A stretch of 64,000 nt of DNA, from the NCBI RefSeq assembly GCF_006345805.1, contig NC_042997.1:15748001-15812000 (forward strand), written 5' to 3'. Below, piece after piece: positions 1 to 64,000 of this stretch. A model generated the notes under the pieces. That model was not told where the DNA came from. It did no database searches and saw only the letters and a program-made list of their open reading frames with translations. The DNA is from Octopus sinensis (Eukaryota). Within the stretch, counting starts at the first letter, position 1. Each line of letters opens with the position of its first letter. The translations under genes were made by a program, and so were the position numbers.

Positions 1-55
1 TTTTTATTACTTTTTATTTTATTTTATTTTATTTTATTTTATTTTATTTTATTTA
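1..55. repeat. (TTTTA)n microsatellite
   Basis: Direct reading. Confidence 0.95.
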
Positions 56-215
56 TTCCTGTTCACATCTTAGTCATCTGCAAAGGTTAAAAATTCATGC
101 AGGAAAGTGTTTCTAGAAGACTGATGTTCTGGAATGTAAAGAATGGGTATAATGTTTAGAGTGGGACCTGGATGGTGTCACAGTGTGTATAACAAACAGG
201 AAAGAAAGGATGAGT

Positions 216-575
216 TTCAATTCAATTCGATTCAATTTTTATTGGCTCAAAAAGCAAAAGCAAGGCCATGTAGGGGGACAGGGAGTTATGTACAGGGAGG
301 GTGGTCATACAAAAGAGTTCAGGCCATTTCTGGTCAAGAGAGACTTTGAACCGAGCGGTCGTCGGCATCTTCACTGTCTCGTCCGGCAGCTTATTCCACG
401 GATCCGCAACCCGGACGGAGAAAGCCCCTCTCCTTCGATTGAGATGAAATCGTCGTAGATAGAGCTTTTCGGAGTGACCCCGCAGCCCACGCCTTGGAGC
501 AGAAGTGAAGGACAGCTCTTTCGAGAGGTTACACTTTCCGCTTATGATGTTGTGAGCGAGAATGAGATCACCACG
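216..575 (-). mobile_element. CR1-clade LINE 3' end (RT C-terminus, 3' UTR, (GAATT)n tail)
   Basis: Minus strand reads RGDLILAHNIISGKCNL...LRGHSEKLYLRRFHLNRRRGAFSVRVADPWNKLPDETVKMPTTARFKVSLDQKW, the typical CR1 C-terminus (RGDLI, RGH, FS.RV..WN.LP, FK..LD). Same family as 29653-29897. Confidence 0.85.
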
Positions 576-1382
576 GATGATGTTAAAAGCTAGTTGGAAA
601 GAGTAAAGACTGATGTAGTAGCAGTGGAAAAGACGGGATAATGAGACAGGGAGTTGATGATGATTACTTTCGAATTTTATTTCATTTTATGTAACAATTG
701 TTATATACAGTTGATAACTTCACAAGCTCTGTGGTATGCTGTATTCTTCAAATGGAGAATTTATTGCCCAATTTACTCAATCAGAGGGTTTATGTATCAG
801 TCGCAAAAATGGCAAAACAGATATTGTAAATATTTCGTTTTTGGATTTGGCTTGCAAGATTCTTTATGTGAGTTCGTGTGTTGAAGCATATTCTGTTGTG
901 TCCGGGGAGAGTCATTTTCTTTTTGTGCCTTATAGTCAAGACTATTGAAAAGGTTGCAAGATGCAACGAAAATTTTTAGGAAAATAAAAATAAGAAATAA
1001 GTAAAAAATTTTACCGGTGAGTATGTTAAATTAAAAGGCACAAAAAGAAAATGACTCTCCCCAGACACAACAGATATTGTAAAATTATGCTGAAAACATC
1101 TTCGAATGTTAAAGTTAGAAGCTATTTTATTGGAATATTATAATTTAGTCCTATAACTTTTGGGTGGTTATTATTATATTTTGATATATATTTAGTGCAT
1201 ATTTAAATTATTACACACAGGCACACATACATACATACACATTCTCTCTCTCTCTCTTTCTCTCTGTCACATACACACACACATACATACACACACACAT
1301 CGTATACTCGTCAATTGAAGCTTTCTTCATCCTATTTCTTTCTTTTTCCCTGTGCATCCTTTTTATATTCAACACGCTTTCA

Positions 1383-1740
1383 CTTCTTCCTCTCCTTCTT
1401 CTTCTTCTTCTTCTTCTTCTTCTTCTTCTTCTTCTTCTTCTTCTCTTCTTCTCCTTCTTCTTCTCCTTCTTCTTCTCCTTCTTCTCTTCTTCTTTCTTCT
1501 TCTTCTTCTCTTCTTCTTCTTCTTCTTCTTCGACTGCTTCTCTTTCTTCTTCTTCTTCTTCTTCTTCTCTTCTTCTTCTCCTCCTCCTCCTACTCCTCCT
1601 CCTTGTTGTTGTTGTTGTTCTTCTTCTTCTTCTCCTCCTCCTTCTTCTTCTTCTTCTTCTCCTCCTCCTCCTCCTCCCCTTCTTCTTCTCCTCCTCCTCC
1701 TCCTCCTCCTCCTTCTTCTTCTTCTTCTTCTTCTTCTTCC
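1383..1740. repeat. (TTC/CTC)n compound trinucleotide tract
   Basis: Direct reading; source of the poly-S/L/F and poly-E/R/K ORFs. Confidence 0.95.
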
Positions 1741-1769
1741 TAAATCTCAATAAATGTTTTTGTTAACGT

Positions 1770-1895
1770 TTCATTTTATTTCTAATAATCATTTTAATTT
1801 CTTTCAATAGTTAATTAAATGTTAACGTTTAATACATTGGATAGCATTTAAAAAAAAACTGACGAGAAGAAATTACCCGGTAACGAAGAAGCAAT
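1770..1895 (+). repeat. Left arm of ~125-bp inverted repeat flanking the 18S fragment
   Basis: TTCATTTTATTTCTAATAATC...GGTAACGAAGAAGCAAT is the near-perfect reverse complement of 2118-2242. Confidence 0.95.
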
Positions 1896-1907
1896 ATTCG
1901 TCGGTGA

Positions 1908-2097
1908 TACCTGGTTGATCCTGCCAGTAGTCATATGCTTGTCTCAAAGCTTAAGCCATGCAAGTGTAAGTTCATGCCGTAAACGAATGGTGAAACCGCG
2001 AATGGCTCAGGAACCGGACCTAATCCTCGGGACCGTATTCTTCCACCGCGAGGAGAGTGGATAACTGTGGCAATTCTAGAGCTAATACATGCAACCG
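1908..2097 (+). rRNA. 18S rRNA: 18S rRNA 5' fragment (pseudogenic, ~190 bp)
   Basis: Starts with the universal TACCTGGTTGATCCTGCCAGTAGTCATATGCTTGTCTCAAAG and contains GCGAATGGCTC and GGATAACTGTGGCAATTCTAGAGCTAATACATGC; homology stops near 2100. Confidence 0.95.
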
Positions 2098-2117
2098 AAG
2101 CCGCGATCGCTTCTTCG

Positions 2118-2242
2118 ATTGCTTCTTCGTTACCGGGTAATTTCTTCTCGTCAGTTATTTTTAAATGCTATCCAATGTATTAAACGTTAACATTTAATTA
2201 ACTATTGAAAGAAATTAAAATGATTATTAGAAATAAAATGAA
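2118..2242 (-). repeat. Right arm of inverted repeat flanking the 18S fragment
   Basis: Reverse complement of 1770-1895. Confidence 0.95.
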
Positions 2243-2613
2243 TAATATTCTTTTAATTACATTCGACGAATTTCTTAGATTGTTAATCCTTACTGAATTA
2301 ACCACGATAGCATTTACTTAACCTTTGCTTTTCTTACCGACTGCGCCATCGTTTTATTTAGTCTCTTGAAGTTTCTATTTTCTGTACCAACCAATATACA
2401 CGCTTCTATATCTATGTATTTTAATGATTCTTTCATCACTACTTCGACATTTACGGCAAAGATTATGCTCCGCTTATGACGTCAGTGGGATAGAAATATG
2501 TCTGGAGTTGTCTCCCGTACTCGAAAAACTAATTAAAGCCACATAATTCATTAATTAATGCTGTTTCTCTTTCTCCTCGCAACATATTCGATCTGACTAG
2601 CTTTTTAATGCTT

Positions 2614-2662
2614 CCTATCTATCTATCTATCTACCTATCTATCTATCTATCTATCTATCTAT
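2614..2662. repeat. (CTAT)n, 5' flank of Tx1 element
   Basis: Direct reading. Confidence 0.95.
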
Positions 2663-4604
2663 CGAGCCGTAACACTGCTGAAGAAAGATCTAAACAAGGG
2701 AAATGTAATAGATAACTTTAGGCCCATCACTCTGCTTAATGCAGACTTGAAAATTTTGGCCAAGGTGCTAGCCAAGAGGTTGGCGCTTGTCATCGAGAAA
2801 CTGGTCGACAAGGCGCAAACATGCGCCGTGCCAGGCCGGACCATCCATGACAACCTCCATCTGATGCGCTACATCATAGACAGGGTAGTTAACGAACCTG
2901 GCATGGGTGGGGCCCTGATCAACTTGGATCAATCGAAAGCCTTTGATAGGGTAGACCATCGATACTTGGAGGCAGTCCTGAGAGCGGCTGGTTTCGGTCC
3001 CGTCTTCCGCGGCTGGATAGCTGCCTTGTACAGAGGCATCCGTTCGGTAATTCGCGTAAATGGACATCTATCGAGACCTTTCGACATTGCACGTTCGGTC
3101 CGTCAGGGATGCCCCCTCTCGGCGCTTCTATACGTATTGACTCTTGAGCCACTACTGCGGAAGCTGGCGACTCTAAGGGGCATCCCGCGAGAATTGGGAT
3201 GCGGGACGAGCGTGTCTGCATACGCGGACGACGTCACCGTCATAGTGTCTAGCCACGAGCACATCGAGCTGGTCGGCGAGACACTGAAAAACTACGAAGC
3301 GGTGACAGGAGCGAAAATCAACCGGAAAAGTCAGTGGGCTTGCGACTAGGCACCTGGAGAAGCAAGCCCATGCCGTCCACCAGCGCCTCCGTCGTGGGAC
3401 GCTGGACCGACGGCCCGGTTGAGTTGCTCGGGGTCTGGTTTGGTCCGGACCTCCAAGTGGAGAAGAACTGGAACGAGATAACGAGTAGGGTGGTCACTCT
3501 CGCCCGGCAATGGGCCGAGAGGAAACTGTCCCTAAAAGGTCGAGCGCAGGTGGCGAACACGTACATCGCGTCCGTCATCTACTACCGCCTGACCGTCGTA
3601 CCTTGTCCCGACCCTACCATCACCAAACTACAACGCATCCTCTTTCGCTTCTTGTGGAAAGGATGCGTCCCGATGGTCAGGCGATCCATTTGCTGTCAAC
3701 ACCCGTTAAAAGGAGGGCTGGGCATGCCGTGGTTGATGATGCGCAGACACGCGCTGAGACTGCGACATCTCTGGCTCTATGTAGACGACGGTGAACAGGT
3801 GTGGTCGCCGTTTGTGAGGCACGCTTTCCCGCAGCTCGTCTCCATGACCGAACTGCAGTCGTGGATCAAAAAGAGGCCGAGGAAGGGCGAATGGCACCGC
3901 GAGTGTCGCGTTGCTCTCAAGCAACTCTGCCGTCCTGGGTCGACCTTAAGTGACTTCAACACAACCAAAGCATTCTATAGGGGTTTAGTGGAGGGGAGGT
4001 ACGACGACGAGCTCGGGGCGAACCTGGACGTCGACGAGGAGTACCTGACCCGCCTGTTCGGGACGACTTTCGGGCCAGGGCCCATGGACAACTTCCAGAG
4101 ATCCCTGGCCTGGCAGTGCTACCGAGAAGCGCTACCCGTTCGGGATAAGCTCTACAGACACGGCTCGAGAAACACGGGGCCGACCTGCCCGAGATGCGGT
4201 CAGAGCGACGAAACCGTTCTGCACGCACTCGTTCAGTGTCCAACAATTTCCGACCTGTGGGCTTATGTCGAACAACTGCTGTCACGTGTGGGACGAGTCG
4301 GTTTATCAGCTGAGTCTATCGTCAATATTGTCACGCCTCCTTCCTTCAAACGGGAAGGAAGAGCTATTTTCATCATCCTTGTGGCTATGGCGAAAGAATG
4401 TATCTGGTGGACGCGTCTGAAAGGATTGGAGACAAACACTTTCCTCTCTGGTCAATCTCTCATCAACTTCTTCAAGTACCACTTGAAAAGGAAATGAGAG
4501 TAGAGAGGCAAGTTTTGTCTAGCGAATGTTTTAAAAAAAGATGGGTGAATGTAGCAAGAATGGCACGTATGAATGACGAAGCCACCTTGAGCATAGTCCT
4601 ATGA
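2663..4604 (+). pseudogene. Tx1 ORF2: reverse transcriptase plus C-terminal zinc-binding (zf-RVT-like) domain, two 1-bp frameshifts
   Basis: FRPITLLNADLKILAKVLAKRL, PGRTIHDN, LDQSKAFDRVDH, VRQGCPLS, AYADDVTV, GGLGMP, CPRCGQSDETVLHALVQCP. Frames switch at ~3323-3329 and ~4492-4494; the C-terminus continues MRVERQVL...SIVL to the stop at 4604. Confidence 0.92.
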
Positions 4605-4996
4605 ACCCAGAAATCGAAAACAGAGAGTTGCTTATTTGCAAAAAAAAAAAAAAAAAAAGAAATATAAAATGTGACTTCATTGACCGAGGTTACCGTGGTC
4701 TTTTCCGCAGGCTTTTCTTTCCACGGGTAAACCTCACCTGTCCTCCCCTTTACACTTCATATTGACATTTCTGTGATAACGATCCCTATTGATCATTTTT
4801 TTTCCTCCCCCCCCCTTTTTTTTTTTTTTAACCCCCCTTATTTTTGTCCTCTTTCTCTCCTTTTACGATCCCTTTTGATCGAACCTCCCCCTTCCCTTTT
4901 TTTTTTTTTTTTTTTTTTCTAATACCTTCAAAAGAAAAGCTCTACCTTGTAATTTGTTCTATCTGTGTGCAGCCCTGTGTGGCTAATAAAGAAACA
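2663..4996 (+). mobile_element. 5'-truncated Tx1/L1-clade non-LTR retrotransposon
   Basis: RT ORF remnant plus ~390-bp 3' UTR with A- and T-rich tracts, ending GGCTAATAAAGAAACA directly before (TATC)n. Confidence 0.92.
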
Positions 4997-5057
<61 letters not shown>

Positions 5058-5115
5058 CTTCCCCCTCTCTCTCTCTCTCTCTCTTTCTTTCTCTCTCTCT
5101 CTCTCTCTCTCTCTC
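4997..5115. repeat. (TATC)n then (TC)n, 3' flank of Tx1 element
   Basis: Direct reading. Confidence 0.95.
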
Positions 5116-5192
5116 GCTATATATATATATAAAGATATTATAGTAAATTAATATATCATGGTATATTAAATACATTATGATGTATCAAAAAT

Positions 5193-5247
<55 letters not shown>

Positions 5248-5292
5248 TATATGTATATATATATATCCGAGTTTGGTTAATCTATATATACA

Positions 5293-5492
5293 TAGCAGAA
5301 ATGTTAGCATACTGGGCGAAATACTTAGCGGTATTTCGTCTGTCTTTACGTTTTGAGTTCAAATTCCGCCGAGGTCGACTTTGCTTTTCATCCTTTTAGG
5401 GTCGAAAATTAAGTACCAGTTGCGTACTGGGGTCGATCTAATCGACTGGCCCCCTCCCCCAAAATTTCGGGCCTTGAGCCTAGAGTAGAGAA
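5293..5492 (+). mobile_element. SINE-B (tail type 2)
   Basis: B-box GAGTTCAAATTC, core GTCGACTTTGC.TTTCATCC, tail CCCCTCCCCCAAAATTTCGGGCCTTG. Confidence 0.85.
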
Positions 5493-5544
5493 ATATATAT
5501 ACACATATAATTTATATGTGTTTCGTCCAAAGATTGGCCCAGGC

Positions 5545-6050
5545 CATGTCTAACATATAGCACTACATGATAGGATCTGTTAAGTCATTTTTAAGTCAGG
5601 TTTTGTGGTATCATGTCCCATTGAAGTAGGGAGTTGTTGACTTAGTTGTATCCAGGTATAGGTGGCTTGAAGAAATTTGTCCAGATAGCATTTGAAGGTG
5701 TATGGCTCGAAGCTCCAGCCTTGGATGAATTCTGAATTTGATGTTAAGGTTGTTTGAGCATTGTTAGTGGCATATTCTCCCCATTGTGCAAATGAAGTGG
5801 TGCTCACAACGAAGTTAGAGAGAATAAAGTTTCAATGTTTTAAGGCTGTCCTAACAATCAAAATCAATCATGCCTTTTATTTCATTTTTTTTTTAGCAAT
5901 TGCTCTCTATGGTGACTCAATTCCCGTAATGTTTTTTTGGTATGGAGAGACCACTGGGGAAAGCAGTGTTCTAGCTGAGGCCGTACAAAGTTAGAGAAGA
6001 GGGATATGATGACAGCTTGCTCTCTGGACCGGGAAATTCTTAACATCCAG
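5545..6050 (-). mobile_element. Decayed CR1/L2-type LINE 3' fragment
   Basis: Minus-strand remnants FSNFVRPQLEHCFPQWSLHTKK (RPxLEYC..W motif) and TFKCYLDKFLQ. Confidence 0.6.
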
Positions 6051-6379
6051 GAGCTCATCATATAGATCAAAATAGAAAATTAAAATGCAAAACATTTGGC
6101 ATCATTCGAAAAACATTTTATTTATATAGAGAATATAAACAGATAGAGTCCCTTACAGCTGTTTCTGGAATAGTCAAGCATGTGAATGATGATATTGAGT
6201 AAAGATTCCATAAGGTAAGTACTCCGTCATCGGAGAGAGAGAGAGAAGAAAATATAAAAATGAAGAATATCCCAAATCGGGGGATATTAGTACTTTCCAG
6301 TTTGTCAAAAAAACGAAGGAAGGATCAGAGTGAAAAGTATATGCATTGGATCGTTCCATGGTCGAATAAATAATAAAGT

Positions 6380-6522
6380 TAACTGGTACTTATTTTATCG
6401 ACCTCGAAAGGATGAAAGGCAAAATCGACCTCGGTGGATTTTGAACTCAGAGCGTAATGACAGACGGCCGAAATGCCGCTAAGTATTTTGCCTGGCGTGC
6501 TAACGATTCAGCCAGCTCACCG
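6380..6522 (-). mobile_element. SINE-B, partial
   Basis: Reverse complement of SINE-B head and core. Confidence 0.8.
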
Positions 6523-6632
6523 GGTTAAAATCATTTATAATATTGATTTCAAATTTTGGCACAGTGCCAGCAACTTTGGGGGAGAGACAAAGAAAACGGG
6601 ATTGGTTCAACTAGCTTTACTTTACTCTCATT

Positions 6633-6751
6633 TCTTCTTCTTCTTCTTCTTCTTCTTCTTCTTCTTCTTCTTCTTCTTCTTCTTCTTCTTCTTTTACTTT
6701 TTTTTTCTTCTTCTTCTTCTTCTTCTTCTTCTTCTTCTTCTTCTTCTTCTT

Positions 6752-6797
<46 letters not shown>

Positions 6798-6935
6798 CAC
6801 TACTACCACTTCATTCTTCTTTTTTCCTTTCCTTCTCTTCTTTGCTTTTCCTCTTCTTCTTGTCCTTCTTCTTCTCCTTCTTCTTCTCTTCTTCTTCTTC
6901 TTCTTCTTCTCCTCCTCCTCCTCCTCTTCCTCCTC
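6633..6935. repeat. (TTC)n/(CTA)n/(CTC)n compound microsatellite
   Basis: Direct reading. Confidence 0.95.
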
Positions 6936-7515
6936 CTTTCCTTTCCTTGTTCTTTACCTCCCCTTCCTTTTATTTTATGTCGCCTGTTTTGGCTTCTGTC
7001 TCTCTCTCTTATTCCTTTATTACTTTCTTCACATCAATGAAATAACGGAAGTAAGACGTCTGTTGCAGAAATTCAATATGTCGTTTTTCTCGACTGAACT
7101 TTAAATAGGTCAGGGTTAGATAATTGATTATGAGTTGGGTGTCTTCAACCCTTCAAGCCAATTACGACACTTCGTCTAGACAGAAAACTATCATGTGAAT
7201 GAAGTAGGATTGCTCATTAAAATGGCCACGAAAAAACTGCGTTGACCTTAAACTAAAACACTTGTTTGACAATCTTAAAACCGAAACATAAGCTTACTTA
7301 TTACCGTTTAGTATGGCCAGGGTGTTTGGAAATATTCAGTATAACAGCCACTAAAGTTTACTTTCAGCTGCTTTTGTGTTGTTCCTCAAAGCTTCCCAGA
7401 GATTTTGTAAGTTTTTTTTGTTAGTAACATGACTAGGTTCCTGAAATTGTAAACGGTCCCTGAGTGAAATGATGTTAACTAAATCAGGATAGAAACAACC
7501 ACTGTGTATTATATT

Positions 7516-7913
7516 TTACTCTTTACTCTTTTACTTGTTTCAGTCATTTGACTGTGGCCATGCTGGAGCACCGCCTTTAGTCGAGCAACTCGACTCCAGG
7601 ACTTATTCTTTTGTAAGCCCAGTACTTATTCTATCGGTCTCTTTTGCCGAACCGCTAAGTAACGGGGACATAAACACACCAGCATCGGTTGTCAAGCAAT
7701 GCTAGGGGGACAAACACAAGCACACACACGCATATATATATACATATATACGACGGGCTTCTTTCAGTTTCCGTCTACCAAATCCACTCACAAGGCTTTG
7801 GTCGGCCCGAGGCTATAGTAGAAGACACTTGCCCAAGGTGCCACGCAGTGGGACTGAACCCGGAACCATGTGGTTGGTAAACAAGCTACTTACCACACAG
7901 CCACTCCTGCGCC
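7516..7913 (-). mobile_element. SINE-A, full length
   Basis: tRNA-like A/B boxes, CORE-like CCTTGGGCAAGTGTC, tail GCTCCAGCATGGCC.CAGTCAAATGACTGAAACAAG, (GAGTAAAA)n end. Confidence 0.9.
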
Positions 7914-8118
7914 TAATTTTATTTATTATATTTAATAATTTTGTGTTAACTTCTGATTCTTTCCTTGAACGTTGTAGAGCAGGAAACACTTTTATCCTCG
8001 AATAAAACCGGAGAACTTAAATCGATCACCAGTTTGTGTAGTATCTTTCAGCATTTCACCTCTTAATACTTGATGAGAAAATATTGGTAATTTAATTCTA
8101 TTATTTGTTTTCTATTGT

Positions 8119-8513
8119 GGGATGGAATAGAAGCACTCCGTCGGTTACGACGACGAGGGTTCCGGTTGATCCGAATCAACGGAACAGCCTGCTCGTGAAA
8201 TTAACGTGTAAGTGGCTGAGCACTCCACAGACACGTGTACCCTTAACGTAGTTCTCGGGGATATTCAGCGTGACACAGAGAGTGACAAGGCCGGCCCTTT
8301 GAAATACAGGTACAACAGAAACAGGAAGTAAGAGTGAGAGAAAGTTGTGGTGAAAGAGTACAGCAGGGATCACCACCATCCCCTGCCGGAGCCTCGTGGA
8401 GCTTTAGGTGTTTTCGCTCAATAAACACTCACAACGCCCGGTCTGGGAATCGAAACCGCGATCCTATGACCGCGAGTCCGCTGCCCTAACCACTGGGCCA
8501 TTGCGCCTCCACA
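8119..8513 (-). mobile_element. SINE-C, full length, with TSD
   Basis: tRNA-like head; TSD TTTCTATTGT at 8109-8118 and 8514-8523. Confidence 0.9.
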
Positions 8514-8745
8514 TTTCTATTGTATACAGGCAGTAAATGGAATGGGGTTGTTTAACCTTGGAAACATATTTGAATTCAGAGGGCATTTGCAGTGGGACTG
8601 ATGTCACTAACTTGCCGCGTAAACTTTTTCGAGTCGAAGGGTCCGGGAGGAAAAATATAATCTATGAAAGAAAGGAATTCCATAGAGTTGATGTTCTGGA
8701 AAGGAGTGATAGGACTCTTACTCAACACACATATACATGTTTATG

Positions 8746-8777
<32 letters not shown>

Positions 8778-9149
8778 CATACATACATACATACATACAT
8801 ACATACATACACACATCGACATTGATATTGACTGCCTAAACAGTGGAAGAGAAGAGGGTGCATCTATGTCGTCGCTCAATCTGTTAGTAATAGCTGCCAA
8901 ATTTTCATCAGTTTAAAACACACAGACTTTAAAAGTTTAAGGACACATTGGGTTATGTAGACTAAGATATACAATGCCTAAAATGGAATGGTCACGGATG
9001 GAAAGGTTTTGATCGCTGGTTTGTTCGTTTAGATTAAACTGCAACAGTTACATTAAGAAAAGGATCTAGGGTTTTGACACCGATTCATACATACAGCCTT
9101 TCAATGTCGCATAATATCCCATCGACGGCATTTACTTAACAAAGTATAG

Positions 9150-9700
9150 TCCAAGTATATTCATGAATCAACTCTGCACACATGAGACAAACAACATCAC
9201 GAGTCAGAAAGGAGCTCTTCGGAAAATATTTCGTGAATGGTGATTAATGACATGAAACCAGGAATACTGCACAGTTCTATCTTAACAAGAATAGCAGATA
9301 AAAGGCTTTCTGCTCAGCAGCAAAAAGTCATGCATGACTATGATGCGAGAATAACAATAACATGGTTAACCAAAGTATTCTATTGTGGATCAGACAATCG
9401 GTATATTAATTTTCACTTTGAAGGACAGAATTTTTCAATACTAGAACAGGATGTAGGAAAATATCTGATACCTAAAGAAATAGGGGTTGAAATATAATAT
9501 AATAATACCTCGATATGACACCGACACATATTGTGTCGGATTAACACCGAAGCTATGAGCCACACCATCAGTAGCTGTCTGGAAATGCTGTCACTGTACT
9601 ATCTGCCTATAAAGTATGATGTAGTGGCCAAAATACTATAGGACGGAATTTGTACAAAGGGTACTTTCGAAGATAAAAATATTGAAGTTAGAGGGATGTA
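9150..9700 (+). mobile_element. Highly decayed RLE-type (R4/NeSL-like) LINE fragment
   Basis: Around 9553-9640 reads AMSHTISSCLEMLSLYYLPIKYDVVAKIL, resembling the H.ISSC....Y..RHD.VAK zinc-knuckle region of restriction-like-endonuclease LINEs. Confidence 0.45.
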
Positions 9701-9758
9701 GGGGACATGATCCCCCATAATAAGAAATAATACTGGTCATTATTATTTCTGTCAAAAA

Positions 9759-10160
9759 GGCGGCGAATTTAGCAAAATCGTTAGCACACTGGGCAAAATG
9801 CTTAGCGGTATTTCGTCCGCCGTTACGTTCTGAGTTCAAATTCCGCCGAGGTCGACCTTGCCTTTCATCCTTTCGGGGTCGATTAAATAAGTACCAGCTA
9901 CGCACTGGGGTCGATGTAATCGACTTAATGCGTTTGTCTGTCCTTGTTTTTCCTCTCTGTATTCAGCCCCTTATGGATAGTAAAGAAATAGGTATTTCGT
10001 CCGCCGCTACGTTCTGAGTTCAAATTCCTCCGGGTTCGACTTTGCTTTTCATCCTTTCGGGGTCGATAGATTAAGTACCATCGAAACACTGGGGTTGATG
10101 TAATCGACTAGTCCCCTCCACTAAATTTCGGGCCTTGTGCCTTTAGTAGAAAGGATTATT
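9759..10160 (+). mobile_element. SINE-B dimer (core+tail 1, then core+tail 2)
   Basis: Two cores; second unit starts at GGTATTTCGTCCGCCG (~9990), duplicating 9807-9822. Confidence 0.85.
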
Positions 10161-10177
10161 ATTTCTGTCAAAAATAA

Positions 10178-10365
10178 GGCGGCGAGCTGGCAGAATCATT
10201 AGCACAGCAGACGAAATACTTAGCGACATTTCTTCCGTCTTTACGTTCTGAGTTCAAATGCCCCCGAGGTCGGATAAATTTGGTGAAAACTGGGGTAGAA
10301 GTAATCGACTTACCCACTCCCTCACAAAATTTCAGACCATGTGCCTATAATAAAAAGGATTATTC
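10178..10365 (+). mobile_element. SINE-B (tail 2), internally deleted
   Basis: GGCGGCGAGCTGGCAGAATC head, tail-2 end. Confidence 0.8.
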
Positions 10366-10895
10366 CTGTCAAAACTGTTTGTAAAATGGAGGTATAACAG
10401 ACTGTACACAATGATTTAGGATAGAAAAAAGAAATTGTGCAGAGCAGTAGAAATCAGTTGTCTATCGGGCGTCAACATAATGTTTTAGATGAAAGAATTT
10501 AGAAAAAAAAATCTATGCCAAACTAATTAGAAATTTGCAGATACTAACATCCGAACCATAACTTGCAATTTCTAACTTTGATTATTGGGGCGTGAGATTG
10601 AGTAACTAATGACCTCATCACAAAATCATGAGAATCCGTGATTCACAAAACCAGGAGGAACACAGCTAATTAGGAAATTGGAATTACAGGTCATTAATAG
10701 TACTATTAAAATATGTAAAACATTCCAGATGCTTATATTGCAGTGGGTATGTGTACTTACAAACTTACAAACATATATCCATAAGAACATACACATTGTC
10801 AAATCATATAACTTACATGATAGCATGCACACATATGCACACCGATGCATATGCATATACACGTACATACGCACGCGCACACGCATATATGTGTT

Positions 10896-10896
<1 letters not shown>

Positions 10897-10956
<60 letters not shown>

Positions 10957-10961
10957 CAGAC

Positions 10962-11057
<96 letters not shown>

Positions 11058-11237
11058 GGATAGATAGATAGAGGGATAGATAGATGGATAGATAGACAGA
11101 CAGACAAATAGATAGATAGAATTATATATATATATACATATATATACAAAGATAGACAGATAGACAGATAAATAGATAGATAGACAGACATACAGACAGA
11201 CAGACAGATAGACAGATAGACAGACAGATAGATAGAT

Positions 11238-11296
<59 letters not shown>

Positions 11297-11394
11297 CAAC
11301 AGACAGGTGATAGACAGATAAATGGATAGAATAATAGATAGACAGACAGACAGACAGACAGATAGACAGACAGACAGATAGACAGACAGACAGT

Positions 11395-11455
<61 letters not shown>
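10897..11455. repeat. (GATA)n/(GACA)n array
   Basis: Direct reading. Confidence 0.95.
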
Positions 11456-11456
<1 letters not shown>

Positions 11457-11857
11457 TTATCTTTTACTTATTTCAGTTACTGGGCTGCGGCCATGCCAGG
11501 GCACCGCTTTGAAGGATTCTAGTCTAGCAAATTGACCCTAGTACTTGCTCAAAGTGTCAGGCAGTGGAACTGAATCCGAACCCATGCGGATAAGAAGCAA
11601 TCTTTTTACCACACAGCAATTCCTGGGCCTGTATAAAAACAATTTAACATTAAACAGAAGGACTACTCAGTACTTTTTAGTAGAGTATATATTTAACTTT
11701 TATAAGGAAAAAGTTGATAGTGACTTCAAAGTTTTGCCAGACTGAAGACGAGCCCCTTAATACCTCGATGTCATTATCAATCTTTTCCTCGTTAAAGTTA
11801 ATATATATATATATATATATATATATGCATGTATATACACAATATATATATACATAT

Positions 11858-12054
11858 GTGCGGGTGGCACGTAAAAAGCACCCACTACACTCACGGAGTG
11901 GTTGGCGTTAGGAAGGGCATCCAGCCGTAGAAACATTGCCAGATCAGACTGGGCCTGATGCAGCCTTCTGGCTTCACAGACCCCAGTTGAACCGTCCAAC
12001 CCATGCTAGCATGGAAAGCAGACGCTAATCGATGATGATGATGATGATGATGAT
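11858..12054 (+). mobile_element. 5'-truncated SINE/LINE tail with (GAT)n end
   Basis: GGTTGGCGTTAGGAAGGGCATCCAGCCGTAGAA motif, recalled as a widespread retroposon tail motif, followed by (GAT)n. Confidence 0.6.
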
Positions 12055-12175
12055 ATGCAAGCATATACATATGCATGTATATACATAAAGATAAGGAGAG
12101 AAACATACGTGCGTAGATTTACGCGCGCGCACACACACGCAGGCATGCACGAACGCGCATGCACACACTCACACA

Positions 12176-12220
<45 letters not shown>

Positions 12221-12586
12221 ACACACACTCACACACACACTCACACACACACACATATGTTATAATTTAAATGAGGAAAGAAGTCAAATTGACATTACAA
12301 TTGTTTCCGTGAACGGACGATATCATTTATTTCATATCCCATACAAAGTTATGCAATTCATATGATGTTATATAACACATGCTGTAATGTATGATAGGAC
12401 TACACGGCCACAGCAGGAAATGTATCAGGACGTGAAATGTAAAAGCCGGACTAGACTACTTTATGCGCAACTCCATTGTCTCCCGAGACAAAAGGGACGC
12501 CAACCAATAATGTATGGAAATGTGTAATGATATCCTTATAGTATCAATTGCAGTCATGCGAATTTCATTTTAATTTTGGAATAACT

Positions 12587-12818
12587 TATTTCTTTACTAC
12601 CCACAAGGGGCTAAACACAGAGGAGACAAACAAGGACAGACATACGGATTAAGTCGATTATATCGACCCCAATGTGTAACTGGTACTTAATTTATCGACC
12701 CCGAAAGGATGAAAGGCAAAGTCGACCTCGGCGGAATTTGAACTCAAGAACGTAACGGCAGACGAAATACCGCAAAGCATTTCGCCCGGCGTGCTAACGT
12801 TTCTGCCAGCTCGCCGCC
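12587..12818 (-). mobile_element. SINE-B (tail 1) with 13-bp TSD
   Basis: TSD TTTTGGAATAACT at 12574-12586 and 12819-12831. Confidence 0.92.
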
Positions 12819-12927
12819 TTTTGGAATAACTACGCTAGCCACGATCCAACATAATGTGCTAATGAGGCGATAGCTAATTTATAATTATCCCCTTAAGCTG
12901 TGTGTGTGTGTGTGTGTGAGTGTGAAG

Positions 12928-13225
12928 CTGCATCACACAGTGGTTAGAGCTTCAGGCTCACAATCATGAGGTAGTGAGTTCGATTCCCGGACCGGGTTGT
13001 GTGTTACCAAGATACTTTAATTCACTTTGGTCCAGTTTACTCGGCCGGAAATGAGTTGCAATGTCACTGGTGCCAAGCTGTATCGGCCTTTGCCCTTTTC
13101 TTCAATAACATTGGTGGCATGGAGACGGGCGGCTGGTATGCATGATGGGCGACTGCTAGTATTCCTTAAACGACTTTGCTGAGACTTGTGCTTCAGAGGG
13201 AAACTTTCTAGGTGTAATTCCGTGA

Positions 13226-13227
<2 letters not shown>
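12928..13227 (+). mobile_element. SINE-D
   Basis: tRNA-like head CAGTGGTTAGAGC...GTTCGATTCC; homologous to 17171-17503. Confidence 0.8.
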
Positions 13228-13319
<92 letters not shown>

Positions 13320-13364
13320 ACACAATGTGGTATATGCATAAAGGTGTGTGTATATATAAATATA

Positions 13365-13594
13365 TATCTCTTTACTACCCACAAGGAGTTAAACATAGAG
13401 GAGACAAACAAGGACAGACAAAGGGATTAAGTCGATTATATCGACCCCAGTGTGAAACTAGTACTTAATTTATCGACCCCGAAAGGATGAAAGGCAAAGT
13501 CGACCTCGGCGGAATTGAACTCAGAACGTAACGGCAGACGAAATACCGCTAAGCATTTCGCTCGGCGCGCTAACGTTTCTGCCAGCTCGCCGCC
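13365..13594 (-). mobile_element. SINE-B (tail 1)
   Basis: Reverse complement of SINE-B. Confidence 0.9.
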
Positions 13595-13629
13595 GTGTAT
13601 ATATGAATATACACACACACACACATAAG

Positions 13630-13932
13630 GTGTAGAGGCACATGACCTAGTGGTTAGAGCAGCGGACTCGCGGTCGAGGGATCGTGGGTTCGAGTCTCAG
13701 ACCGGGCGATGTGTGTTTTTATGAGCGTAACAACTAAGCTCCACGCGGTTCCGGCAGCAGGTAATGGCGAACTTCTGCTGACTCTTTCACCACAATTTTC
13801 TCTCACTCTTTCCTCCTGCATCTTGCAGCTCACCTGCGACGGACCGGCGTCCAGTCCAGGTGGGGAACTTATACACCAAGGTAACCGGAAACCGGCCCTT
13901 ATGAGCCATGCGTGGCTCGAGAAGGAACAAAC
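13630..13932 (+). mobile_element. SINE with SINE-C head/core and a different 3' tail
   Basis: Matches SINE-C to CTCTCACTCTT, then CAGCTCACCTGCGACGGACCGGCGTCC...GGCTCGAGAAGGAAC. Confidence 0.8.
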
Positions 13933-13938
13933 ACACAT

Positions 13939-15394
13939 GGTATCAAAAGTTCCCGGACTAATTCTATAGCGCGCCAACAGTGAGAGCTAGCAGAGTGACA
14001 TCGCTGTGTTTACTCCGCGAGTTGTGAAATTTGTATTTTTGTGATCCCGTGTATGCTGCGATTTTGTCATGAAGAGGAAGTTGGAAGTTGGAAGTTGGAA
14101 CAAAGATCAAAAGTAAAATTTTGCGTTAAACTTGGAGAAGTCTGCTACAGAGACATTGAGCATGCTTCGGCAAGCTTACGGTGACGAGGCAATGGGTTGT
14201 ACACAATGTTTCTTCTTCTTCTTGTCTTGAGACAGCATTCACCCAGGGTGGGTTGAGCTGGCTTCATTCATCCTCAATGCTGCATCTCTCAGAAACGCCG
14301 ACCAGGCCTGGCGATTTGAGGCTAACGACCGCGTGATCTCCAACCACTCCTCATACCAGCGGCGAACGCCGTAGACATAAGGGGCTTAGGTTGGGTTCCA
14401 GATCAGCCTTGACTGAAACCTGGCTGAAACCTGGATGATGAAAACGCAATGTTTCGAGTGGCACGAGCGCTTCAAAAGCGGAAGAACGTCTCCACGAGCG
14501 TTACCCCCCGGAAATATGGAGAAAAATTCATCAGCTTGTGCATGAGGATCGTCGGAGGACAATCAGCGACATTGCTGATATCGTTGGCCAATCGTATGGG
14601 TCTGTGCAGATAATCCTAACGTCTGAACTGAACATGCAGCATGTCTCTGCCAACTTTGTTCCTCGTCTGTTGACCACTGAGTATAAAAAAACAACACGTT
14701 GAAGCCTGTCAAGATCTCCGTCAGCGTGCCACCGATGACTCATCCTTCGTGTAGAGAGTCATCACCGGTGGCGAGAGTTGGGACTACGGATACGACCCTG
14801 AGATGAAGCAGTAGTCATTACAATGAAAGATGCCTTCATCCCCACGACCGAAGTAGGCACGACAGAGCCGTTGGTCAATCAAGAGCATGCTCATCGTCTT
14901 TTTTGCTTTTTTTCTCGGCATCTGCGGTATTGTGTACTGCGACGTTTTGAAACTTTCGAGGGAGGACATTTGGCGAAAGCGGCCGGATCTATGGAGCGCG
15001 AAGAAATGAATTCTTCACGACGACAATGCAACCTTGTCACCTAGCTCTCCTCACTCGCGAGTTTCTCGTCAAAAACAATATGGAATCGCTTCCGCACCCG
15101 CCCTATTCGCCAGATTTAGCGCCTCCGGACTCCCGTCTCTTCTCCAAGATGAAAATGTAGCTCAAAGGTCGCCGTTTTACCACTGTTATCGAGATCCAGA
15201 GCGAATCGCAGAAGGTCCTCGACTCGCTTACGGAAAGCGACTTTCAGGCCGGATTCTAAAAGTGGCAGGAACGCTGGGACCGGTGTAGTGCTGCGCAAGG
15301 TAACTATTTCAAAGGAGATAATGTTAAAACTTGGGTAAATAAGTTTTTTTTTTTATTAAACATAACTAGTCCGGGACTTTTTGATACCACCTTG
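13939..15394 (+). mobile_element. Decayed mariner (DD34D-type) transposon
   Basis: TIRs GGTATCAAAAGTTCCCGGACTA (13939-13960) and TAGTCCGGGACTTTTTGATACCACCTTG|TA (to 15394). Transposase remnants from ATG 14069: KFCVKL, FVPRLLT, ITG(G)ESW, HDDNA, PYSPDLAPPD; many stops and frameshifts. Confidence 0.9.
14213..14443 (-). mobile_element. RTE-type LINE 3' end inserted in the mariner
   Basis: Minus strand YVYGVRRWYEEWLEITRSLASNRQAWSAFLRDAALRMNEASSTHPG*, (GAA)n tail, TSD ACACAATGTTTC (14201-14212) / ACGCAATGTTTC (14444-14455). Confidence 0.8.
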
Positions 15395-16187
15395 TAGATG
15401 TTTATCTAGTTACGTTGGTTATATTTGAGTTGTGTGAGGTAATGTAAAGCAATTTCTCTTTGTAATTGCGAGTTGGGCCAGAGAGAAAACGTCGTAAATG
15501 CAGTTGGAGCCGGGATAGTCGACTCTTTTACCTTATATGGGAGTAATAACTTTAACGAATCGCTTGTGGATCGAAGATTTAAACTGATTTCTTCAAACCA
15601 TAGACTTGCCATTTTGCAATTTCAAAATCGAATAATTACTCAGCTTTTTCACTGAACCCCCACCTCCAACTTCCCAATGTGACCATTTCATTTTTTTTTT
15701 TTCAAGTATTACTAAAATCCAACATCGATATTTTTACGTGAGTAAGAACATTTGTTATTCAACGACCAGCTGTTGACAATGCTGACAATAACTAAGCTTA
15801 GTGTGAAAGGTGGGGGGGGGTGATTGGAGAGGAGGATAGACAGATAATGAGAGGGGGAGAAAGAGACAAAGGAAAGTTAGTATCAATTTGAGGATATGTT
15901 TGTGTATGCGTATATATCATAGGTGTGCTTGTGGAATTACTTGTCAGTGCGTGATATTTTTCTAAAAGAAATGTCTAAATAAGGGCAAAAATAACGTGTA
16001 TGATATCTTCGCTTCAGTGTGTGCTTATATATTTCTGTATACTTTTTATACACTCACATACACTCACACATATGGAGTAAATCATCGGCTGCCTTCTATA
16101 GTTACTCTCAACATGCAGAGAGTAACTAGAGCATATAGAGAGAGGGAGAGGAGAAGAAAGAGAGAGAGTAAGACAGGGAGAACGGGT

Positions 16188-16221
<34 letters not shown>

Positions 16222-16554
16222 AAGATATGTATATCTACACACATATACACGCGAGCACGCACTCACACACACACAGACACACACACACAGACACACACAC
16301 ACAGACACACACACACACACATCTACATAATAGGGTTATCTTAATCAGGGGATTACTGAAATTGTTCACACAAGGAAGGGCTCATTTCATTTGAATATAG
16401 AGCAGAACATTTTTTTACTACAAAACGTCCGACGATTGGGAAAAAGTTTCCTAGCAGGTAGGTTAGAGCCGTTAAGATTTTTTCCACTGAAACTAAAGAA
16501 AGAAAAACAAAAGTGGGTTATAAAGGAAGAAATCGGACCAAGTTAGGTTAATTA

Positions 16555-16790
16555 AGCCTTTAAGCTCACGTATACGCTTTAGTAGGCGCTACTTTGTTTG
16601 ATTCTCCTCATCGAAAACGCAAAAGTGTGAAGCCACGTAGTTTTGTGTTTGTGGCTGAAAATAACGAAATTTCTGCCAATTAACGAACTGTAAACATGAA
16701 ACTACATAGTTACTCGCTTTTGCGCCTTTCTAAGGCATAATCAAACGAAATCATACCCACTAAAGCCTACTCGCGGGTTTAAAGGGCTTC
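16555..16790. mobile_element. Possible old MITE with degenerate ~30-bp TIRs
   Basis: AAGCCTTTAAGCTCACGTATACGCTTTAGTAGG versus reverse complement of CCCACTAAAGCCTACTCGCGGGTTTAAAGGGCTT; several mismatches, no TSD identified. Confidence 0.35.
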
Positions 16791-17170
16791 TTACTCTTTC
16801 CTCTTGTCCCCTCGCCCACATAATGAAGTTATTCAACTTACTCCCACATTTTACCTTTATAACCTACATTTCCCTTTTTCTAGTATCGCCCTGCGAAGAG
16901 AAACTGACAGGGCCTGACATACCAGTTTTAAATTGTTTTGTACAATCGTCAGACACCCTGTATTTTACACAAGCATAAGGTGGAGGTGTATAATCGACAA
17001 TATCGAACACAGTACTTGAATGGTACTTATTTTATCATTTTCTGGCTCGATGAACGACAAAGCCGCCTTGGGCAGGAATTCAACTTAGAATGTAAAGGAT
17101 CATAACTAAATAATACAAAGCATTTCATTCAATGCGCTAATGATTCTGCCATTCTTGATATACATATAAA

Positions 17171-17503
17171 GGGTAAAGACCCCCTTCGGTCATGAATGAC
17201 CATGGGATTGCACCTAGAAAGTTACCCTCCTAGACACAAGTCCGGGCAAGGTTGTTTATGGAAGGCCAGCAGTCGCCCATGCATACCAGCCTCCCCTCTC
17301 CACGCTACCAGTGTTATCCAAGGGAAAGACAAAGGTCGATACAGCTTGGCACCTGTGACGTCGCAACTCATTTCTACAGCTGAGTGAACTGGTGCAACGT
17401 GAAATAAAGTGCCTTGCTCAAGAACACAACACGCAGCCCGGTCCGGGATTCGAGCTCACAACCTCACGATCGTAAGCTCGACGCTCTGACCACTGAGCCA
17501 TGC
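17171..17503 (-). mobile_element. SINE-D, full length
   Basis: Head GCATGGCTCAGTGGTCAGAGCG...TCGAATCCC, core GAGCAAGGCACTTTATTTCACG. Confidence 0.88.
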
Positions 17504-18019
17504 AATAGAAGGATATTTAACCCAGACATCTACGTATTTCTTATTTGTGTGTTTGTTGCTGTAGTAATTATTTAGTTCCTGGTCATTTTCTTATCGTTGA
17601 ATCCCAAGTTTAAAGGCGTTCCAAACATAAGCATTACAACAGTTTTCTTGCCATAAAAAATATTATTCAATATGTCCTTTATTTTTAAGAAACTAAATGT
17701 GGTTTTAGGAAAATTTGCTAGCTATTTCTAGCAGCATCATACAGGCTGTTATATCAGAAGCCTCATACAAGCTTCTTCGTTGATTCGTACATTTATTTTT
17801 GTTGTTGCGGTAGTTGTCTTTTTTCATTTTGTTGTACTTTTTCGATTATTGGGAAGTGATTATCCAAAAATGAACCTTGATAGACACGAGAAGCCATACA
17901 AATTGTAGAATTACATTTGTAAGTACAGGACACGTTGTACTTTCTCCACACTCAGTCTGTTTCTGTATTCAGAAACAGACTGAACACGAACATAGCGATT
18001 CTGAGTACGAACTTCGCGA

Positions 18020-18600
18020 TTCGGCAAAATACACTGAAAGAATAAGTAGCAAGGATCTTTTCGGTTTGAACGGCAGTTTTTCTAGCCATGTCATATGAAA
18101 TTGTCACCCATAATTATGACCCTAGTATCGATCGATTGCATTTCAATCTGTTATAGGGTTAGGGTTAGTTAGGGTTAATTAGGGTTAGGGGTTAGGGTTA
18201 GGGTTAGGGGTGGGGGGAAGGGTATCTTTTTTTCTTCAGAAATGTAAATAAACCCAATCTGTTTCTTAAACGAGGGAATATTCATACGGCACAAAATGTT
18301 TTCACCTCAATATACGTCATTGATTGGTTGAAATTGCAGAAATTGAAAAAAAAAACCCAACAAATATCTTACAAACTATAGAATTTTCTCAATAAAGCCA
18401 AGAGAAAAAGATGTTTTATAAACACATTCTACCAGTATACGAAGTTTAAAAGTATTTAGTTATGTGGAAATTATTTTTAAAAACTGCCGTTCAAACCGAA
18501 AAGATCCAGTAGCAAGCTTAAAAAATAAGTACTGGTTTCGATTCGCTCGACTAAACCGCTCCAGTATGGCCACAGTCAATTGACTGAAATAAGTTAAAGA
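18020..18600 (+). mobile_element. Old SINE-A 3' half interrupted by a MITE
   Basis: TTCGGCAAAA...GAATAAGTA before, and GCTCCAGTATGGCCACAGTCAATTGACTGAAA after, the MITE. Confidence 0.7.
18053..18506. mobile_element. MITE with perfect 28-bp TIRs, 8-bp TSD and internal (TTAGGG)n; Merlin-like
   Basis: TIR GGATCTTTTCGGTTTGAACGGCAGTTTT at 18053-18080 and 18479-18506; TSD AGTAGCAA at 18045-18052 and 18507-18514; telomere-type repeats ~18154-18210. Confidence 0.92.
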
Positions 18601-19412
18601 CAAAAGATATCTGGAATGGCCTTTGATCATAGTATTGCTCAGTTAGGAAGGCATCGAGCAAAACAACAACAACAACGGAATCATCATTCAGAAGCGCTCA
18701 GATAAATACGACCTTCCACCTGTTTCCCAAAGCAACAGACAACACCATATTAGACAAATACTAAAGTAGACCACCACCTGTCTCAAAAAACTGAATGAAA
18801 CAGATGTTATCAAGTTCTCGTGTATGATGGTGAAACTACTGAATTCTGTTTCATACACGCCGTCTGTGGTTGTTTTTAAATGTCTACAAACGGCGACTTT
18901 CAGCAAATCAAAGTTCCCACTTTCGAAATAAATCTATATACGGGTATTTACTGTTAAATGGAATTTAAATGGAAGCTGAGGAAAACCGCTCTATTGTTAA
19001 CTAATAAAGCTCATAGTTCAATATGTACACTAAGTAATTGCCTAATTATGCAATTATGCACGCACGTGTGTGTGTGAGAGAGAGAGAAAGAGAGAGAGAG
19101 AACAAGAGAGAGAGAGTTAGAGAGAGGGAGAGGGAGCAAGCGAGAGGGTGAGAGAGCAAGAGAGAGAGAGAGAGAGAGAGTTAGAGAGAGATAGACAGAA
19201 AGGGACAGAGAGACAGGGAGGAGCTATGTATATATCCATATGTACACACAAACACACATATATACATATACAAATACATCACACTCAAACATACATACAC
19301 ATACATATATACATACATACACACACACAGATACATACATACATACATACATACATAAATGCATACATACGTGTGTGTGTGTGCGTGCGTGTGTGAGTAT
19401 GTGTATGTTCGT

Positions 19413-19445
<33 letters not shown>

Positions 19446-19499
19446 ATCACAGAACCTCTCAAAATAAGAAACCACTTGTTTAGTATTATCCCAACCTAG

Positions 19500-19800
19500 T
19501 AAGATTATCCATGAAATCAGTCAAGCAACATCAATATTTATAATGACCATAGACCATGAATCGCAAAGCATATTCAACCTTACGTGGAAGGAAGGACAAC
19601 TCAGAAATACGAGACTTCAAGATACAAAAAAATCAGAAACAAGCATATCAAACATTCATTCTCATCATCAGCTGCTTAACGGATATCATTATGCTTTCGA
19701 CAGCTTGGCAATACTATTCTATCTGGCGGTATCAACAGCCTTAAAAACATAAACGCTGCTTGAGAATCAATAGACAAGTAACAAAATCGAAACGTTGGCT
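19500..19800 (+). mobile_element. Possible decayed Penelope-like GIY-YIG endonuclease fragment
   Basis: Broken frames give PYVEGRTTQKYETS and RLQDTKKSETSISNIHSHHQLLNGYHYAFD, loosely resembling Y.G.T.R...R..EH...SA...H....H.FD. Confidence 0.3.
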
Positions 19801-20052
19801 TAATATCCAATCACACATACACCTGCTCTTATTACAAATACCAACATCGAATATAAACAAAGTAATATCGAGTTATTGCTACATAGCTAGAAATTTATTA
19901 CAAAAAAAAATAGTACCTATACGAATTGCTCTCAAAAAAGAGACTGTGATCTCAAAAATAATTGTACAAAACAGAACTTGTGATTAGACGTTTTGAGCGT
20001 AGCCTACTGAACAACCGATGATAATACAACAAACAACTGTGGAAGCACTGTG

Positions 20053-20413
20053 GAAGCACTCCGTCGGTTACGACGATGGGGGTTCCGGTTGATCCGAATC
20101 AACGGAACAGCCTGCTCGTGAAATTAACGTGCAAGCGGCTGAGCACACCACAGACACGTGCACCCTTAACGTAGTTCTCGGGGATATTCAGCGTGACACA
20201 GAGAGTGACAAGGCCGGCCCCTTGAAATACAGGTACAACAATCAGAAGTAAGTTGAGAGTGAGAGAAAGTTGTGGTGAAAGAGTACAGCAGGGATCACCA
20301 CCATCCCCTGCCGGGGCCTCGTGGAGCTTTTAGGTGTTTTCGCTCAATAAACACTCACAACGATCCTATGACCGCGAGTCCGCTGCCCGACCACTGGGCC
20401 ATTGCGCCTCCAC
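20053..20413 (-). mobile_element. SINE-C with internal deletion
   Basis: Reverse complement of SINE-C. Confidence 0.88.
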
Positions 20414-20530
20414 CACAACGAACAACATGCCTAGAACAACAAACGTACAGATTAATTAATTAATTAACATAGACTAATAAATACGCTGTTCCACATTCTA
20501 TTATATATTCGAAGAATGCCTGTGTAATGA

Positions 20531-21023
20531 GCGCAGGAGTGGCTGTCTGGTAAGTAGCTTGCTTACCAACCACACGGTTCTGGGTTCAGTCCTCTACGTG
20601 GCACCTCGGGCAAGTGTCTTCTACTATAGCCTCTGGCCGACCAAAGCTTTGTGAGTGGATTTGGTAGACGGAAACTGAGAGAAACCCGTCGTATATAAAT
20701 AAATATATATGTACTCAGAGTACATATATATATTTATATATATATATGTACTCGGTTTTTTCGTTGTTTGAAAAAGTTTCCATGTTTTTGTTTTTATGTT
20801 TTCGTTTCTCATTGTGTTCAACGTTTTTTTTTTATGTCTTGTTCCCATATATGCATGTATATATACATATAGATGTAGGTATGTACATATATGTATGTAT
20901 ATATGCATATATTTATATAATATTTATATTATTATACGATCGAATGCCACGAATCCTTTTCAAAGTAAGTTATAATATATATATATATATATATACTATA
21001 TATATATATATATATATATAATG

Positions 21024-21054
<31 letters not shown>

Positions 21055-21141
21055 TCTATATATATATATATATATATATCCATATATATAATATATATAG
21101 ATATATATAAATTATACATATATATATATATATATAATATA

Positions 21142-21182
<41 letters not shown>

Positions 21183-21385
21183 TGTTGTATGGTATGTATG
21201 TACGTATGTGTAAGTGGTGTGGGTTGGTGTGCTTACATCTCCGTAACTTAACGCTTCGGCAAAAGAGACCGATAGAATAAGTACTAGGCTTACAAAGAAT
21301 AAGTCCTGGGGGCAATTTGTTCGAGTAAAGGTGGTGCTCCAGCACGGCCGCAGTCAAATGCCTGAAACAAATTAAAGAATAAAAG
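20531..21385 (+). mobile_element. SINE-A split at its internal (TA)n by ~500 bp of extra sequence
   Basis: Head 20531-20700, tail ~21215-21385, with (TA)n tracts and unrelated AT-rich DNA between. Confidence 0.75.
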
Positions 21386-21909
21386 AATGAACCGCACAAA
21401 AAAGAAACGAATATAAACTACCCATACTTATATAGGCTTTGTCATATTTAAATTTTAATTTTATTTCTTCTGATTTACGATGTGTTATACATAAAATGTA
21501 ATTAGGTTAATTAATGATGAGCCGTTAAAAACACAAAGATGACAGTTAGGCTATCCACTAATGTGCTAGCCTAATTTTTGACTGCTTTAACGACAGTCGA
21601 ACATTTTTTGCTAATGAGTATTGAAGGAAGCCAGGTTCTCTTGTGCGAGGAATGGTCAACAAATCGAGAACAGGTCTGTCAGAAGAGCGCTTATTAATAT
21701 AAAGAATGAAATAGTAGCGGGGGGGGGATACATGATTGCCATCGACTAGAAGCTTGTACTAGGTAAATACAAAAAATATATAAGTCGCTCCTATGGATTA
21801 TTTTCTTTATAATTCACTTCAAATACAAATCTTTAATGTCGCTTCATATTGTAACGAAATGATTATCGTCCTTGCAATAGCTGCGACCGTTATGGGACCA
21901 CATGGGCAC

Positions 21910-21987
<78 letters not shown>

Positions 21988-22391
21988 TGACAAATCAGTA
22001 CGGAACGACTTACACCTTATAATATATATTTTTCACCTTTTCAAGAACATGGATTCTATTGAATGTATATAGCATGGACTCTATTGAATGTATGTAACAA
22101 TTATGAACTGTTCCATTATACTTTTTATGTATATAGCATGACTCTATTGAATGTATGAAACAATATGAACTATTCCATTATAATCTTTATTATAAAAAAA
22201 TTCTTTTTGATAAGGTTCGTTACTTCAAGAACCGAAACATGTAAAAATTAAATTTATCTAATATAGTGGCATTTTCAAACTCTTTTTTACAAATATATAT
22301 AATATATATATATATATTCATATAATACACATAGATATACATGTGTGTGTATGTGTGTGTATATACACACACACACACATACACACACGTG

Positions 22392-22459
<68 letters not shown>

Positions 22460-22466
22460 TAATATA

Positions 22467-23007
22467 CAGTAGTACCTCGATAAACGAATTTATTGTTCCC
22501 AGAGATCGCTCGTAAAGCAGAGCACCAATTTCCCATAATACCAATGTTATAAATCATAATTTTTCGCTAGAAAAATATTTTATCTATAAAACTTATAATA
22601 TTCGTAAATAAATGGCACTAAAATGACAGTAGAATGTAAAGAATATTTTAAGTAAAGTAAAAAAATGTCAATATCATTTATAAAAAAAAATATTATTATT
22701 ATAATCGCTTTTTGAATCCCTTGCACTCGCACTAGACTCGCAAGTTGTTTTTCTTAAAAATAATCTGCAAGTCCGTCTACTAGTGCTTGTGAATCGGCAA
22801 TCGCGTCGACAAGTGATGGTGGTGAAGCCATTTTTTTCACTCCCTATAAATTTCGCAGTAAAACACGGAAGCATTTGTTAATCGTAGTAGAAACTTTTAC
22901 CCTTCGTTCAAAATTTGGATCGTGTGCTTGAAAAATTTCAGTTTTCCATACAAAAAGTGAGCTGAAGAATAAAACTCGTAAACCCGGTGTCTCGTAAAGC
23001 GGGCCCT
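22467..23007. mobile_element. Tigger/pogo-like non-autonomous DNA transposon remnant
   Basis: TA|CAGTAGTACCTCGATAAACG left end; repeated CTCGTAAA(GC) subterminal motifs at both ends; right TIR decayed. Confidence 0.5.
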
Positions 23008-23281
23008 CATATATATATATATATATATAATTTATATATATAAAATATATAGAACAATATATATTATATATATAGATATTATATGTGTGTGTAAAGTAAA
23101 AAAAATATACAAACTGGACAAGAACGTGAAACTTAGAAGACGACACAAAAAAACACAGAAAAACACAGGACGGGACATCGAAGCCCTCATCTTCATCAAG
23201 AACCAGATCATCTTAGCAATTTCGGCTGAGTAATCTCGAACCGAACAACACACACACACCTATAGATATATATATAATATA

Positions 23282-23316
<35 letters not shown>

Positions 23317-23623
23317 CACACCATATATATACATACACACACCCATACTCATAAATATAGTCGCGCACACTTGCATGTGTACACGTGACTGTGTGTACGT
23401 GTACCATACAAAACAGTAGTAAAACGAGATGAAGGCAACAGCTTGCAGAAGTGTAATATCTGAAAGGAAAGGTATTGAACAATGGACAAGCCAGACAAAG
23501 TGATTAGTTACTTAAATCTTTCTCTTGGTCATCAAATGAATTATATTCTCTTCTGCATATTTGTTTTTTAAGTTTTGGTTTAGTTTTTCTTTGATTTTAT
23601 TTTATTTTATTTTATTTTATTAT

Positions 23624-24055
23624 TACTCTTTACTCTTTTACTCTTTTACTTGTTTCAGTCATTTGACTGCGGCCATGCTGGAGCACCGCCTTTAGTCGAG
23701 CAAATCGACCCCCGGACTTATTCTTTGTAGCCCAGTACTTATTCTATCGGTCCCTTTTGCCGAACCGCTAAGTGACGGGGACGTAAACCCACACCATCAT
23801 CGGTTTCAAGCAATGCTAGGGGGACAAACACAGACACACAAACACACACACACATACATACATATATATATATATATATACATATATACGACAGGCTTCA
23901 TTCAGTTTCCGTCTACCAAATCCACTCACACAAGGCATTGGTCGGCGGCCCGGGCTATAGCAGAAGACACTTGCCCAAGATGCCACGCAGTGGGACTGAA
24001 CCCGGAACCATGTGGTTGGTTAGCAAGCTACTTACCACACAGCCACTCCTGCGCC
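23624..24055 (-). mobile_element. SINE-A, full length
   Basis: As 7516-7913. Confidence 0.9.
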
Positions 24056-24462
24056 TATTGACGAATACTTAACCAGAACAGGCCAAAGCCGAAATTCACC
24101 AACGTGTCTCATTTAAACAATGTTTTCTTCGCTGAATAAAAAAAACTTGCTACTGTTGTCTTTTAGCCTCAGGCCATTCCTGAATGAGAATACATTGACG
24201 TTCCAGCTGTGACCAACCGGTCGTTTTTCTTTTTCTTCGAAGCATTTACACATAACTCAACCTACAAAGTTCAATGTCTCGTTGCTCTTTTTTTAAGACA
24301 GCGTGTAGTCTGATCCACGTTTGACTGTTATTTCTAACAGGTCGGTTTGCCATGCAGGTTTATTTCATCCGCTCGTTAGATAATAATTGATTCCCCCACC
24401 CTCTCTCTCCTCTCTCCCTCTCTCTCTCTGCCTCTTTCTGTGTGTATATCTTAGAATTCATT

Positions 24463-24857
24463 GTGGAGGCGCAATGGCCCAGTGGTTAGGGCCCCCCCCA
24501 GGAAACGGACTCGCGGTCGTAGGATCGCGGTTTCGATTCCCAGACCGGGCGTTGTGAGTGTTTATTGAGCGAAAACACCTAAAAGCTTCACGAGGCACCG
24601 GCAGTGGATGGTGGTGATCCCTGCTGTACTCTTTCACCACAACTTTCTCTCACTCTTACTTCCTGTTTCTGTTGTACCTGTATTTCAAAGGGCCGGCCTT
24701 GTCGTTCTCTGTGTCACGCTGAATATCCCCGAGAACTACGTTAAGGGTGCACGTGTCTGTGGAGTGCTCAGCCACTTACACGTTAATTTCACGAGCAGGC
24801 TGTTCCGTTGGTTCGGATCAATCGGAACCCTCGTCGTCGTAACCGACGGAGTGCTTC
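24463..24857 (+). mobile_element. SINE-C (copy 1 of local tandem duplication)
   Basis: Preceded by flank X (24248-24462). Confidence 0.9.
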
Positions 24858-25025
24858 ACACATAACTCAACCTACAAAGTTCAATGTCTCGTTGCTCTTT
24901 TTTTAAGACAGCGTGTAGTCTGATCCACGTTTGACTGTTATTTCTAACAGGTCGGTTTGCCATGCAGCTTTATTTCATCGGTTCGTTAGATAATAAATTG
25001 ATTCCCCACCACCTCTCTCTGTCTC

Positions 25026-25066
<41 letters not shown>

Positions 25067-25088
25067 TGTGTATATGTTAGAATTCATT

Positions 25089-25477
25089 GTGGAGGCGCAA
25101 TGGCCCAGTGGTTACGGCAGCGGACTCGCGGTCGTAGGATCGCGGTTTCGATTCCCAGACCGGGTTTTGTGAGTGTTTATTGAGCGAAAACGCCTAAAGC
25201 TCCACGAGGCACCGGCAGGGGATGGTGGTGATCCCTGCTGTACTTTTTCACCACAACTTTCTCTCACTCTTACTTCCTGTTTCTGTTGTACCTGTATTTC
25301 AAAGGGCCGGCCTTGTCACTCTCTGTGTCACGCTGAATATCCCCGAGAACTACGTTAAGGGTACACGTGTCTGTGGAATTCTCAGCCACTTACTCGTTAA
25401 TTTCACGAGCAGGCTGTTCCGTTGATTCGGATCAACCGGAACCCTCGTCGTCGTAACCGACGGAGTGCTTCCATCCA
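25089..25477 (+). mobile_element. SINE-C (copy 2) with 13-bp TSD
   Basis: TSD TAGAATTCATTGT at 25078-25090 and 25478-25490; preceded by a second copy of flank X (24858-25085). Confidence 0.92.
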
Positions 25478-25865
25478 TAGAATTCATTGTTTTTATTGTA
25501 TACGATCAATAAATCAGTTGAAGCTTTCTTTCTTTTCTTTACTGGGTTTGATGTGTGCGAGGACGGTCGTGACTCGTATGCGGATCGGGGGTGAATACGT
25601 CCTGTTTGACGTGGAAAAGCCAACTGTTTGTATGGCAATATTCGCCATGTAAAATATGTATAACTTACACCAGAGGAAATTAAGTATCAAAATATTATCG
25701 TTTTTATTTTTATAATAATAAAACAAGAATCTTAAGAAAGTTTTGATGGCCTGTTTCAAGAGATCCCACTTCCATCACGCGTTATTTGACCTGCTTCAAA
25801 TAATGAGCAAATCTTTTTCAAATCAAAATTCCAGTAGCTTCAAAAAGGAGAACCCATTGGATAAT

Positions 25866-26101
25866 TATTTCTTTATTATCCACAGGGGGCTAAACATAGA
25901 GGGGACGAACAAGGACAGACAACGGGATTAGTCGATTACATCGGATCCAGTGATTAACTGGTACTTATTTAATCGACCCCCGAAAGGATGAAAGGCAAAG
26001 TCGACCTCGGCGGAATTTGAACTCAGAACGTAACGGAAGACGAAATTCGCTAGGTATTTCGCTCGGAGTGCTAGCTCGCCCGGCGTGCCAGCTCGCCGCC
26101 T
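25866..26101 (-). mobile_element. SINE-B (tail 1) with 15-bp TSD
   Basis: TSD AACCCATTGGATAAT at 25851-25865 and 26103-26117. Confidence 0.92.
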
Positions 26102-26661
26102 TAACCCATTGGATAATGTAGCCCTTGACACTTCGTGTCTGTGAAGAAAAAAAAAAGCCGAGAGGGTCGTAACTGTACTGCTTTTAATCATAGGTTTACA
26201 TCAGGGTTTCCCAACTTTTTCGCTCCATTTGCACCCTGGCAACTTTTTGAAAGTAAATTTACACACCGTTTGTGTTTTATTCAGTAATTTCTGTTTTGGT
26301 GACATAAACACTAAAGGTGCTTTGCCCCACACAGAAACTACAAGAGTTACTTTCCGATAGTGACTAATGCTAACACGATGTTGGAAACCTCTCCGTATTT
26401 TCAGTAGGTACCTCAGAATCACAAGCGTTTCCCTTAGTCTGTGCGCTTTGTCTGAATGGAGCAGAGAGGACTGATATAGCCCTCTTCAGAAGAAGATTAC
26501 CATCTATGATCTCATAACAAAACAACTAACAAAGTAGAAATTTAAATACTGTCCCTTAGACATTATTTCAAATTCAAATTACATTCACAGTAAAAAAAAA
26601 AATACCCCATAACAGTGATATTGCCTTTTTTATGAAGTAATGACGAACAGTCATTGTGATA

Positions 26662-27115
26662 GGCGCAGGAGTGGCTGTGTGGTAAGTAGCTTGCTAACCA
26701 ATCACATGGTTCCGGGTTCAGTCCCACTGCGTGGCATCTTGGGCAAGTGTCTTCTGCTATAGCCTCGGGCCGACCAAAGCCTTGTGAGTGGATTTGGTAG
26801 ACGGAAACTGAAAGAAGCCCGTCGTATATATGTATATATGTATATATATATATATATATTATATATATATATATAATATATATATATATAATATATATGC
26901 GTGTGTGTGTTTGTGTGTCTGTGTTTGTCCCCCTAGCATTGCTTGACAACCGATACTGGTGTGTTTACGTCCCCGTTACTTAGCGGTTCGGCAAAAGAGA
27001 CCGATAGAATAAGTACTGGGCTTACAAAAGAATAAGTCCCGGAGTCGAGTTGCTCGATTAAAAAGGCGGTGCTCCAGCATGGCGGCAGTCAAATGACTGA
27101 AACAAGTAAAAGAGA
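26662..27115 (+). mobile_element. SINE-A, full length
   Basis: Head, CORE-like segment, (TA)n, tail. Confidence 0.9.
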
Positions 27116-27483
27116 GAGAGTCACTATTAGTAACACATTAACTAAGAAATATATAAAACAGCTAGTCCAAACTGAAAGAAAAGCAAGCAGCTATTTTCTC
27201 CAAATGATCTACATCAGTTATTCTTTTCTTGAAAGAAAAATATGTACCAATCCAGAATCATCAAGTTTAACCTCCGGGTAAGTGGGCGAACTTCATCCCC
27301 TGGGGAGTAATCTACTCCAGTTTAGGTACACCTCGTCTGCAGAATCAGGCATAAACTGGGACTAGATGAAAACAGCAGCAACAACAGTAATTGAACGTAT
27401 ATTCTACAGATATACAATATTATTCGGTTGATATATCATGGTACATTCGTTTGCCGTGTCTATAACAAACATGTATATTTAAT

Positions 27484-28065
27484 GCGGCGAGCTGGCAGAA
27501 ACGTTAGCACGCCGGGCGAAATGCGTAGCCATATTTCGTCTGCCGTTACGTTGTGAGTTCAAATTCCGCCGAGGTCGACTTTGCCTTTCATCCTTTCGGG
27601 GTCGATAAATTAAGTACCAGTTACGCACTGGGGTCGATGTAATCGACTTAATACCTATGTCTGTCCTTGTTTGTCCCCTCTGTGTTTAGCCCCTTGTGGG
27701 TAATAAAGAAATAGGTATTGCGTCTGTCTTTACGTTCAGAGTTCAAATTCCGCCGAGGTCGACTTTGCCTTTCATCCTTTCGGGGTCGATAAATTAAGTA
27801 CCAGTTACGCACTGGGGTCGATGTAATCGACTTAATACCTATGTCTGTCCTTGTTTGTCCCCTCTGTGTTTAGCCCCTTGTGGGTAATAAAGAAATAGGT
27901 ATTGCGTCTGTCTTTACGTTCAGAGTTCAAATTCCGCCGAGGACGACTTTGCCTTTCATCCTTTCGGGGTCGATAAATTAAGTACCAGTTGCGCGCTGGA
28001 GTCGATCTAATCAACTGGCCCCCTCCCCGAAAATTTCGGGCCTTGTGCCTATAGTAGAAAAGAAT
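27484..28065 (+). mobile_element. SINE-B trimer (184-bp period), ending in tail 2
   Basis: GGTATTGCGTCTG junctions at 27714 and 27898. Confidence 0.9.
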
Positions 28066-28150
28066 ATTTGTAAAATTAGCCTATATGTAATAGAGAAAGC
28101 TGTATTTTGACGTTTCTGAGAGCTCTTCTAAAAGAGTAGCGTGTTGATGC

Positions 28151-28405
28151 TTTTTATTTATTTTTATTTTATCTAGTTTCAGCTCACGAGCTGTGGCCAT
28201 GCTGGGGCACCGCCATTTGGTGTTGCTACATGATTTTACTTCACGAATGCTTTTTAGCAACTGCCATTTGGTGCATGAGAGAGTTCGATGCAGCTGCCCT
28301 CATCTGCATCTCCTGCCGTGAAGTTGGTTCATCCGGGACACCCGACAGGAAGAGATCCAGTCCTACTTTAAAGACATCCGCATCCACCCCATGCATATGC
28401 ATAAA
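28151..28405 (-). mobile_element. CR1/L2-group LINE 3' end sharing its tail with SINE-A
   Basis: Minus strand GVDADVFKVGLDLFLSGVPDEPTSRQEMQMRAAASNSLMHQ, then GGCGGTGCCCCAGCATGGCCACAGCTCGTGAGCTGAAAC and an (ATAAA)n tail. Confidence 0.8.
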
Positions 28406-28956
28406 ATTGAAAAATTATTGAATTTAAACAGTCTGACAGAATGTTTTTTAGGTATGTTACTGTTGACAAACATACTATATGAGAAAATTTAAAATTAAAC
28501 TAAAAATAGGCATCCAGTAAAAAAAAAAAAAAAAGGAAAACATAAAGCTCAGTGACTATTTTTTTTTTATTTTTTCGGCAAGTAAGAAGGACAACTCCGG
28601 AATGTTTACATTTTTTGTTGAACTCATCAGCGAAGTATATGCCTCAGTATATTTGCTATAATTTATGTGAATCAAATCACTAATTGAATGTGTAATATTA
28701 TACATTTGTTATTTAGAAAGCAAAATATTTCAGTGGCGCCATTTGCAATGAACACAATAGCTAAGTTAGTATTAACATATTCAGTACATGGAATAGATTA
28801 AATACTGTAAAAAGCTAATCAGAAATAAGCATTTTGTGGGTTAATAAAGAATAATATCCATGATTAATACTATTTTTGTTTTAGCTAGCTAGGACGAGAT
28901 AAATCATTGGACATGTTTCGGTCTTATGACTGTCTTTTCAGTGTATATCGTTCATA

Positions 28957-29337
28957 ACTCTTTACTCTTTTACTTGTTTCAGTCATTTGACTGCGGCCAT
29001 GCTGGAGCACCGCCTTTAATCGAGCAACTTGACCCTGGGACTTATTCTTTTGTAAACTCAGTACTTATTCTATCTGTGTCTGTTGCCGAACCGCTAAGTA
29101 ACGGGGACATAAACACACCAGCATCGGTTGTCAAGCAATGCTAGGGGGACAAATACAGACACACAAACACACACACGCATATATATACATATATATATAT
29201 ATATATACATATATACATATATACGACGGGCTTCTTTCAGTTTCCGTCTACCAAATCCACTCACAAGGCTTTGGTCGGCCCTGGGCTATAGTAGAAGACA
29301 CTTGCTCAAGGTACCACGCAGTGGGACTGAACCCGGA
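28957..29337 (-). mobile_element. SINE-A, 5' truncated
   Basis: Reverse complement of SINE-A lacking most of the tRNA head. Confidence 0.88.
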
Positions 29338-29652
29338 AAATCCGGATAAAGACGCTGAAACAATGATCTTTGCAAGTGTTGATGAAATTGATGCTATAAT
29401 TTCTTTCCGACAACATCAGGGATGATATTCTGTAAATCAGAAAACGTTGATCACTATATGAGTGACGGAGGGGAGAAAGGATGAGTAGAGTGTGCCTGTT
29501 TAGAGGTGATACGTGACCACCCTACTTTCAGAATCAGAGGCCTTTATAGTAGCGGTAGAAAAAGCAAAGAGAAGACACAGCACACCTGTGTTTCACTGGC
29601 TACAGCAATCAGTCAAAGTTCCTTCTTTAGAAGCAGTTCTAAGATATCAGAA

Positions 29653-29897
29653 CTACCTGCGACGATTTCATCTCAGTCGAAGGAGAGGAGCTTTCTCCGT
29701 CCGGGTTGCGGATCCGTGGAACAAGCTGCCAGACGAGATGGTGAAGATGCCGACGACCGCTTTGTTCAAAGCCTCCCTTGACCTCAAGTGGCCTGAACTC
29801 TTTACATGAACACCACCCTGTACTTAACTCCATGTCCCCCTACATGGCCTTGCTATTTGCTTTTGAGCCAAATTAACTAACTAACTAACTAACTAAC
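29653..29897 (+). mobile_element. CR1-clade LINE 3' end with (CTAA)n tail
   Basis: YLRRFHLSRRRGAFSVRVADPWNKLPDEMVKMPTTALFKASLDLKWPELFT*; same family as 216-575. Confidence 0.85.
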
Positions 29898-30102
29898 ATC
29901 AGCGTGTGTAGACGCAACACCTTTCGAAATTGGGAGCAGTACATGATTTTGGGTCTTACTTAATGTAGTACCGTGGAGCGTCTGAGATGTGACTTTGTTG
30001 AGAGTTGTGGGGGAAAAAAAATCCTATTCAAATGATCTGAATGAGCTTATGTGTAAGTACAAGCGTGCGTGTGTGGTTGCGTGCGTGCATACATGTGTGC
30101 GT

Positions 30103-30136
<34 letters not shown>

Positions 30137-30189
30137 ACACGCGCGCGTGAGTGCATATAATATATATAATATATATATATAAATGTCTA

Positions 30190-30372
30190 TATGTGTATGT
30201 ATGTATGTATGTATGTATGTATGTATGTATGTATGTATGTATGTATGTATGTATGTATGTATGTGTGTATGTATGTATATTGTGTATGTATGTATGTATG
30301 TATGTATGTATGTATGTGTGTATCTATGTATGTGTGTGTGTATATATGCATGTATGTATGTATATATGTATG

Positions 30373-30404
<32 letters not shown>

Positions 30405-30930
30405 CATGTATGTACACTTGCGTCAGAAATAATTAGCACTTCTCAATTTCTACATTAATAGGTTAAATCAATTAACCTATGAGCTGTTCAAAACGTCTAC
30501 GCGATGAGAAAACTTAGTATGGTGTGATTTCGGTCCTTGCGAGGCGCTACCTACATCTATTAAACAAAGGAAGTTTGTCTGCATCCGCACTCCAAGTTGT
30601 TGTTGCACTGCTATGTCACATCATAAGGCTGTAGACTCTCAAACTGCTCTGCAACAAAGTTACGTCATCGTTCTGCGCAACAGTGAACTGCAACAAAGCA
30701 ATAGTTCGAGATATGGCCACTGGTGACAGCACATACCTTGAGTGAAGAGCAATCAAGGTGCTAATTAATTTCTGACGGTAGGTATGTATGTATGCATGTA
30801 TGTATGATGTATGTTATGTATCTATGTAGGTATGTGTGTATGTATGCATGCATGTATGTATGCATGCATGTATGTATGTATGTATGTATGTATGTATGTA
30901 TGTATGCATGTATGTATGTATGCATGTATG

Positions 30931-30962
<32 letters not shown>

Positions 30963-31192
30963 CATGTATGTATGTATGTATGTGTGTATCTATGTATGTA
31001 TGTGTGTGTATGTATACATGTATGTATGTATGTATGTATGTATGTGTGTATGTATGTATGTATGCATGCATGTATGTATGTATGTATGTATGTATGTGTG
31101 TATGTATGTATGTATGTATGTATGTATGTGTGTATGTATGTATGTATGTATGTATGTGTGTATGTATGTATGCATGTATGTATGCATGTATG

Positions 31193-31226
<34 letters not shown>

Positions 31227-31495
31227 TGCATGTATGTATGTATGTATGTATGTATCTATGTATGTATGTGTGTGTGTATGTATACATGTATGTATGTATG
31301 TATGTATGTATGTATGTATGTGTGTATGTATGTATGTATGTATGTATGTATGTGTGTATGTATGTATGTATGTATGTATATATGTATGTATGTATGTATG
31401 TATCTATGTATGTATGTATGTGTGTATGTATGTATGTATGTATGTATGTATGTATGTATGTATGTATGTATGTATGTATGTGTGTATGTATGTAA
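30190..31495. repeat. Large (TATG)n array interrupted by a MITE
   Basis: Direct reading; source of the MYVC/HTYI ORFs. Confidence 0.95.
30415..30783. mobile_element. Tc1/mariner-type MITE inside (TATG)n
   Basis: TA|CACTTGCGTCAGAAATAATTAGCAC left and GTGCTAATTAATTTCTGACGGTAG right are imperfect inverted repeats. Confidence 0.65.
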
Positions 31496-33113
31496 TAGGG
31501 AACAGGTTTCCTTTGATACGTATTTAAAATATGAGTTTTTATATATTTTTTTATTAATACGCATTTTTTGTTATTTTACAATCTTTTTCAGCAATAAAAT
31601 TCATAAATCTATCATCAACATTTATAAATACCTAAAAAAAAAAAAATCGTTGATGAGGCATTTAAGAACTTTACTGATCTGAACAAACTACAGAGAATTC
31701 ATATGGGGGGTGGGGAATAAAAAAAAGAAGAAGAAAAAACTTCTATAGAACAAAAATAAAAGTAGAACTCGTGTTTCCAATACAACACACACTCGCGACT
31801 CGCACGCACATGCACACACATACACACACACACACGCACACATAGACATACACACACAAATGTACGCGCGCACACACATAAAAGCGTGTGTGTGTGTGTG
31901 TGCGTTTGTGAGCCTTTCCTTACAAATCTGTGGTCTAGTGCAAATCAATAGAAAAATATATATATATATATACATTCAATGACCTTCAGTTTATCAAGTT
32001 GATAGCCGAGAGAAAGAACTGATAGAGGTATCACGTGTATGATGAGTGTATATGTAAGAATCCGTAAGTGTAAGAATGTGCTTGTGTGTTTTTCACCGTC
32101 GTCTATGATAGTGTATTTATGTAGACTTAAATGTGGCGGCGTGTTTGCTTATACTTGGTGGAGATTTGTCAATATTTGTACATTTCTGTAGCTTTAAAAG
32201 TATGTCTGTATACGTGTATAGATGTGTGTTGCATTCTGCGTGTGTGTGTGTGTGAATTGTCAATATTTGTCCGGGATTTTTTTTTTTTTGTAGTTTTGAA
32301 AGTATGTATGCGTATAAAATTATTAAAAAATGTTAATGATTCTGTAACTATGTGATATATATATTCCATTTGCTGCCATAGGTATGAGGCATCCTGCATA
32401 CATACAAATATGTACGCCATATATGCTTTTTTGTATGTATAATTGAGAATATTGCAGATCTTATATTTGTATACGTAGCAGCAAATATATACACGTATAA
32501 GCGTGAATATAAGTGTCTGTGATAGAAAGGAAGGCAAATTACTATAAAATTATATTATGAAAACGGCGACTTTCTATTAAGATAGCGACTTTTGATTAAA
32601 ACTCGTTAGTAACTTGGAGTGTTGAGTCCGATCTTACTTGAGGACGTTGAGAAATGAGTCCATTACAGTAAGACTGAGGTTATAAGTATAAACTGTGTTA
32701 CGGCTTGCGTGTGCAGTGTCATCCGTTTCCAGGGGGAGTATCAAACTTTACGGAACAATTCGAGTGAGAATAAGGAAGAAGGCAGAGATAGAGAAAGAGA
32801 GGGAAAGGGAATCATGTCTTCCAGGGAGGAACAAACTGTAGTGAAAAAATTTCAGAAACGGTCGACACTTTATCTTGCAAGTCATTCAATAATCTATCGA
32901 CTACGCCAGCTGGAATTGCGGTTGACACACTGTGCATGTTCTACATAGATGTAATCAGAAAGCAAGTAGAATGTTACTAAATCATTCGAATAGAAAGACA
33001 AAAAAAACAAAACAAAAACATCAAATATCAGAAGTCAATTGACTTTATCACTTCACACGTCTTCAGTTCTAGAATTTGATGCATTTGTTAATTATTGCAA
33101 ATTTTATGGTATA

Positions 33114-33497
33114 CTAGCAGTATCACCCGGCGTTGCTCGGGTTTGTAAGGGAAATAACTATATAAGCATTTTTAGAGATGTAAAGTATAATAGCCATCTC
33201 AATATGGCTAACCACAAGGGGGGGGGGTTACTGTAGCTTTTTACGTTCTGAGATTTAATAATAAATTTTTAGAGAGTTACTTCCCTTATATAATAGCAAA
33301 AAAAATGGGAAAAAATGATGGTAATTTTTTTTAAATCGTAGACTCATCGTAGACGCGCGCTAATACCCAGAAGGGCTCGATATGAATCACGACTATAAGA
33401 TACCCGCTTTTGGTTAAACTGCACCGCAAAATGTGGGAGTAGTTAGGAATCTAAATCGTAGGAGACAGACACACAACTTCACTTTTATATATAAAGA
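33114..33497 (-). mobile_element. Non-autonomous Helitron
   Basis: Minus strand A|TCTTTATATATAAAAG ... CCCGAGCAACGCCGGG hairpin ... CTGCTAG|T; no TSD. Confidence 0.85.
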
Positions 33498-33778
33498 TTA
33501 TGAAGTTGAAAAACTTTAAAATGGGAAAATTGCGCATAGAAATATGGAATCAAACATTACGCAAATTTTCCAAATAAGACAATAAGCCAACTAAGGGGAA
33601 AAAATCAGTGCCTACATTCCCAAGGGAGTCAAAAGCTATTATCGTAGCGTCCAAAACAAATATAATGTCACCCACGTGTAAGTAAGTATAAGGCAAGCCT
33701 CACAATGAACGAAACGTGCCACAATGTGTGACAAGGACGGACTTGTTAGCCCGTGCAGTGAAAAGGAAACGCACTTAC

Positions 33779-33832
33779 CGGAACGGCTCACAGGATGGCT
33801 CAACATGACTCGCCACACTCATTTGAATACCA
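33779..33832 (-). other. Candidate 54-nt internal micro-exon
   Basis: Acceptor TTGTCGTTTCTTATCAG, donor CG|GTAAGT; the single open frame gives GIQMSVASHVEPSCEPF; lies in non-repetitive DNA. Confidence 0.4.
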
Positions 33833-34031
33833 CTGATAAGAAACGACAATGGCTATTTCCAGACAAGTGATGCAACTTCACTTAATCTAGAATAATAATG
33901 AACTTAAACACTCCGATACGGTTTTGCTCTGATAACACATTAACCAAAATAGCTTTTAATATCTGATACCTCGAATATGATTTATAATAATAATTATTGT
34001 TGTTTTTGTTGTTGTTGTTGTTGTTTTGGAA

Positions 34032-34255
34032 GGCGGCGAGCAGGCAGGATCGTTAGCATGCCGGGCGAAATGTTTAGCGGCATTTCGCCCTTCTTTACGT
34101 CCTGAGTTCAAATTCTGCCGAGGTCGGTCGACTTTGCCTTCCGCTTTTTCGTTGTCGATAAATTAAGTACCAGTGAAACACTTGGGGTCGATGTTATCAA
34201 CTTGTCCCTCCCCCACAAAATCCAGACCTTGTGCCTATAGCAGAAAGGATAATTA
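34032..34255 (+). mobile_element. SINE-B (tail 2)
   Basis: Head, core and tail 2. Confidence 0.85.
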
Positions 34256-34673
34256 TTTTTTTCTTTCTTACTATCTTCAAATTTTCTTCCGTTTCTCGCC
34301 GAGTGTTTTCCGTACACCGAGGGCAGAGAAGCTCATTGTATGCATTCCCAGATTACACACGCAAATTCACAGGTAAAATATGTATTTAAAAAATTGATAA
34401 ATAAATAAATTCATGAATGGATGTTGTTTTCACAGCGATAATGCTCTTCTCAGTACATGAGCCGTTCCAGTTAACACGATTTTTTGTACTTCCTGTAGGG
34501 ATGGTTAGCCTGGTATCATTTTCAAATAGGTTTCAGTAGCTTTTTTTTATCATTCCTAGAGATCCTACAATCACTGGTACTGTAGTCGCCTTGAGATACC
34601 ACATTTTTCCAATTTCTATTAGCAAGTCTTTATATTTACTGATCTTGTCAAATTCTTTCGCCGCTATATTGTT
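34255..34673 (-). mobile_element. R4/Dong-like LINE 3' fragment (family of 45821-46858)
   Basis: NNIAAKEFDKISKYKDLLIEIGKMWYLKATTVPVIVGSLGMIKK; 3' UTR motif matches 46795-46845. Confidence 0.82.
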
Positions 34674-34682
34674 ATAATAATA

Positions 34683-34740
<58 letters not shown>

Positions 34741-35086
34741 TTCACATCTCTGAACTCTTGATTTCACTTGCTCCAGCTAATACTGTGAAAGTGGACAACA
34801 GCCGGTTGTCAAGGATCTCAAAGGGTCTTTCTATAATATTTAACATCCAAATGCCAATCTCAAAATCATCGCTGTACCCCAATAAAGCGATTTTCTAAGT
34901 ATAACTATCTTCATGTCAATCCCAATTTCTCCAACAATTTTCTCAAACCTGGATGTTAATGCTCCCTCCTAGAACCCCTACAACCACTGGGATGACAATT
35001 ACTTTCTTCATTGCCCACATTTGTGTAATCTCGTCTTTTTGTGACGTGTACTTCTCAATACTTTCCACTTCTTTATCATTCACTCC
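34741..35086 (-). mobile_element. Second R4-like family 3' fragment (left arm of inverted duplication)
   Basis: Reverse complement of 39272-39915 minus the SINE insertion. Confidence 0.75.
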
Positions 35087-36391
35087 CGGCAGAATCGTTA
35101 AGCACATCGAGCAAAGTGCTTAGCAGTATTTCGTCCCGGTTTTACGTTCTGAGTTCAAATACTACCGAGGTCGATTTGCCTATGATCCTTCCGAGGTCGA
35201 TAAAATAAGAACCAGTTAGGACGTAATCGATAAGCATCCAACCCACAAATTTCAGGCCTTATACCTTTGGTCGAAAAAAAAAAAACATTACCATTAATTC
35301 ATATCTTAGTAAAACTTAAATAACTTTACGAATTAAAATTGAATTGTAGGAACAGTCCACTGGGAGAGTATATTTAATTTGAAACATTCATCACGCACAT
35401 ATGATAATTAGCACCGATAATCAGCTATTTTTAATTATTAAACATAGCCTTACATAATCTAGAACACGGTTTATTTTGGACTGAGCACTCCGAAATAATT
35501 TTGCTCTGATGACACACTAACCAAATTAGCTTAAATTTCTGATATGTAGGATGCTATTTTAAACTGAACTACGCTAGTTGAGGTTAATGTGTCTTATTTT
35601 ACGACTGAGAGGTGTGACTTGAGGAAAGTTTGGATAGTATTTATAACACGACGAGCGCTCATACAGAGAGCTCTTACATTGGCTCATAGTAGTTAGTTTT
35701 GGTAATCATTGGTGTAGTTTGGTAATCACTGTCGCCGCTATCGTCGTGGTCGTGGATGTCGTCGATATGACAGCCGTCGGGGTCGTCATCATAGTTGTCA
35801 TCGTGGTTCGTTGTCGTGGTCACCGTCGTGGCCGCGTTGTGTCATGTGGTCGTTGTTGTAGTAGCCGTAGTCGCCGCCATGGTTCCGTCGCTGTCGTTGT
35901 CTTTGTCAACGCCCTCGCTGTTGTTAATGTCATGCAAGTAGGGTCAACTGGGCTTGCCCCAGTTGCGTACTGAGCGCCGAAACTGTTCTGCACGCTCTAG
36001 ATCAATGCCCGAGTATAACTGACGTTTGAGTCTGTGATGAGCACCTACTGTCTCGTGTACGACGGTTCCTGCTATCAACTGAATCCATTGTGAAGATCGT
36101 CCCGCCACCTTACATTGGCTGGGAAGGGTGGGCAGTGATTCTTTGTCTGGTAGCCTTAGCGAAAGAGGTTTTTAATTATTAAACTGTCTCATCACTAATC
36201 TTGAGAAATTAAGGTTTTCAAAACCAGAAAGGAGAAAGTTGGTCAGAAGATTACAGATACAAACCATTTATGAAACTGACACAATATGTAAAATTTTCCA
36301 AAAGTTTAACATATAAGTACATGTATACATGTCTAGATATTCGACTATAGGCACGAGTATACATGCATAAAAGGAAAGATAGCGATCTGCA

Positions 36392-36765
36392 TCTCTATAT
36401 ATATAAACGGCAGTTTGTCTGTGTGTGTTTCTGTGTGTCTGTTAGGTTGTACCCTCACCCTGACCACGGCTTTCAACCGATTCTGATGAAACTTGACACA
36501 CACACATAGCCCAATGTCATAATTCAAAACTAACCCAGCGAAAATTTTAAAAAGTTCCCCCAGTTCTGAAAAAAATCGATAAATTCGACATGGGGTCGAG
36601 AATCAGAAACACAAACCACAGACTGTCTAGGGGACGCAACTCGACCTTTTTAACTAAAAAAAAATTTACCATCATTTTTTTTTCCATTTTTTGGCTATAA
36701 CTCTCTAAAAATTCTTTATAGTTATTTCCCTTACAAACCCGAGCAACGCCGGGCGATACTGCTAG
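36392..36765 (+). mobile_element. Non-autonomous Helitron flanked by a 32-bp direct repeat
   Basis: A|TCTCTATATATATAAACGG ... CCCGAGCAACGCCGGG ... CTGCTAG|T; flanks 36360-36391 and 36766-36797 differ at one base. Confidence 0.88.
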
Positions 36766-37176
36766 TACATGCATAAAAGGAAAGACAGCGATCTGCATGT
36801 ATACATATATATACAAACATACACAAATATCCGGTTAATGTTATTGAAATTCAAACAGAGGAGCCTTAAATCGAGGTTAAAAACTGACTCTTTCTCCGCT
36901 CGGATGACAACGAATCTAGAAATAAAACTAAATATCATACATATATATAAAAATACGTAAATCCTACCTAACTACATAATGTTCGATGTTATGTAATGAA
37001 AATCAATTTGTACCGAAATTCAGAAAAACTATAGTTATCCGATAATTCACGAGACAGATAATACACCATTGTTATCTGTATAAATGTATACACCCACTTA
37101 AGACACATCTGGTACCTATGACATCCGTTATATAACCATATTTAATCAATCACTTACGAATTACTTCATAGTTATC

Positions 37177-37403
37177 GCGAGCTGGCAGAAACGATAGCAC
37201 GCCGGGCGAAATGCGTAGCTGTATTTCGTCTGTCGTAAGGTTCGGAGTTCAAGTTCCGCCGAGGTCGACTTTGCCTTTCATCCTTTCGGGGTCGATAAAT
37301 TAAGTACCAGTTACGCACTGGTGTCGATGTAATCGACTTAATCCCTTTGTCTGACCTTATTTGTCCCCTCTGTGTTTAGCCCCTTATGGGTAGTAAAGAA
37401 ATA
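37177..37403 (+). mobile_element. SINE-B (tail 1)
   Basis: Head, core, tail 1. Confidence 0.9.
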
Positions 37404-37434
37404 TATTTATAGCTATCGATATTAATATATTATA

Positions 37435-37824
37435 TTACTCTTTTACTTGTTTCAGTCATTTGACTGCGGCCATGCTGGAGCACCGCCTTTAATCGAGCAA
37501 CTCGACCCCGGGACTTATTCTTTTTGTAAGCCCAGTACTTATTCTATCGGTCTCTTTTGCCGAACCGCTAAGTAACGGGGACATAAACACACCAGCATCG
37601 GTTATCAAGCAATGCTAAGGGGACAAACACAGACACACATACACATATATATATACATATATACGACAGGCTTCTTTTCAGTTTCCGTCTACCAAATCCA
37701 CTCACAAGGCATTGGTTGGCTTGAGGCTATAGTAAAAGACACTTGCCCAAGATGCCACGCAGTGGGACTGAACCCGGAACCATGTGGTTGGTAAGCAAGC
37801 TACTTACCACACAGCCACTTCTGC
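37435..37824 (-). mobile_element. SINE-A
   Basis: Reverse complement of SINE-A. Confidence 0.9.
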
Positions 37825-38041
37825 AGATATTTTCGTTTTCGTTTCTACGCCTTCATCGGTATCGAAATGTAAAAGCTTTGTGATGCTTAGTTGCCTTACT
37901 TTTAATAATTATTACTGAAAACCATTATCAGTTTGAACGACCTGCAAGAAAGAGCAGCCAATCTCCTTCACACAATATTATACTGTCATAAAAATGAACA
38001 CATTGGATAATGTGGTTCAATGCACATGCACACACACAGAT

Positions 38042-38084
<43 letters not shown>

Positions 38085-39271
38085 TATATATATTATACAT
38101 CATGTATTATATATATGTGTATATAGAGTATATATATAGAGTATATATATATATATATATATATTATATATGAATATACTTATATACAAATATACATGCT
38201 TATATGTGTGCCTGTGTGAGTGTATTTATGTATATATGTGTGTGATGGGCCTTCGAAAATTAAACTTGCATGGGGCCGAATCAAACTGTTTAAAATAATA
38301 ACAACAAGAACAACAACAGCAGCAGCAGCAGCAGCCACGACGGTGACCACCACGACGAATCACCCTGACGATCACGATTATGACCCTGGCGGCAGCTACG
38401 ACGGTGACCACCACGACGAATCACCACCGACAGCCACGATGACGACCCCCAACAGCTGCCACAACGACGATGACTACGACGATAATTACCAACCCTGGTT
38501 TCATTTATTTGCCCCCAGGGTGAAGTATGAGGGGCACAACACAAAGAAAGACAATTGAAGAGTCCCCTGTATAAGCGCTCGTCGTGCTATAAATACTAAC
38601 CAAACTTTCCTCAAGTCACACCTTTCAGTCGTAAAATAAGAAACATTAGCCTCAACTAGCCTAGATTAGTTTAAAATAGTTTAAAATAGCATCCGACATA
38701 TCCGAAATTAAAGCTAATTTGGTTAGTGTGTCATCACAGCAAAATTAATTCAGACCAAAATAAACCGTATTCTAGATTGGGTAAAGCCATGTTTAATAAT
38801 TAAAAATAGCTATTAATTGGTGCTAATTATTATATGTATGTGATGAATGTTACAAATTAAGTGTACATTCCCAGTAGACCATTCCTACAAATCAGTTTTA
38901 ATTCGTAAAGTTATTTAGCTTTTACTTAGATGTGAATAAATACCATAAGGGCACAGATAGTGTGCCTAAAGCCAGCTGGAGACGATGATCTCCTGGGGCT
39001 AAAAGCTACAGTAACACCCACCCTTTGTGGTTAGCCATATTGAGATGGCTAGTATACTTTACGTTGAATAAATAATGTTTTCTACCAAAGGCCTGAAATT
39101 TGTGGGTTGGAGGCTTCTCGATTACATCGACCCTAGCACTTGACTGGTTCTTATTTTATCGACCCCGAAAGGCTCATAAGCAAATCGACCTCGGTAGTAT
39201 TTGAACTCAGAACGTAAAACCGGGACGAAATACTGCTAAGCATTTTGCTCGAAGTGCTAGCGATTCTGCCA

Positions 39272-39915
39272 GGAGTGAATGATAAAGAACTGGAAAATGT
39301 TGAGAAGTACACGTCACAAAAAGACGAGATTACACAAATGTGGGCAATGAAGAAAGTAATTGTCATTCCAGTGGTTGTAGGGGTTGTCACTCCGTCGATT
39401 GCGACGATGAGGCTTGTAGTTGATCCGATGAACGGAAAAAGCTGCTCATGAAACTAACGTGCAAGTAGTTGAGCACGCCACACACACGAGTATCCTCAAC
39501 GTAGATTCAGCGTGGCACGGTGTGAGATAAGGCTGGTCCTTCGACACACAGCTTCATCTCATTTTTGCCAGCTGAGTGTACTGGTGCAACGTGAAATAAA
39601 GTATCATGCTAAATGACGCAACGCACCGTTGGGAATCGAAATAACGACCTTACGATCGCGAGTAGAATATCCCTAACCACTAAGCCACTAAGTCCCTTTC
39701 ATTGGGAGCATTAACAATCAGGTTTGAGACATTTGTTGGAGAAATTGGAATTGATATGAGGGGAGAACATGTTCAGAAAATGGCTCAATTGAGGACGGCA
39801 AGAATTTTGAAATTGGCCCTGGGATGTTAAGTATTGTGGAAAGAGTCCTCGTGAGACAGGTCCACTTTTACAGAATTAGCAGGAGCAAGTGAAGCCGAAA
39901 GCTCTGAGAAGTGAA
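39272..39915 (+). mobile_element. R4-like LINE 3' fragment interrupted by a SINE (right arm of inverted duplication)
   Basis: DKELENVEKYTSQKDEITQMWAMKKVIVIPVVVG [SINE] GALTIRFETFVGEIGI...ARILKLALGC*, then 3' UTR and (AAT)n. Confidence 0.8.
39386..39690 (-). mobile_element. Hybrid SINE: SINE-D head/core with SINE-C tail
   Basis: Minus strand CTTTATTTCACGTTGCACCAGTACACTCAGCTG (D core) then CCACGCTGAAT...TTGCACGTTAG...GCAATCGACGGAGTGAC (C tail). Confidence 0.75.
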
Positions 39916-40049
39916 ATGACAATAATAATAATAACAAGGATTTCTTGTATTTGCCACCAGGGAGACAATATAGAAACAGATTTCAAGTGTTGAGGTTTAC
40001 CTGTAATGAAATGAGAGAAAAATATACAAATATTTGTGTAGAAAATATC

Positions 40050-40455
40050 ACGAGTGGCTGTGTGGTAAGTAGCTTGCTAACCAACCACATGGTTCCGGGT
40101 TCAGTCCCACTGCGTGGCATCAGGGGCAAGTGTCTTCTGCTATAGCCCCGGGCCGACCAATGCCTTGTGAGTGGATTTGGTAGACGGAAACTGAAAGAAG
40201 CCTGTCGTATATATGTATATATATATATGTGTGTGTTTGTGTGTCTGTGTTTGTCCCCCCCAGCGTCGCTTGACAACCGATGCTGGTGTGTTTACGTCCC
40301 CGTCACTTAGCGGTTCGGCAAAAAAGAGACCGATAGAATAAGTACTGGGCTTACAAAGAATAAGCCCCGGTGTCGAGTTGCTCGATTAAAGGCGGTGCTC
40401 CAGCATGGCCGCAGTCAAATGACTGAAACAAGTAAAAAAGAGAAAAAAAGAGAAA
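40050..40455 (+). mobile_element. SINE-A
   Basis: Near full length. Confidence 0.9.
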
Positions 40456-40607
40456 AGAGTATACAATAAGAGAGAGAAGGGAGGCATACATAGTATACAA
40501 TAGTAAAAATAAAATAAGAGGGGGGTGAAGATAGTAATATGACCGTCCTGACACATCAATTCCTGTTCTCCGACTAATAGGTGTATATATACTCAGAGTG
40601 GTACCAT

Positions 40608-41238
40608 CCACTCGGCCGACAGATGGATCCGTCTCACATGCGACAGCAGCTGTTCGACATAACCTCGCAGGTCAGCAATGCCCGGACACTAAACGAGTGC
40701 GTGCAGAAAGGTTTCGTCGCTCTGCGCCCACCTCGGACAAGCCGGTAGAGCTTATCTCGAACTGGAAGAGCATCTCAGTAGCACAGCCATGTGAAGGACA
40801 TTTTGAAATTATCCAAAGTGGTCCCTGACCGGAATGTCCTCCGGAACAGATTACCAGTTCGTTTTCGTCGACGCCCAGAGTCTCCCTGAGAACGTCGTCG
40901 CACTTCTCCGCCACTAATCCTCAGTGTATTGCTAAAGTGGAACTTCACTGATTCCATTCTCGACCGGTAGAGGGCTGTGAGTACCTTATCACATTCTAGG
41001 TGCCAGTCTCGGTCTTTTCTTCACTCCTCAGGACTGTAGTTCCGTCAGGGAGATGAGTTACGGAAAGACGCACTTCAGAAACGGCGCCCACACATGCACA
41101 CCGTCCAGAAATCGATGTACGTGGTGCAACCTGAGTGCATGTCGTCGCATCAGAAGCCAAGACATGCTAAGCCACCACGTAGTGAGTACCGGCAGCAGAC
41201 TGACCGCCTGACCATTGGGAAGCGCTCCTTCCACAGGA
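40608..41238 (-). mobile_element. Decayed Tx1-clade fragment related to 2663-4996
   Basis: WLLMRRHALRLHHVHRFLDGVHVWAPF aligns to WLMMRRHALRLRHLWLYVDDGEQVWSPF; CDDVLRETLGVDENEL aligns to YDDELGANLDVDEEYL. Confidence 0.85.
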
Positions 41239-41259
41239 AAATTAATAATATAATTAGTA

Positions 41260-41293
<34 letters not shown>

Positions 41294-41327
41294 CGACGAC
41301 GACGATGATGATCGGTACTTCACTTGA

Positions 41328-41480
41328 ACAAGGTGATTTTCCTACGATGGACCTACATGGTGCAAATAATGACTTCAGGGATACATTGTATAGTCTCTCC
41401 ATATCAGTCCGGCAGGATCCTGAACAAGCAGCGAGAGATGGTTCCGACTCCTGGCCCGACGTGCATCACCACTGACTACG
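41328..41480 (+). repeat. Unclassified interspersed repeat (second copy 44964-45165)
   Basis: Shared CCTACGATGGAC, AATGACTTCAG.GATACA, CAGTCCGGCAGGATCCTGAACAAGC, ACTCCTGGCCCGACG. Confidence 0.75.
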
Positions 41481-41762
41481 AACCGATCTACCTAATAACA
41501 GCAACAGTTATAGCTACCTTGAGCCAATGTGGCCGCTTGATCTGCTAGAAATAATAACCAGACCTCATTTGTAATCATAACCACTAAAAATATTCGTTAA
41601 TGTATTATCAGATACATTATCAGGTTGGGAGAAAAGACAAAATATTCAAACCTAAAAGCCTTTTGATCTTTGACCATCCTAACCAGAGCTGACATGGATT
41701 TCAATGACAACAGGGAAAAAAAATTACTGTCGTGTTCGGCCAGAGTTCAATTTGTCCGTCTT

Positions 41763-42330
41763 CGTTATCTATCTCCATCTATCTATCCGCTCAGTCGAAG
41801 TCGACTCTCGGTTACTCGATGTATCAGTGCCCTCCAGCCAGTTCTATCCTGGGTTGCTGCTTTCAGATTGGCTATGTCCATTCCCGTGTCACTCTTGATG
41901 GTGTCAAACCAGCGGGTTCTTGGTCGGCCTCTTCCTCTCTTGCCACTGACCATTCCGAGCATGATGTCCTCCTCCAGGGATTTTCTCCGCATAATATGAC
42001 CAAAATATGCCAATCTATGCTTGGTGATCCGAGCTTCTAGCGACAGTTTCGGCTTGATCTGGTTAAGAACTTCTCCATTGGTGAGCTTTGCTGTCCAGGG
42101 AATCCGTAAAAGTCTTCTCCAACACCAAAGCTCGAATGCATTAATTCTCTTCTGGTCAGCTTTCTTTAGTGTCCAGGTCTCGCATCCATATGTTGCTATT
42201 GGGAAGACGATTGCATTCACCAATCTGCATTTGGTAGCGAGGCTGATGTTTCTACTCTTCCAGACCTTGCTCATGCTGACCATTGCCTCTCTGCCTAAGC
42301 ACTATCCGCCGCTTTATTTCTGGAGTGCAG
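41763..42330 (-). mobile_element. RTE (BovB-like) LINE 3' end
   Basis: Uninterrupted ORF 41783-42283: KVWKSRNISLATKCRLVNAIVFPIATYGCETWT...AFELWCWRRLLRIPWT...YFGHIMRR...GKRGRGRPRTRW; short (GATA)-like tail. Confidence 0.9.
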
Positions 42331-42637
42331 TTACTATCTCGGTTTATTTTGGAGCCAAGGAAGATGAAATCATCAACTACAGAGGCTACAAGATACAAAC
42401 TCGACACTGGAAACGAGGATTTATAGTCTTTCAGTTATTAGACTACGATCAGAATAGGATGAGAGTTTTAGGAGTTTAGTCCGACGGGCTATCATTATTC
42501 CATTTCATCGATCTCAATAATCGATTATCTATCAAAATAAGTAATTCCCACGTCCTCGTTATGTTAAAGATAATAATAGAAGTTTACAATCAGCAAAAAA
42601 ATTAAATATGTGCACGGAACTACTCACGGAGAAAATA

Positions 42638-42650
42638 TGAGTGTGTGTGT

Positions 42651-42693
<43 letters not shown>

Positions 42694-42886
42694 TGTGTGT
42701 GTGTGTGTGTGAGTGTGTGTGAGTGTGTGTGTGTGTGTGAGTGTGTTTGTGTGTGTGAGTGTGTGTGTATGTGTGTGTGAGTGTGTGTGTGAGTGTGTGT
42801 GTGTGTGAGTGTGTGTGTGTGTGTGTGTGAGTGAGTGTGTGTGTGTGTGAGTGTGTGTGTGTATGTGTGTGTGTGTGTGTGTGTGT
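42638..42886. repeat. (TG)n/(TGAG) array
   Basis: Direct reading. Confidence 0.95.
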
Positions 42887-43570
42887 TGATTTGGATATTT
42901 TTTTTAAAGATTTTAATGGTTTTTCTCCTATAATTACCTTCACTATGCTTCATCATGCAGAAGCAGCTAGAGTCATTACACACGGATCAGTTCACATAAC
43001 AAACCTCAACAAATTGCGTCTCTTTAGTTGAGACATTTGACGCCTCGCACCTTGTATTTCGTCATCGTTGATTTTCAGTGCTATTTTAGACTAGTACATG
43101 CAAAAATATCAATAAAATAAGAGAGGGAGAAAAATAAAACAAAATCTATTGTATTGGAAAAAAATTATTGCTTTGTAAATAAATGATGTATGTTTTCTCT
43201 TTAACTGAAGGAGGGCACCTCTGAATACCTCTTTTGTAAATAGGTTTCGATTAACGGTTGAATTCACACAATTTGCTCTCAGTTAACTTTCTTTTTGACT
43301 AGGACACTTGATGTTTCTCACTACACCTTCACATTAACAGTAAAATACTGGTGTCGATGTAATGGGCTAATGGGTTCCTCAATATATGCAGCCTTGGACT
43401 TGTATTACGAACCCTTATTACTGTGAGTGGTATAAGGTATAAAAGGTAGAGTGAAGGATAAGAGGTGGAGATGGAAATAGATGTTGTTACGTCCCATTAC
43501 ATTCGGACATTAAATTCCGTAAGAGTAAACTTTACTCATCCACCCGGGATCGACGCCACGTACTACTCAC

Positions 43571-43622
43571 AAATTGCTTCTGCCTCCTTGATTCGTGATC
43601 TCAGAAATCATTATTTTTGTTG
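43571..43622 (-). other. Candidate 52-nt internal micro-exon
   Basis: Acceptor TTTAATCTGTTTCTTCAG, donor TT|GTGAGT; the single open frame gives TKIMISEITNQGGRSN. Confidence 0.4.
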
Positions 43623-44389
43623 CTGAAGAAACAGATTAAATGGCATGACCCCCTTCACTATGAGTTAATATTCCCCCAGGATGAATTTTGAGATCGATAA
43701 AATATGTATCAGTCAATTATAGGAGCTGTTTAAATTGACGTTGCACCTTTGATATTGTACCTGGCTAAAACTGGTATCATTGAGTATTTTGCTGATGTTT
43801 TTGTTATTATTGTTAAGCCCTAGCTCAAAGGCGTTCCATCTGTGGTCATCATGTATTTTTGTATCTTGGATTACATTATTCTGCATATATACGTCTTCTT
43901 TCTTTTATAAGAGAATAGTGAAGAACTGACGGAATCGTCAAGGTGTTAAACAAAAGGTCCTGCCGAATTTGTTCCGTTCTGAGTTCAAATCCGGCCGCTT
44001 TCAGTCTTCTGAGAATCTATAAAATAAAGTACCGCTTAAGAGCAATTAACCGAATTGTTAGGCGGTTTTAAGAGTGCAATGCTTTTACGAGTTCAAATCC
44101 GGTTGATGTTGACTTTGCTTTTATGTTACCGAAGCTGATAAAATAGAGCACCAGTCGTATTTGAACAAAACACTTCACTTTATTTGTTGTTTGTGTTCTT
44201 AGTGTTCTAGCAGTCTCGCAAAAGAAAAAGAAAAAAGAAAAGAAAAAAGAAAAGGAAACCATCCATTCTATATATACTTTCACAAAAATTCCATGAAAAA
44301 CCATTTAGTACTTTTCAACACTTGTTATCACTTGTTGCAATGATCATATTTTCTATTCAGATACAGTATTTAAGATTATATTATCCAAT

Positions 44390-44780
44390 TGTGGAGGCGC
44401 AATGGCCCAGTGGTTAGGGCAGCGGACTCGCGGTCGTAGGATCGCGGTTTCGATTCCCAGACCGGGCATTGTGAGAGTTTATTGAGCAAAAACACCTAAA
44501 GCTTCACAAGGCTCCTGCAGAGGGTGGTGGTGAACCCTGCTGTACTCTTTCACCACAACTTTCTCTCACTCTTTCTTCCTGTTTCTGTTGTACCTGTATT
44601 TCAAAGGGGCCAGCTTTGTCACACTCTGTGTCTCGCTGAATCTCCTCGAGAACTACGTTAAGGGTACACGTATCTGTGGAATGCTCAGCCACTTGCACGT
44701 TAATTCCACGAGCAAGCTGTTCCGTTGATCGTAACAGCTGGGACCCTCATCGTCGTAACCGACGGAGTGCTCCTAGTTTT
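44390..44780 (+). mobile_element. SINE-C with 13-bp TSD
   Basis: TSD TATATTATCCAAT at 44377-44389 and 44781-44793. Confidence 0.9.
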
Positions 44781-45170
44781 TATATTATCCAATGTGTCAC
44801 TCTCTCCGTAGGCTCGTGTGGTGTGATTTAAGGTAAATTTAGCTTCTATTTCAAGCAGAGGCTCCCACCTTGGTTTGTTAGATGGTGGCGGTAGTAGTGG
44901 TAGTGACAATTGGAAGTTGGGGACGATGGCGGCGGTTTTAGCTTCACTTGTGAAGAGATATTACAAGGTTGATTGTCCTACGATGGACGGGTTTCTTCAG
45001 TGGTGCACCTTCGACTATAATGACTTCAGAGATACACCACTTGTCCTTCCTCCTTGGTGAGTCTCCAATAGTCAGTCCGGCAGGATCCTGAACAAGCAAG
45101 CGAGAGATGGTTCCGATGGTTAACTCCTGGCCCGACGTTGCACCATCACCACTACAACTACGACCACCGA

Positions 45171-45212
<42 letters not shown>

Positions 45213-45213
45213 A

Positions 45214-45255
<42 letters not shown>

Positions 45256-45299
45256 GCTGCTAATAATAATAATAATAATAATAATAATAGTAATAATAA

Positions 45300-45788
45300 T
45301 CCTTTCTACTATAGGCACAAGGCCTTAAATTTGACGAGGTGGGGTATAGTCGATTACATCGACCCCAGTACGCAATTGGTACTTAATTTATCAACCCCGA
45401 AAGGATGAAAGGCAAAGTCGACCTCGGCAGAATTTGAACTCAGAATGTGAAGACGGACGAAATACCGCTAAGCATTTCGTCCGGTGTGCTAACGATTCAA
45501 CCAATAATAATAATAAGCCTTTCTACTGGAAGCACAAAGTCTCAAAGAAGAAGAAGAAGAAGAAGAGGAGGAGGAAGAGGAGGAGGAAAGGAGGAGGAGG
45601 AAGAAGAAGAAGAAGAAGAAGAAGAAGAAGAAGAAGAAGAAGAAGAAGAAGAAGAAAACCCCAGTGCGTAATAGGTACTTATTTAATCGAATGAATAGCA
45701 AAGTCGACCTCGGTGGAATTTGAACTCAGAACATCAAGACAGACGAAATACCGCTAAGCATTTCGCTCGGTGTGCTAACGATTTAGCC
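45300..45788 (-). mobile_element. Two SINE-B pieces separated by (GAA)n
   Basis: 45300-45500 tail 2 to head; 45662-45788 core to head. Confidence 0.8.
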
Positions 45789-45820
<32 letters not shown>

Positions 45821-45821
<1 letters not shown>

Positions 45822-46858
45822 GGATACCCAAACTGAACAACCCGAGGGAAGTACGGCAATTATTGTTGCAAAGAAGGTGAAAATGATGGCAATGAAAAAA
45901 GCGCACGAGCAATTCGCTGATAGGTGGGAGGAGAAACCTCTGCACGGCAATATGTGACCCGCAGCAAACAAGCTGATGTTGACCAGAAGCAAACCCATCA
46001 GTGGCTGCGGAGCTCACTAAAAAAAGCAGAGAGCGAAGGTTTCATCCTGGCTGCTCAAGACCAAAGCCTATTAACCCGGAACTACCAGGCCAATGTGATG
46101 AAAAAATGGAGCAGACCCAAAATGCCGATTCTGCAACGACATGATTGAAACAGTGACCACCTAATCTCTCTGATGTAAGTCTTAGCACCAGTGGAGTATA
46201 AATTAAGACATGACAGAGTTGGCCAATATCTCCACTGGCTAATAAGTCGGCATTACAATATCAAAACTGCCGACAAGTGGTATAATCACCACCCTGAGCT
46301 GTAACTGAAGGAGAAAATGTAACCATTCTGTGGGACTTTCCAGTACATACAGACCGAACCATCAAGGCCAATAAACCAGATATTGTTGTGAAAGACCAAA
46401 ACAATAAGTTTGCTTATTGATCGACATGAGCATCCCCTGTGATCATAATATCTCAGCGAAAGAGTTTGACAAGCTCAGAAAATATAAAGACCTACTCATT
46501 GAAATTGAGAAAATGTGGCATCTCAAGGCGGTTACAATACTAGTGATCGTAGGAGCACTAGGAATGATCAAGAAGGGAACCGAAAATTATATGAGAATGA
46601 TCCCTGGCTTACCATCCCTGCAAGAAGTGCAAAAGATTGTCTTAACTGGTACATCACACGTATTGAGAAGAGCATTGTCGATGTGAGAACTGTTGCTGCT
46701 CATGTATTTAATTTAACTTTAAAAAAAAAAAAAAAAAAATGAACGAACTACTGAGTTTGGTTTAATGGCCTACCAATATACACTATGATTTTCTTTGCCC
46801 TAGGAGTCGGGAAGACACTCGCAAGAAATGGAAGAAAATTTGAAAGAAGAAAAAAAAA
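45821..46858 (+). mobile_element. 5'-truncated R4/Dong-like LINE (CCHC knuckle and PD-(D/E)xK restriction-like endonuclease), flanked by (TAA)n
   Basis: EKPLHG, AESEGFILAAQDQSLLTRNY, CRFC...H...C, RHDRVGQYLHW, LWDFPVHTDRTIKANKPDIVVKD, LIDMSIP, KEFDKLRKYKDL, LRRALSM* (stop 46686); several 1-bp frameshifts. Confidence 0.9.
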
Positions 46859-46892
46859 AGTATAATAATAATAATAATAAATAAAATAATAA

Positions 46893-47450
46893 TGCCCTGA
46901 TGCAGTACCAGGCAGTGGCTCTCATGGCTTCTGATCTTAACTGATTGGAAGTGTTATCATGTACATTGTTTTGTCTTGGTATAAAAGATGGGCTACAGCA
47001 AATAATTCTCTGCTCATACCACAGATTTGCTTGTCAGTTGTTTGACCTTAACCAGTTGAGCATGTCCCTTAGTGGCTGACGATATGTGCATCTCTGATCA
47101 CGAGCAGAAGTAGTGGGGGAGCATCATAGCCATGTGTTGAGAGGGATTCTTTGGGTTTGAATAGCTCACCTCTGGAAACATGGGTGGTTCTTTCAACATC
47201 CTTAAGCAACCCTTATTCAGGGACCGTTTGAGTGGGATGGGCTACTCAACCTGAAGAAAATTCTAACTGGGCCCCACCTGCAAGGTCATGTGCTGTTTAT
47301 CTTGATATGAGATCACCATGTCGCGCACATATGGTTGTGATGCATGTGCCTCTGTGTACCTTTATCAGACGGGTAGTCATGATGGGTATATTGGGCTTCG
47401 TATATTTTTTACCCCAGTGTCACTTTGATGGCATGACTGCTCTCTCACTC
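46893..47450. repeat. Unclassified ~560-bp repeat between (TAA)n tracts (second copy 50543-51094)
   Basis: Higher-GC block bounded by (TAA)n; class not recognised. Confidence 0.6.
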
Positions 47451-48776
47451 ATAATAATAATAATAATATATAATATGAAAATAATAATATACCACCAGTA
47501 TTATCACTTCCAGTAACATCATCATCACCACCATTACCATCTCTCCTACACTTGAAAAATCATAACATACAAACAGCATTAAATAATGAATCATGAGACT
47601 TCAATTATTTTCGAGTACGGGAGACAACTCTGGACATATTTCTGTCTCATTGACTTCATCAGCGGAGCATAATCTTTGCCGTAAATATCGAAGTAGTGAT
47701 GAAAGAATCATTAAAATACATAGATATAGAAGTGTGTATATTGGTTGGTACAGAGAATAAAAACTTCAAGAGACTAAATAAAACGATGACGCAGTCGGTA
47801 AGAAAAGCAAAGGTTAAGTAAATGCTATCGTGGTTAATTCAGTAAGGATTAACAATCTAAGAAATTCGTCGAATGTAATTAAAAGAATATTATTCATTTG
47901 ACTAATATTGCTTCTTCGTTACCGGGTAATTTCTTCTCGTCAGTTTGTTTTAAATGCTATCCAATGTATTAAGTGTTAATATTTTAATTAACTATTGAAA
48001 GAAATTAAAATGATTATTAGAAATAAAATGAAATTTAACAAACATTATTGAGATTTAGGAGAGAGAAGAGAAAAGAAGAAGAAGAAGAAGAAAGAAGAAG
48101 AGAAGAAAAAGAAGAAGAAGAAGGAGGAGGAGAAGAAGAAGAAGAAGAAGAAAAAGAAGAGGAGGAGGGAAAAAAGAGGAGAGAGAGGAAGAAGAGACGA
48201 AGAAGAAGACGAGAGAAGAGGGAGAGGAGAAGAGAACGAAGAAGAAGAAGAAGAAGAAGAAGAAGAAGAAGAAATCAAAACGTGTTAAATTATAAAAAAA
48301 GATATAAGGAATAGAAAGATGTAAGATGAAGAATGCTTGACTTGACTATACAATATGTGAGAGAAAGTGTGTGTGTGTGTGTGTATGAGTGTTTGAGAAT
48401 GTGTATGTATTATGAGTATGAGAGTGCGTGTGAGAGAACAAGAAACTCAAAATGAAATATACCGGACATCCTATATGGTGTATAATCGGATATTGTAATG
48501 GTGTACTATTTGCTCTTAAATCTTTTGATTGGTTGGTTACTTTACATGTAAGAAAGTTTGTTTGGGGCAACACGAACAGACCGGAGTTAATACAAAAACA
48601 ACGGCAGTTTTCTTATCATTGCTGTTATAGCATCTTCTTGATTAACACTCCCAAGTGATGGAGCATCTAAGGGTAACTCTGCCTGCTGGAAACAGCATGT
48701 AATTTCCATCAAATTACAACTTACTGTCTTGAAAATGGTCAGAATACTGTAAAGTGTGTGTTCTAAATACACTATA

Positions 48777-48937
48777 GGCGTAGGAGTGGCTGTGTGGTAA
48801 GTAGCTTGCTTGCCAACCACATGTTCCGGTTCAGTCCCACTGCGTGGCACCTTGAGCGAATATCTTCTACTATAGCCTCGGCCGACCAAAGCCTTTGGTA
48901 TGGATTTGGTAGACGGAACTGAAAGAAGCCCGTCGTA

Positions 48938-48972
<35 letters not shown>
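48777..48972 (+). mobile_element. SINE-A 5' half (duplicated copy)
   Basis: Ends in (TA)n at the array. Confidence 0.85.
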
Positions 48973-48974
<2 letters not shown>

Positions 48975-48975
<1 letters not shown>

Positions 48976-49941
48976 ATCAATATAGGGTGCAAAAAATTTT
49001 TGTAGAATTTTTTGCCACCAGCGGCCTAGTGGGAAAAAATTAAATAGTCATAGACCATTTTTAAGTTCAACATCAACAATCAAGGAACGGCCATAATAGG
49101 CCATTCACCCACTAGAAATAACAGCCAAAGCTTCACCGCAAATAAAAATCAATTCCGGTAAACCAGGAGAAAATTTAAAAAACATTTACCCTGTAATTTC
49201 TTATACGATGCACCGTTTCATCTGCTGTTTAATGGTAAACTAACCTGATTAAATTAAATCAAGCCAATCTTCCATAGGCCCTCAGATCTTCTTAGTAGAA
49301 ATAGCCAAGTCGGACAGATATTTTCACGAGGCATTTCCAACCCTGCCAAGGCATATCTGACCTAAATTTTCAAATCATCGCACTCGCGCCAATTTATCGG
49401 CAGCAAATAAATAAGCCGTCGATTCCATACGGAATTAACCAGAAAATTCATAATTAATCAATAGGGTGGCAAAAAATTTTTGTAGAATTTTTTGCCACCA
49501 GCGGCCTAGTGGGAAAAATTAAATAGTCATAGACCATTTTTAAGTTCAACATCAACAATCAAGGAACGGCCATAATAGGCCATTCACCCTAAAATAAAGC
49601 CAAAGCTTCAACCGCAAATAAAAATCAATTCCGTAAACCAGGAAAATTTAAAAAACATTTACCCTTTAATTTCTTATACGATGCACCGTTTCATCTGCTG
49701 TTTAATGTAAACTAACCTGATTAAATTAAATGGAATCGACGCTTATATTTATTGCTGGCCGATAAATTTGGCGCGAGTGCGATGATTTGAAATTTTAGGT
49801 CAGATATTGCCTTGGCAGGGTCGGAAATGCCTCGTGAAAATATCTGTTCCGACTTGGCTATTTCTTACTGAAGAATCTGAGGGCCTATGGAAGATTGGCT
49901 TGATTTAATTTAATCAGGTTAGTTTACCATTAAACAGCAGA
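48975..49941 (+). repeat. ~481-bp tandem unit x1.6 plus inverted segment
   Basis: Unit starts 48975 and 49456; inversion from ~49731. Confidence 0.9.
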
Positions 49942-52415
49942 TGTAACTGAAGGAGAAAATGTAACCATTCTGTGGCACTTTCCAGTACATACAGACCGAA
50001 CCATCAAGGCCAATAAACCAGATATTGTTGTGAAAGACCAAAACAATAAAGTTTGCTTATTGATCGACATGAGCATCCCCTGTGATCATAATATCTCAGC
50101 GAAAGAGTTTGACAAGCTCAGAAAATATAAAGACCTACTCATTGAAATTGAGAAAATGTGGCATCTCAAGGCGGTTACAATACTAGTGATCGTAGGAGCA
50201 CTAGGAATGATCAAGAAGGGAACCGAAAATTATATGAGAATGATCCCTGGCTTACCATCCCTGCAAGAATGCAAAAGATGTCTTAACTGGTACATCACAC
50301 GTATTGAGAAGAGCATTGTCGATGTGAGAACTGTTGCTGCTCATGTATTTTAATTTAACTTTAAAAAAAAAAAAAAAAATGAACGAACTACTGAGTTTGG
50401 TTTAATGGCCTACCAATACACTATGAGTTTCTTTGCCCTAGGAGTCGGGAAGACACTCGGCAAGAAATGGAAGAAAATTTGAAAGAAGAAAAAAAAAAGT
50501 AATAATATAATAATAATAATAATATAATAATAATAATAATAATGCCCTGATGCAGTACCAGGCAGTGGCTCTCATGGCTTCTGATCTTAACTGATTGGAA
50601 GTGTTATCATGTACATTGTTTGGTCTTGGTATAAAAGATGGGCTACAGCAAATATTCTGCTCAATACCACAGATTTGCTTGTCAGTTGTTTGACCTTAAC
50701 CAGTTGAGCATGTCCCTTAGTGGCTGACGATATGTGCATCTCTGATCACGAGCAGAAGTAGTGGGGAGCATCATAGCCATGTGTTGAGAGGGATTCTTTG
50801 GGGTTTGAATAGTTCACCTCTGGAAACATGGGTGGTTCTTTCAACATCCTTAAGCACCCTTATTCAGGGACCGTTTTGAGTGATGGGCTACTCAACCTGA
50901 AGAAAATTCTAACTGGGCCCCACCTGCAAGGTCATGTGCTGTTTATCTTGATATGAGATCACCATGTCGCGCACATATGGTTGTGATGCATGTGCCTGGT
51001 GTACCTTTATCAGACGGGTAGTCATGATGGGTATATTGGGCTTCGTATATTTTACCCCAGTGTCACTTTGATGGCATGAACTGCTCTCTCACTCAATAAT
51101 AATAATAATAATAATAATAATGAAAATAATAATAATACCACCAGTATTATCACTTCCAGTAACATCATCATCACCACCATTACCATCTCTCCTACAACTT
51201 GAAAAATCATAACATACAAACAGCATTAAATAATGAATCATGAGACTTCAATTATTTTGTCGAGTACGGGAGACAACTCTGGACATATTTCTGTCTCATT
51301 GACTTCATCAGCGGAGCATAATCTTTGCCGTAAATATCGAAGTAGTGATGAAAGAATCATTAAAATACATAGATATAGAAGTGTGTATATTGGTTGGTAC
51401 AGAGAATAGAAACTTCAAGAGACTAAATAAAACGATGACGCAGTCGGTAAGAAAAGCAAAGGTTAAGTAAATGCTATCGTGGTTAATTCAGTAAGGATTA
51501 ACAATCTAAGAAATTCGTCGAATGTAATTAAAAAATATTATTCATTTGACTAATATTGCTTCTCTTCTTCGTTACCGGGTATTTTCTTCTCGTCAGTTTG
51601 TTTTAAATGCTATCCAATGTATTAAGTGTTAATATTTTAATTAACTATTGAAAGAAATTAAAATGATTATTAGAAATAAAATGAAATGTTAACAAACATT
51701 TATTGAGATTTAGGAGGAGGAGAAGAAGAAGAAGAAGAAGAAGAAGAAGAAGAAGAAGGAGGAGAAGAAGAAGAAGAAGAAGAAGAAGAGGAGGAAGAAG
51801 AAGAAGAGGAGGAGGAGGAGGAAGAAGAAGACGAAGAAGAAGACGAAGAAGAAGAGGAGGAGGAAGAAGAAGACGAAGAAGAAGAAGAAGAAGAAGAAGA
51901 AGAAGAAGAAATCAAAACGTGTTAAATTATAAAAAAAGATATAAGGAATAGAAAGATGTAAGATGAAGAATGCTTGACTTGACTATACAATATGTGAGAG
52001 AAAGTGTGTGTGTGTGTGTGTATGAGTGTTTGAGAATGTGTATGTATTATGAGTATGAGAGTGCGTGTGAGAGAACAAGAAACTCAAAATGAATATACCG
52101 GACATCCTATATGGTGTATAATCGGATATTGTAATGGTGTACTATTTGCTCTTAAAATCTTTTGATTGGTTGGTTACTTTACATGTAAGAAAGTTTGTTT
52201 GGGGCAAACACGAACAGACCGGAGTTAATACAAAAACAACGGCAGTTTTCTTATCATTGCTGTTATAGCATCTTCTTGATTAACACTCCCAAGTGATGGA
52301 GCATCTAAGGGGTAACTCTGCCTGCTGGAAACAGCAATGTAATTTCCATCAAATTACAACTTACTGTCTTGAAAATGGTCAGAATAATGTAAAGTGTGGT
52401 TCTAAATACACTATA

Positions 52416-52608
52416 GGCGTAGGAGTGGCTGTGTGGTAAGTAGCTTGCTTGCCAACCACATGGTTCCGGGTTCAGTCCCACTGCGTGGCACCTTGAGCAA
52501 ATATCTTCTACTATAGCCTCGGGCCGACCAAAGCCTTGTGAGTGGATTTGGTAGACGGAAACTGAAAGAAGCCCGTCGTATATATGTATATATAATATAT
52601 ATATATTT
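52416..52608 (+). mobile_element. SINE-A 5' half
   Basis: Continues after the array at 54710. Confidence 0.88.
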
Positions 52609-54707
52609 AATCAATATAGGGTGGCAAAAAAATTTTGTAGAATTTTTTTGCCACCAGCGGCGGCTAGTGGGAAAAAATTAAATAGTCATAGACCATTTTT
52701 AAGTTCAACATCAACAATCAAGGAACGGCCATAATAGGCCATTCACACCACTAAAATAACAGCCAAAGCTTCAACCGCAAATAAAAATCAATTCCGTAAC
52801 CAGGAGAAAATTTAAAAAACATTTACCCTGTAATTTCTATACGATGCACCGTTTCATCTGCTGTTTAATGGTAAACTAACCTGATTAAATTAAATCAAGC
52901 CAATCTTCCATAGGCCCTCAGATTCTTCAGTAAGAAATAGCCAGTCGGAACAGATGTTTCACGAGGCATTTCCGACCCTGCCAAGGCAATATCTGACCTA
53001 AAATTTTCAAATCATCGCACTCGCGCCAATTTATCGGCAGCAAATAAATATAAGCCGTCGATTCCATTACGGAATTAACCAGAAAATTCATAATTAATCA
53101 ATATAGGGTGGCAAAAAAATTTTGTAGAATTTTTTTGCCACCAGCGGCCTAGTGGGAAAAATTAAATAGTCATAGACCATTTTTAAGTTCAACATCAACA
53201 ATCAAGGAACGGCCATAATAGGCCATTCACCCACTAGAAATAACAGCCAAAGCTTCAACCGCAATAAAAATCAATTCCGTAAACCAGGAGAAAATTTAAA
53301 AAACATTTACCCTGTAATTTCTTATACGATGCACCGTTTCATCTGCTGTTTAATGGTAACTAACCTGATTAAATTAAATCAAGCCAATCTTCCATAGGCC
53401 CTCAGATTCTTCAGTAAGAAATAGCCATCGGAACAGATATTTTCACGAGGCATTTCCGACCCTGCCAAGGCAATATCTGACCTAAAATTTTCAAATCATC
53501 GCACTCGCGCCAAATTTATCGGCAGCAAATAAATATAAGCCGTCGATTCCATTACGGAATTAACCAGAAAATTCATAATTAATCATATAGGGTGGCAAAA
53601 AAATTTTGTAGAATTTTTTTGCCACCAGCGGCCTAGTGGGAAAAAATTAAATAGTCATAGACCATTTTTAAGTTCAACATCAACAATCAAGGAACGGCCA
53701 TAATAGGCCATTCACCCACTAGAAATAACAGCCAAAGCTTCAACCGCAATAAAAATCAATTCCGTAAACCCAGGAAAAATTTAAAAAACATTTACCCTGT
53801 AATTTCTTATACGATGTCCGTTTCATCTGCTTTTTAATGGTAAACTAACCTGATTAAATTAAATCAAGCCAATCTTCCATAGGCCCTCAGATTCTTCAGT
53901 ACGAAATGCCAAGTCGGAACAGATATTTTCACGATGCATTTCCGACCCTGCCAAGGCAATATCTGACCTAAATTTCAAATCATCGCACTCGGCCAATTTT
54001 ATATCGCAGCAAATAAATATAAGCCGTCGATTCCATTACGGAATTAACCAGAAAATTCATAATTAATCAATATAGGGTGGCAAAAAAATTTTGTAGAATT
54101 TTTTTGCCACCACGGTTTAGTGGGAAAAAATTAAATAGTCATGACCATTTTTAAGTTCAATATCACATCAAGGAAGGCCATAATAGGCCATTCACCCCCT
54201 AGAATAACAGCCAAAGCTCAATCAACCGCAAATAAAAATCAATTCCGTAAACCAGGAGAAAATTTAAAAAACATTTACCCTGTAATTTCTTATACGATGC
54301 ACCGTTTCATCTGCTGTTTAATGGTAAACTAACCTGATTAAATTAAATGGAATCGACGGCTTATATTTATTTGCTGCCGATAAATTTGGCGCGAGTGCGA
54401 TGATTTGAAAATTTTAGGTCAGATATTGCCTTGGCAGGGTCGGAAATGCCTCGTGAAAATATCTGTTCCGACTTGGCTATTTCTTACTGAAGAATCTGAG
54501 GGCCTATGGAAGATTGGCTTGATTTAATTTAATCAGGTTAGTTTACCATTAAACAGCAGATGAAACGGTGCATCGTATAAGAAATTACAGGGTAAATGTT
54601 TTTTAAATTTTCTCCTGGTTTACGGAATTGATTTTTATTTGCGGTTGAAGCTTTGGCTGTTATTTCTAGTGGGTGAATGGCCTATTATGGCCGTTCCTTG
54701 ATTGTTG

Positions 54708-54709
<2 letters not shown>
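52609..54709 (+). repeat. ~484-bp tandem array (3.6 units) plus terminal inverted segment
   Basis: Unit starts 52609, 53096, 53581, 54065; inverted part 54348-54709; each unit opens with a 15-bp-stem hairpin. Confidence 0.92.
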
Positions 54710-54738
<29 letters not shown>

Positions 54739-55160
54739 CATATGTTTGTGTATCTGTGTTTGTCCCCCACCATCGCTTGACAACCGATGCTGGTGTGTTT
54801 ACGTCCCCGTAACTTAGCGGTTCGGCAAAAGACACCTTGGGCAAGTGTCTTCTACTATAGCCTTGGGCCGACCAAAGCCTTGTGAGTGGATTTGGTAGAC
54901 GGAAACTAAAAGAAGCCCGTCGTATATATGTATATATATATATGTGTTTGTGTGTCTGTGCTTGTACCCCCAACATCGCTTGACAACCGATGCTGGTGTG
55001 TTTACGTCCCCGTAACTTAGCGGTTCGGCAAAAGAGATCGATAGAATAAGTACTAGGTTTACAAAGAATCAGTCTTGGGGTCGATTTGCTCGACTAAAAA
55101 AGGCGGTGCTCCAGCATGGCCACAGTCAAATGACTGAAACAAGTAAAAGAGTAAAGAGTA
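54710..55160 (+). mobile_element. SINE-A 3' part plus a second headless SINE-A
   Basis: Partial tail 54710-54832, restart at CACCTTGGGCAAG (54833). Confidence 0.85.
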
Positions 55161-56087
55161 TCAGTGAAAAGTTGGCCTCTGTTCCTCGGAGCTAACTACT
55201 CTTGTACCTCCCTCACTCAGGCACACCTGCTTGTCTCTCCTCCTCCCATCACCTTTCTTGTGTCCATCCCACTCTGACTCCGACACCCACTCTGACATTA
55301 ATTACAATTCCCAGTTCTTCTGCCTCGTGAAATCGGCCTTCTGGAATTTCAGCTGAGCTCATGTTTTACTGCAGGTTCCGACACGTAGAAGTTCAAACGG
55401 AACATGAAATACATAAATTTCATCGGGCTTAGAAGGCCTGGAAAGGTCATCGACACTCCTCCATCCACCAGGCGTTACAAATAAGGAAGACAAAAATAAA
55501 GAGATGGTCATGGTTGGTATGTCTTTGAACATTGGTCTGCTCTAACTGGGCTGACACAGAACCTAGCTACAACAAATCTCGCCGAGGTTATTTTTACATT
55601 TCATCCTTCCATGGTCGATAAATGAAGTGCTAGTCTAGGGCGGATGTCTTCCAGTCTTTGTTCTGAATAATTGCATTCTGGGTTCAAATTCTACCCTAGT
55701 CTATTTGACTGGTACACTCAATCCGCCATCCAGCCTAATACAATCACCTGTCAGCGTGGGCGCCATTACCGGAACCTATTCAGTTGCCAGTATTCAGAGC
55801 AGGCATCCTGTTTGAGGTCACCTTCAAACGGTCACGGAGGCCGTTTAAGAACCTCCGACACTGACGGAAGGAATGCCTCACTCCCCCACTGAATAACCGA
55901 TATTTAAAAAGGAAGAAAAAAAAAACCAAACAATAGAAATCTTTCCGCGATGGCAAGACTTACCAACATTAGTAGCAAATTTCCTTCTCAAAAGATGGCT
56001 TTTTTCTTTTTTAGTGGAGTGAGGTTTAATGGCATAGGGGCGCAATTCTAGTTACCATTTGTTGATGGTATATCTTTGATCATGAAA

Positions 56088-56318
56088 GGCGGTGAACTGG
56101 CAGAGTCGTTAGCACGCCGGACGAAATGCATAGCCGTATTTCGTCTGTCGTTACGTTCTGAGTTCAAATTCCGCCGAGGTCGACTTTGCCTTTCATCCTT
56201 ACGGGGTCGATAAATTAAGTACCAGTAACGCACTGGGGTTGATGTAATCGACTTAATCCGTTTGTCTGTCCTTGTTTGTCCTCTCTGTGTTTAGCCCCTT
56301 GTGGGTAGTAAAGAAGTA
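56088..56318 (+). mobile_element. SINE-B (tail 1) with 17-bp TSD
   Basis: TSD GGTATATCTTTGATCAT at 56067-56083 and 56319-56335. Confidence 0.92.
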
Positions 56319-56609
56319 GGTATATCTTTGATCATATGTCTGCACAGTCAGGTGTTGTTCTCTTGGAGCTAAACAACTATAAACACAGCAATAACAACAA
56401 CAACAACAACACTATACACTAAAACCCTAAGAGATACATTTCATTTAGAAATTTGTAGGTTACATGGTTGTGTTTGTGTAAAAGAAAAAAATAGAGACAA
56501 AGAGAAAGAAGGAATAACATCATTATCATCATCGTCATCATCATATCATCAACAACAGCAACATCAACAAGAACAACAACAACAACGCCATCACTACCAA
56601 CAACAGTTG

Positions 56610-56808
56610 GGTGTGGAAGCGCAATGGCTTAGTGGTTAGGGCAGCGGACTCGTGGTCGTAAGAACGCCGTTTCGATTCCCAGACCGGGCATTGTGAGTGT
56701 TTATTGAACAAAAAAAACCTAAGCTCCACGTGGCTCCGGCGGGTGGGGGTGGGATAAACTCCGCTGTACTCTTTCACCACAACTTTCTCTCACTCTTTCT
56801 TCCTACTT
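56610..56808 (+). mobile_element. SINE-C 5' half
   Basis: Head and core only. Confidence 0.8.
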
Positions 56809-57314
56809 CTGCCACAAAGCAGAGGAACCATGGTGTAACTCATTATGGTGAGGTAAACTTTCAGACCCTGGTCTCGATTGTGAATCCTCTGTACCCCATG
56901 ATGGTCCAGCTCTCCACCCGTTGAAAGCCATCGTTTACGGAATGAGGATAACAACGTAGCTTTCGCGCCCGTGCAACCGCCTGTCTATCGCGTGTGGTGG
57001 GTGGATCTTCAAGTTGCCACACGCATTCTTAGTAGCTACGAGTAGGCTCGAATTAGAGATTATCCTTTGTGGCTAATGGCGTGAGTCTCGATTGGAAGAA
57101 GAAGAAGAAGAAGAAGAAGAAGAAGAAGAAGAAGAAGAAGAAGACAACAGCTGGGTTGCAAATGAGATATGTTTTGACCAGGAGACATTTAAAGGATTTC
57201 ACTATTTGTAGCTAAATCCCCTCAAATATAGCAACTACATCCCTTCAAATCACATTTCACTGTCGTAAATAAAGATCACACACATTAAATAATCTTGTTC
57301 TAGGCATTACTGAA

Positions 57315-57700
57315 AAGACAGGATGGCCGAGGTTGGAATTCTTTTGGTTATGTACGTCTGTCGGGTCAGAGTCGACTTGGGGTTAAATAGCAACAGCTAT
57401 TACAACAAAACAAATGGCGAAAATACTCGATAATAGGAGAAAAAGACAAGATAGCCACAGCTGAGAATCTCTTGACCATATAGGACAACCGCCGAATCAG
57501 GATTGACCTAGGGTTAAACAACAGCTATTGAATCAATCCTTTCATTTTAAACACTATTTAACTTGATCTACATTACAAGACAAACTGTGATAGTATTTTT
57601 AAAAAAACACACACACACACAAGATAGACACAGTTGGAAATCCTTTGATCATATAGAGGCGCTAGATCAGGATTGACCCAGGGTTAAAAAACAACAACAG
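57315..57700 (+). repeat. Three decayed copies of a ~85-bp element ending in (CAA)n
   Basis: GACA.GAT.GCC...GGAA...TTGA.CATA...AATCAGGATTGACC.AGGGTTAAA-CAACAGC at ~57315, 57445, 57622; related pieces at ~55500 and ~56330. Confidence 0.6.
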
Positions 57701-57847
57701 CAGCAGTAGCAGCAGCTATTGAATCATTGCTTTAACTCGTATTAAACTTGGCCTACATAAAGACGACGGAATAATAATAAAAATTAAAAAAAACAAACAC
57801 TAAATTCCAGATTAGGCAATGAATAATTAACCTAGAAATTTTCACAT

Positions 57848-58342
57848 CTTTCTTCTTCTTCCTCCTCTTTTCTTCTTCTTCTTCTTCTTCTTCTTCTTCT
57901 TTTTCTTCTTCTTCTTCTTCTCTTTTCTTCTTCTTTTTCTTCTTCTCTTTTTTTCTTCTTCTTTTTTCTTCGTCTTTCTTCTTCTTCTTTTTCTTCTTCT
58001 TCCTCCTCTTTTCTTCTTCTTTTTCTTCTTCTTCTTCTTCTTCTTCTTCTTCTTCTTCTTCTCAGTTACTACTACTACTACTCTACTACTACTACTACTA
58101 CTATACTACTAATAATAATAATAATAATAATAATAATAGTAGTAGTAATAATAATAGTAGTAGTAGTAGTAGTAAAGGTGGAAGGGGTAGTGGTAATAAT
58201 AGAAGGAATTGTGATGGTGGGAGTAGTGGTAGTGATGGTTGTAAAGTCATTAATTAGACGATAATTATTACTATTTAAAAATAAAAGAAATTATTATTAT
58301 TATTATCATCATCATCATCATCAGTAGTCGTAGTAGTAGTAA

Positions 58343-58378
<36 letters not shown>

Positions 58379-58400
58379 CAGCAGCACAGCAGCAGCAGCT
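57848..58400. repeat. (TTC)n/(CTA)n/(TAA)n/(TAG)n compound microsatellite
   Basis: Direct reading. Confidence 0.9.
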
Positions 58401-58584
58401 GTAGTACTGGTAGTAATCGTAATAGTAGTCGTGGTTGTTATTGTGGAGCTACTTACGACTGCAACAGCTGTTTTTGTGAACCAATATCGTGATATAAGTG
58501 TGTGTGTGAACGTACGTGTATGCGCGCGCGAGTGTGTAGCTGTGGGTGTGCGTGCGTATGTGTGTCTGTGTGTATGTGTGCGCG

Positions 58585-58623
<39 letters not shown>

Positions 58624-58869
58624 TCTATCTGAGTGTATGTTTTTATTGTTGTGCATTTATGTAAGTGTAATTGGCATATGTGGGCTTCCAATTGAGTGGA
58701 TACATACGAACTCACACAAACACACACACATACACACATATGTACGCATATACCTACATACACATATATGTATAATATTCCAACGCCTTTGTCCAATATG
58801 GAGATCGAAGACTGTCAGCAAGGAGATAAAGCTTCAGTTGAACACGTGTTGTTATCCTAAAAGGCATGT

Positions 58870-59280
58870 AGGCTTGTAAAACCTAGAAGACAGCGAAGAT
58901 TTCTCAACTGTAGGAAGTATTCCAGCGATGATGCCTACATACAAAGCTGGTCATCTCTCACCTTGACAGAGTGAGAGACTAAGAAGTAACGGGACGAGCT
59001 GGAATGAAAAGTTTACGGGCCATGGTGGCCAAGCGGCGAATGCGGTTTACTGGCCATGTGCTTCGATGACCGCCGGAAGGACATCCTACCATCGTGATGA
59101 AATGACGTCGCACGAAGGGGGGAAAAACGAGCGATGTGGGGGCCAAAGGAGATATGGAACAATACACTTCGGTTGGAGCTAAGAGGAATGCGAGCAATCG
59201 AGATGTTTGGTTAAGGCTCGTGGCCCCTTGTGCTGACAACACTGGAAGGCCAAAGAGCTAAGAGAGAGAGAGAGAGAGAT
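58870..59280 (+). mobile_element. Decayed RTE-type LINE 3' end with (GA)n tail
   Basis: RAGMKSLRAMVAKRRMRFTGHVLR and NRDVWLRLVAPCADNTGRPKS*. Confidence 0.7.
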
Positions 59281-59311
59281 ACATGTATGTATATCACTGG
59301 TGAATTAACAC

Positions 59312-59730
59312 TTTTCTACGCCAGGCACAAAACCCGAAATTTTGGGGGAGGGGGCCAGTCGATTAGATCAACCCCAGTACGCAACTGGTACTTAATTTAT
59401 TGATCCCGAAAGGATTAAAGGCAAAGTCGACCTCGGCGGAATTTGAAGTCAAAACATAAAGACAGACGAAATACTGCTAAGCATTTCGCCCGGCGTGCTA
59501 ACGTTTCTTATTTCTTTATTGCCCACAAGGGGCTAAACATAGAGGGGACAAACAAGGACAGATAAACGGATTAAGTCGATTACATCGACCCCAGTGCGTA
59601 AGTGGTACTTAATTTATCGACCCCGAAAGGATGAAAGGCAAAGTCGGCCTCGACGGAATTTGAACTCAGAACATAAAGACAGACGAAATCCTGCTAAGCA
59701 TTTCGCCCGGCGTGCTAACGTTCTGCCGCC
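59312..59730 (-). mobile_element. SINE-B dimer (tail 1 unit joined to tail 2 unit)
   Basis: Two cores; junction near 59505. Confidence 0.85.
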
Positions 59731-59949
59731 TTAAAATATGCATCCTTGCTATCAATACACAGACACTCCTGCATGAAGTCTTCTTCTAAGTTTCCCTGAA
59801 ACTACACTGAGTATCCGTGTGTTTTGCAATTCTAGATTAACTTGGCAGTTATCTCAGATCAGCAGCATCCGCTTTTACACGAGGGAAAGTACCAGGCAGT
59901 CATTTGGCTCTTTGCCGCCTGCTCAATCTCCTTCATAACAAAGACATTA

Positions 59950-60358
59950 ATCCTTTCTATGACAGGCACACGGCCTGAAACTTTAGGGAAGGGGGCTAAT
60001 CGATTTCATCGGTCCCAGTGCGTGACTGGTGGCGAGCTGGCAGAAACGTTAGCACGCCGGATGAAATGCTTAGCAGTATTTCGTCTGTCGTTACGTTGTG
60101 AGTTCAAATTCCGCCGAGGTTGACTTTGCCTTTCATCCTTTCGGGGTCGATAAATTAAGTACCAGTTCCGCACTGAGGACGATGTAATCGACTTAATACC
60201 TATGTCTGTCCTTGTTTGTCCCCTCTATGTTTAGCCCCTAGTGGGTAATAAAGAAATAGGTACTTATTTCATTGACACCCCACCTCAGAACGTAAGGAGG
60301 AACGAAATGCCGCTAAGCATTTGATTGGGTGTGCTAACGATTCTGCTAGTTCGCCGCG
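59950..60358. mobile_element. Plus-strand SINE-B (60030-60258) inserted into a minus-strand SINE-B
   Basis: Host reads GACTGGT | insert | GGTACTTATTTC. Confidence 0.8.
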
Positions 60359-60461
60359 AAGATAGTAATACTAAGAAATGTACACCCCTAACGTTGCCGT
60401 AAAGCTTTCTTGCAATTTAGATCTTGGATTTGGTTTTAAAATGTTTGAAGGCGATGTGGAG

Positions 60462-60762
60462 CAGTGGTTCTCAAACATTTTTGGGTTGGTTGTCACCCGC
60501 TGGCACCTCGGCTGCGTTCCTAACGCCTCCACCCCCATCCCCTCACCACCACAAACATAGACCACTTTCTGTAGCAAATTCAGAAAAAACGCAGGAGTGG
60601 CTGTGTGGTAAGTAGCTTGCTAACCAACCACATGGTTGCGGGTTCAGTCCCACTGCGTGGCATCTTGGGCAAGTGTCTTCTGCTATAGCCCCGGGCCGAC
60701 CAATGCCTTGTGAGTGGATTTGGTAGACGGAAACTGAAAGAAGCCTGTCGTATATATGTATG

Positions 60763-60799
<37 letters not shown>

Positions 60800-61181
60800 T
60801 TGTGTGTCTGTGTTTGTCCCCCTAGCATTGCTTGACAACCGATGCTGGTGTGTCTACGTCCCCGCCACTTAGCGGTTCGGCAAAAGAGAGACCGATAGAA
60901 TAAGTACTGGGGTTACAAAGAATAAGTTCCGGGGTCGATTTGATCGACTAAAGGCGGTGCTCTCCAGCATGGCCGCAGTCAAATGACTGAAACAAGTAAA
61001 AGAGTAAAAGAGTAAGAGTAAAAAACAGTATTTAACAAATAAAACTTGACCCATTATTTTGTTGTTCTTAGATTCATCACCTTCCTTTGGTCATCCCATT
61101 ATTGCCTCACTTTTCTTCAATGCCCCCCCCCCGGATGTTTCCACCCCCCCCCGGCAGTACCGCCCACTTTCGGAACCACTG
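60462..61181. mobile_element. hAT (Charlie-like) MITE containing a SINE-A
   Basis: TIRs CAGTGGTTCTCAAA and TTTCGGAACCACTG; TSD ATGTGGAG (60454-60461) / ATGTAGAG (61182-61189), matching the 8-bp central-TA pattern. Confidence 0.8.
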
Positions 61182-62247
61182 ATGTAGAGGTTTACAACCG
61201 AAGCTCATCCGAATGTACCAAGGCGCAGGAGTGGCTGTGTGGTAAGTAGCTTGTTTACCAACCACATGGTTCCGGGTTCAGTCCCACTGCGTGGCACCTT
61301 GGGCAAGTGTCTTCTACTATAGCTTCGGGCCGACCAATGCCTTGTGAGTGGATTTGGTAGACGGAAACTGAAAGAAGCCCGTCGTATATATGTATATAAT
61401 ATATATGCGTGTGTGTGTTTGTGTGTCTGTGTTTGTCCCCCTAGCATTGCTTGACAACGATGCTGGTGTGTATACGTCCCCGCAACTTAGCGGTTCGGCA
61501 AAAGAGAGACGATAGAATAAGTACTGGGGTTACAAAGAATAAGTTCCGGGGTCGATTGATCGACTAAAGGCGGTGGCTCCAGCATGGCCGCAGTCAAATG
61601 ACTGAAACAAGTACAAAGAGTAAAAGAGTAAGAGTAAAAAAACAGTATTTAACAAATAAAAATTGACCCATATTTTGTTGTTCTTAGATTCATCACCTTC
61701 CTTTGGTCATCCCATATTTGCCTCACTTTTCTTCAATGCCCCCACCCCCGATGTTTCCCCCCCCCCCGGCAGTACCGCCCACTTTCGGAACCACTGATGT
61801 AGAGGTTTTACAAACGAAGCTCATCCGAATGTACCAAGCGCAGGAGTGGCTGTGTGGTAAGTAGCTTGTTTACCAACCACATGGTTCCGGTTCAGTCCCA
61901 CTGCGTGGCACTTGGGCAAGTGTTTTACTATAGCTTCGGGCCGACCATGCCTTGTGAGTGGATTTGTAGACGGAAACTGAAAGAAGCCCGTCGTATATAT
62001 GTATATATATATATGCGTTTGTGTGTGGTTTGTGTGTGTGTTGTCCCCCTAGCATTGCTTGACAACCGATGCTGGTGTATTTATGTCCCCGTTACTTCGG
62101 TTCGGCAAAAGAGACTGATAGATAGTAGTACTGGGCTTACAAAAGAATAAGTCCCGGGATCGAGTTGCTCGATTAAAAGGCGGTGCTCCAGCATGGCCGC
62201 AGTCAAATGACTGAAACAAGTAAAAGAGAGAAAAAGAGAAAAGAGAG
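60590..62247 (+). mobile_element. Three SINE-A copies (60590, 61222, 61838) with a duplicated ~200-bp spacer
   Basis: Spacer 61021-61221 repeated at ~61637-61837. Confidence 0.9.
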
Positions 62248-62487
62248 TAGTTTCTACCAATATTTTACATGTCAGTGGTACAGAGCAATGGCAGTTGGCA
62301 GCTGGAATTCAGTGAGAGCCACCTCTAGCAGACTCCTATACGACTGAGCAGCTCTAAGTTAGAGATCGGGCAGAATCTCTAATCTATGCAGGTATCAGTT
62401 GAGATGACTCGGGCATGTAGTACATATATTTACTCTAATTTTATCCTTGGGACCCAACATCAAGACCCCGGCCAGCTACACAGTGGT

Positions 62488-62587
62488 NNNNNNNNNNNNN
62501 NNNNNNNNNNNNNNNNNNNNNNNNNNNNNNNNNNNNNNNNNNNNNNNNNNNNNNNNNNNNNNNNNNNNNNNNNNNNNNNNNNNNNNN
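62488..62587. other. Assembly gap (100 N)
   Basis: Direct reading. Confidence 1.
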
Positions 62588-62865
62588 ATTCCTTGTCTGT
62601 CATTACACTGTCTGGGATTCCTTCAGCGAGTCAATCCTTCCTTCTCTATCATCCCCGTTGTCTATCATTCCTTTTGTTTGCCATGTCAGTCCATCAGTCA
62701 GTCATTTATGTCGTCATTTCCATATTCGTCTCTTTTGCTGTTATTTCTCTCTCCCTGCTTGCTCTTCCATCCGTTCGTCATTCAATCTATTTGTCATTCC
62801 GGCTGTTCGTTATTCTTTCTTCTACTTCATTCCTTTTGACTCGCATTCTTACTGCACTCCTTAAC

Positions 62866-62949
<84 letters not shown>

Positions 62950-62978
62950 CCTATCTATCTATCTATCTATCTATCTAC

Positions 62979-63073
<95 letters not shown>

Positions 63074-63139
63074 CCTATCCCTCTATCTATCTACCTATCT
63101 ATCTACCTATCCCTCTATCTATCTAGCTATCTATCTATC

Positions 63140-63222
<83 letters not shown>
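62866..63222. repeat. (CTAT)n array
   Basis: Direct reading. Confidence 0.95.
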
Positions 63223-63223
<1 letters not shown>

Positions 63224-63656
63224 CTTGGTGTTTTCCTTCAGTATCCTTTCAATATATACACTTACTCTCCTTCATTACTGTTCTTTCCTTACTATCTCGT
63301 TCTCTTTTATTCTACCCTATCCCTACTTTCTTCCATCTTTCCTTATCGATCCTTACTCCTATTTTTGTTTGGTTGTTCGTTTCTTTCTTCCTTCCTTTCT
63401 TTCTTTACCTTCTTTAATTCCTCGTTCTTTATTTTTGTACTTACTTCTTTTTTTTTTGTCTTTTCATTCTTTAGTTCCTCCTTCCCTCCCTCCCTCGTTC
63501 GCCATTTCTTGCCAATATTTTTTCTTCTTTTTCTTTCGTTTATAAATAATCTCTTTCCTCTGTCTGTTCGTCTTTCTGCTTTCTCTCTCTCTCTCTCTAT
63601 CTGACAATATCTCTTCCTTTCGTATACTGTGTGTATATATTTATATATATATATAT

Positions 63657-63706
<50 letters not shown>

Positions 63707-64000
63707 GTATGTATGCATATCTGTGTGTACATGTGTGTGTGTGGTGTGTGTGTGTGTGAATTTCACTATGTATTTTTATTTACTGGATTTTCTTATTTGC
63801 TCTTATTTGTGACCCATCATTCTGTCTCTCCCTCCCCCTCTCTCTCTCTCTCTCTCTCTCTCTCCCTTTCTACTGTGTCAGACGTGTGTGTGTGTGTATA
63901 TATGTGTATGCGAATGTAAGAACACACACACACATACATACACACATCAATATCTGTATACATATGTGGATGTGTATCTGTCAATGAGTGTCTATTACAC

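What the first reader, a model, noticed from the sequence alone, without database searches (positions are those of the whole stretch)
1770..2242. 18S rRNA 5' fragment held in the loop of a ~125-bp inverted repeat
Seen: the first ~190 nt of an 18S gene (1908-~2097) lie between near-perfect inverted arms (1770-1895 and 2118-2242), so a transcript would fold into a long stem with rRNA in the loop. The right inner junction has a short duplication (GCTTCTTCG ATT GCTTCTTCG), suggesting a microhomology template switch. Nine extra bases (CGTCGGTGA) precede the mature 18S start. Inference: either a foldback/MITE-like cassette that captured rDNA, or a one-off repair product. If CGTCGGTGA is the real 5' ETS end, capture came from rDNA or pre-rRNA rather than mature rRNA.
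Basis: partly seen in the sequence, partly recalled or inferred. Interest (0 to 1): 0.72.

Follow-up and report, generated by a model that had tools for sequence, protein, structure and literature searches.

The report
18S patch plus snap-back repair scar
In what looks like an octopus genome, one copy of an ordinary repeat carries a 333-bp scar from a single DNA-break repair: the first ~210 bases of 18S rRNA followed by a backwards copy of the neighbouring 126 bases. It is a neat natural example of a known repair error, not a mobile element or a gene.

Summary
Arms 1770-1895 and 2118-2242 are 124/126 complementary. Between them, 1908-2117 matches the first ~202 positions of eukaryotic 18S rRNA (E=2.5e-36).

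The decisive evidence is elsewhere in the window. The left arm and both outer flanks belong to a ~740-bp repeat with two uninterrupted copies (47571-48274 and 51218-51911). These serve as empty sites and define a clean 333-bp insertion (1903-2235), with no target loss, no target-site duplication and no poly(A).

The right arm carries all five variants private to the left arm, so it was copied from it. The outer junction uses a 7-nt microhomology (AAATGAA). The supposed GCTTCTTCG duplication is not one: the first copy is the 3' half of a conserved 18S hairpin. The pair is therefore a pre-existing 9-nt donor/flank complementarity (40 of 20,000 shuffles). Of the nine "extra" bases, four match the target, so only GGTGA is orphan.

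Best reading: a one-off break-repair product that combines an rRNA/rDNA-templated patch with a local foldback copy. Both processes are known. The MITE/foldback-cassette reading is rejected. Whether the donor was RNA or DNA stays open because native octopod rDNA could not be retrieved. Interest is modest.

The parts
1383..1739 (+). (CTT)n microsatellite that forms the left part of repeat copy A. The equivalent (GAA)n tracts lie in copies B and C.
   Evidence: TRF: period 3, 120 copies. BLAST homology of A to B/C runs through it.
1770..1895 (+). Left arm: the original flank sequence, part of the ~740-bp repeat, and the template for the right arm.
   Evidence: Present in the same context in copies B and C. 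Homology continues on both sides of it, so it is not an element terminus.
1884..1892 (+). CGAAGAAGC in the left arm, complementary to 18S GCTTCTTCG (2109-2117). This is the likely nucleation site for the template switch.
   Evidence: the 9-nt complementarity between flank and donor end was reached by 40 of 20,000 shuffles.
1896..1902 (+). ATTCGTC: the last target bases before the break, matching ATTAGTC in B and C with one SNP at 1899.
   Evidence: homology of A to B/C runs to 1902. B 47900 and 47899 abut.
1903..1907 (+). GGTGA: five orphan bases at the target/18S junction. They are either the 5' ETS end or non-templated/filler bases.
   Evidence: They match neither the empty site nor the SSU model. 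The only near match is GGTGAAACC at 1989-1997 inside the piece, which is not significant.
1908..2117 (+). 18S rRNA 5' piece, SSU model positions 1 to ~202, sense orientation.
   Evidence: Rfam RF01960: 126.6 bits, E=2.5e-36, begins at model position 1.
2011..2058 (+). GC-rich stretch within the 18S piece that departs from the near-universal AUUAAAUCAGUUAU block.
   Evidence: alignments. No exact match in the metagenome or genome collections. Unexplained.
2096..2117 (+). Conserved SSU hairpin CGAAG-CC-GC-GAUC-GC-UU-CUUCG. Its 3' half is the first GCTTCTTCG.
   Evidence: The MFE structure has the same 5-2-2-loop-2-2-5 architecture as the Rfam consensus at this position.
2118..2242 (-). Right arm: a newly made inverted copy of 1770-1895.
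   Evidence: 124/126 complementary. It shares all 5 copy-A-private variants with the left arm and none of the B/C states.
2236..2242 (+). AAATGAA: a 7-nt microhomology shared by the outer end of the right arm and the resumed target sequence.
   Evidence: homology to B/C restarts at 2236 while the arm ends at 2242.
2243..2566 (+). Right flank of repeat copy A, contiguous with the left arm in copies B and C.
   Evidence: 94.3% identity to B and C; 17-19 mismatches in 324.
47571..48274 (-). Repeat copy B: an uninterrupted empty site between 47899 and 47900.
51218..51911 (-). Repeat copy C: an uninterrupted empty site between 51547 and 51548, with its own small slippage variant GAAGAAGAGAAGC.

Best explanation
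This is a single, lineage-specific 333-bp insertion (1903-2235) in one copy of a ~740-bp dispersed repeat. It arose when a chromosome break or stalled fork between C1902 and the base now at 2236 was healed by error-prone, synthesis-dependent repair with serial template switches.

Shown:
- The site was originally continuous, as in copies B and C.
- The insertion consists of 5 orphan bases, ~210 nt of the 5' end of 18S rRNA in sense orientation, and an inverted copy of the 126 bp lying immediately left of the break.
- The inverted copy was made from this locus itself.
- Rejoining used a 7-nt microhomology, with no loss or duplication of target bases.

Inferred order: a free 3' end acquired the 18S-derived stretch, either by copying rDNA/rRNA or by capture of a cDNA/DNA fragment. 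The 9-nt complementarity between 18S GCUUCUUCG and flank CGAAGAAGC brought donor and flank together. Synthesis then continued along the flank as a snap-back, primed from ATT:AAT next to that 9-mer. The new strand unwound at AAATGAA and annealed to the other broken end. The mirror-image order, starting from the right-hand end, fits the sequence equally well.

The structure has no demonstrated function. A transcript through it would form a 126-bp stem.
For: - Empty sites: A matches B and C up to 1902 and again from 2236, and the two match points abut in B (47900|47899) and C (51548|51547).
- Source of the right arm: it shares 5 of 5 private variants with the left arm versus B/C.
- Relative age: the arms differ at 2 of 126 positions, while A versus B/C flanks differ by 17-19 of 324. 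The event therefore postdates the split of the copies.
- Donor identity: Rfam SSU, model positions 1-207, E=2.5e-36.
- Junction homologies: 7 nt at the outer junction. A 9-nt offset complementarity sits at the inner junction, reached by 40 of 20,000 shuffles.
- The first GCTTCTTCG is the 3' strand of a conserved SSU hairpin.
- No poly(A) and no TSD.
- Known precedents: local foldback inversions of 2 to ~150 bp at breaks, and complex insertions mixing donors (PMC11724301). Class 2 templated insertions have microhomology and non-templated bases and lack TSD and poly(A) (PMC5110952).
Against: - No reads are available, so the structure is not independently verified.
- Only two independent lineages exist (A versus the B/C ancestor), so polarity rests on parsimony and on the arm-variant argument.
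- The terminal microhomology at the inner junction is at most 3 nt, and only if native 18S continues with ATT. The 9-mer is out of register, so the exact priming step is not explained.
- The 48-nt stretch 2011-2058 departs from a near-universal 18S block, so the donor may not have been the functional 18S.
- The origin of GGTGA is unknown.
Confidence: 0.72

Rival explanations
1. The event had the same architecture, but the 18S stretch was reverse-transcribed from mature 18S rRNA by a LINE reverse transcriptase or a repair polymerase with RT activity. The growing strand copied the flank, jumped onto rRNA at the hairpin near nucleotide 200, ran off the 5' end of the RNA, added about 5 non-templated bases (GGTGA on the top strand), and was end-joined. 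This is a variant of the best explanation rather than an alternative to it. It differs only in the nature of the donor and the direction of synthesis.
For: - The piece begins at SSU model position 1. My rough estimate, not a computation: a randomly placed endpoint in an rDNA unit of several kilobases would land within a few bases of a mature rRNA end about 1-2% of the time.
- rRNA is the most abundant cellular RNA, and its GCUUCUUCG can pair with the flank CGAAGAAGC.
- The genome encodes LINE reverse transcriptases, with one truncated copy 430 bp away.
- RNA-derived class 2 patches with non-templated bases are described (PMC5110952). Retrotranscribed telomerase RNA at break sites is described too (PMC8537989, abstract).
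Against: - It requires the right-hand 3' end to invade duplex or sister DNA at a 7-nt microhomology to copy the flank first.
- GGTGA could simply be the ETS end, which would exclude mature rRNA.
- No direct evidence of an RNA intermediate is possible from the sequence alone.
Confidence: 0.3
2. The structure is an assembly or library artefact, for example a chimeric molecule or read made by template switching during amplification or library preparation and carried into the consensus.
For: - Strand-displacing or chimeric library molecules can produce inverted junctions with microhomology (general knowledge).
- rRNA/rDNA is an abundant contaminant.
- The only arm differences lie in a homopolymer run, a typical site of sequencing error.
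- The assembly is scaffolded, with a 100-N gap at 62488-62587.
Against: - The sequence returns exactly to the expected flank after 126 nt, with no target loss.
- There is no adapter-like sequence at the centre.
- All three junctions look like genuine repair junctions.
- A consensus assembly normally needs several concordant reads.
Confidence: 0.1
3. It is a mobile foldback or MITE-like element whose terminal inverted repeats carry an rDNA cargo.
For: Long near-perfect inverted arms surround a cargo, and the arm sequence occurs four times in the window.
Against: - The two other arm copies are solo, without a partner arm or cargo.
- Homology between copies runs through both ends of the left arm, so the arm is not a terminus.
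- There is no target-site duplication.
- The right arm carries the private variants of its own left arm. That fits local copying, not transposition of a family member.
Confidence: 0.02
4. It is a LINE-mediated chimeric retrocopy made by target-primed reverse transcription at an endonuclease nick (class 1 type).
For: - The bottom strand at the site reads ...TTCATTT/GACT, loosely like the T-rich/purine nick sites of L1-type endonucleases (and general knowledge).
- LINEs are present and presumably were active in this genome.
Against: - No target-site duplication and no poly(A) tail.
- The 3' part of the insert is an inverted copy of the adjacent flank, not a LINE or mRNA 3' end.
- The nearby LINE (2666-4660) is separated from the insert by 324 bp of original flank plus a microsatellite, so it is a separate event.
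Confidence: 0.04
5. The inverted-repeat-plus-18S structure is ancestral to the repeat family and was precisely deleted in the B/C lineage.
For: Long palindromic structures are deletion-prone (general knowledge). B and C represent only one independent lineage, since they lie in a 3.64-kb tandem duplication.
Against: - The arms are about 4-fold more similar to each other than A is to B/C, and the right arm mirrors all five A-private variants.
- The required deletion would have no flanking direct repeat, yet would have to leave an exact junction.
Confidence: 0.03

Closest known systems
Local foldback (snap-back) inversions at double-strand breaks, with microhomology-primed synthesis and end-joining capture of the second end (yeast Break-Ins data, PMC11724301). 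Related: SD-MMEJ / polymerase-theta templated insertions (PMC2943611 and PMC5728401 were listed but not read).
   Same: - An inverted copy of the sequence immediately next to the break.
- Arm length of 126 bp, within the reported 2 to ~150 bp range.
- Microhomology where the new strand is captured by the other end (7 nt here).
- The spacer becomes the loop.
   Different: - The loop here is not local sequence but ~215 nt brought from rDNA/rRNA.
- Terminal priming homology at the inner junction is at most 3 nt, with a 9-nt homology offset by 3 nt.
- This is a fixed or germline event in an animal genome, not an induced break, and the enzymes involved are unknown.
Class 2 templated sequence insertions / TSIPs (Onozawa and Aplan, PMC5110952)
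   Same: - A patch of a few hundred bases templated from a distant, highly expressed locus and inserted at a break.
- No TSD and no poly(A).
- Microhomology and a few possibly non-templated bases at the junctions.
   Different: - rRNA is not mentioned in that review (0 occurrences).
- This insertion is compound: a distant patch plus a local inverted copy.
- An RNA origin is not shown here.
MMBIR / FoSTeS complex rearrangements (as described in the introduction of PMC11724301)
   Same: Serial low-processivity template switches at microhomologies that give mixed-origin, partly inverted insertions.
   Different: The scale is far smaller (333 bp rather than kilobases to megabases), and there is no copy-number change of a larger segment.
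Dispersed rDNA-like fragments / rRNA pseudogenes (human, PMC5381670)
   Same: A fragment of the rRNA-specifying region lying outside the rDNA array.
   Different: [quoted passage not shown]
- This piece starts at 18S nucleotide 1 and has resolvable junctions.
MITEs and Foldback transposons
   Same: Long inverted arms around a middle segment.
   Different: No TSD, the arms are not element termini, there are no other paired copies, and the right arm is a local copy.

Membership tests
MITE / Foldback transposable element | The inverted repeats are the termini of the element, so homology between copies ends at the outer arm ends. | tested here: not met
   Homology of copy A to B/C continues leftwards from 1770 into 1743-1769 and the microsatellite. 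Past the inner end it continues to 1902.
MITE / Foldback transposable element | Target-site duplication flanking the element. | tested here: not met
   The flanks are AACGT|arm and arm|TAATA. Relative to the empty sites, no target base is duplicated.
MITE / Foldback transposable element | Multiple copies carrying both arms. | tested here: not met
   Within the 64-kb window there are four arm copies: one pair plus two solo arms in B and C. A genome-wide test was not possible with these tools.
Local foldback inversion at a DNA break | The inverted copy is of the sequence directly adjacent to the break and is templated from the same locus. | tested here: met
   The arm lies 7 nt from the breakpoint. 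The right arm shares 5 of 5 private variants with the left arm.
Local foldback inversion at a DNA break | Microhomology at the priming junction and at capture by the second end. | tested here: inconclusive
   Capture junction: 7 nt (AAATGAA), a clear match. Priming junction: 0-3 nt terminal homology, depending on the unknown native 18S, plus a 9-nt complementarity offset by 3 nt.
Local foldback inversion at a DNA break | Size within the documented range. | tested here: met
   126 bp, against 2 to ~150 bp reported (PMC11724301).
Class 2 templated sequence insertion | Inserted sequence templated from a distant locus. | tested here: met
   1908-2117 is the 18S rRNA 5' end. No other rRNA sequence is in the window.
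Class 2 templated sequence insertion | No TSD, no poly(A), and end-joining features at the junctions. | tested here: met
   a clean insertion, 7-nt microhomology, 5 orphan bases.
Class 2 templated sequence insertion | The patch derives from RNA by reverse transcription. | not testable with these tools
   This needs the native 5' ETS/18S junction. All routes to native octopod rDNA returned nothing.
LINE-mediated (TPRT) chimeric retrocopy / class 1 insertion | TSD of at least 5 bp and a 3' poly(A). | tested here: not met
   Neither is present.
LINE-mediated (TPRT) chimeric retrocopy / class 1 insertion | Insertion at a TTTT/A-like endonuclease site. | tested here: inconclusive
   The bottom strand reads CATTT/GACT at the break, which is only loosely similar.
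Functional 18S rRNA gene / rDNA unit | Full-length SSU within an rDNA unit. | tested here: not met
   Only model positions 1 to ~202 of 1831 are present. There is no further rRNA match in 64 kb.

The most novel reading that the evidence does not exclude
The patch was reverse-transcribed directly from mature 18S rRNA during germline break repair. A 9-nt rRNA:DNA pairing recruited the most abundant cellular RNA to a resected end. A reverse transcriptase (LINE-encoded, or a repair polymerase with RT activity) ran off the rRNA 5' end and added five non-templated bases. Such a locus would be a natural, junction-resolved record of RNA-templated break repair in a cephalopod. The resulting 126-bp hairpin could also be a substrate for dsRNA pathways, including the A-to-I editing that is extensive in coleoids.
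Probability: 0.3. Interest if true: 0.5.

Novelty: new member of a known kind. Interest (0 to 1): 0.3.

Why it matters
The window contains its own controls: two uninterrupted copies of the same repeat. All three junctions of a compound repair event can therefore be read base by base, which is rare for natural structural variants.

The case shows a distant rRNA-derived patch and a local snap-back copy made in one event. A 9-nt donor/flank complementarity probably chose the donor.

For annotation, the lesson is practical. This is neither an rRNA gene nor a transposon, and the standard Rfam gathering scan missed it. If the species' ETS does not end in GGTGA, the locus becomes evidence for rRNA-templated repair in an animal germline, which would be of real interest to the DNA-repair field. 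Otherwise it is a tidy but ordinary repair scar.

Tried and rejected
1. Reaching native octopod rDNA to read the ETS/18S junction and 18S positions ~100-220. Every route returned nothing:
- Exact scan for the unusual 25-mer in metagenome contigs and genome contigs.
- A tolerant gapped 18S pattern in metagenome contigs.
- The 3' end of the piece in genome contigs.
- Sequence strings in paper full text.
- Spurious-ORF searches with the sense frame and the antisense frame.

JGI sample 3300037598 and ENA ERZ4233750 do hold cephalopod-type LINE fragments, but no matching rDNA was found.

2. My first idea for the inner junction was a hairpin GCGATCG/CGATTGC that would extend the 18S piece to 2122 with a 5-nt microhomology. 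I dropped it once the fold and the Rfam consensus architecture agreed on CGAAG...CUUCG ending at 2117.

3. A local template for GGTGA. The only near match is GGTGAAACC at 1989-1997 (8 of 9 bases). About ten equally good 8-of-9 matches occur elsewhere in the window, so it is not significant.

4. A link to the neighbouring 5'-truncated LINE, as a chimera or 5' transduction. Rejected: 324 bp of original flank and a (CTAT)n tract separate them.

5. Resemblance of ATTCGTCG to the polylinker of a classical universal 18S primer, recalled from memory. Rejected as coincidence: seven of those bases are the target sequence, and the 18S start here is TACCTGG with GGTGA before it, which does not match that primer.

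6. The sub-threshold Rfam miRNA hits (mir-297, mir-466 and others) all fall on CA/TA microsatellites and were ignored.

Full report
**What is there**

- Arms 1770-1895 and 2118-2242 are reverse complements at 124 of 126 positions. The two differences both lie in one A-run.
- As a single strand, 1760-2252 folds into one long stem of -243 kcal/mol, against -101 +/- 6 for shuffles (z = -23.6).
- Between the arms, the Rfam eukaryotic SSU model aligns from its position 1 at base 1908. It scores 104.7 bits (E=4e-29) in context and 126.6 bits (E=2.5e-36, model 1-207) when the stretch is trimmed to 1903-2125.
- The default gathering scan of the whole window did not report this match. A permissive whole-window scan found no other rRNA-derived sequence.

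**The key context: empty sites in the same window**

A self-comparison showed that the arm is not unique. It occurs again at 47907-48032 and 51564-51685. The similarity extends well beyond it. Copy A (1493-2566) matches copy B (47571-48274) and copy C (51218-51911) in inverted orientation. The match runs through the (CTT)n tract, the arm, and 324 bp to the right of the structure.

B and C sit in the two units of a 3.64-kb tandem duplication that are 95% identical, so they count as one independent lineage. In both, the left arm is followed directly by ATTAGTC AAATGAA TAATATTC..., with no second arm and no 18S.

The match of A to B/C runs up to base 1902 and restarts at 2236. The two match points abut in B (47900|47899) and in C (51548|51547). 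Copy A therefore carries a clean insertion of 333 bp (1903-2235). There is no loss or duplication of target bases and no poly(A).

**Anatomy of the insertion**

From left to right:
- 1896-1902, ATTCGTC. This is target sequence, ATTAGTC in B/C, with one SNP.
- 1903-1907, GGTGA. These five bases match neither the target nor the SSU model.
- 1908-2117, 18S positions 1 to ~202.
- 2118-2242, the inverted copy of 1770-1895. Its last seven bases (AAATGAA, 2236-2242) are at the same time the first seven bases of the resumed target.

The right arm shares all five variants that distinguish the left arm of copy A from B and C. It was therefore copied from this locus or its sister chromatid, not from another family member.

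The arms differ at 2 of 126 positions, whereas the flanks of A differ from B/C at 17-19 of 324. On a rough clock, the event falls in the most recent 15-30% of the time since the copies split.

**The inner junction**

However, 2096-2117 reads CGAAG-CC-GC-GAUC-GC-UU-CUUCG. It folds into a 5 bp / 2-nt bulge / 2 bp / loop / 2 bp / 2-nt bulge / 5 bp hairpin. The Rfam SSU consensus shows the same architecture immediately after ACAUGCAA.

The first GCTTCTTCG (2109-2117) is therefore native 18S. The second (2121-2129) is the complement of CGAAGAAGC in the left arm (1884-1892). What looks like a duplication is a pre-existing 9-nt complementarity between donor and flank, lying 3 nt out of register with the actual join.

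A 9-nt match between the 33-nt flank and the 31-nt donor end was reached by only 40 of 20,000 composition-preserving shuffles. It probably guided the template switch. Whether the three bases ATT (2118-2120) are also shared with native 18S is unknown.

**Organism and neighbours**

The window is a repeat-rich eukaryotic genome with 39.6% G+C, many microsatellites and one 100-N gap.

A 5'-truncated, frameshifted non-LTR retrotransposon lies at about 2666-4660 on the + strand, ending in a poly(A) tract at 4640-4658. Its reverse-transcriptase ORF has these best named relatives:
- Argonauta hians, 63% identity.
- An Octopus bimaculoides protein, 97% identity over 36 residues.

The source is therefore most likely an octopod. 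The LINE is separated from the structure by the original flank and a (CTAT)n tract, so it is a separate insertion.

**Mechanism**

The anatomy fits a compound of two known break-repair outcomes.
- Local foldback inversions at breaks range from 2 to ~150 bp. They are primed at microhomology and captured by the other end. They have been documented in yeast, together with complex insertions that combine several donors (PMC11724301).
- Class 2 templated sequence insertions lack TSD and poly(A). They show microhomology and non-templated bases at their junctions, and are thought to be patches derived from RNA (PMC5110952).

I infer the following sequence of events. A 3' end at the break acquired the 18S stretch. 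The 9-nt complementarity brought the 18S stretch and the flank together. Synthesis then ran 126 nt along the flank. Finally, the new strand annealed to the other end through AAATGAA.

The mirror-image order fits the sequence equally well. In that order the right end copies the flank first, jumps to 18S, runs to its 5' end, and is end-joined to the left end. The two orders differ in the donor they need:
- The first order needs the antisense rDNA strand as template, or capture of a DNA fragment.
- The second order can use rRNA itself.

The piece starts at 18S nucleotide 1. A random endpoint in an rDNA unit would land that close to a mature end only about 1-2% of the time (my estimate). This favours an RNA end, unless GGTGA turns out to be the ETS end.

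**What could not be settled**

- Two metagenome scans.
- Two genome-collection scans.
- A search for sequence strings in paper full text.
- Two searches for spurious ORFs across the 18S piece.

Three things stay open as a result: the origin of GGTGA, the ATT microhomology, and the status of 2011-2058. That 48-nt, 58% G+C stretch replaces the near-universal AUUAAAUCAGUUAU block. No reads are available, so an assembly artefact cannot be excluded. The exact return to the flank and the repair-like junctions argue against one.

**Rejected readings**

- A MITE or foldback element. The arm is not a terminus, there is no TSD, the other arm copies are solo, and the right arm is a local copy.
- A TPRT chimera. 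There is no TSD and no poly(A).
- An ancestral structure deleted in B/C. This is contradicted by the arm-variant pattern.

Inverted repeats as such are common in this window. One example is an older foldback-type junction in a 485-bp satellite, present in both 3.64-kb units. The cargo and the readable junctions are what make this case stand out, not the hairpin.

**Verdict**

This is a real, well-defined, one-off repair scar of a known kind, made unusually readable by its in-window controls. Interest is modest. It would rise if the ETS comparison shows that mature rRNA was the template.

Noticed in passing
window 2666-4660 (+): A 5'-truncated non-LTR retrotransposon with RVT_1 and zf-RVT domains in its relatives. 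There is a frameshift near 3325-3349 between two ORFs (2747-3349 and 3334-4497), and a poly(A) tract at 4640-4658. Best named relatives are from Argonauta hians and Octopus bimaculoides, which identifies the window as octopod.
   Followed up: partly
window 46297-49731 and 49939-53379: A 3.64-kb tandem (segmental) duplication, 95% identical, that contains repeat copies B and C.
   Followed up: partly
window 48969-49947 and 52603-54709: A ~485-bp satellite array that flips orientation at 49729-49731 and 54346-54348 (unit position 290 joined to inverted position 464, with a 3-nt overlap). This gives a perfect 127-nt inverted repeat with a 173-nt spacer at 54222-54648. It is an older foldback-type inverted duplication shared by both 3.64-kb units.
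   Followed up: partly
window 2011-2058: Within the 18S piece, a 48-nt, 58% G+C stretch replaces the almost universally conserved AUUAAAUCAGUUAU region, while the flanking 18S blocks are near-consensus. It may be a peculiarity of cephalopod 18S or a sign that the donor was a divergent rDNA paralogue.
   Followed up: partly
window 892-934 / 1032-1074: Another short hairpin-forming inverted repeat: 43-nt arms, 95% complementary, 97-nt spacer. Its nature is unknown.
   Followed up: no
window 5295-5447 and more than 20 other sites (e.g. 9770-9925, 27495-27648, 59574-59726, 60040-60193): A ~155-bp dispersed repeat family, probably a SINE, at 76-92% identity. Opposed copies create long inverted repeats such as 59509-59722 / 60045-60258.
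   Followed up: no
window 51556-51570: Copy C has its own small slippage variant at the inner end of the arm (GAAGAAGAGAAGC instead of GAAGAAGC). This shows that the GAA-rich motif is slippage-prone.
   Followed up: no
window 22338-22412, 30229-31494 and other sites: Many sub-threshold Rfam hits to mir-297, mir-466, mir-3149 and mir-1277 fall on CA/TA-type microsatellites and are composition artefacts. The long ORFs at 30761-31682 on both strands lie in the same low-complexity tract.
   Followed up: no
window 1908-2117 (method note): The Rfam gathering-threshold scan of the whole 64-kb window reported nothing. The same 18S fragment scores 105-127 bits, against a gathering score of 50, when a short stretch is searched. 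Truncated rRNA fragments can evidently be lost to the speed filters.
   Followed up: yes
window 62488-62587: A run of 100 N marks a scaffold gap, so the source is a scaffolded assembly.
   Followed up: no
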